This document shows, in pieces, positions 1 to 64,000 of a stretch of DNA of 64,000 nucleotides. The first letter of the stretch is position 1. Each line of letters starts with the position of its first letter. Made by a program: the position numbers and the translations under genes. This stretch comes from Pavona decussata (Eukaryota), in contig CDRNST010000025.1 of assembly GCA_977016875.1 (NCBI GenBank), forward strand, positions 372,001-436,000. Direction: 5' to 3'. The notes under the pieces were generated by a model. The model saw only the letters and a program-made list of their open reading frames with translations. It did no database searches and was not told where the DNA came from.

Positions 1-399
1 CTCGATTGAAATTATGCCTTGTTAGTTAAACATGTTCAGTGAAGCTCATTAACAATAGAACCGATTCTTGCTCAAAATTATTTCCTACTTAATTTACTTC
101 AATAACCTTCCCGCTCTGTATAGGTAATTTTAAACATGGTGCGAAAACCTCCAATAGGTTGCTAAGAACTGATCATTTAATTTGCCGGAAAAAATAATTT
201 TTGGTCTGTTTAGTAATAACTGCCTAAATTATGGATCCTTGTCAAATAAAGGGAAAATCATCTACCAGGTATTTTCTGGCCAAGTTTCAAGTTTAGGCTG
301 AGCTGCAGACACCCAACAGCGTTGCCGAAATGGAGTTAGTGCAGTCTGTGATTGGCCTTTAAACAAGCTCATTGTTCGATTGGTCTGGTTATAGCCAAT

Positions 400-532
400 T
401 GAGTGTGTGCACGGCGGCCATGTTGGAGGACTAAAACAATAGAAGATATTTGCATAAAAATAAAATCTAGTTCCCAAAGGAAAATCATTGTATTGTTTCG
501 GTCCTCCAACATGGCCGTTGTGCACACATTCT
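400..532. mobile_element. ~133-bp MITE (TIR gagtgtgtgcacggcggccatgttggagga)
   Basis: ~28-bp imperfect terminal inverted repeats. Absent from the paralogous sites at ~5641 and ~21523 (ataaccaattag). Confidence 0.85.
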
Positions 533-718
533 ATTAGATTGGAAAGGATTTCGAAAGAGACTTCCAGTATTTTGTTTCCTTCTTTGGTGGTTTAGAACAA
601 GGATTTTGGTGTTAATTTGCAGACGGTGTTTAACGGCGGTTGATTCCGTCTGTGACGCAGACTACACGCTTTCAGTCAGCATCAAACAATCACGCGTGGA
701 AAGACATACTTATCCGTT

Positions 719-1606
719 ATGATTGATACTAGTCGTGTGGGGTTCATCTTAGCTTTGGCAGGAATTCCATTCTTCCTCGCGGGATTAATTGGAAATGTGT
801 TAGTCATCCGAATTGTGCATAAAACACGAGACATGCATACGACAACTAATTACCTCTTGGCTAACCTAGCTCTTAGCGACGTTATCACCATTTTATTGGC
901 GTGGCCGTCAATGTTAATACTAAGCTCTGGATTTGAAAAATTCAGTTGCGAGTTGTATGTTGCTAGTATCCTTCCTATACAGGTTTCATCCTTTACTCTG
1001 ACGGTACTAGCTGTGGAAAGATATCACGCTTTGCTGAAGCCTTTCAGGACAGGATTACGGTTAAAAGAAGACAACATTAAACAGGCGATCGCTGTTATTT
1101 GGATATCAAGCGTCGCCATCTGTTTACCCGGCTTCTTTTTAATCGAATGGAGCGAAAATAACTCTTCTTGTATTCCAAACAAGGTGTATTTCATCATAAT
1201 TCTTGTAGTTCTGACTTAAATCCCGATGATAGTATTTCTTTATTGTTATGGATCCTTGATCGAAGGACTGTACTTTTCTCAAACGATATGTACTGAAAAC
1301 ACTAATGAAGACAGAAATTCTGAGAAGAAAAAACTTGTTATTACATTTATCCTAGCGACTGCCGGATTTGTTATTGGTTATGGGCCAACCTGCATTTCTC
1401 ACACCGTTACAATTTTAGGAGGTGAAGGGCAGACGGGCTTTTTAAAATTGTCTATTCAATTGGCTGTCGTTGAATCAATATTCTTTTGTAGTTTATGTAT
1501 TAATCCTATTTTGTACGCCTTTCGCAGTACAAACTTCAGAAAAGGATTTAAACGCATAATATTCTGTCGAGAACCGCTGCAACAAAATGGTATGGAAATG
1601 CCATGA
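719..1606 (+). pseudogene. Class A GPCR, A-type copy A1, one nonsense codon
   Basis: 7TM motifs GNVLV, LALSD, ERY, NPILY. TAA at 1217-1219 where the near-identical intact paralog (12211) has TAT. The frame continues unchanged to 1606. Confidence 0.9.
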
Positions 1607-2106
1607 TCAGGAAGTTCAACTACGTGTAAATACTGTAGTCAAGTAAAATTGGTACCGATACTATGTTTTTCATTTCCATTAACCATAGAGAGATAACTTT
1701 CCGAGATGTTAGTTAATTAAATAGCTAATAGCCTTCTATGGAGTCGATCCTTATAAGGGATTCGTCGAAACTGTCAGTTTATAAGAGGAACGAGCGGCCA
1801 TTTTGAACTGCTTGTTTTCCATTTTCTTTGTCGATGTTCGCGAAATAAATAACCTATTTTGCAAGTCAACTCTAACAAATGGAAAGCATTACTTTAAATT
1901 TCACCAGTATTTCAGGACAGTTTCACCAGAAAGAAGTTCTGCATTCATTCTATAGGTCATAATCTAGCACACCAAATAAACCTCTGATTAAAACATTTAT
2001 TTAAGTTTATTTTTCGTCCAGCGCGATTGGGGGCGAGTGGTGAGACGTTATAACGTTGATGCACTCCCACGACTTGCCATAATTGATATAGGCGAAACAG
2101 ATATAA

Positions 2107-2641
2107 ATATTTGGTAATGCAGAGACATGCAAAAATTAACGATAAAAACCGACGTTTCGGTGTCTTCATGACGCCATTGTCAAGGAGAAATAAAAAATTA
2201 CAGAGTCTGCGGCAAGGTGTAACAATAAATTAGCATATAGTGTTTGAGGCTAATTAAATAAATACTTTTGCGCGAATAGAGTCGTTTTGGACGTTCAGAG
2301 TGGGTTTTAGGTCTCTGATGAAAAGCATTTCGTTAACCAAACAATAGAACTTATTTCTACACTTTTTCAGAATGCTAAAACGCCTCAGTAGATCTTTCGG
2401 GACTTCGCCATGCAAAAAGCTTCTTCAGTGTATAAACACTACCACGAACAGCATGGCGAAGTCCCGAAAACCAAAACGACTCTATTCGGGCAAAAGTATT
2501 TATTTAATCAGCCTCAAACACTATATGCTAATTTATTGTTACAACCTTGCCGCAGACTCTGTAAATTTTTTATTTCTCCTTGACAATGGCGTCATGAAGA
2601 CACCGAAACCTCGGTTTTTATCGTTAGTTTTGCATGTCTCT
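2107..2641 (-). mobile_element. Penelope-like element 3' fragment with inverted arm; 13-bp TSD
   Basis: Minus strand 2412-2254 translates HGEVPKDLLRRFSILKKCRNKFYCLVNEMLFIRDLKPTLNVQNDSIRAKVFI*, which resembles the C-terminus of a Penelope GIY-YIG endonuclease. ~170-bp inverted arms (2120-2290 / 2471-2642). gaaacagatataa is duplicated at 2094-2106 and 2642-2654. Empty sites at ~7186 and ~23088. Confidence 0.85.
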
Positions 2642-5600
2642 GAAACAGATATAAGCAGAATTACTTTTAAAAAAATTAACTGAGAAGCATGTCCTATCTC
2701 GTCTCAGTATTTCTTGGAAAATAACAAAATACATTCAATTAATTTTGCTGCTTATATTTAACAATTTTCTCTACAGCTGTGATTAACATTTTAAATAAAC
2801 AACAAAGCGACAGGCAAATGAATGTTAAATATATAGAGAAATGTAAAAATAAATTCACTTATTAAATAAAATGTGGACGAAAATTTAACAGCTATGGTGT
2901 GTCCTTTGTTTTATATCTTGATGTACGTTAAGTTGTTTTATTTTGAATTGTTTAATTTTTCCTTTTCTATTTGAAACATACTGACTCGTTAATCTGATTT
3001 ACTGAATTATGCCATAAAGGTTTTTCTCGGACCATTCTGTAATAATAAACAATTGCCAGCTTGACAAAAAGGAGAACAATTAAGCATTAATTTTTTGTTG
3101 TTGTTGTTGTTGTTGTTTTGTTTCGTTCTTTTTTTTTTGTTTTTTACCGCGGCCGAGTTCTGGATGCACACGGGAAGTTTTGGTGAACATCACAGAAGCG
3201 TTTACTTAAGAGCTCCTTGAGGCGATTGCCAACAACAGCTCGAGCTTCTCGAGCGCTCTTCAAAATTTTCCTATCCTTAACTGGAAAGACGCGCGCCAAA
3301 CATGAACCAATTCGTAAAAAAAGACGGTGATAAAACTGAATGGAGTCCAGTTCGCTCTGTGATCGCATGCTTATCAAACAGAATCAGAAGTCTGTGTAGC
3401 GAGAGGGCGACTAATTTTATCACGGGTATAGGGTTTAAAGACCGACTTGCACGACGTAATTAGTACTGACCGTTCCCGATTAATTCCATCTACTACAAAA
3501 TTCCAGTAAAAAATAGGGGAAAACTTTTTAGGGGAATGAAAAGACCATTACTTTTTGTTGCAAAATAAGCGAAAGAATACAAACCCATTCATGTACAACC
3601 GCCCACGTGATAGCTCGACGTACTGTCCAATAACTTAGGAAAGGCAGGTTTTTGCACAGTTCTATTAATATTCAAATCATGCCTATCGAGAATTTTGATA
3701 ACGTTTTGTTAAAACCAAAGTAACATTTAAATTCCGGACTCAACCAAGGGATTTGCTTAGTACCTGGTCTTTGGTTGGAATTTCATTCGATTGAAGTTAG
3801 AGTTTCGTTTAATCTGTGTGAAATTAAATCATTTAAGTCTAGTCATTCTCTTTTGATATCATACTAGGCAAGAGGCAAATAATATGCGTTTTGAACAATT
3901 CACTCAACGAGCTGTTACTGACACGAGTGTGTCAGTAACAGTGTGTGTATGTATGAAACTACACAATATCCCTTTTCGTTGACAACATACTGCGTCAATA
4001 TATTTAGTTTGAGCCTTATAACAAACACGTCACAAACTTGTCACAGATCACAAACTCTTTCACTTAACCCACCAGCTAGAACAAACAATTGGCAGATCCA
4101 CCTGCTTTTTTCTGCGTGAGACTGAGTTAAGAGATAAACTACAAAAAGAATCAATAACACAATTTTTAATTAGTTTCTTCCCATCGTCATCACTTGTCGT
4201 CCACTGTTATGTTCTTAAATGCTCAGGAGCGCTCAGCGAGAACATTTCACCAAAATACTTAAAATGTTCTCTCCTGTGTACCCAGAACATTTTCAGCCCT
4301 TTTAAAGACATATTCGTGTAAGCTGCTACAAATTGATCTTTTCGGATGCTTTTCCAGAACGTCTTTGGAAACGGAATTTTATTCCTCGAATTTACTGGCT
4401 GATGAAGGTTTTACAAAATGCTCTCTGACTCTTTTTGCATTTTAACGACATATTTACCCCTTCAAAAACAAAAGGAATTAGTTTGCACACCGTGTTATGA
4501 GATATCTGAAGAAGAAATCTTTAGATTTTCTGTCAACTAAATCCGAATATCTCAGGCTAAAGGCCATTCTAACATATATCCGCAGAAATTAACCCTTGGG
4601 TACCCCTGAGAGTTGGGACACTGAACGTAGCATTAATTAATTCACAAGTAGGATGAGTTTTCAGGTGTGTCCATTAGGCGATATGTTGAAAGAAGTTGAC
4701 CGCTTTGATAACTTTCGCTTGTTCACGAAAGGCGTATATGTTCGCAAGAAAGGATTGCTATTTCGATTTGTTCAGTTCCCTTATCGAAATATGCTCTTAA
4801 AATAAGTGGAAACAATCTTTTTTTTTCGTTTTCCGATTATAATAATTTCTCACGTTTTCTTCATCTTGAATCACCTGGCAAATGTCTAAGGCTGAAAATG
4901 ATTGCGGCAAGAATTTGTTGATCGATATTACACGTTAATAGGAATAAGCTAATGCTATGTTAAGATTAACATGAGAGTAAATACTGTTGCAGGTCTTAAA
5001 AGTTGTTTTGAGAATTTCGTGCGAAACGAAATGCAATGCCTAAGTGCCAGTTTAATATTAGTTTTATGTCTATTTGCGTCGATGATGACTAAAATAACAA
5101 GTCCAACCTGCTGTCATTAATGCATAATGGGTGAAAAAATAACCTGTTTTCTAACTGCTGAGTGTCATTTTATATTCTGTTAATTTTTTCTTTATTATTA
5201 TTATTGTTCTTCTTATTATTATCCATTTATTTCTGTTTTACTTTTATACAATGGTTTGAGAAATTTCACAAAAATGCTTGATTGAAATTATGCTTTCTAA
5301 CAATAGAACCGATTATTGCTCAAAATTATTTCCTACTTAATTCCCTACAATAACCTTCCCGCTCTGTAAGTAATTTTAAACATGGTGCGAAAACTTCCAA
5401 TAGGTTGCTAAGAACTGATCATTTAATTTGCCCGACAAAAATAATTTTTGGTCTGTTTAGTCATAACTGCCTAAATTGTGGATCCTATTCAAATAAAGGG
5501 AAAATTATCTTCAATGTGTTTTCTGGCCAAGTTTCAAGTTTAGGCTGCGCTGAGACCCCCAACAGCGTAGCAGGATCTGAGTTTGTACACTCTGTGATTG

Positions 5601-5818
5601 GCCTTTCAACAAGGTCATTGTTCGATTGGTCTGGTTATAACCAATTAGAATGGAGGAGATTTCGAAAGAGAATTCCGGTATTTTGTCTCCTTCTTTGGTT
5701 TTATTAGAAAAAGGATTTTGGTGTTAATTTGCAGACGGTGTTTAACGGCGGTTGAAGCAGGCTACACGCTTTCAGTCATCATCGAACAATCAGGCGTGGA
5801 AAGACAAATTTATCCGTT

Positions 5819-6700
5819 ATGATTGATACTAGTAGTGTGTGGTTCATCTAAGCTTTGGCAGAAATTCCATTCTTCCTCGCCGGATTAATTGGAAATGTGC
5901 TAGTCATCCGAATTGTGCATAAAACACGAGACATGCATACGACAACTAATTACCTCTTGGCTAACCTTGCTCTTAGCGATGTTATCACCATTTTGTTGGT
6001 GTGGCCGTCAGTGTTGATAGCAAGCTCTGGATTTGGAAAAAAAAGTTGCAAGTTTTATGTTGTTGGTATTCTTCCTACACTGGTTTCATCCTTTACTCTG
6101 ACGGTACTAGCTGTGGAAAGATATCACGCTTTGCTGAAGCCTTTCAGAACAGGATTACGGTTAAAAGAAGACAACATTAAACAGGCGATCGCTGTTATTT
6201 GGATATCAAGCGTCGCCATCTGTTTGCCCGGCTTCTTTTTAAGCGAATGGAGCGAAAATTACTCTTATTGTATTCCAAACAAGGTGTATTTCATCATAAT
6301 CACTATAGTTGTGGCTTATATCCTGATGATAGTATTTCTTTATTGTTATGGATCCTTGATCGAAGGACTGTACTTTTCTCAAACGATATGTACTGAAAAC
6401 ACTAATGAAGACAGAAATTCTGAGAAGAAAAAACTTGTTATTACATTTATCCTAGCGACTGCAGGATTTGTTATTGGTTATGGACCAACTTTCTTTTTTC
6501 ACAACGTTGTAATTTTAGGAGGTAAAGAGCAGACAGCAGGCCTTAAATTCTCTTCAGCTGTCGTTGAATCAATATTCTTTTGTAGTTTATGTATTAACCC
6601 TATTTTGTACGCCTTTCGCAGTACAAACTTCAAAGAAGGATTTAAACGCATAATATTCTGTCGAGAATCGCTGCCTCAAATTGATATGCAAATGTCATGA
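5819..6700 (+). pseudogene. Class A GPCR, A-type copy A2, nonsense at codon 11
   Basis: The paralog-equivalent ATG is at 5819. TTA>TAA at 5849-5851. The listed ORF starts at a TTG, and the next in-frame ATG lies after TM1. The rest of the 7TM frame is intact. Confidence 0.8.
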
Positions 6701-8882
6701 TCAGGAAGTTCAACTTTTTGTAAATACTCTAGTTAAGTGCAGTAGAACCGAGTTTGTATGTTTTTCGTTTCCATTAACCATAGAGACATGGGCAATAACA
6801 TGCAGAGACGTAAGTTAATTACATAGCTGATAGCCTTATATGGAGTCAATTATTATAAGGGAATCGTCGAAACTCTCAGGTTCGATCTGCAGTTTGTAAG
6901 AGCCGTACGGCCATTTTGAACTGTTTGTTTTCCGCTTTCTTTGTCGATGTTCGCGAAAGAAAAAAAAACCTATCTTGCAAGTCAACTCTAACAAATTATG
7001 GAAATTTCACCAGTATTTTAGGACAGAAGTTCTGAATTCATTCTATAGGTAATAAACTAGCACACCAAATAAACCCTTTATTAAAACATTTATTTCAGTT
7101 TATTTCTCGTCCGGCGTGATTGGGGGCAGTTGGTGAGACGTCATACCTTGATGCACTTCTACGACTTGGCATAATTGATACAGGGGAAACAGATATACGC
7201 AGAATTACTTTAAAAAAAATTAACTAAAAAGCATGTCCTATCTCGTTTTAGTATTTCTTGGAAAATAAGAAATACATTCAATTAATTTTGCTCCTTATAT
7301 TTTATAATTTTCTCTACAGCTGTGGTTAACATTTTAAATAAACAAAAAAGCGACAGGCAAATGAATGTTAAATATATAGAGAAATGTAAAAATATATTTA
7401 GTTATTAAATAAAATGTGGACGAAAATTTAACAGCTATGGCGTGTCCTTTGTTTTATATCTTGATGTACGTTAAGTTGTTTTATTTTGAATTGTTTAATT
7501 ATACCTTTTCTATTTGATACATACTGACTCGTTAATCTGATTACTAAATTGTGCCATAAAGGTTGTTCTTGGACCATTTTGTAACAATAAACAATGGTCA
7601 GCTTGACAAAGAGGAAAACAATTAAGCATAATTGTTTTTTTTTGTTGTTGTTGTTGTTGTTGTTTTGCTTTTGTTTTTTGTTTGTTTTGGATGTTGTTTT
7701 TTTGTTTTGTTTTTTACCGCGGCCGATTTCTGGATGCACACGGAAAGTTTTCGAGAACATCACAGCAGCGTTTACTTAAGAGCTCCTTAAGGCGATAGCC
7801 AGCAGCAGCTCGAGCTTCTCGAGCGCTCTTCAAACTTTTCCTATCCTATACTGTAAAGACGCGCGCCAAACATGAACCAATTCTTATAAAGACGGTAATA
7901 AAACTGAGTGGAGTCCAGTTCGGTCTGTGATCGCACGCTTATTAAACAGAATCAGAGGTCCATGTAGCGAGAGTGCGACTAATTTTATCACGGGTATAGG
8001 GATTAAGGACCGAATTGCACGACGTAATTAGTACTGACCGTTCCCGATTAATTCCATCTACTACAAAATTCCAGTAAAAATAGGGGTAAACTTTTTAGGG
8101 GAATAAAAAGACATCACTTTTTGTTGCAAAATAGGCGAAAGAATACAAACCCATTCATGACAACTGCCCACGTGATAGCACGGCGTACTGTCCATTAACT
8201 TAGGAATGGCAAGTTTTTACACAGTTCTATTAATATTCAAATCATACCTTTCGAGAATTTCGATAAAGTTTTGTTAAAACAAGAGAAATATTTAAATTAC
8301 GGACTCAACCAAGAGGTGTGTTTAGTGACCTGGTCTTTGGTTGGAATTTTCTGCGAGTGAAGTTGGAGTTTCGTTTAATGCGTGTGTAATTAAGTCTTTT
8401 ATATCTCGTCATTCTCTTTTGAAATCATACTAGGCAAGAGGCAAATAATATCGTTTTGAATAATTCACTCCACGAGCTGTTACGCACGAGTTAGAATTTA
8501 CTTTGAACCGTAAAATGGTATAGAAAAAAGCTTCATTGTAGCGCCTCTGTCTTCAATAACCAAAATTAGGCCTGATAAGAATTCAGTTTGATCAGGTTTG
8601 CACTGAAAATTTGACTTTTTCTTTTTTTTTTTTTTTTTTCAATCTATTCATCATTAAAGCTGATCAGATCAATTGATTGATTTAACGTGCAATTTAACAG
8701 AATTCCAGTCGTTCGCCGCTTTTTCTGTCTTCAAATGACGCTAAGTGAAAAAGCTTGTTCCGGATGTTAACGTCTCGTCACACGACAAATTTCGTGCTTC
8801 AAGAGGATGGGGAACCATCTAAAAACACCTGCACTATAGATATCGGCAGAAATGAACCGTTGGTTTCCCCTGATTCAAATTG

Positions 8883-9812
8883 TCAAGGCATCTGAATCTC
8901 ATTCTGGGGCACTGGTCCGCGACAGAATATTATGCGTTTAAATCCTTCTTTAAAGCTCGAACTGCGAAAGGCGTAAAACATCGGATTAAGACATAAACTA
9001 CAATAAAAACCTAACAGGAAGAAAACCGAAAGATTTGAATACAACTTATGGTTTATCTCTTTATCAACTCCTGACGCTAAAACTGTGTACAAAATAGCAA
9101 TTGGTCCATAATCAATAACAAATCCTGTAGTTGCCAGGATGAATGTTATAACAAGTTTCTTTTTCTCAGAACTTCTGTCTTCGTTAGTGTCCGCAGCACA
9201 AACCGTGTGAGAAAAGTACAGTCCTTTCATCAAGGATCCATAGCAATAAAGAAATACCATCAATGGAATATAGGCGCTAATAATGCCGTATATGATCCCA
9301 AAAACCTTGCTTTTCGTACTCAAAGGCAAGTTCCATGGGCCAGTACATCTTGAAAGCGATTCGCTCCATTCCTGAACAAAGAATTCTGGAAAAACGGTGA
9401 AAAAGCTTAAGATCCAAACGAGAGCTATTGCCTGCTTGATGTTCTCCTCTGTTAATCGTAAACCCGTTCGGAAAGGCTTTAGCAAAGCGTGATATCTTTC
9501 TATCGCCAGCAACGAAAGAGTTAGTGCTGAGGTAGTTATTAAAATATCACTGAGAACTAAGAACTTGCAAGAGAATTTCCCAAATACGCTGCTTGGATAT
9601 CCAATGTGATACGAAAAGAAATACAACGGAGCCAACAAAATGGTGATGACATCGCTTACAGCCAAGTTTGCCAAAAGGTAATTTGTTGTCGAATGCATGT
9701 CTCGTGTTTTGTAGACAATTCGGATGACCAATGTATTCCCAATGAATCCGATGATATAAACAGGAATAGCGGCCACGAAAAGTCGATAGTTAAGACTCTC
9801 ACTATTAATCAT
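8883..9812 (-). CDS. Class A GPCR, B-type copy B1 (309 aa, peptide-receptor-like orphan)
   Basis: Intact ORF. GNTLV (TM1), LAVSD (TM2), C3.25, ERY, W4.50, ECL2 Cys, NPMFY, helix 8. Confidence 0.92.
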   Translation of the reverse strand: MINSESLNYRLFVAAIPVYIIGFIGNTLVIRIVYKTRDMHSTTNYLLANLAVSDVITILLAPLYFFSYHIGYPSSVFGKFSCKFLVLSDILITTSALTLSLLAIERYHALLKPFRTGLRLTEENIKQAIALVWILSFFTVFPEFFVQEWSESLSRCTGPWNLPLSTKSKVFGIIYGIISAYIPLMVFLYCYGSLMKGLYFSHTVCAADTNEDRSSEKKKLVITFILATTGFVIDYGPIAILYTVLASGVDKEINHKLYSNLSVFFLLGFYCSLCLNPMFYAFRSSSFKEGFKRIIFCRGPVPQNEIQMP

Positions 9813-9916
9813 GATGTTTCCAGGTTTATCTTAAGATGTCTTTCACTTCTCCTAGCTTGGATAAAAATAGCTTGCAGTGATAGCCAACATCATCCATTCA
9901 CACATATTGTTTACTG

Positions 9917-9924
9917 TGACGTCA
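9917..9924. promoter_or_regulatory. Palindromic CRE-like site TGACGTCA 105 bp upstream of the B1 ATG (also at 17725-17732 for B2)
   Basis: Exact octamer at the same offset in both B copies. The conservation may only reflect recent duplication. Confidence 0.3.
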
Positions 9925-11891
9925 CATGCGTGGGTAATAATATGGTGACGAGTGAGATTAGGAATTATATTTTCATGTCACGCGTTTTGTCTAAATTCTA
10001 ATAATTTAGGTCAAGGAAATTATTAGAATTTGGACAAGCGCAAGTGAAATCATTTCCTAATGTAACGAGTATACCATCTCATAACCTTTTAAATTACGCC
10101 CCCAATCGTCCGTTTCTGACTTGTTTATTGTATCGAGCAATGTGCCGTGATGTTTTTTAGTTTACTTGTGAAATTATATATTACCGCTGAAATCTCGCGC
10201 CAAAATTAAGGAGTAATTTGTAACCCATGGTATTATGTATGAAACTACACAGTATGCCTTTTCGTTGACAACATATACTGCGTAAATTCATTATTCAGTT
10301 TGAGCCTTACAACAAACATATCACAAACCTGTCACAGATCACAAACTCTGTCACTTAAGCCACCAGCTAGCGCAAACAATTGGTAGATCCACCTGCTTTT
10401 CCTGCGTAAGAGTTAAGAGATAAACTACAAAAAGAATCAATAACACAATTTTTAATTAGTTTCTTCCCATTGTCGTCCACTCTTATGTTCTCAAATACTC
10501 AGGAGCGCTCATTTTACAAAATACTTAAAATGATTTCTCCTGTGTTGAAAGAATGTTTTCTGCCCTTTTAAAGACATATTTGTGTAAGCTACCACAAATT
10601 GATCTTTTCGGATGCTCTTGCAGAATGTTTTGGGAAACGGAAGTTTATTCCTCGAATTTACTGGCTGTTGCTGGTTTTACTAAATGCTCGCTGACTCTTT
10701 TTGCATTTTAAACGACATACCTACCCCTTCGAAAACGAAAGAAATTAGTTTGCCCGCAGTGTTATGAGATTTCTAAAGAAGAAATCTTTAGATTTTCTGT
10801 GCAACTAAATCCGAATTTCTAAGGCTAAAGGCCATTGTAACATATATACACAGAAATCAACCCTTGGGTACCCCTGAGAGTTGGGACACTGCACGTAGCA
10901 TTAATTAATTCACAAGTAGGATGAGTTTTCAGGTGTGTCCATCTGGCGATATGTTGAAAGAAGTCGACCGCTTTAATAACTTTCGCTTGTTCACGAACGG
11001 CGTATATGTTCGCAAGAAAGGATTGCTTTTTCGTTTTGTTCGGTTCCTTTATCGAAATATGCGTTTAAAATAAGTGGAAACAATCTCTTTTTCGTTTCCC
11101 GATTATAATAATGTCTCACGTTTTCTTCATCTTGAATCACCTGGCAAATGTCTAAGGCTGAAAATGATTGCGGCAAAAATTTGTTGATAGATGTTACAGC
11201 TTAATAGGAATAAGCTAATGCTGTGTTAAGAATAACATAAGGGTGAAATACTGTTTCAGGTCTTTAAAAGTTTTTTTTTGACAATTTCGTGCGAAAAGAA
11301 ATGCAATGCCCAAGTGCCAGTTTAATAATATTAATTTTATGTTTATTTGCATCGATGCTGACTAAAATTACAAGTCCAACCTGCTGTCATTAATGCATAA
11401 TGGGTGAAAAAATAACCTGTTTTCTAACTGCTTAGTGTCATTTTATATTCTGTGAATTTTTTCTATTATTATTATTGTTCTTAATATTATCTTCCATTTA
11501 TCTCTGTTTTATTTTCACAATGGTTTGAGAAATTGCACAAAAATGCTTGATTGAAATGGTGCTTTCTCAGTTAAATATGTTCAGTGAAGCTCATTCACAA
11601 TAGAACCGAATATTGCTCAAAATTATTTCCTATTTAATTTACTTCAATAATCTTCCCGCTCTGTAAAAGTAATTTTAAACATGGTGCGAAAACCTCCAAT
11701 AGGTTGCTAAGAACTGATCATTTAATTTGCCGGACAAAAATAATTTTTGGTCTGTTTAGTCATAACTGCCTAAATTATTGATCCTTGTCAAATAAAGGGA
11801 AAATTGTCTACCAGGTGTTTTCTGGCCAAGTTTCAAGTTTAGGCTGGCCTTTAAACAAGCTCATTGTTCGATTGGTCTGGTGATAGCTAAT

Positions 11892-12024
11892 TGAGTGTGT
11901 GCACGGCGGCCATGTTGGAGGACTAAAGCAATAGAAGATATTTGCATAAAAATAAAATCTAGTTCCCAAAGGAAAAATATTGTATTGTTTCGGTCCTCCA
12001 ACATGGCCGTCGTGCACACATTCT
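11892..12024. mobile_element. MITE, paralog of 400-532
   Basis: Same TIRs and same insertion site upstream of A3. Confidence 0.85.
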
Positions 12025-12210
12025 ATTAGATTGGAAAGGATTTCGAAAGAGACTTCCAGTATTTTGTTTCCTTCTTTGGTGGTTTAGAACAAGGATTTTG
12101 TTGTTAATTAGCAGACGGTGTTTAACGGCGGTCAATTCCGTCTGTGACGCAGACTACACGCTTTCAGTCAGCATCAAACAATCACGCGTGGAAAGACATA
12201 TTTATCCGTT

Positions 12211-13098
12211 ATGATTGATACTAGTAGTGTGGGGTTCATCTTAGCTTTGGCAGGAATTCCATTCTTCCTCGCGGGATTAATTGGAAATGTGTTGGTCATC
12301 CGAATTGTGCATAAAACACGAGACATGCATACGACAACTAATTACCTCTTGGCTAACCTAGCTCTTAGCGATGTTATCACCATTTTATTGGCGTGGCCGT
12401 CAATGTTAATAGTAAGCTCTGGATTTGAAAAATTCAGTTGCAAGTTGTATGTTGTTAGTATCCTTCCTATACAGGTTTCATCCTTTACTCTGACGGTACT
12501 AGCTGTGGAAAGATATCACGCTTTGCTGAAGCCTTTCAGAACAGGATTACGGTTGAAAGAAGACAACATTAAACAGGCGATCGCTGTTATTTGGATATCA
12601 AGCGTCGCCATCTGTTTGCCCGGCTTCTTTTTAATCGAATGGAGCGAAAATAACTCTTATTGTATTCCAAACAAGGTGTATTTCATCATAATCCTTGTAG
12701 TTCTGACTTATATCCCGATGATAGTATTTCTTTATTGTTATGGATCCTTGATAGAAGGACTGTACTTTTCTCAAACGATATGTACTGAAAACACTAATGA
12801 AGACAGAAATTCTGAGAAGAAAAAACTTGTTATTACATTTATCCTAGCGACTGCCGGATTTGTTATTGGTTATGGGCCAACCTGCATTTCTCACACCGTT
12901 ACAATTTTAGGAGGAGAAGGGCAGACGGGCTTTTTAAAATTGTCTATTCAATTGGCTGTCGTTGAATCAATATTCTTTTGTAGTTTATGCATTAATCCTA
13001 TTTTGTACGCCTTTCGCAGTACAAACTTCAGAAAAGGATTTAAACGCATAATATTCTGTCGAGAACCGCTGCAACAAAATGGTATGGAAATGCCATGA
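12211..13098 (+). CDS. Class A GPCR, A-type copy A3 (295 aa, intact)
   Basis: Intact single-exon 7TM ORF with GN, LAxSD, ERY and NPILY. Very short N-terminus. Confidence 0.92.
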   Translation: MIDTSSVGFILALAGIPFFLAGLIGNVLVIRIVHKTRDMHTTTNYLLANLALSDVITILLAWPSMLIVSSGFEKFSCKLYVVSILPIQVSSFTLTVLAVERYHALLKPFRTGLRLKEDNIKQAIAVIWISSVAICLPGFFLIEWSENNSYCIPNKVYFIIILVVLTYIPMIVFLYCYGSLIEGLYFSQTICTENTNEDRNSEKKKLVITFILATAGFVIGYGPTCISHTVTILGGEGQTGFLKLSIQLAVVESIFFCSLCINPILYAFRSTNFRKGFKRIIFCREPLQQNGMEMP

Positions 13099-13585
13099 TC
13101 AGGAAGTTCAACTACTTGTAAATACTGTAGTCAAGTAAAATTGGTACCGAGTATGTATGTTTTTCATTTCCATTAACCATAGAGAGATAACTTTCAGAGA
13201 TGTTAGTTAATTAAATAGCTGATAGCCTTCTATGGAGTCGATCCTTAAACTGTCAGTTTATAAGAGGAAGGAGCGGCCATTTTGAACTGCTTGTTTTCCA
13301 TTTTCTTTGTCGATGTTCGCGAAATAAATAACCTATTTTGCAAGTCAACTCTAACAAATGGAAAGCATTACTTTAAATTTCACCAGTATTTCAGGACAGT
13401 TTCACCAGAAAGAAGTTCTGAATTCATTCTATAGGTCATAATCTAGCACACCAAATAAACCCCTGATTAAAACATTTATTTAAGTTTATTTTTCGTCCAG
13501 CGCGATTGGGGGCGAGTGGTGAGACGTTATAACGTTGATGCACTCCCACGACTTGCCATAATTGATATAGGCGAAACAGATATAA

Positions 13586-14124
13586 ATATTTGGTAATGCA
13601 GAGACATGCAAAAATTAACGATAAAAACCGACGTTTCGGTGTCTTCATGCATAACGCCATTGTCAAGGAGAAATAAAAAATTACAGAGTCTGCGGCAAGG
13701 TGAAACAATAAATTAGCATATGGTGTTTGAGGCTAATTAAATAAATACTTTTGCGCGAATAGAGTCGTTTTGGACGTTCAGAGTGGGTTTTAGGTCTCTG
13801 ATGAAAAGCATTTCGTTAACCAAACAATCGAACTTATTTCTACACTTTTTCAGAATGCTAAAACGCCTCAGTAGGTCTTTCGGGACTTCGCCATGCAAAA
13901 AGCATCTTCAGTGTATAAACACTACTACGAACAGCATGGCGAAGTCCCGAAAACCAACACGACTCTATTCGGGCAAAAGTATTTATTTAATCAGCCTCAA
14001 ACACTATATGCTAATTTATTGTTACACCTTGCCGCAGACTCTGTAAATTTTTTATTTCTCCTTGACAATGGCGTCATGAAGACACCGAAACGTCGGTTTT
14101 TATCGTTAATTTTTGCATGTCTCT
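13586..14124 (-). mobile_element. Penelope-like 3' fragment with inverted arm, paralog of 2107-2641
   Basis: Same GIY-YIG-like tail (..KKCRNKFDCLVNEMLFIRDLKPTLN..). TSD gaaacagatataa at 13573-13585 and 14125-14137. Confidence 0.85.
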
Positions 14125-15562
14125 GAAACAGATATAAGCAGAATTAATTTAAAAAAAATTAACTGAGAAGCATGTCCTATCTCGTCTCAGTATTTCTTGG
14201 AAAATAACAAAATACATTCAATTAATTTTGCTGCTTATATTTAACAATTTTCTCTACAGCTGTGATTAACATTTTAAATAAACAACAAAGCGACAGGCAA
14301 ATGAATGTTAAATATATAGAGAAATGTAAAAATAAATTCACTTATTAAATAAAATGTGGACGAAAATTTAACAGCTATGGTGTGTCCTTTGTTTTATATC
14401 TTGATGTACGTTAAGTTGTTTTATTTTGAATTGTTTAATTTTTCCTTTTCTATTTGAAACATACTGACTCGTTAATCTGATTTACTGAATTATGCCATAA
14501 AGGTTGTTCTCAGACCATTCTGTAATAATAAACAATTGTCAGCTTGACAAAAAGGAGAACAATTAAGTATTAATTTTTCTTTGTTGTTTTTGTTGTTGTT
14601 GTTGTTTTGTTTAGTTTTTTGTTTGTTTGTTTTTTTTGTTGTTGTTTGTTTTTTACCGCGGCCGAGTTCTGGATGCACACGGGAAGTTTGGGTGAACATC
14701 ACAGAAGCGTTTACTTAAGAGCTCCTTGAGACGATTGCCATGAACAGCTCGAGCGCTCTTCAAACTTTTCCTATCCTATACTATAAAGACGCGCGCCAAA
14801 CATGAACCAATTCTTAAAAAGACGATAATAAAACTGAGTGGAGTCCAGTTCGGTCTGTGATCGCATGCTTATTAAACTTAATCAGAAGTACGTGTAGCGA
14901 GAGTGCGACTAGTGTTATCACGGGTATAGGGATTAATGACCGAATTGCACGACGTAATTAGTACTGACCGTTCCCAATTAATTCCATCTACTACAAAATT
15001 CCAGTAAAAATAGGGGAATTTTTTTTTTAGGGGAATGAAAAGACATCACTTTTAGTTGCAAAATGGGCGAAAAAATAAAAACCCATTCATGTACAACTGC
15101 CCACATGAAAGCACAGCGTACTGTCCAATAACTTAGGAATGACAAGTTTTTATACAGATCTATTAATATTCAAATCATACCTTTCGAGAATTTCGATAAA
15201 GTTTTGTTAAAATCAGAGCAACATTTAAATTCCGGACTCAACCAAGTGGAGTGCTTAATGACCTGGTCTTTGGTTGGAATTTCATTCGAGTGAAGTTGGA
15301 CTGAGTTTCGTTTTATCCGTGTGAAATTGAATCGTTTAAGTTTAGTCATTCTCTTTTGAAATCATACTAGGCAAGAGGCAAATAATATGCGCTTTGAACA
15401 ATTCACTCAAAGAGTTTAGTGCACAAGTTAGAATTTACTTTGAACCGTAAAATGGTAGCGCTTCTGTCTTCAATAACAAAAACGAGGCCTCATAAGAATT
15501 CAGTTTTTTCCTGGTTCTTGTAAGATCTTAAGACCACCCCCAGACTCCACCCCACCGCCCCG

Positions 15563-15712
15563 NNNNNNNNNNNNNNNNNNNNNNNNNNNNNNNNNNNNNN
15601 NNNNNNNNNNNNNNNNNNNNNNNNNNNNNNNNNNNNNNNNNNNNNNNNNNNNNNNNNNNNNNNNNNNNNNNNNNNNNNNNNNNNNNNNNNNNNNNNNNNN
15701 NNNNNNNNNNNN
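15563..15712. other. Assembly gap (150 N)
   Basis: Run of N. Confidence 0.99.
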
Positions 15713-16404
15713 AGTACCACTAATTGAGATGAGTTGGCCCGTGAAAATCAAAGCAGAAGAGGAGACAACCAAGTACACACCACTTCGAGTGGAGCTGAAG
15801 GAACGATATCAGGGGTACCAAGTGACACAGCGCAACATCATAATTGATGTCTTGGGAGGCTATTCGAGGGAAGTGAAACAGACGCTCAAGAAGCTAGTTG
15901 CCGATAGAAGCAACTCAGTAGCATTCAAGATGCAGAAGTCTGTCTTAAGCAGCTCCCTCCGCATTGCAAAATCCGTCATTATCTTGAACTAGACAGCTAG
16001 TTACAAAGCGAACAGGCCATGTATCTTAAGATTTTTATTGCATGAATCCATTTTAACGCTTTATTGCGTAGGATCATTTTAAGAAAACATTTGAAGTTTG
16101 GATTTTCTGTTAGACGAATTTAAAGCATTTTAGTCCAAAAGTAATTTTAGGATTTTATAATTTGATTCATTTTTAGAGCTTCAGCTTATATGATTTTTCA
16201 AAGTGAACATTGGGATCTAGGGGTTTCATAAGAAGTCAGTGATTAGTTGTTACGGTTAAGTCTTCGCGAGGTTGGCTACGACTTGCCGTCCAACCATCGT
16301 TTGCGTAGCTTCTAGCTATCCAGAAGTTATTACTGCCTTTCACAATACATTAAAATTGATTATAAATTCATCCTAATTTTATCAAAATCAATAAATTAGA
16401 CGTT
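15713..16404 (+). mobile_element. 3' end of a non-LTR retrotransposon with restriction-like endonuclease (RLE clade), plus 3' UTR
   Basis: LIEMSWP..K..KYTPLRVELKERY..IIIDVLGGYS..MQKSVLSSSLRIAK resembles RLE C-termini. The whole block ~15507-16404 is absent at the paralogous site ~8585 (ttcagtttgatca). Confidence 0.7.
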
Positions 16405-16690
16405 GTTTGATCAAGTTTGCACTAAATATTTGACTTTTTTGTTTCAATTTGTTCATCATTTAAGCTGATCAGATCGACTGTTTAATTTAACGTACAATTT
16501 AACAGAATTCCAGTCGTTCACAGGTTTTTCCGCTGTTTTCAAATTAAGCTAAGTGATTATGCTTGTTCCTCATGTTAACGTCTCGTCACACAACAAATTT
16601 GGTGCTTCCAGAACAGGAGGCACCATATGAAAACACCTGCACTGTAGATATCCGCAGAAATGAACCGTTGGTTTCCCCTGATTCAAATTG

Positions 16691-17620
16691 TCAAGGCATC
16701 TGAATCTCATTCTGAGGCACTGGTCCGCGACAGAATATTATGCGTTTAAATCTTTCTTTAAAGCTCGAACTGCGAAAGGCGTAAAACATCGGATTAAGAC
16801 ATAAACTGCAATAAAAAGCTAACAGAAAGAAAACCGAAAGATTGGAATACAACTTATCGTTTATCTCTTCATCAACTCCTGACGCTAAAACTGTGTAAAA
16901 AACAGCAATTGGTCCATAACCAATAACAAATCCTGTACTTGCCAGGATGAATGTTATAACAAGTTTCTTTTTTTCAGAACTTCTGTCTTTGTTAGTGTTC
17001 GCAGCACAAACCGTGTGACAAAAGTACAATCCTTTGATCAACGATCCATAGCAATAAAGAAATACCATCGATGGAATATAGGCACTAATAATGCAGTATA
17101 TGATCCCAAAAACTTTGCTTTTCATACTCAAAGGCAAGTTCCATGGGCCAGTACATCTTGAAAGCGATTCACTCCATTCCTGAACAAAGAACTCTGGAAA
17201 AACCAGGAAAAAGCTTGAGATCCAAATGAGAGCTATTGCCCGCTTGATGTTCTCCTCTGTTAATCGTAAACCCGTTCTGAAAGGCTTTAGCAAAGCGTGA
17301 TATCTTTCTATCGCCAACAACGACAGAGTTAGTGCTGAGGTAGTTATTGCAATATCACTGAGAACTAAGAACTTGCAAGAGAATTTCCCAAATGCGCTGC
17401 TTGGATATCCAATGTGATACGAAAAGAAATACAACGGAGCCAACAAAATGGTGATGACATCGCTTACAGCCAAGTTTGCCAAAAGGTAATTTGTTGTCGA
17501 ATGCATGTCTCTTGTTTGGTGGACAATTCGGATGACCAATGTATTCCCAATGAATCCGATGATATAAACAGGAATAGTGGCCACGAAAAGTCGAAAGTTA
17601 AGGCTATCAGTATTAATCAT
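16691..17620 (-). CDS. Class A GPCR, B-type copy B2 (309 aa, intact)
   Basis: Intact ORF, colinear with and highly similar to B1. Confidence 0.92.
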   Translation of the reverse strand: MINTDSLNFRLFVATIPVYIIGFIGNTLVIRIVHQTRDMHSTTNYLLANLAVSDVITILLAPLYFFSYHIGYPSSAFGKFSCKFLVLSDIAITTSALTLSLLAIERYHALLKPFRTGLRLTEENIKRAIALIWISSFFLVFPEFFVQEWSESLSRCTGPWNLPLSMKSKVFGIIYCIISAYIPSMVFLYCYGSLIKGLYFCHTVCAANTNKDRSSEKKKLVITFILASTGFVIGYGPIAVFYTVLASGVDEEINDKLYSNLSVFFLLAFYCSLCLNPMFYAFRSSSFKERFKRIIFCRGPVPQNEIQMP

Positions 17621-18166
17621 GATGTTTCCAGGTTTATCTTAAGATGTCTTTCACTTCTCCTAGCTTGGATAAAAATAGCTCGGACTGATAGCCAACATCA
17701 TCCATTCACACAAATTGTTTACTGTGACGTCATGCATGGGTATTAATATGGTGACGAGTGAGATTAGGAATTATATTTTCATGTCACGCGTTTTGTCCAA
17801 ATTCTAATTATTTAGGCAAAGGAAAATTATTAGAATTTGCACAAGCGCAAGTGGAATCATTTCCTAATGTAACGAGTATACCATCTGATAACCTTTTAAA
17901 TTACGCCCCCAATCGTCAGTTTTTGACTTGTTTATTGTATCGAGCAATGTGCCATGGCGATGTTTTTTAGTTTACTAGTGAAATTATATATTACCGCTGA
18001 AATTTCGTGCCCTAACTAAAGAGTAATTTGTAACCCATGGTATTATGTATGAAACTACACAGTATGCCTTTTCGTTGACAACATGCTGCGTCAATTCATA
18101 ATTTAGTCTGCGCCTTCTAGCAAACACGTCACAAACTTGTCATAGATCACAAACTCTATCACTTAA

Positions 18167-19931
18167 GGGACCGTTCATTTTTTATGAGCATGGGGGGGCT
18201 GGTGGGATTTAGGGGGGGGGGGGGGCACGAGAAAAAAAAATGGCACTAAAGGGGGGGTCTACCAAAAAAAAATGAGTGAAAGAGGGGGGGGTCACCAGAA
18301 ATAATTGGCTAGTAGGGGAAATTGAAAGTGGCTCAACACAGAAACAGATGAAGAAATTGAATATTATTTCAATTTTATTTAATGCGATTTTCCTAACCAC
18401 TTTTAATTTGTTTTACATACTGAGGTCGAAATCTGCATTTTATATTAACAACAACTGAGGAAATGAAGCATATCTGTTGGAAAAGCAATAATGAATATAA
18501 ACTGAGGTAGACACCTATGTTTGTACAAGTTCAAATTAATATAAAAACGTATCAGTCTCACTATTGAATCATCCTTGGGGGAGTAGTTTTCTACAAAGTG
18601 GTTGTACTCTGAACTATATCAATAGATTGTTTAATGTTCTTTTTAATAGTACTCACTTTTATAAAGACTGTTGATTAGTAAATTATTTGAACCCAGGAGT
18701 ATCAGTAGACTCAGTAGTATGCCTAGTGTGAACATCCAGATTAGTTTTAATAATAGAACTGTTGTTGGTGACTTCAGTTGACGGTAAATCTGAGCCGTAA
18801 GCCATCTTCAGAAAAGCTTGTAACTGTCATTTTTAATAGCAGTACTTTAATATCCAGGCGCGTAGGAGGGGGGGTTCGAGGGGTTCGAACGAACCCCCTT
18901 TACAGATCAGTAATGGCGGAAGAGAAAGCACTTAATGAGGAGGTTGAACAATTACATGAGGTGTACCATGCGAGAGAGTAGAATGTCTGCCCTGGTTCTA
19001 ATGCATATCAAATATGATATGCCTGTCAATTTTGACGAGATAGTCAATTTGTTCGAAGGCCTACACCCGAGAATGATGCAGTTTACCAGCTTGGTGTATG
19101 ACTATCAGTAGATCGAATAGCTATCACAACTCGACAGGGCGCGGAATGTACATTGAACTTTCTTGTTTAAGTTGAAACAGTTATGCCGTAGGAATGATGT
19201 ATATAGCTCAAAAAGCTGCTGTAAAACAAATTTGTGATTTGCCTAAAATGGGTCTCAAAATGCAGGAAATGAGGTTTCTGGGAACCTAGATTTTCAAAAA
19301 TTTCCGGGGGAGCATGCCCCCGGACCCCCCTAGTAAGCAAGATTTGGGGCTCAACGAACACCCCTATCTAACCCTTACCTACGCGACTGATATCTGTGCG
19401 TCCGCTGTTTTTTTCTGTTTAATATGACTCGTAATCGTTGATTGGTATGCTTCGATCCGTATTTTGTTAGTCAGATCTGTACGTGTATTAATTGTTTCTA
19501 CTCGAAGGGGAGTAATTTCACGTTAACCATTTGCTTGATTAATTTTTATAGTTTCTTTGAGAATCTAAATGGAAATTTAGGGTTTGTCGTTGCCGTAAAC
19601 GTGTTGCTATCTATAAAACGTTTTTTTAAACAAGAGAAATCTTTACCTAAGTAGAGAACGGTTACTTGTTAATAGTACTGTAAAGAAATCACAGTAACAA
19701 TTACGTTTATCTTTGATATAAACAGTACATAAGCGTTTTGTTAAAGTTAGGAGTATGATTTGTTTCTGATTGGGCGGGAGGGGGGGGGGGTCATCAGAAA
19801 AAAATAGTTCTGCTAGGGGGGGGCCATGTGGAAAAAAATTGCATGCTAGGGGGGGGGGGTCATACAGTTTCGTAGTGGCAATTAACCAAATCCCACCAGC
19901 CCCCCCATGCTCATAAAAAATGAACGGTCCC
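18167..19931. mobile_element. Non-autonomous PIF/Harbinger-type DNA transposon (44-bp TIR, TAA TSD)
   Basis: TIR gggaccgttcattttttatgagcatgggggggctggtgggattt (18167-18210 / 19888-19931). TAA on both sides. Empty site cacttaagccacc at ~10352. Confidence 0.9.
18855..19389 (+). mobile_element. hAT deletion derivative nested in the Harbinger element; 5-bp TSD ATATC
   Basis: Termini caggcgcgtagg / cctacgcgactg. ATATC at 18850-18854 and 19390-19394. 18968-19111 encodes MRESRMSALVLMHIKYDMPVNFDEIVNLFEGLHPRMMQF.., which resembles the hAT C-terminal dimerisation region. Confidence 0.8.
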
Positions 19932-21716
19932 TAAGCCACCAGATAGATCAAACAATTGGCGGATCCACCTGCTTTTCCTGCGTAAGAGTTAAGAGATAAA
20001 CTACAAAAAGAATCAATAACACAATCTTTAATTAGTTTCTTCCCATTGTCGTCACTTATCGTCCACTCTTACGTTCTCAAATGCTCAGGAGCGCTCAGCG
20101 AGAACATTTCACCAAAATACTTAAAATGTTCTCTCCTGTGTTCTCACATTATTTGCTGCCCTTTTAAAGACATATTCGTGTAAGCTACTACAAATTAATC
20201 AGTTCGGTTGCTTTTGCAGAACGTTTTGGGAAAACGGAATTTTATTCCTCGAATTAACTAGCTGTTAAAGGTTTTACAAAATGTTCGCTGACTCTTTTTG
20301 CATTTTTAACGACATATTTACCCCTTCGAAAATGAAAGAAATTAGTTTGCCCGCAGTGTTATGAGATTTCTGAAGAAGAAATCTTTAGATTTTCTGTGCA
20401 ACTTAAATCCGATTTTCTAAGGCTAAAGGCCATTCCAACATATATCCACAGAAATCAACCCTTGGGTACCCCTGAGAGTTGGGACACTGAACGTAGCATT
20501 AATTAATTCACAAGTAGGATGAGTTTTCAGGTGTGTCGATCTGGCGATATGTTGAAAGAAGTCGACCGCTTTAATAACTTTCGCTTGTTCACGAACGGCG
20601 TATATGTTCGCCAAAATAAAAAATTGGTTTTTCGTTTTGCTCGGTTCCTTTAGCGAAATATCTTCTTTAAATAAGTGAAAACAATCACTTTTTCGTTTTC
20701 CGATTGTAAAAATTTATCACGTTTTCTTCATCTTGAATCACCTGGCAAATGACTAAGGCTGAGAGATGAATGTGGCAAGAATTTGTTGATCGATGTACGT
20801 TACAGGTTAATAGGCATAAGGTAATGCTATGTTAAGAATAACATGAGAGTAAAATACTGTTGCAGGTCTTTAAAAGCATTTTTTTGAGAATTTCGTGCGA
20901 AACAAAATGCAATGGCCAAGTGCCAGTTTAATAACATTAATTTTATGTTTATTTGCATCGATGCTGACTAAAATTACAAGTCCAACCTGCTGTCATTAAT
21001 GCATAATGGGTGAAAAAATAACCTGTTTTCTAACTGCTTAGTGTCATTTTATATTCTGTGAATTTTTTTCATTATTATTATTGTTCTTAATATTATCTTC
21101 CATTTATCTCTGTTTTATTTTCACAATGGTTTGAGAAATTGCACAAAAATGCTTGATTGAAATTGTGCTTTCTCAGTTAAATATGTTCAGTGAAGCTCAT
21201 TAACAACAGAACCGATTATTGCTCAAAATTATTTCCCACTTAATTTACTTCAATAACCTCCCGCTTTGTATAGGTAATTTTAAACATGGTGCGAAAACCT
21301 CCAATAGGTTGCTAAGAACTGATCATTTAATTTGCCGGACAAAAATAATTTTTGGTCTGTTTAGTCATAACTGCCTAAATTATGGATTATGGAACCAGGT
21401 GTTTTCTGGCCAAGCTTCAAATTTAGGCTGAGCCGAGAGCCCCAACAGCGTAGCAGGATCTGAGTCAGTACAGTCTGTGATTGGCCTTTCAACAAGGTCA
21501 TTGTTCGATTGGTCTGGTTATAACCAATTAGATTGGAGAGGATTTCGAAAGAGACTTCCGGTATTTTGTTTCCTTCTTTAGTGGTTCAGAACAAGGATTT
21601 TGGTGCTAATTTGCAGACGGTGTTTAACGGCCGTTGATTCCGTCTGTGACGCAGACTACACGCTTTCAGTCAGCATCAAACAATCAGGCGTGGAACTTGA
21701 AACAAATTTATCCGTT

Positions 21717-22604
21717 ATGATTGATACTAGTAGTGCGTGGTTCATCTTAACTTTGGCAGAAATTCCATTCTTCCTCGCGGGATTAATTGGAAATGTGCTA
21801 GTTATCCGAATTGTGCATAAAACACGAGACATGCATACGACGACGAATTACCTCTTGGCTAACCTAGCTTTTAGCGACGTTATCGCTATGTTGTTGGTGT
21901 GGCCGGTAATGTTGATACTAAGTTCTGGGTACGAAAAATTCAGTTGCAAATTTTCTGTCGTTTGTACTCTTCCTGTACTGGTTTCATCCTTTACTCTGAC
22001 GGTACTAGCCGTGGAAAGATATCATGCTTTGCTGAAGCCTTTCAGGACAGGATTACGGTTAAAAGAAGACAACATTAAAAAGGCGATCGCTGTTATTTGG
22101 ATATCAAGCGTCGCCATCTGTTTGCCCGGCTTCTTTTTAAGCGAATGGAGCGAAATATACTCTTACTGTATTTCAAACAAGGTGTATTTCATCATAATCC
22201 TTGTAGTTCTGGCTTATATCCCGATGATAGTATTTCTTTATTGCTATGGATCCTTGATCGAAGGACTGTACTTTTCTCACACGATATGTACTGAAAACAC
22301 TAATGAAGACAGAAATTCTGAGAAAAAAAAACTTGTTATTACATTCATCCTAGCGACCGCAGGATTTGTTATTGGTTATGGACCAACTTGCATTTTTTAC
22401 ACAGTTGCAATTTTAGGAGGTGAAAGGAAGACAGCTGGCTTTAAATTCTCTAATCAATTGGCTGTCGTTGAATCAATATTCTTTTGTAGTTTATGTCTTA
22501 ACCCTATTTTGTACGCCTTTCGCAGTACAAACTTCAGAGAAGGATTTAAACGCATAATATTCTGTCGAGAATCGCCGCCACAAATTGATATGGAAATGTC
22601 ATGA
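21717..22604 (+). CDS. Class A GPCR, A-type copy A4 (295 aa, intact)
   Basis: ATG at 21717 is equivalent to the paralogs' start (the ORF track begins at an upstream TTG). All 7TM motifs present. Confidence 0.9.
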   Translation: MIDTSSAWFILTLAEIPFFLAGLIGNVLVIRIVHKTRDMHTTTNYLLANLAFSDVIAMLLVWPVMLILSSGYEKFSCKFSVVCTLPVLVSSFTLTVLAVERYHALLKPFRTGLRLKEDNIKKAIAVIWISSVAICLPGFFLSEWSEIYSYCISNKVYFIIILVVLAYIPMIVFLYCYGSLIEGLYFSHTICTENTNEDRNSEKKKLVITFILATAGFVIGYGPTCIFYTVAILGGERKTAGFKFSNQLAVVESIFFCSLCLNPILYAFRSTNFREGFKRIIFCRESPPQIDMEMS

Positions 22605-24509
22605 TCAGGAAGTTCAACTACTTGTAAATACTACAGTCAAGTGCATAAGAACCGAGTTTGTATGTTTTTCTTTCCATTAACCATAGAGAGATGGGCAATA
22701 ACATTAAGATATGTTAGTTAATTAAATAGCTGATAGCCTTCTATGGAGTCGATCCTTATAAGGGATTCGTCAAAACCTGTCAGGCTCGATCCGCAGTTTG
22801 TAAGAGGAACGTGCAGCCATTTTCAACAACTTGTTTTCCTCTTTCTTTGTCGATATTCGGAAAAAAAAATAACCTATCTTGCTAGTCAACTCTAACAAAT
22901 GGAAATTTCACCAGTATTTCAGGACAGAAGTTCTGAATTCATTCTATAGGTCATAAACTAGCAGGCCAAAGAAACCTTTTCACAAAACATTTATTTAAGT
23001 TTATTTCTCGTCTGACGAGATTGGGGGCGGGTGGTTAGATGTCATAACGTTGATGCACTCCTACGACTTGGCATAATTGATATAGGCGAAACAGATATAC
23101 GAAGAATTACTTTAAAAAAAATTAACTAAAAAGCGCGCCCTTTCTCGTTTCAGTATTTCGTGGAAAATAATAAAAACATTCAATCAATTTTGCTGCTTAT
23201 ATCTAACAATTTTCTATACAGCTGTAATTAACATTTTATTTAAAAATAAAAAACAACAAAGCGACAAGCAAATGAATGTTAAATATATAGAGAAATGCAA
23301 AAGTAAATTCAGTTATTAAATAAAATGTCGACGAAACTTTAACAGCTATGGTGTGTGGTTTGTTTTACATCTTGTTGTACGTTAAGTGGCTTTTTGTTTC
23401 ATTTTCAATTGCTTATTTTTTCCTTTTCTATCTTAAACACACTTACTTTTTTATCTGTTTTACTGACTTATGCCATAAAGGTTGTTCACTTTTAGTTGCA
23501 AAATAAGCGAAAAAAAAAAAAAAACAGAAAAGAAAAACAGAATACACACCCATTCAGGTACAACTGTCCACGTGATAGCACGGCGTACTGTCCAGTAACT
23601 TAGGAATGGCAAGTTTTTACACAGTTCTATTAACACTCAAATCATACCTATCGAGAATTTCGATAATACTTCGTTAAAACCAGAGGGACATTTAAATTCC
23701 GGACTCAACCAAGAGGTGTGCTTAGTGACCTGGTCTTCGGTTGGAAGCGAGACAGTGGTGGCTGTTTTAATACAAGCCTCACTGCTTTTCATATGTCGAT
23801 CTGTTCTTATGCTAATTTGTTTGCATTTACATAGGAAAAGCAGCGAGGTTTGTATCAAAACAAAATCAACCCCGGTCTCGTTTCCAATCACAGGCCAGGT
23901 CACTGCACATAGCTGTCCAATATTATAAAGATGTTCTTGAATTCCCTAATCCCCTGAACGCAATATAACGATTTCAAAACGTTTCCTTTGAAAAGCTCCT
24001 GCACATATAATCCTCATCTAAAGTGTTTAATATAACTTTGACTGTTTATACATTAATTGGTGCAGCAAACAATCTCAACTTAAACAATCTCAACTTTCAG
24101 TCTTATAGAACGCTTGCACGTGACGTCACGCTTGGCAGTCCGCCATATTGGTTATCCACAATGTCCTCCGTTATCATCTGTCCTCTCACAAACTCGATCC
24201 TCGCGTCATAATGCGTTATTCTGAAAAGATCCTTTCCTAAATCCTACAGCGTCTTACTGCTAACTACTGTGTACCACCAGTAGATTCTATAGACTTGCTA
24301 TCATTTTCATTTGCTAGAAACGAGCTCCTACGGTAAATACCAACTCAAAACACTTAGAATTACATTTGTTGGCGAATAACCATATTAGGGGTCAATTAAA
24401 TAAAAAGTTTACATCTGTAGCTTACAAGGTGGACTGTTACTTTTAACTTACGCATACAGAACTAAAGTCAGTGAACTCAAGAGTTCAAAAACGAGTACGT
24501 TCAACACTT

Positions 24510-24902
24510 AGTAAACCCTTCTTCAAAATGGCGGCAGCAGATTTGAATGAGTTAAAATTGAACTGAATGAAAAACTGACACCAGCACTGGAAAACGCACC
24601 TTTACTTTAGTAACCTTGCAAAGTTTCAGCATATTAGGTGTTATATCAGCTTAGGAAATGTTAGATGAAATTTGACAATTAACAGACGTTTGTATGACTG
24701 GGGGTATACGTCATACCCCCAATTATACAAACGTCTGTAAATTTTTCATTTTTCAACTTACATTTTCTCAGCTGCTATTACACCTGATATGCTGAAATTT
24801 TGCAGGGTTACTAAAGCAAAAGTGCTCTTTCTTGTGCTGGTATACATTTTTAATTTTAACTTATTTGAATTTTCGGCCGCCATTTTGGAGAAGGGTCTAT
24901 TA
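24510..24902. mobile_element. Long-TIR palindromic MITE
   Basis: acccttcttcaaaatggcggc... and ...gccgccattttggagaagggt are inverted. Internal inverted matches continue (taaccttgcaaagtttcagcat / tgctgaaattttgcagggtta). Confidence 0.7.
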
Positions 24903-25737
24903 TCGTCAAAGAATTCTAGCACTGTTTCTCTGACATCTCGTACTGTTCACTGGAGCGTCAGTTTCCACGCAACTAAAACCAATACCTTATAATTTATTTG
25001 ACAGCATGCGTCAATTCATGCAGTGCCGACTCATGCAAAAGCTGTTGCCAGCACGTATACATTTGCGTTTGGCAAATTAAAAACGAACAAATTATAGAAT
25101 CCGGCACTAGTTTTAATTTCTAATCTTTTTTTGTTTAATTACAGATCAGTCCGGTCTTACAATTTAATGAAAGTCGTGTTTTCAAAGAGGCCTAATCTGC
25201 GCTTTATTGAGTTCCTGTCAGGCAACCGCGCCATAAAATTTCCATTGTAAATTTTGTTATTGTATTTTTTTTATTGGCTAAAGGTGCATCTTAACGAGGG
25301 AGGTTAGTTATTCTGAACTAAGAACAACTCGCATATCAGGAAATCATGATATAAATGTTGAACTGAAGTATTGTTCATCGAGTGAGGAGGAAAAACTTAC
25401 TTTCTCGTTGAGTCTTGTTAGTTGAAATATTAATGGCTTATTTATTTGCCCGTGTAAGCTGTCAGTAATGCAAATAAAACGTTCGCACAACGGACAACAT
25501 GCTGCTTTCGGGATTATTAAAGTTTTCTCGATAGAGCAAGACTCATAAGGTAATAGGCACATAATCTGCCTGACTAAAATAGCCGATGACGGTTGTCATG
25601 ACTACCGATAGTAAATTACCCAGTTGCCGCCAAATAAGGGGAAGCAGCGTTAGCAGCTGGAAATCTTTGGGCAATCCTGAAACTTAGCTTCTGTACATCA
25701 AAAGCTAAGGCCGGGAAGAAAAACAAATCCAGGGGTT

Positions 25738-26634
25738 ATGAATGACCCTAGCAGCGTGTGGTTTATCCTTCCTATGGCCGCCATTCCATTCTTCATCACT
25801 GGATTAATTGGAAACGTGTTAGTCATCCGAATTGTTCATACAACACGCGACATGCATACGACGACGAATTACCTCTTGGCTAACCTAGCTGTTGGCGACG
25901 TTATCACCATTTTGTGTCTGTTTCCATCCTTCTTGATTTACAATCAACCAGACTATCCAGTTGGAAAATTTGTTTGCAAGTCGTCAACGATCGGTAGCAC
26001 TTCCTTACTCTGTTCTTCCTTTACTCTGACGGTACTAGTGGTGGAAAGATATCACGCTTTGCTGAAGCCTTTCAGAACAGGATTACGGTTAAAAGAAGAC
26101 AACATTAAACAGGCGATCGCTGCTGTTTAGATATCAAGCGTCGCCATCTCTCTGCCCGGCTTCTTTTTAAGTGAATGGAGCGAAAAACACTCTTCATGTG
26201 TCACGCACAAAGTGCACGTCCTCATAATTTGTGTAGTTAGCACTTATATTCCAACAACAGTATTTCTTTATTGTTATGGATCCTTGATCAAAGCACTGTA
26301 CTTTTCTTACACGCTATGTGCTAAAAACACTGATGAAGAAAGAAACGATTCTGAGAAAAAAAAGCTTGTTATTACATTTATCCTAGCGACTGCAGGATTT
26401 GTTATTGGTTATGGACCAATCGCATTTTTTCACACAGTTAATTTTTCAGGAGACGATGAGCACATAAGCTTTGAATTCTCTAAACTTTCAGGCGTATTTT
26501 ACTTTATCTTCTTTTGTAGTCTATGTCTTAATCCTATTTTATACGCCTTTCGTAGTGCAAACTACAGAGAAGGATTTAAACGCATAATATTCTGTCGCAA
26601 ACAGCCATCACAGAATGGCATGCAAATGTCATGA
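25738..26634 (+). pseudogene. Class A GPCR, diverged A-type copy A5, TM4 Trp>stop
   Basis: TAG at 26128-26130 where paralogs have TGG (W4.50). The frame continues in phase to TGA at 26634. Confidence 0.88.
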
Positions 26635-28239
26635 CCGGTTATCTTAACTCTTCAGTATTCCATTTTAATGCCAAGGATTTCTGTTTGTTTGGTTGTTGTT
26701 CTTGTCTTTTAACTAGTTTATTGACAAGGTAGTCGCTGCCTTTGATTGTATGGGCTTGTAGTTTTTAATAGTTTCTTGTATTCTTAGTTGCTCTTAACAA
26801 TTATATTTTAACAATATTGTGAAGCACAGTTGAATATATCCATATAGAGGTTTGCCCTATATAAATGTAAATTAATTAATAATTGTTTTTATTTCCTTAA
26901 AAATGTGCACTACAGAAGGAAGGGCAACCATCCTCTCTGATATTTATCGCAGCCTTGCATGACTTCTTGTGTAAAAAAAGTTTTTTTTGGCGAGGGGCTT
27001 TCCGTTTGACCAAACGGTCAGTTTGTGAATGGCATGAGCTGTTTAATGACTGTCAGAATTCTTATCCTCATTGATTCTTCGCGCTATTATTCTATTGTTT
27101 TTATGTTTTATTTCCATTTCCCGAGACTTCTAAGTTTTACACACCCGATTTTGCATAAGCATTACTTGTTCTTAAATGAATCATAAAACTCAGCTGAACA
27201 AATTTCAGCTCCTGTTCAGACAAGAAATTATTAAAATTCTATTCTTTTGAGCTGTTACCTAATTTTCAAATAGCCAATTAGATGCCTCATCTTCTCTGTT
27301 ACAACTATTCTTCTATGGAACGGAACGCCACAGAAAGCAGCCTTGGTCCAAGAGCACTTCGTCTTTCATCTGAATGGCGTACATATTTTACAGTTTTTGG
27401 TAGTTTTTTGAAGTAGTATTTTGATTATAGTCGCATTTCCCCTTATTTCTATGAAAATCCAATGTATTTTTATTCTTTGTACAGACCTTAATAAACTGTT
27501 ACTACTAGCGTAGGTTAGGATCTTTCTGAGAAACCCACAATCAATCAATTAGTCAATCAATCGCTATTTTAACAAGGGTAAGTACCAATGAATTTGTGGC
27601 CTTCCTAATAGAAATTAAATACCAAAGAAGGAACTATCCTAAAAATATAATAGACTACTACATAATATACAATATAGCTAAATAGTTTTGACAGCAATAC
27701 CTAACATATATAATATCTTTACATTGGTATTGTCAGAGAGTTATTCCAAAGAGAAATGCTAAAGCTTTGTCATCTAATTGAATTAACGACGAAACAAAGC
27801 TTGTTTGAGTATTACCCAGTTTTCAACATGTACCCTAATTACATGTAAACATAAAAGCCCTTCATCGATTACAATGATTTATACAATTAGTACGCCTTAG
27901 TTACAATTAAACATGTCAAACTAAAGAGCACGAGACCTAGCTGAAGTCTTCACTTGACACATTCTATACACTAACTATGAATTACTTAAACTAAGTGATT
28001 CTAAATACTGCATGCTTTTAGCTTGGCTTGTTGCATTAGAATATATTTTCATTTGTAACTTTGACAAAAATAACGTGCTAAAATACGATTTTTTTTTTAC
28101 AAAAGATACTACTTTAGTTTTGACATACTGTACAAAGTACCAAGGATGGGCGGAGAAAAAAAAATTTCATTTCGTCGTCCGCAAACACCATGCCTGAGGC
28201 AAGCCATCGTCCGGATTACTGAAAAACCAAGCCACCGTT

Positions 28240-28269
28240 CTACTTGTTCGTTTTGAGACAAGCTGACAC
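28240..28269 (-). CDS. Predicted terminal coding exon of the HEPN-NACHT-WD40 gene (VSACLKTNK*)
   Basis: Preceded by tgttttcatctttttcttaAG. Phase 0 matches the upstream predicted exon. Confidence 0.35.
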   Translation of the reverse strand: MSACLKTNK

Positions 28270-28340
28270 CTTAAGAAAAAGATGAAAACATAAAAGCAAG
28301 TAAATGTTTGTGAGCAATGAGATGATATGTGTTAAACCTG

Positions 28341-28581
28341 GGCCCGGGTGTTCAAAGGGTGAAAAACGCTATCCGCCAGGCCTCGGTTGTTCAAAGTGCG
28401 GATAACTCTATCCAGTGGATAAATCGCTATCCAGCGGATAAAATGTACTTTAAGCAATACATTTTATCCTCTGTATAGCGATTTATCCGCTGGATAAAGT
28501 TATCCGCACTTTGAACAACTGGGACCAGATAAATTGCTATATAGTGGATAGTGAAGTTTGTTTTGTTATCACCCATCCGCC

Positions 28582-28612
<31 letters not shown>

Positions 28613-28634
28613 TCCCCCTTTGAACAAATGGGGC
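28341..28634. mobile_element. Palindromic MITE (ggccc..gttgttcaaa TIR family) with a related copy nested at 28380-28525
   Basis: Two pairs of gttcaaa/tttgaac termini. The inner copy is flanked by CAG on both sides. Many ggata/tatcc subrepeats. Confidence 0.75.
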
Positions 28635-28742
28635 CTAGATGCGAGATTTTCCTTTCTTCTTTTTGTTGTTCTTGTTGTTTTCTTTTTTCGAGTATGTCTG
28701 TGTAATTGGCTGAGAAAAAACATCTATTGAAGTAAATTATTA

Positions 28743-28929
28743 CACTCAGCTCCCTTTGTTGTGGACACCCTCGGAACCGCGAGTTAGTGTCCTTACTAGC
28801 GAGAGTCCGTAATAGCGGGAATTTATTTCAGTCAAACGTCTGTACTTTATTTTTGCCGGGAATTTAGCTGCTGCCTGCATCATAGGGGTATCCATAATAG
28901 CGAGGTGTCCGCTACGCGAGAGTTCACTG
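28743..28929. mobile_element. Degenerate TA-flanked (Tc1/mariner-type) MITE
   Basis: ta-cactcagctcc..ggacacc at left, ggtgtccgc..gagagttcactg-ta at right. Confidence 0.55.
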
Positions 28930-29645
28930 TAAATGGTATTATTCAGTTCGACACGAAACACTGGGCCACTGGAGACTAAGACGAGCCCGTGACCTTCTAC
29001 ATATCGCACACAACATCCCTACTATATTTTTCAATATTGTTGCATCTTTTGGAAATCCAAAGCACTAGTTTTACCTGCCATCTGCTTCGCTAAAAACATT
29101 ATTCTCTGTCTAGCAAACGAGTATTTTAACTTCTGTAAAAAATATGTCTTTCAAACCTTTGTCAGACCAACTCTCTTGAGCAAGCAAAAAGGCTAGGCAG
29201 AAGAAAGCGAAAACTTGGAAGTAGACCAGGTCATGTTGTTAAAGTAAAATTGTTTAATCATTGCTTTATTCGGACTCCTGTTTAACTTCCAATTGCTTTA
29301 AGACTGGTTCAGCTCCCTGGACAAAGTTGATTGCTACAAACGCCTTTTTTTCCTTCCTTTCAGAGACACCAAATTACTTGGCCGTGGCGCCCCCTGTAGT
29401 AGACTAATGCGTGACGACTATACTGAGGACGAAATCACAATACATCCTTGATATAATCATGCTACTCTTGGCCATGTGGAGAGCAAAAATCGGTTGTGCT
29501 GTTATCAAGAGGAAACATAGCATTAAGTACAGCTACGTTTAATGCCTGCAAACTAGTTCAAAGTTAGCAAAAATTATGTATCCTTGAAATCCGAACTCTT
29601 GAGTGTAAATTCAACTCAAAAAGCTACAAAAAGTACATTGCTTAC

Positions 29646-29700
29646 CTCCTTTTTTGTTGCATCTTTTCCAGGTGTTTCGTTGGTCAAAGTGCGCTGAACA
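29646..29700 (-). CDS. Predicted 55-nt coding exon of the HEPN-NACHT-WD40 gene (SVQRTLTNETPGKDATKKE)
   Basis: Acceptor ttattatttcttAG and donor GAG|GTAAGC. Open in the phase-2 frame left by the donor AG|GTAATA at 30081/30080. Confidence 0.5.
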
Positions 29701-30076
29701 CTAAGAAATAATATTAAAAAACAGGATATAGTTAGAATGTGTTTTCTTTAAAATTTACGGAGTGCTAGCGCACCAGTTACATTTCTTTTCACAGTGATGT
29801 TAAAACAAGTATTAGAGGTTAACCCATAATTTTCTCTTTGTTAGCCAGTAGATTACCTCTCTTTTTTCCTCTCTTTTTTTCTGCACCTTCTACAGCTGAT
29901 TTGTTTGTCACGCTGCGCGTGAATGTGTTTTCTTTTAAAATTTACAGACTGTGAGCACACTAGTTACATTATAATCTTTTCACTGAGATCCTGAAACTGG
30001 CACTACGGAGGTTTTGTTGTGCTTTTTTACCTTGAAATAGCATTTGCAAGATTAGAGCAGACAGGAAACTCGACTA

Positions 30077-32197
30077 TTACCTTTCAATCATTCTGCTCTC
30101 CTCACTTCTTGACAAGCGCACTCGAAGGAGTCTGAAGTTACAGCCTGATAGTCCGATGGCAATGAGGGGCATACGTAGACAGGCCCCAAGACAGAAAGGC
30201 CGTTCCTCGATATTCAAGACACTGAGTAGATGGCCAGATCTGATACTAAACAGCCTAACAATGTTAACACGACTGCAGCAAACCAAAGACTCGCCATCAC
30301 TGACAATCTTACAGTCGACAATGTCAAAATGACCGGGAAGTAAAGTGTGCACGGTTGTCCCTGTGGGAACGTTAAGAACGTGCACTCCACAGCCATTTTC
30401 AAGAGTGTTCCACGTAACAACCACATCTCCTTTGGGAGGGAACACGCATCGTGCAAACTGGCCTGGCCTTACTTCTGGGTGCAAGGGCCCCATGTGTCTT
30501 TGCCACATCACTGAAGAGGTATTTGACAATCCGCCCATCCCCAAGTATTCGAGACTTCCAGATGCTTCATTAATGATAGCCAAATCTGTGCTGTTGTTGT
30601 TACATGCCAACACCCTTCTCTGTTGAAGACAAACCGAAATGGTTGACATAACGTCTCCTCTGGAAGTAGCCAGAATGGTCACCTCAGCATGCCTTCCCAC
30701 ACATGCCACTTGCTCCTCAGATAAAGGGATCACTTTTCGGATTTCAGTCAAGTTGGACCAACGTCGGACACACACAGTCAACTCACAATTCCAGAGTTCA
30801 GGGCAATTTCCTCTTGTGAGTAAAACAACACCATCTGCAACAGGTGTGAGTGAGATGATCCAAGCTTCTTTTTGTGCCCTCAGCTCCAAACTAGAAACGT
30901 CCCACACAGTTAACTTTGTTTGAGTTTCCCACTCTTTGGTTGCCACGTAAACTCTCTCGCCATTTAAAGAAAAGCTAACCTCTCTCACCAGAGCTTTCGA
31001 ATTCTTCCCTTTTCCCTTCAGTTCAGCAACACTTAGAATACTCAAGTAGTTTAGATCAGGGCTACCCATTAATACACTTTCTTCACCAAGCTTGGCGATG
31101 CGACCAACGAAACAAAATGGAATTACACTGGCGAACTGGTCACTTGAAACGTCAATAGGGTCCCCTAGAAGAAATACTTCATCACTGCCAAACCGATGAG
31201 TGTGTCGTTCACGTTCAAAAAATTCTGCATGCCAACCTTTTGCAAGAGTTTTAAAACGACAGGTTCTTTTATAACCCAGTCTCATATGCAGACAAACAAT
31301 CTCTTGGTTGTCAACAGAAAAATTCATAAATCCAATACCCCATCCTGGATCAAACATTGTACGATACTTTGCCAAACCATTCGCCAAATCAACTGAATAA
31401 ATCGCACCTGTTGAACCGAAGCCATCATATGAAACCGCTACGAGCCTCCCATCATCAGACCATGCAAAAGAAAAAATTCTTGCATATTCGTTGACCATGA
31501 TACGAGTAACCTCTGTACCATTTTCAAGATTCCACATAATTACACAGTTACGTTTTCCTGGAAAATCAGTTAACATTTTGCTTTTGTCTTTACAAAAAGC
31601 ACAAACGGTAAAAATGCAGTCACTCGCAGGAAAGAGTTTCTTCACGTCTCCCCCAATGGTATATACGCTGGCAAGGTTTCCCTGTAAGATGAAGTCACCA
31701 AGGGGATAGAAAGCAACCGACTGGTAAAATGACATAGAACCACAATACCAGGCCCTATATGCAGTTCCAGGAGGCACGGCTTTCCAGCTGTGATATTTGT
31801 CATAGTTTCTCTTTACTAAGACTTGCCTCACCCATTCTAGCTGCCCAGTCTTGAGGGACCAGAGCTGAACTGTTCCATCCCAACACTCGCATACCGTGTA
31901 GTCTAAATCTGGAGAAACATCGGAACAGCACACGGCACTTGAACAATAAAACTGTGCTTGGATAACCCTTTGTGGACCCAGGTTGTCAATGTATTCTATG
32001 AATGGTACATCAAGGAACCTGGTCTGTAGAACATTTATCGCTTCTGGATGAAGTTCTCCTCCTCCTTCATTCAGAGCTGTTTGGAGGATAACCCAAGGAA
32101 GGTCCCTTAAGGTACTGCTGTACTTCCTTAACAGAAATACCAAGGTACTCAAGGATCTCTGGCTTCCTTCAGACAATAGGACTGATGTTTCCCTCTC
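30077..32197 (-). CDS. C-terminal WD40/beta-propeller half of an NLR-like HEPN-NACHT-WD40 protein
   Basis: ~700-aa ORF with WD-like units (DGTVQLWSLKTG, VIMWNLENG, FAWSDDG, LTVWDVSS, VRLFSIRSG). Continues the NACHT ORF after a frame change. Confidence 0.85.
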   Translation of the reverse strand, partial: ERETSVLLSEGSQRSLSTLVFLLRKYSSTLRDLPWVILQTALNEGGGELHPEAINVLQTRFLDVPFIEYIDNLGPQRVIQAQFYCSSAVCCSDVSPDLDYTVCECWDGTVQLWSLKTGQLEWVRQVLVKRNYDKYHSWKAVPPGTAYRAWYCGSMSFYQSVAFYPLGDFILQGNLASVYTIGGDVKKLFPASDCIFTVCAFCKDKSKMLTDFPGKRNCVIMWNLENGTEVTRIMVNEYARIFSFAWSDDGRLVAVSYDGFGSTGAIYSVDLANGLAKYRTMFDPGWGIGFMNFSVDNQEIVCLHMRLGYKRTCRFKTLAKGWHAEFFERERHTHRFGSDEVFLLGDPIDVSSDQFASVIPFCFVGRIAKLGEESVLMGSPDLNYLSILSVAELKGKGKNSKALVREVSFSLNGERVYVATKEWETQTKLTVWDVSSLELRAQKEAWIISLTPVADGVVLLTRGNCPELWNCELTVCVRRWSNLTEIRKVIPLSEEQVACVGRHAEVTILATSRGDVMSTISVCLQQRRVLACNNNSTDLAIINEASGSLEYLGMGGLSNTSSVMWQRHMGPLHPEVRPGQFARCVFPPKGDVVVTWNTLENGCGVHVLNVPTGTTVHTLLPGHFDIVDCKIVSDGESLVCCSRVNIVRLFSIRSGHLLSVLNIEERPFCLGACLRMPLIAIGLSGCNFRLLRVRLSRSEESRMIER

Positions 32198-32217
32198 CTG
32201 AAAACAAAACATCTCTT

Positions 32218-34302
32218 TCAATTGAAAGCTGCTACACTGTTCACACAGAGCTTGGCATACACAAGGTCTAAGCTTACCACGTACTTCTTCACCCACTCCT
32301 CCACGCTGTATGGTCTTCTGATTCCATCTAACAGTAACATGTGGTGCGTACCATGCTGAAGGGCATACGTTTCAGTGCCAACATACTGTGCATTACAAGA
32401 GCCTCTTTCCTTCACACACTCAAGCTCTTCAGCACAAAGTTTAGAGAGAATCAGGTGACCTTCCTGCTCATCCATAATGTAGTCATGCTCCCCGTAGCTT
32501 GAAACATCTGTAAGCCAGTCTTTAACTGACTTATGAATGACATGAAGACAGTCATCACGAATAGGGAGAAGGGAAGACACACTTCCTACAGCTTTTCGAA
32601 CCTTCTGCCTTGATACCAACGAGTTGCTGCTTGGTGCCAATATCTTGTAGACAAAACCAATTGGCAAGGGTTCTGTTGCAACAGTAACAGCACAAAGCAA
32701 ATTCAGGAAATTCTCTTGTCGGATACCAAGCTCCTTGATAAGCTCATTCTCGAGTCGTTTGAAATAGGAGTCATAGACAGAAGAAATCCCTAATGGAAGA
32801 TTGACATCAAGATTTCCTTGAACTAGGACTGATGGATTCTCTTCGATAAATGAAACCAGAAATGAAGCATACAGCATGAGACCCTCAGACTTCAACACTA
32901 GCTTGTTCAAAATGGCTTCAGCGTCTTCTGGTTTAATGACATGCTGTAGCTTCCTTTCATATAATGTCCTGACATCATCCAAATTCAGTTCATCGTTTGC
33001 CTCCAGCTGAAATGGTTTTAAATGTTTCAATGCTTCTGTGATGTTGCGCTGTGGACGAGTGGTAACTAAAAATCTAATCCAAACTGGAAGCTTGGAAAAG
33101 TGATTTGCAATCACATCAAGCAACTCATTGCGTTCCTGGTATTCACTTTCATCCAGGCCATCTATCACCATAAGCATGCTTGTTCTGGGCTCAGTTACGG
33201 TGCTCAGGGGTTCCTTGAAAAGCACTGCAAACAGTTCTTCCACTCCCATGTTGTTAAGATCGCTGCCCAAGTTTCTTGACAGCAGTTCTTCAAGAGCACA
33301 TTTGTACTCTGGCAGAGAATGGGATAAGTGACAGGCCAACGACTGAAGCATCAACTGAGGATTTCGGTAACGAATGTTATTGTGTTGACAAAAGTGGCTC
33401 CCTGACAATCTGCCAGCGTCTTGCATTCTTTGACAAATAACAGCGGCGATCACTGACTTCCCCATTCCTGCATTTCCACTGATTACCATCACGCGATTCT
33501 GCGAGCTTGCGTCATCCATCCACTGTTGTACTCTTCTAAAAACCCACTCACGTGTATGGTCTTGAAATTTCTGCAAGTGATACTCGATGTCTCCTCTAAA
33601 CTCTGACTTGGCAAGGTTCTGACGATTGCTTGAGACCCGCTTGAATTCTTTGAGGTCTGCCTGGATAGTGTCTAAAGATTGCCGTATGTCATTGAGCTGT
33701 GCCTTAATGTCCTCTTCCCTGCTCACCCAGTCAAACAACACATCAAGATAATCTTCCTCCCCACAGTGCTCTGTCTTCAGTCTATCTATTTCAGCTTGAT
33801 CCAGCCCAAGAGCCACAAGAACAGCGCTGATTTCTAGCCAAAGCGATTGGAATGCTGCAGCATCAATACCTGTGGTCGTCACATGACCATACAACACATT
33901 ACGATAGTATTTAACGCGGGCGAGGTTAGCCTCAAGTGAGGGGTCACCTGGCGGTGGCTTAGTGTGCCACCCCGATGTGGGAGGAGGGAGGCCACAAATC
34001 TCGATAAGTAGGAGAAACAGGAGAGTGATATCAAAAGTATTGGAGTTTGGGACACCTCCAGCAGGCGGGAATAATTTTTCCCACTGATGGCCATTTAGAA
34101 TTCTTCGACGCAAAAGGTTGTTAAGAATTGAATAACTGGTATTGAGATCCGCAGCTAAGTTGGCTGGAGGGTGATGACGATCAAAAACGTTCCTTAAGAC
34201 TGTTGTTCCGCCATCGATGAGAAGCCTTCTAAGCTTGCCTCCATTTGTCTTCTCTGGCGAACTGACCAAGGGTTTTGTTGTTGCTGGTACTGCTGTTGCC
34301 AT
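32218..34302 (-). CDS. N-terminal half: DZIP3-like HEPN domain, short coiled coil, NACHT (STAND) NTPase
   Basis: HEPN-type FDITLLFLLL..ICGL..P..GW and R-N-x4-H (RNVLYGH, 33903-33883). Walker A GNAGMGKS (33477-33454). Walker B MLMVIDGLDE (to 33148). FLVTTRP sensor. HKSVKDWL winged-helix motif. A splice acceptor (ctttcttttgtcAG) lies ~36 nt before the ATG. Confidence 0.9.
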   Translation of the reverse strand: MATAVPATTKPLVSSPEKTNGGKLRRLLIDGGTTVLRNVFDRHHPPANLAADLNTSYSILNNLLRRRILNGHQWEKLFPPAGGVPNSNTFDITLLFLLLIEICGLPPPTSGWHTKPPPGDPSLEANLARVKYYRNVLYGHVTTTGIDAAAFQSLWLEISAVLVALGLDQAEIDRLKTEHCGEEDYLDVLFDWVSREEDIKAQLNDIRQSLDTIQADLKEFKRVSSNRQNLAKSEFRGDIEYHLQKFQDHTREWVFRRVQQWMDDASSQNRVMVISGNAGMGKSVIAAVICQRMQDAGRLSGSHFCQHNNIRYRNPQLMLQSLACHLSHSLPEYKCALEELLSRNLGSDLNNMGVEELFAVLFKEPLSTVTEPRTSMLMVIDGLDESEYQERNELLDVIANHFSKLPVWIRFLVTTRPQRNITEALKHLKPFQLEANDELNLDDVRTLYERKLQHVIKPEDAEAILNKLVLKSEGLMLYASFLVSFIEENPSVLVQGNLDVNLPLGISSVYDSYFKRLENELIKELGIRQENFLNLLCAVTVATEPLPIGFVYKILAPSSNSLVSRQKVRKAVGSVSSLLPIRDDCLHVIHKSVKDWLTDVSSYGEHDYIMDEQEGHLILSKLCAEELECVKERGSCNAQYVGTETYALQHGTHHMLLLDGIRRPYSVEEWVKKYVVSLDLVYAKLCVNSVAAFN

Positions 34303-34736
34303 TCAAGTGAGAGGCGCAAAACCACTAGTACATCTGTCTGACAAAAGAAAGAACGTCACTGCAGGTTTGTACGATCGCTTCTAACGCAAACGTACATATA
34401 TTTTTTTGTTTATTGTGGGGTATGCAGAAACTGCGAACCATATATGCACCAGCGAGGAACTGGATTACGATAAATAACCTTTTTTGGCATTTTGATCAAA
34501 ATGGTAAATTAAAGTCACTGAGAATTCTTCACTTCATTGCCAAAAAAAAAAAAGTCACATCTGCTTTGCTTTACAGAGTTAACCAACATAACATAATATT
34601 ACAGCTCTACACTGAATACAGGAATTGTGGCTCGCTATTGAAAAGCTGAGAAAATCCACCGAAGGTCAGGCAAGTGCCGGGTCTTATTGAAAGAACTGTT
34701 GAGGGTACGTGCGAGGGGTTCTTTAATTCCAGTTAA

Positions 34737-35277
34737 AGGGGTATCGAATGGTCTCATTAAATTTAAAAGTGCTCGCAAAATTTGGCCTTTGCTCGAATTG
34801 CTCGCAAAAATTACACGGGCGCCCGTTTGCTCGTGCTCGCAAAATTTTTGCAACTGCTCGCATGCTCGCATTCTCGTTAACATGTGCTCGATTGCTCGAA
34901 ATTTCGTTAATCCTCCTTTGTAGTTATTCTTATCTATATATAAACGATAAATCAGTTATGATATGGTTAAAACAAAAAGGTTGAAGTATCCTTACCTCTG
35001 GCTTCAGTCTTTCTTCAACAGTTCAGCCTGTAACTGTTGTTCTGTTTTGGAGGTGTCAGCCAGATTATTGGCTATTACTTGGCGCAAAACAACGTATCCT
35101 ATTAATGAAAGAGAGATTCCAGCCAGCGGAAAACTTACGACTACTCGAAGTGCTCGCTGTCCGCCATCTGTATTTTCTAAAGTGCTCGCTGAAAAATTTG
35201 ACAACTGCTCGTGCTTGCAAAAATAAACACACTGCTCGCATGCTCGCAAATGCTCGCAAAGACCATTCGATACCCCT
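34737..35277. mobile_element. MITE with 17-bp TIR and 6-bp TSD AGTTAA
   Basis: aggggtatcgaatggtc / gaccattcgatacccct. AGTTAA at 34731-34736 and 35278-35283. Many internal TGCTCG subterminal repeats. Confidence 0.85.
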
Positions 35278-36599
35278 AGTTAAATTAAACAACAGGTGGT
35301 CACCTTTAGGGTGGTAGGGGAGAATAAGCCATCTGAAGAAGTGATGGGGGTAGGGAGGGAGGTACTTTGGGGGCAGGGGGGTACTAAGTGTATCTTTATC
35401 TTATACAATAAGTGAAACATAAGAACTAACATAAACATTGTCATCAGATTTGTATGCATTGCATGCGTATGTTTACAAATTGCTGAAGCAAGTACTATCA
35501 GCACAAAGAACGAAGATGTAAGCAGTGTTTCAGATATAACAGGGAGCTCACGTCAAAAACCTGAGAAAGCTGGCTTCTTTCTTGCCGCAGCAAATTGAGT
35601 GGTAAACTCAAGAAGATTTGGAGAGAACCAGAGCTATTGACCCGTCAAAATTTTTCATTGACTCCCTAACTTTGAAAGTTATAATCAGGAACACACTCAC
35701 GCCTCTTCACAAAGCAAAAAATTAGATGACCAGCAATTTTTTTACTACACCGCCTTGACTCTTGGTGTAAAATTATAGTTGAATTCGTTATTTTTAAAGC
35801 GCCAAAATTATGAATAGTGTTCGGATGTCTGATGTCTTAAAGAAGTGAAAAGTCCACCACTGTGGCTCAACGTAACATTCACTGCCATTCTTCAATGGCA
35901 AAAGGTTCACAGCACAAAACTTGTAAACTTTCTCCCTTCATTTTCAGGATTATTACTTTAAGACTTTTATAACAATATTAATCGACGCCACCTGTTATGA
36001 ATGCCACTTTAAATTGTTGTTGTTGTCATCTTTGAAGGTTGTTTTTTGTTAATAATTTCCAGTGTAAACACCATTGCATTACCCCCAGTAAGAGAAGATT
36101 TGGCTTCTAAAATGAGCTTCATGCGGTCAAATATTTTGCAAGAAATCAGCACCTGTTTTATTACACTTACATAAGTGTATAATTTTAAAAGAAATAAGCG
36201 GATACCATTTTCTCCTTTTAGTTTTATAAGTGATATAATGCATCACCTTTTCATACTAAAATTTGCTTAAAGGGTAGGGTATGCAATCAAAGTTCATTGA
36301 TTTTTCCATATTAAATAGAGCTAGCAATAACAATTTACAAACCAAAATTAATTCACAATGGCTTTTCATCCCCATCTAATAGGGCATTTGACCTCGTAAT
36401 CAGTCCACATAGCAGGGAAGTCAAATGCCAGGGTATTTGCCTGGATACAGTGCAAATCAAATCAACTCGAATAACTTTGTTATTCCAAGGTTTTCCATCA
36501 GTTACATCCAGTACATCATTACACATATAATCAATCAAAACACTATCCACAAGAATTCATAATATAACCTCACCTACACTACAAATAAATAGAGTAAAC

Positions 36600-61677: not shown

Positions 61678-62673
61678 ATGACGGTTCCACCGAACGGATG
61701 AACCAATCACAGCAGCCCACTTCCTTATTTGGCATGCCTCGTGCCTGATGTTTCCATGGAAACTCAGAAAAAGTCCGATTCATCAGCAACTCAGTCGTTT
61801 TCCTTCCTCTGGACCTGACGTTGGCAGTCTTGTCTTTCTTCAGCAACCTCTTGTTCCTGTTTGCCGTGGCGCGAATAAAAACTCAGCAACATCCTTCGCT
61901 CATACTTTTTTGTAGTCTATCAGCCACCGACTTTATTTGGGCGATGTTTGGCTTATACAGCGGGATCAAGAAATCCCTTCATGTACATCTGTGCCCTCCA
62001 AAACTAAAGGAAGAAATTTACTGCACTATTTTCTGCGTTCTTGCAACCCTTAGTAACCTGGCCGTCAATAGTAAAGACCGCTGCGCGCCGTCAACAGGCC
62101 TCTCTGGTATCTAGGTCACATTACCAGGTCACGTGCTATAATGGAAGCCATTACCAGCTGGCTAACGAGTGTGACGTTAGTGTTAGTCATTTTTTTGGTG
62201 GAAAAATTTCAACCTGAGATTAAAATCAAAACCATCATTGGCGGGCCATTCTGCGCGGCTTACAGCTAAATAATCGTTGTTTATAACTTTGAAATTGTTG
62301 TGACCAACAGAGCTCATCGGAGAAGAATGCCGCAAAGTGGCGCAAGACATGCAGCAGCAGCGCTGAGGAGAGAAAAGAAGGTGGCTAAAACAGTGGCTCT
62401 TAGCGCTGGTGTTTACACGCTTGCCAGCTCTGATTACTCCCAATGTTCTTAATGTACTGGGATACTATAAAAATAAAGCGCCTTTTGAACCATTTTTTAT
62501 GATATTCATTACGTTAAATGGTCTCTTAAACCCGCTTATCAACTTTGCAAGAAATGAAACCCTCCCGGAGATCGTTAGTTGGATTATTTGGATGTCAACG
62601 CCATGTAAGGTTGGTCCCGGGGGCAGCAGAGGGAGACGTACCGACACTAAGAAGGACCAACGCGTTTGCTTAA
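61678..62673 (+). pseudogene. Class A GPCR, C-type copy C3, multiply disrupted
   Basis: ATG 61678, TGA at codon 8 (61699-61701) and several frameshifts. Fragments match C2 (VARIKTQQHPSLILFCSLSATD, NGLLNPLINFARN). Confidence 0.88.
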
Positions 62674-63499
62674 TGATACCGGCCGTGCCTTTAGTGCTGC
62701 AGAAACATAACGCTCAGAAACTCGGCTATTCGTTGATTTATTCTCTATGAGGTGGGACCAACTGGTGAAATTTAAGGCGGAAATGCGACAAAAGTCAGTT
62801 TCAAAAGGGAGAGGTAGAGGTCAGGTAAATATAACGAATTCAAAGAACCTTTTAGTCTTAAAGAAAATTTCAATCGTAGACGGCTGGGATAGACGTTTGA
62901 CCGATCATAGTTGATTCCTTTCCGTTTCCGCCTTTATTTACTTTGTGGGTGAATCGAAACATTTAATTCAGAGGTAGTTGCATGGATAAAACGCCACCAT
63001 CTCGTCCTTCCCTAACGGAGAAAAAATGAACGATCTTTAAATTAAAGGGTAAGATACCTCCCCCCCCCCCCCCCCCACCCCACTTTAGGGTAGCCCCGTA
63101 AATTTGAATGGAATTTTAAGAGGGTTGAAGAAGAGATAAAAGAAAGAAAATGATTTTTAAAACACAAACAGACAGTTGATACCCACGCAAGAGCACTTCA
63201 GGCTGCTAGTGGACTAATTTGGTATTCGTCTATTAATTATTAACCACAAATTCTAATTTTAAAACTTCACAAAATCTTCAATATTTCTTATTTCTCTTAC
63301 TTTTACCAATCTTTCTAGAAAAACTATCTCCTCCCAAATATACCCAAAATTCACCTAAAAATTTACAAAACACCCCACAACATAGATTCACGGGATAAGC
63401 AGAGCGTTTTTGGAATGCTTGAAACGTGAACGAGATATTTCCATTAAATCGATTTTAAGCGGCTTGGAAACGGCTTTCAGGTTTACCCCCGCCTTAAAA

Positions 63500-63506
63500 T
63501 GATGAC

Positions 63507-63554
<48 letters not shown>
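63500..63554 (+). repeat. (GAT)n microsatellite
   Basis: Direct reading. Confidence 0.95.
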
Positions 63555-63895
63555 ACCGACAATACCAAGAGAGAAATGTTTTGACCTTACGTTAAAAATA
63601 ACGGCTGTAATTAGGTAACCGATCTTAGGGGTATCTTTACTTCGAGAATTGCGTCATATGATCTTCACGACGCCACTTTTTTTTTCACTATACTAATAAT
63701 AGTGATGATGCGACTCTTTAAAATTATCTCCCCAATGAGGATTAGCAAAGTTAATTCCTTTGTCCGCTTTCAAAGGAGTATTATTTTTGTTTTACTGGTT
63801 TCCTGTAGTGGACCCCACGCGTCAAATATGTTCATTCAAGTATTGTAATTATTCCCTCGTGTGAATACTGAAAATACGCCTTAATAAACTTAAGA

Positions 63896-63932
63896 TGTTG
63901 TTGTTGTTGTTGTTGTTGTTGTTATTGTTATT
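63896..63932 (+). repeat. (GTT)n microsatellite
   Basis: Direct reading. Similar tracts at ~3097, ~7643 and ~14582. Confidence 0.9.
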
Positions 63933-64000
63933 ATAATTATAAAAGATAGTGAAACAGTAACGGTGATTTCAAAAAGGGTAATTTCTAGGTCCGTAAAACT

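Follow-up and report, generated by a model that had tools for sequence, protein, structure and literature searches.

The minus-strand gene at positions 34302..30077 of the window (the whole stretch of Pavona decussata DNA analysed, 64,000 nt) belongs to a stony-coral STAND (NLR-like) family with the layout HEPN_DZIP3-NACHT-WD40, in which it is a divergent single-copy gene, on balance probably functional. By analogy its product would act as a ligand-gated dimer RNase. It contains, in order, a HEPN_DZIP3 domain, a helix of about 50 residues, a NACHT/NPHP3_N domain, a TANC1-like winged helix and two WD40 propellers. This arrangement of domains is already known, and the family has been described and is much expanded. 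What distinguishes this copy is a stretch of 80 bases, formerly coding, that has probably turned into an intron. The status of the gene as a full-length receptor hinges on the putative splice of this segment (32277..32198).

Gene organization

The initial annotation had described positions 30077-34302 as a HEPN-NACHT-WD40 gene. The domains were found at the coordinates given (Table 1), but the region is not one open reading frame: the ORF list contains two overlapping ORFs in different frames (32218..34302 and 30077..32296), and the frame breaks at about 32226-32219. The predicted spliced protein (675 + 706 aa) requires excision of the 80-nt GT-AG segment. All searches were made with exon A and exon B separately. 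The word search reached relatives of up to 1.75 times the exon length, longer full-length relatives lying outside its scope. The best protein matches were stony-coral proteins, with up to 64% identity.

An in-frame TGA immediately precedes the ATG of exon A (34302), and the start of this exon (MATA..SS.EKTNG) is common to this copy and 15/15 paralogs. The gene is also carried by a second contig (ENA ERZ25073751) which, at 100% identity across 10 kb, does not provide independent confirmation of the locus sequence.

Table 1. Features of the gene, in window coordinates.
Feature	Position	Strand	Basis and remarks
Exon A: HEPN, helix, NACHT, winged helix	32278..34302	-	675 codons, ATG at 34302; ORF list, translation, Pfam
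HEPN_DZIP3 domain, aa 46-181	33760..34167	-	PF18738, AlphaFold model
Predicted catalytic motif R134-N135-V-L-Y-G-H140 (Rx5H)	33883..33903	-	Translation, conservation counts
Single long helix, aa 183-233	33604..33756	-	Secondary structure of the predicted model
NACHT/NPHP3_N P-loop NTPase, aa 250-430	33013..33555	-	Walker A 33454-33477, Walker B 33148-33174
TANC1-like winged helix-turn-helix, aa 534-621	32440..32703	-	PF25521; His in VIHKSVKDWL
GT-AG segment, 80 nt, phase 0	32198..32277	-	GTAAGC...TTTTGTTTTCAG; frame break at about 32226-32219
Exon B: short helical linker and two WD40 beta-propellers	30077..32197	-	706 codons and stop; Pfam, model, Foldseek
Hypervariable stretch, first propeller	31153..32052	-	Divergence and indel clusters versus the sister-taxon orthologue

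HEPN domain

The N-terminal fold had been assigned to the DZIP3 type of HEPN with R134 and H140 as its motif, and the profile search agreed: PF18738 matched at 153 bits (cut-off 27, E 6.2e-45) over model positions 1-137 of 144, with RNVLYGH at aa 134-140. Active HEPN RNases have the signature Rx4-6H, usually with N following R (PMC3710099), and the motif has this form. Conservation of R and H among paralogs, named beforehand in the initial annotation as a point on which it could fail, was observed, with R134 and N135 present in 133/133 homologues and paralogs and H140 in 129/133. Among 20 distant same-genome paralogs, RN was retained in 17 and H in 14.

The AlphaFold model of the domain is all-helical (pLDDT 85). 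A Foldseek search of the PDB with this model gave no significant match, probably because the long helix dominates. The best globular PDB match, the HEPN domain of Csm6 (4rgp_B; Z 7.5, rmsd 4.0 over 113 residues, VIA-align), is at a level which helical bundles reach by chance. No match to exon A was obtained in the sequence search of solved structures. HEPN and NACHT are linked in the predicted model by one helix (aa 183-233), which matches many coiled-coil helices and may form a coiled-coil stalk between the two domains.

An unlikely alternative is that the gene is intact and its HEPN domain is not a nuclease, serving instead for RNA binding or as a homotypic adaptor in place of a death-fold domain, perhaps recruiting the numerous HEPN-only proteins from tandem clusters of the genome. 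In humans, DZIP3 is known for binding RNA and acting as a ubiquitin ligase, not as an RNase. The coral domain has been termed 'RNA-binding' (PMC10236652), and no report of RNase activity for any DZIP3-type HEPN was found in the literature on the family. Dozens of short HEPN_DZIP3 open frames (210-320 aa) occur in clusters in this genome, and R or H is lost in some paralogs, which also suits a non-catalytic role. Against it, the near-invariance of R, N and H across the 133 sequences is hard to explain without catalysis.

NACHT and winged-helix domains

The Walker motifs, initially annotated as intact, are so (Walker A GNAGMGKS, aa 276-283; Walker B LMVIDGLDE, aa 377-385). A sensor-1 Arg is present in FLVTTRP (aa 411-417) and the winged-helix His in VIHKSVKDWL (aa 588-597). 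In Pfam the NTPase matched NPHP3_N (PF24883; E 7.6e-30, 105 bits) and NACHT (PF05729; E 9.5e-10, 39 bits), both above the cut-off, and NB-ARC reached only 24 bits compared with 105 for NPHP3_N. The winged helix matched HTH_TANC1 (PF25521; E 5.4e-7, 29.9 bits, cut-off 27). The NACHT domain is under purifying selection, with a dN/dS of 0.21 against the sister-taxon orthologue (contig L013).

WD40 propellers

In Pfam, WD40 (PF00400) matched one repeat at 32.8 bits (cut-off 27) and further propeller matches were weak; the sequence search of solved structures likewise gave weak WD40 matches alone for exon B. The predicted fold is nevertheless a tandem double beta-propeller, so that the long degenerate WD40 region of the initial annotation was recognized correctly. 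The exon B model (pLDDT 74, about 56 strands) matched tandem double propellers in Foldseek (UTP proteins, Aip1 1nr0 and Apaf-1 3shf) with E 1e-21 and a probability of 1.00. No tandem repeats were detected at the DNA level in the WD40 region (TRF).

The hypervariable stretch of the first propeller diverges by 10-21% in nucleotide sequence from the sister-taxon orthologue, compared with 3-8% elsewhere, and its indel clusters add up to multiples of three. In the second propeller nonsynonymous change exceeds synonymous change (45 versus 5 relative to L013, binomial p 0.007). The indels of exon B relative to L013 are net -3, -9 and -6.

Paralogs and sister-taxon orthologue

The expansion of this architecture in cnidarians, stated in the initial annotation, is documented in the family literature, where anthozoan species carry 17-83 such genes each (PMC8260672), and by at least 114 HEPN_DZIP3 loci in this genome. 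The present copy is a singleton that lies apart from the tandem clusters, and no paralogs of it were found inside the 64-kb window. Its branch in a quick IQ-TREE tree is long (0.33, against a median of 0.079). It retains 178/184 (97%) of the exon A columns conserved at ≥95% and 87/102 of the exon B columns conserved at ≥90%.

The sister-taxon orthologue has 91% nucleotide identity. In 3/3 of its contigs one nucleotide is missing at codon 117, ahead of the sequence for the catalytic motif, and a 22-nt deletion is polymorphic, occurring in 2/3. These lesions indicate that the lineage can lose HEPN.

The 80-nt segment

The segment has the splice context GTG/GTAAGC ... TGTTTTGTTTTCAG/G in phase 0, and its excision restores the frame. 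GT-AG pairs able to do so number 366 in all, and finding one that repairs the frame is therefore weak evidence by itself; ranking them by a crude count of consensus matches did not favour the 80-nt candidate. The only pair in the gene consisting of GTAAG and a Y-rich YAG, however, spans the frame break. The chance of this was estimated at about 0.3% from a null based on paralog coding sequence, in which such signal pairs occur eight times in 70.6 kb.

The 15 closest same-genome paralogs all read through the homologous sequence (YV(V/L)D(L/V)ELVYAKLCVNS..AxED.V..Q), and the putative splice would remove 25-27 residues that every paralog conserves. In the three sister-taxon contigs (L013, L051 and L052) GTAAGC and TTTTGTTTTCAG are kept, the segment is 77 nt long and it carries a different frame-breaking indel (+TT, without TTCAA). 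The two lengths with different indels imply an ancestral segment of 75 nt, in frame. The splice signals rest on derived substitutions common to this copy and the sister taxon. Because the paralogs read through while the sister taxon keeps the signals with a different indel, segment 32277..32198 is likely to be an intronized piece of a former coding exon.

The segment could instead contain an ordinary unrescued frameshift in a young pseudogene or truncated gene, encoding no more than a 694-aa protein with HEPN, NACHT and winged helix but no sensor, with exon B as an open relic. We consider this improbable. In its favour, turnover is rapid in NLR-like families, the branch of this copy is long, its 15 paralogs read through the segment and the sister taxon has clear lesions in the same gene (the 1-nt deletion at codon 117 and the polymorphic 22-nt deletion). 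With 196 random substitutions exon B stayed open in 0.04% of simulations; the breaks in the two taxa being independent, this rules out only an old unrescued break. Each break could be recent, in which case the openness of exon B would reflect past selection. A simple frameshift is at odds, however, with the only lesion in 4.2 kb falling within the gene's only consensus-quality, frame-restoring pair, with splice signals that are derived and common to both taxa, with an independent sister-taxon indel that hits the same 75-nt segment, and with the retention of 97% of the highly conserved exon A columns.

That the true sequence is an uninterrupted ORF of some 1,400 codons, as in the paralogs, with neither intron nor frameshift, and that an assembly indel error broke it, is highly improbable: the break does adjoin short T and A runs (gcagctttcaattgaaag) and the identical ERZ25073751 contig is not independent, but the difference from the orthologue is a 5-nt TTCAA block and not a homopolymer length change, three sister-taxon contigs from three separate runs likewise have no continuous frame there, and no further frame error occurs in 4.2 kb.

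Under the preferred reading, intronization of the segment would be a tidy, datable gain of an intron from coding sequence, of moderate interest for the field of intron origins. A further proposal, which we regard as improbable, is that the ancestral piece of 25 codons was intronized and that its retention has a functional role, so that splicing could decide whether an armed receptor is made or a truncated form that serves as a decoy or is auto-active. If so, retention of the segment would yield a 694-aa HEPN-NACHT protein lacking the sensor, and the full receptor would need splicing.

Proposed mechanism and significance

The combination of HEPN effector, NACHT switch and WD40 sensor plausibly fits an RNase activated by oligomerization. 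Splicing out the 80-nt segment would bring the NACHT and WD40 halves into one reading frame. The propellers would then bind a ligand, which would release NTP-dependent oligomerization of NACHT, a step proposed by analogy with the STAND proteins Apaf-1, NLRs and bacterial Avs. Oligomerization would pair the N-terminal HEPN domains, held on the long helix. By analogy with RNase L, Ire1, Csm6 and RnlA, HEPN RNases that are active as dimers, the paired domains would assemble the composite Rx4-6H site and cleave RNA. This would lead to defence against viruses or transposons, or to cell death.

In corals and bivalves, few kinds of NLR-like gene are as numerous as those for HEPN-NACHT proteins. The present gene adds no new architecture or principle to them. 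With all motifs intact, a singleton locus and a sister orthologue whose HEPN is naturally broken, it lends itself to an initial biochemical test, and the orthologue offers a comparison with and without the effector.

Comparison with known systems

The term 'animal NLR-like' used in the initial annotation is a fair label. By the strict definition the gene is no NLR: no LRR match was found, the C-terminal half being WD40 in place of LRR, and the NACHT is of the NPHP3/TANC1 type. CARD, PYD, DD, DED and BIR are likewise absent; no death-fold domain was matched in Pfam at E<=1, as had been anticipated.

Fungal HET-E/NWD and bacterial Avs/bNACHT proteins similarly combine a toxic or enzymatic N-terminal effector with a STAND NTPase and a repeat sensor, and the NACHT-WD40 order is that of HET-E. 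No HET domain was found in Pfam, and the WD40 repeats are not of the near-identical, concerted-evolution type seen in HET-E/NWD. Membership of bacterial Avs/bNACHT was rejected, as no full-length model matched: NCBIfam Avs2 scored 17.6 bits (cut-off 1000) and PADLOC Avs2 reached no more than 21.4 bits, its match being confined to aa 197-310, which comprise the P-loop and the sequence immediately before it.

RNase L, Ire1 and Csm6 have the HEPN Rx4-6H motif in common with this protein, and their activity needs a dimer brought about by a regulatory domain. This regulator is a pseudokinase or CARF domain in those proteins and a STAND NTPase here, where the RNase is a prediction.

Among vertebrate proteins, NWD1, TANC1/2 and NPHP3 are comparable in their NTPase, the best models here being NPHP3_N and HTH_TANC1. 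NWD1 likewise combines NACHT with WD40. None of these is known to carry HEPN.

Apaf-1 resembles the predicted protein in having an effector, a STAND NTPase, a winged helix and a tandem double propeller, and the exon B model matches Apaf-1 structures 3shf, 3sfz and 5juy with E 1e-19 to 1e-20. In Apaf-1 it is established that ligand at the propellers releases oligomerization. It differs in its NB-ARC (AP-ATPase) and CARD adaptor, in contrast to the NACHT and predicted enzyme head here.

The closest likeness is to the cnidarian and molluscan DZIP3/hRUL138-like HEPN-NACHT proteins, in which an N-terminal PF18738 domain with Rx4-6H, N following R, precedes NACHT and C-terminal repeats and which have undergone lineage-specific expansion. 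Earlier work describes both the fusion of DZIP3-type HEPN with NACHT and the expansion of this combination among cnidarians and molluscs (Anantharaman 2013, PMC3710099; Emery 2021, PMC8260672; Takeuchi 2022, PMC9646362; Noel 2023, PMC10236652), and a role as RNase or immune sensor has already been proposed for the family (PMC3710099, PMC9646362, PMC10236652). The motif spacing is Rx5H here and most commonly Rx4H in the pearl oyster. Unlike those relatives, this copy is a singleton on a long branch with an 80-nt interruption of sequence that is coding in its paralogs.

Gene structure and domain composition

The gene consists of two long minus-strand ORFs that lie in different frames and share a 79-nt overlap (Table), with an in-frame TGA immediately upstream of the ATG and a G+C content of 44-45% in the gene body versus 35-39% in the surroundings. 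The junction reads GTG/GTAAGC...TGTTTTGTTTTCAG/GAG, and removal of 32277..32198 (80 nt, phase 0) leaves 675 codons (exon A) joined to 706 codons plus stop (exon B). The acceptor is a CAGGAG tandem of the NAGNAG type (window 32195-32200); use of the AG 3 nt further downstream would extend the intron to 83 nt and shorten the protein by one residue.

Searches were performed on exon A and exon B separately, not on the joined protein. The domain and motif set is intact, and the Pfam search of the two exons gave no death-fold, TIR or LRR domain. The HEPN_DZIP3 N-terminus, the R-N-x4-H motif (RNVLYGH, exon A aa 134-140), the intact Walker A and B motifs and the absence of a death fold, all proposed in the initial annotation, were thus recovered. 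Built from 76 sequences, the HEPN model (pLDDT 85) contains helices only, among them a single long one at aa 183-233. Foldseek returned no significant match for this model; in an exhaustive structural alignment the first match was the Csm6 HEPN domain (4rgp_B, Z 7.5, 113 residues, model 19-168), and the remaining rows matched the long helix. The Csm6 match agrees with a HEPN fold and is not proof by itself.

For exon B, Pfam gave weak WD40 and propeller matches only. Its AlphaFold model (22 homologues, pLDDT 74, ~56 strands) matched tandem double propellers with Foldseek E values of 1e-21 to 1e-18, namely UTP proteins, Aip1 (1nr0, two seven-bladed propellers) and Apaf-1 (3shf, 5juy), which bears out the long degenerate WD40 region described earlier. 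Two near-identical paralogs of 2,113 aa (L044 and L046, G000:C214) carry ~630 additional residues inside the WD40 region, presumably further propeller repeats, between the parts that align with exon B residues 7-503 and 506-695.

Features of the gene, its orthologue and its genomic setting
Feature	Location	Details
ORF 1	34302..32218, minus	694 aa, starts ATG
ORF 2	32296..30077, minus	739 aa
HEPN_DZIP3	exon A aa 46-181	Pfam, 153 bits (cut-off 27); dN/dS of HEPN vs L013, 0.47
NPHP3_N	exon A aa 250-416	Pfam, 105 bits
NACHT	exon A	Pfam, 39 bits
NB-ARC	exon A	Pfam, weak match
HTH_TANC1	exon A aa 534-621	Pfam, 30 bits
NACHT and winged helix		dN/dS vs L013, 0.21
Walker A GNAGMGKS	exon A aa 276-283	intact
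Walker B LMVIDGLDE	exon A aa 377-385	intact
Sensor-1 TTRP	exon A aa 411-417	intact
Winged-helix His in VIHKSVKDWL	exon A aa 588-597	intact
Exon B overall		dN/dS vs L013, 0.71
Sister-taxon lesions	L013:1189 and L013:1388-1391; L051:250	L013 pair also in L052; L051, first lesion only
HEPN_DZIP3 clusters, window's genome (G000)	C104 (2.80-3.20 Mb), C273 (1.25-1.35 Mb), C129 (1.89-2.06 Mb), C180, C219, C66, C214	
Rhodopsin-family 7TM ORFs	window 719-1219, 5855-6700, 8883-9812, 12211-13098, 16691-17620, 21600-22604, 49001-49801, 55175-56206	

The frame break and the 80-nt segment

The 80-nt segment reads VSLDLVYAKLCVNSVAA in the exon A frame and KEMFCFQ in the exon B frame. Since both translations are homologous to one unbroken stretch in every paralog, YV(V/L)D(L/V)ELVYAKLCVNS..A.ED.V..Q, the segment is former coding sequence; the frame was lost near 32226-32219. 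L013, a Logan contig from another data set with 91% nucleotide identity, flanks included, is the orthologue in a sister taxon, and L051 and L052 are the same orthologue from two additional runs (L051:1-23 resembles an Illumina adapter remnant, so the opening bases of this contig are not of coral origin). GTAAGC and TTTTGTTTTCAG are preserved in each of the three contigs, which have gained TT near 32259 and are missing TTCAA (32226-32222); at 77 nt, their segment has its frame broken at another place. An ancestral segment with neither change would be 75 nt, or 25 codons in frame.

Two independent indels within the same 75 nt, flanked by splice signals based on shared derived substitutions, are expected if an intron was already being spliced out in the common ancestor; such substitutions are present at these signals (e.g. 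GAC to AGC, and GTT to TTT twice). A null for the splice pair was obtained from 70.6 kb of paralog coding sequence, in which GTAAG is followed at 50-150 nt by a pyrimidine-rich YAG eight times. The gene holds exactly one such pair, which spans the break and restores the frame, with an estimated chance of ~0.3%. The segment is therefore quite probably an intron as judged from these comparisons, and the gene's one particular feature is this probable intronisation of 25 codons, supported by comparative data.

An unrescued frameshift is unlikely. As cautions on the intron reading, 366 GT-AG pairs could restore the frame, so that the bare possibility of repair says little, and exon B, which stayed stop-free in only 0.04% of simulations (196 random substitutions), rules out only an old unrescued break because the frame breaks of the two taxa are independent. 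An assembly error is very improbable; a second contig with the gene shows 100% identity across 10 kb and is not independent.

Conservation and selection

R134 and N135 are present in 133/133 aligned domains and H140 in 129/133; of 20 less closely related HEPN loci in this genome, 17 retain RN and 14 retain H. Of the 184 exon A columns conserved to at least 95% across the family the gene retains 178, and of the 102 exon B columns conserved to at least 90% it retains 87. The dN/dS values (Table) were computed against L013. Both the NTPase and the sensor are under selection. In the second propeller, nonsynonymous changes number 45 and synonymous ones 5 (binomial p 0.007 versus a 3:1 expectation), and the exon B indel clusters sum to -3, -9 and -6. 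Nucleotide divergence from L013 is 3-8% across most of the gene and 10-21% in 32052-31153 (first propeller), where dS (0.19) and dN (0.15) are both elevated and indel clusters total multiples of three; this stretch may represent a hypervariable sensor surface, gene conversion or an old allelic lineage.

The HEPN of the sister taxon is broken: all three contigs lack 1 nt at codon 117, which precedes the catalytic motif, and two of them (L013 and L052) also have a 22-nt deletion at codons 184-192. The gene under study keeps the ancestral reading, WHTKPPP. With NACHT and WD40 frames open, the orthologue is a natural HEPN-broken version, and because of this break the effector is dispensable or decaying in that taxon.

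Paralogs and genomic setting

Exon A has at least 624 relatives, the named ones being stony corals (Oculina patagonica, Porites evermanni and Montipora foliosa); the best show 61-68% identity and the same domain order. In the window's own genome (602 Mb), HEPN_DZIP3 matches number at least 114 and lie mostly in tandem clusters, with dozens of frames of 210-320 aa (either HEPN-only proteins or first exons), about 16 of ~950 aa and 15 of 1,400-2,100 aa. The closest 15 paralogs fall into three clusters (contigs C219, C66 and C214) and are all unbroken ORFs (1,403-2,113 aa) with a start in common; their identity is 52-64% in exon A and just 30-37% in exon B. In a quick tree the gene adjoins the C66-type clade on a long branch of 0.33 (median 0.079). 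An ENA coral contig encodes a 665-aa protein, P0059, with three tandem HEPN_DZIP3 domains (18-197, 236-415 and 454-621) and no NACHT, a layout that is unusual for the family.

The gene is solitary on its contig, with no paralog in the 64-kb window. The window also carries eight ORFs without introns, distributed over both strands, all of which match rhodopsin-family 7TM receptors (PF00001, E 1e-20 to 1e-39); the gene therefore lies within a cluster of GPCR genes rather than of immune genes. At window 15563-15712, 150 consecutive N mark an assembly gap or masked stretch.

Working model and comparison with known systems

In STAND NTPases (Apaf-1, NLRs, Avs), ligand binding to the C-terminal repeats leads to oligomerisation. 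Among working models, the most likely by analogy with known families is one in which the propellers would gate an NTP-dependent oligomer, which would dimerise the HEPN heads so that RNA is cut. HEPN RNases (RNase L, Ire1, Csm6 and RnlA, PMC8266594) require a dimer to form the Rx4-6H site. The main functional rival, a non-catalytic RNA-binding or adaptor HEPN, has the near-invariance of R, N and H against it. A literature search for an activity assay of a DZIP3-type HEPN found no such paper.

The gene differs from a strict NLR in having neither LRR nor death fold, and from the HET-E type in lacking a HET domain and DNA-level repeats; nor is it an Avs, against which it scores 17-21 bits for aa 197-310, a region that leads into the P-loop. 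The DZIP3/hRUL138 HEPN family is listed with NACHT fusions, and as expanded in Nematostella and oyster, by Anantharaman et al. (2013, PMC3710099), and in anthozoans DZIP3-type HEPN is the commonest non-LRR NACHT partner, each species having 17-83 such proteins (Emery et al., 2021, PMC8260672); with the matches in this genome, these reports confirm the cnidarian expansion stated in the initial annotation. More than 50 HEPN-NACHT proteins, an Rx4-6H logo and the RNase hypothesis were described for pearl oyster (Takeuchi et al., 2022, PMC9646362), and in corals many N-terminal DZIP3-like HEPN domains occur on NACHT proteins that bear LRR or WD40 repeats (Noel et al., 2023, PMC10236652). The RNase and immune-sensor interpretation, plausible by analogy, is already in print, and the gene is an additional member of an already described HEPN-NACHT family.

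Follow-up and report, generated by a model that had tools for sequence, protein, structure and literature searches.

Short introns that sidestep frameshifts were classed as 'dubious' in the re-annotation of rice LRR receptors, and the same had been seen earlier in Arabidopsis NLRs (PMC9292849). Two criteria identify such an intron as false: it is not shared by other copies of the gene, and it is homologous to their coding sequence (PMC9292849). The locus described here lies in a 64,000-nt window of a coral genome (G000:C25:372001-436000), the window being the whole stretch of DNA that was analyzed. As in the rice receptors, an indel interrupts a long receptor exon, a short GT-AG segment restores the frame, the segment is intron-like in one copy only and homologous to coding sequence elsewhere, and the indel is validated by independent reads. 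Unlike the rice case, the affected gene comes from an animal, a coral, and is of the NACHT-WD40 type, its splice-like motifs are of unusual quality (~1% by simulation), and broken and intact alleles are both seen. Most probably, the locus carries a segregating 5-nt frameshift allele within a tandemly amplified NLR-like family and the GT...AG bracket around the frame break is coincidental, an ordinary situation.

Two further systems invite comparison. Coral NACHT/NLR-like genes with DZIP3-like HEPN domains and WD40 repeats are amplified by tandem duplication (PMC10236652; HEPN survey, PMC3710099). The present gene shares their Pfam domain order and has its paralogs in tandem clusters; unlike these relatives, it is itself a singleton on another contig with a segregating frameshift. 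Any function of the family members is a predicted one. Intronization and exitrons share with this locus a canonical GT and AG inside a coding exon and a length that, without the insertion, is a multiple of three. Unlike them, the locus yielded none of the spliced transcripts that are their defining feature, which were sought in the contigs of four runs.

The gene is read from the minus strand as two long ORFs in different frames. ORF 1 (32218-34302) encodes 694 aa comprising a HEPN_DZIP3 domain (PF18738, E-value 6.6e-45), an NPHP3_N/NACHT P-loop NTPase (PF24883, 8.1e-30; PF05729, 1e-9), and a TANC1-like winged helix, while ORF 2 (30077-32296) encodes 739 aa with WD40 repeats; PF25521 (5.9e-7) and PF00400 (9e-8) complete the Pfam matches over the two. 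Walker-type motifs (GNAGMGKS and MVIDGLDE) and a HEPN-type Rx5H motif (R-N-V-L-Y-G-H) are visible in the ORF 1 translation. With HEPN_DZIP3, a NACHT carrying Walker A/B, a winged helix, and C-terminal WD40 repeats, the predicted product classifies as a HEPN_DZIP3-NACHT-WD40 STAND/NLR-like receptor. By class, its HEPN domain would act as an RNase and the receptor would oligomerize when triggered by a ligand. In a DNA search of the window's own genome (602 Mb, 1180 contigs), in which all own-genome searches were run, the junction turned up nowhere else, neither as a second copy nor as a haplotig. Directly past the 3′ UTR of the gene, on the opposite strand, two adjacent ORFs of 130 and 140 aa (25738-26634, plus strand) resemble a rhodopsin-type 7TM receptor (..LANLAVGDV.., ..ERYHAL.., ..NPILYAF..).

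The initial annotation placed an 80-nt intron (32198-32277, minus strand) at the break between the two ORFs, and the sequence features on which it relied are present as described. The donor-like site reads ...aag tac gtg|gtaagc..., its GT starting at 32277, and the acceptor-like site reads ...gttttgttttcag|gag..., also written ttttgttttCAG|G, its AG ending at 32198. Coordinate arithmetic confirms that excising the 80 nt joins ..WVKKYV to ERETSV.. in phase, giving 1381 aa to the genomic stop, and the excised piece does still read as coding sequence (VSLDLVYAKLCVNS). The donor-like GTAAGC (32272-32277, minus strand) spells the codons Val-Ser, where paralogs carry Asp (12/15) or Gly (3/15) in place of Ser. 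The acceptor-like gttttgttttCAG (32198-32210, minus strand) spells the codons (M)FCFQ, which are ancestral coding sequence: in the DNA alignment, the corresponding columns of the intact paralogs L010, L011, L013, and L014 read (ATC/GTC/ATT) GTT TGT GTT CAG. Both contexts, GTG|GTAAGC and gttttgttttCAG|G, are as good as those of the real splice sites of the gene; the donor matches a real one of this gene, GAG|GTAAGC, and the tract before the acceptor-like AG is just as rich in pyrimidines. No yTnAy branch-point motif occurs in the 80 nt, metazoan branch points being degenerate, and the real introns of the gene measure 380, 658, and 1376 nt.

Comparison with paralogs identifies the segment as coding sequence. 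We used as protein queries the 200 residues before the proposed donor and the 200 after the proposed acceptor, searched separately in the own genome. Both queries match the same 15 good loci, in each of which a single open frame (1415-2113 aa) contains the two halves. These intact single-exon paralogs form three tandem clusters, with five at 1.89-1.99 Mb of contig C66, seven at 1.00-1.16 Mb of C219, and three at 1.29-1.35 Mb of C214; the singleton copy lies on another contig. All 15 fetched paralog loci are open over the full 3.6 kb, and none (0/15) has an intron at this point. In the protein alignment, the paralog consensus between the flanks is ..YV(V/L)D(L/I/V)ELV(Y/F)AKLC(V/L)NSxxAxEDxVxxQ.., and the 80 nt are homologous to this best conserved local block of the paralogs (ELVYAKLCVNS...). 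The segment thus shows both marks of a false intron (PMC9292849). The alignment of paralogs that the initial annotation had called for therefore gives a clear answer, the segment being coding and intron-free in 15/15.

The alignments also locate the lesion. The own copy fits the paralog block in frame 0 up to NSVAA (..LVYAKLCVNSVAA) and in frame +2 from KEMFCFQ (..KEMFCFQERETSV), which places the frame change within gcagctttcaattgaaagag in the protein alignment. In the DNA alignment, all 15 paralogs have a 5-nt gap opposite TTCAA/CAATT of the own copy, which has 23 nt here vs 18 in the paralogs. The proposed intron is accordingly composed of 75 nt (25 codons) of sequence that is conserved and coding in the 15 paralogs plus a 5-nt insertion.

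The insertion (32220-32226, minus strand) can be placed as TTCAA, TCAAT, or CAATT within TTTCAATTG, and removing the 5 nt at any of the three placements leaves one product, GCAGCTTTGAAAGAG. Without it, the sequence reads GCA GCT TTG AAA GAG ATG, in-frame AALKEM, and not the A-S-I-E-E-M that was suggested on the assumption that one T and one A had to be dropped. The insertion causes the premature TGA of the HEPN-NACHT frame (32218-32220, minus strand). As read from the sequence, it also creates a perfect 14-nt palindrome, CTTTCAATTGAAAG (32215-32228), since the inserted TTCAA is reverse-complementary to TTGAA, the five bases that follow it. The palindrome suggests that the insertion may have arisen by a fold-back or template-switch copying error, or by hairpin-end repair. 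A transposon excision footprint was also considered; no target-site duplication pattern fits, and this origin is a bare possibility.

The bracket needs to be judged against chance. We placed 3000 simulated 5-nt insertions at random in the ORFs of the 15 paralogs and looked for GT..AG pairs of 40-150 nt that repair the frame. Some such pair repairs every simulated frameshift (3000/3000), a GTRAG donor with a YAG acceptor preceded by at least 8/10 pyrimidines repairs 26/3000 (0.9%), and a pair as good as the real bracket repairs 0/3000. The motif quality is a real coincidence, at roughly 1%, with ordinary components: an inherited acceptor tract and Val-Ser codons at the donor. The large exon of the gene contains nine GTRAG motifs and six acceptor-like sites in 4257 nt, a GTRAG density of 2.1 per kb vs 0.93 per kb in the paralogs. 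The coding sequence of the paralogs, 54 kb, contains a single G|GTAAG, about 13-fold fewer than the 1/4096 hexamer expectation, and this scarcity of strong donors hints at selection against cryptic splice sites in very long exons.

Transcript contigs define the real introns of the gene. All read evidence consists of assembled contigs from four runs, and contigs drop minor isoforms; the labels of the runs holding the stretch include 'coral metagenome'. In X1 (sample S1), a 5830-nt RNA contig of depth 44 is joined at 29700/30081 with GT..AG on the gene strand and, past 29644, resumes at 28267, again with GT..AG (loose letters at 28250-28267); a separate X1 contig contains the canonical 5′ UTR joint 34337/34996. 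Because it is joined at canonical GT..AG introns, the X1 contig represents mature mRNA. Its alignment to the genome is colinear over 30081-34338, and it is thus unspliced through 32198-32277. In X10, from another sample and study, the 3′ end is spliced too, and record 10 (32242-32445) is unspliced across the proposed donor. The joint 32278^32197, which the initial annotation had named as the transcript check, is absent from the contigs of the four runs. Conserved coding sequence in 15 intron-free paralogs, an mRNA that is unspliced here, and the missing joint leave its proposals of a young intron or a splice switch without support.

These joints yield a corrected gene model of four exons (all features on the minus strand), whose lengths come from the coordinates and from translating the exons one by one. 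The first exon, in the 5′ UTR, lies upstream of 34996 and is followed by a real GT-AG intron of 658 nt (34338-34995) and by the large exon (34337-30081), which codes for the whole HEPN-NACHT-WD40 architecture; the remainder of its coding part (30081-32197) contributes a helical linker and the WD40 repeats. A second real GT-AG intron (29701-30080, 380 nt, donor AG|GTAATA) precedes a small coding exon (29646-29700) consisting of a split codon and then VQRTLTNETPGKDATKKE. The third (28270-29645, 1376 nt) runs from GAG|GTAAGC to tttttcttaag|G, with the X1 loose end at 29644, and the last exon, from 28269, ends the spliced ORF with VSACLKTNK and a stop (28240-28269), with ~1.5 kb of contig beyond as 3′ UTR. 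The stop at 30077-30079, taken in the initial annotation as the end of the ORF at 30077, is therefore intronic and is removed by the donor at 30080. The intact allele, lacking the 5 nt, is predicted to code for 1406 aa if read to the genomic stop and for 1433 aa if its 3′ end is spliced as in X1, not for the 1381 aa given previously. In the assembled allele, the frame ends at residue 694.

This premature stop lies far upstream of two exon junctions. In many eukaryotes, a stop upstream of exon junctions marks an mRNA for nonsense-mediated decay. By stop position, the mRNA of the assembled allele would be a candidate for such decay, contig depth being no reliable gauge of expression. X4 has a depth of about 9,000-12,000 at 34644-35400 vs about 60 over the gene, which places the 5′ UTR exon and the presumed promoter in a high-copy repeat. 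At 29701-30080, the X10 joints differ from those in X1 (29700/29857 and 29918/30081, with six extra letters), which suggests allelic variation or a small alternative exon.

The colinear mRNA bears directly on the reading in which the segment is a weak cryptic intron or exitron, with the 75 or 80 nt spliced out in a minority of transcripts from both alleles, so that carriers of the insertion make some receptor lacking 25 residues. Its attractions are the strong donor and acceptor consensus at a chance expectation of ~1%, the length of 75 nt without the insertion, a multiple of three, and a donor-like motif that is unchanged in the X10 allele, where record 10 spans the donor and lists changes only at 32296-32324; minor isoforms would, moreover, be invisible to contigs. 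Against these stand the absence of the joint in four runs and main mRNA contigs that are unspliced here though spliced at the real introns. Such splicing would also delete ELVYAKLCVNS, the most conserved block of the region, from a segment that has no yTnAy and is far from the 380-1376 nt of the real introns. We consider this reading unlikely, and its stronger form, in which the 75-nt block is a low-level exitron in both alleles, a nascent intron that would buffer an immune receptor against a frameshift, very unlikely. If it were true, the insertion would lie inside the removed block, and carriers would keep some full-length receptor minus the 25 residues.

The coincidental bracket around a frameshift allele remains our preferred reading, and the distribution of the insertion among samples supports it. 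The X1 RNA contig (depth 44) carries the insertion without difference, as does X4, a third sample from a different study whose contigs are DNA-like and cover the introns. In X10, the sole contig over 32220 (depth 5.6) lacks the 5 nt, a difference of the size and position that the paralogs predict; beyond it, the changes listed for X10 and X4 include no coding indel. The insertion is thus polymorphic, present in X1 and X4 and absent in X10, and the X10 contig probably represents an intact allele in the species. The last option of the initial annotation, an indel or assembly error, holds in its first part only, the indel being real and segregating. Indels are a common error type of long-read assemblies, and a reference error would mean that the assembled individual truly has a continuous ORF; with the insertion present in the X1 RNA contig of sample S1 and again in X4, from a different sample and study, an assembly error is extremely unlikely.

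Protein databases were searched for further alleles. Word-index searches on either side of the junction returned no near-identical protein fragment crossing it (nothing above 66% identity), a result that is uninformative on the intact allele. Exact look-up of the 694-aa product returned only an ENA contig, 100% identical over 8085 nt, which does not count as independent support because it is probably the same assembly. The 90% cluster of the product contains only a 209-aa N-terminal fragment, 96% identical, which ends short of the junction.

Variation around the break gives some view of the haplotypes. Just upstream of it, X10 and X4 share seven differences within 29 nt (32296-32324), a divergent haplotype block that is possibly a gene-conversion tract. 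X4 pairs this block with the insertion, which therefore also occurs outside the reference haplotype. The X1 RNA contig alone lacks 11 nt at 33038-33048 (minus strand; CGCAACATCAC) that are present in the assembly, X10, X4, and X19, a loss that would bring in a stop at codon 434, within the NACHT region. This gap may mean that the reference sample, S1, has a second broken allele, or it may be a contig artifact. We also asked whether the two changes, an 11-nt gap and a 5-nt insertion (net -6), could cancel each other's effect, and rejected this: the shifted frame stops after 15 codons.

The same data can be read as a fixed, decaying pseudogene, with the functional allele gone and the X10 contig without the 5 nt being an artifact or coming from a very close sister taxon. 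The depth of that contig is only 5.6, the 11-nt gap at 33038 in the X1 RNA contig is a second frame break as in a decaying copy, and the GTRAG density is twice that of the paralogs. However, the position of the X10 gap is precisely the one that 15 paralogs independently predict for the extra 5 nt, a match not expected of random error, and X10 and X4 are free of other coding indels. The gene is also transcribed and correctly spliced, and its listed SNPs are enriched for synonymous changes: among 37 coding SNPs in a partial list for X10, X4, and X19, 17 are synonymous and 20 nonsynonymous. A synonymous share far above that of unconstrained mutation indicates that the locus was recently a working gene, and the SNP pattern is more in keeping with a young loss-of-function allele than with an old pseudogene. 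We regard fixed decay as quite unlikely.

For the segregating frameshift allele, the following course of events would account for the observations. The receptor architecture, HEPN(DZIP3)-NACHT-WD40, is coded in one large exon, as in the 15 paralogs. In the assembled individual, 5 nt would have been copied inverted from TTGAA, shifting the frame into the TGA at 32218-32220 and splitting the ORF into a 694-aa HEPN-NACHT piece and a WD40 piece that would go untranslated. The mRNA is processed at the real introns and, in the contigs, not within 32198-32277. In the population, the insertion would segregate, with at least one other individual carrying an uninterrupted allele, and the frameshift allele would be a loss-of-function or truncated allele.

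These results call for care in annotation. Where receptor families are large and evolve fast, a short GT-AG segment that 'rescues' a frameshifted copy on paper can nearly always be drawn, and here even a good-looking GT-AG bracket is contradicted by paralogs and mRNA. A segregating frameshift in a receptor gene of this type is an ordinary event of an already-known kind. The gene exists as truncating and intact alleles, and such presence/absence-of-function variation is usual for NLR-type genes.
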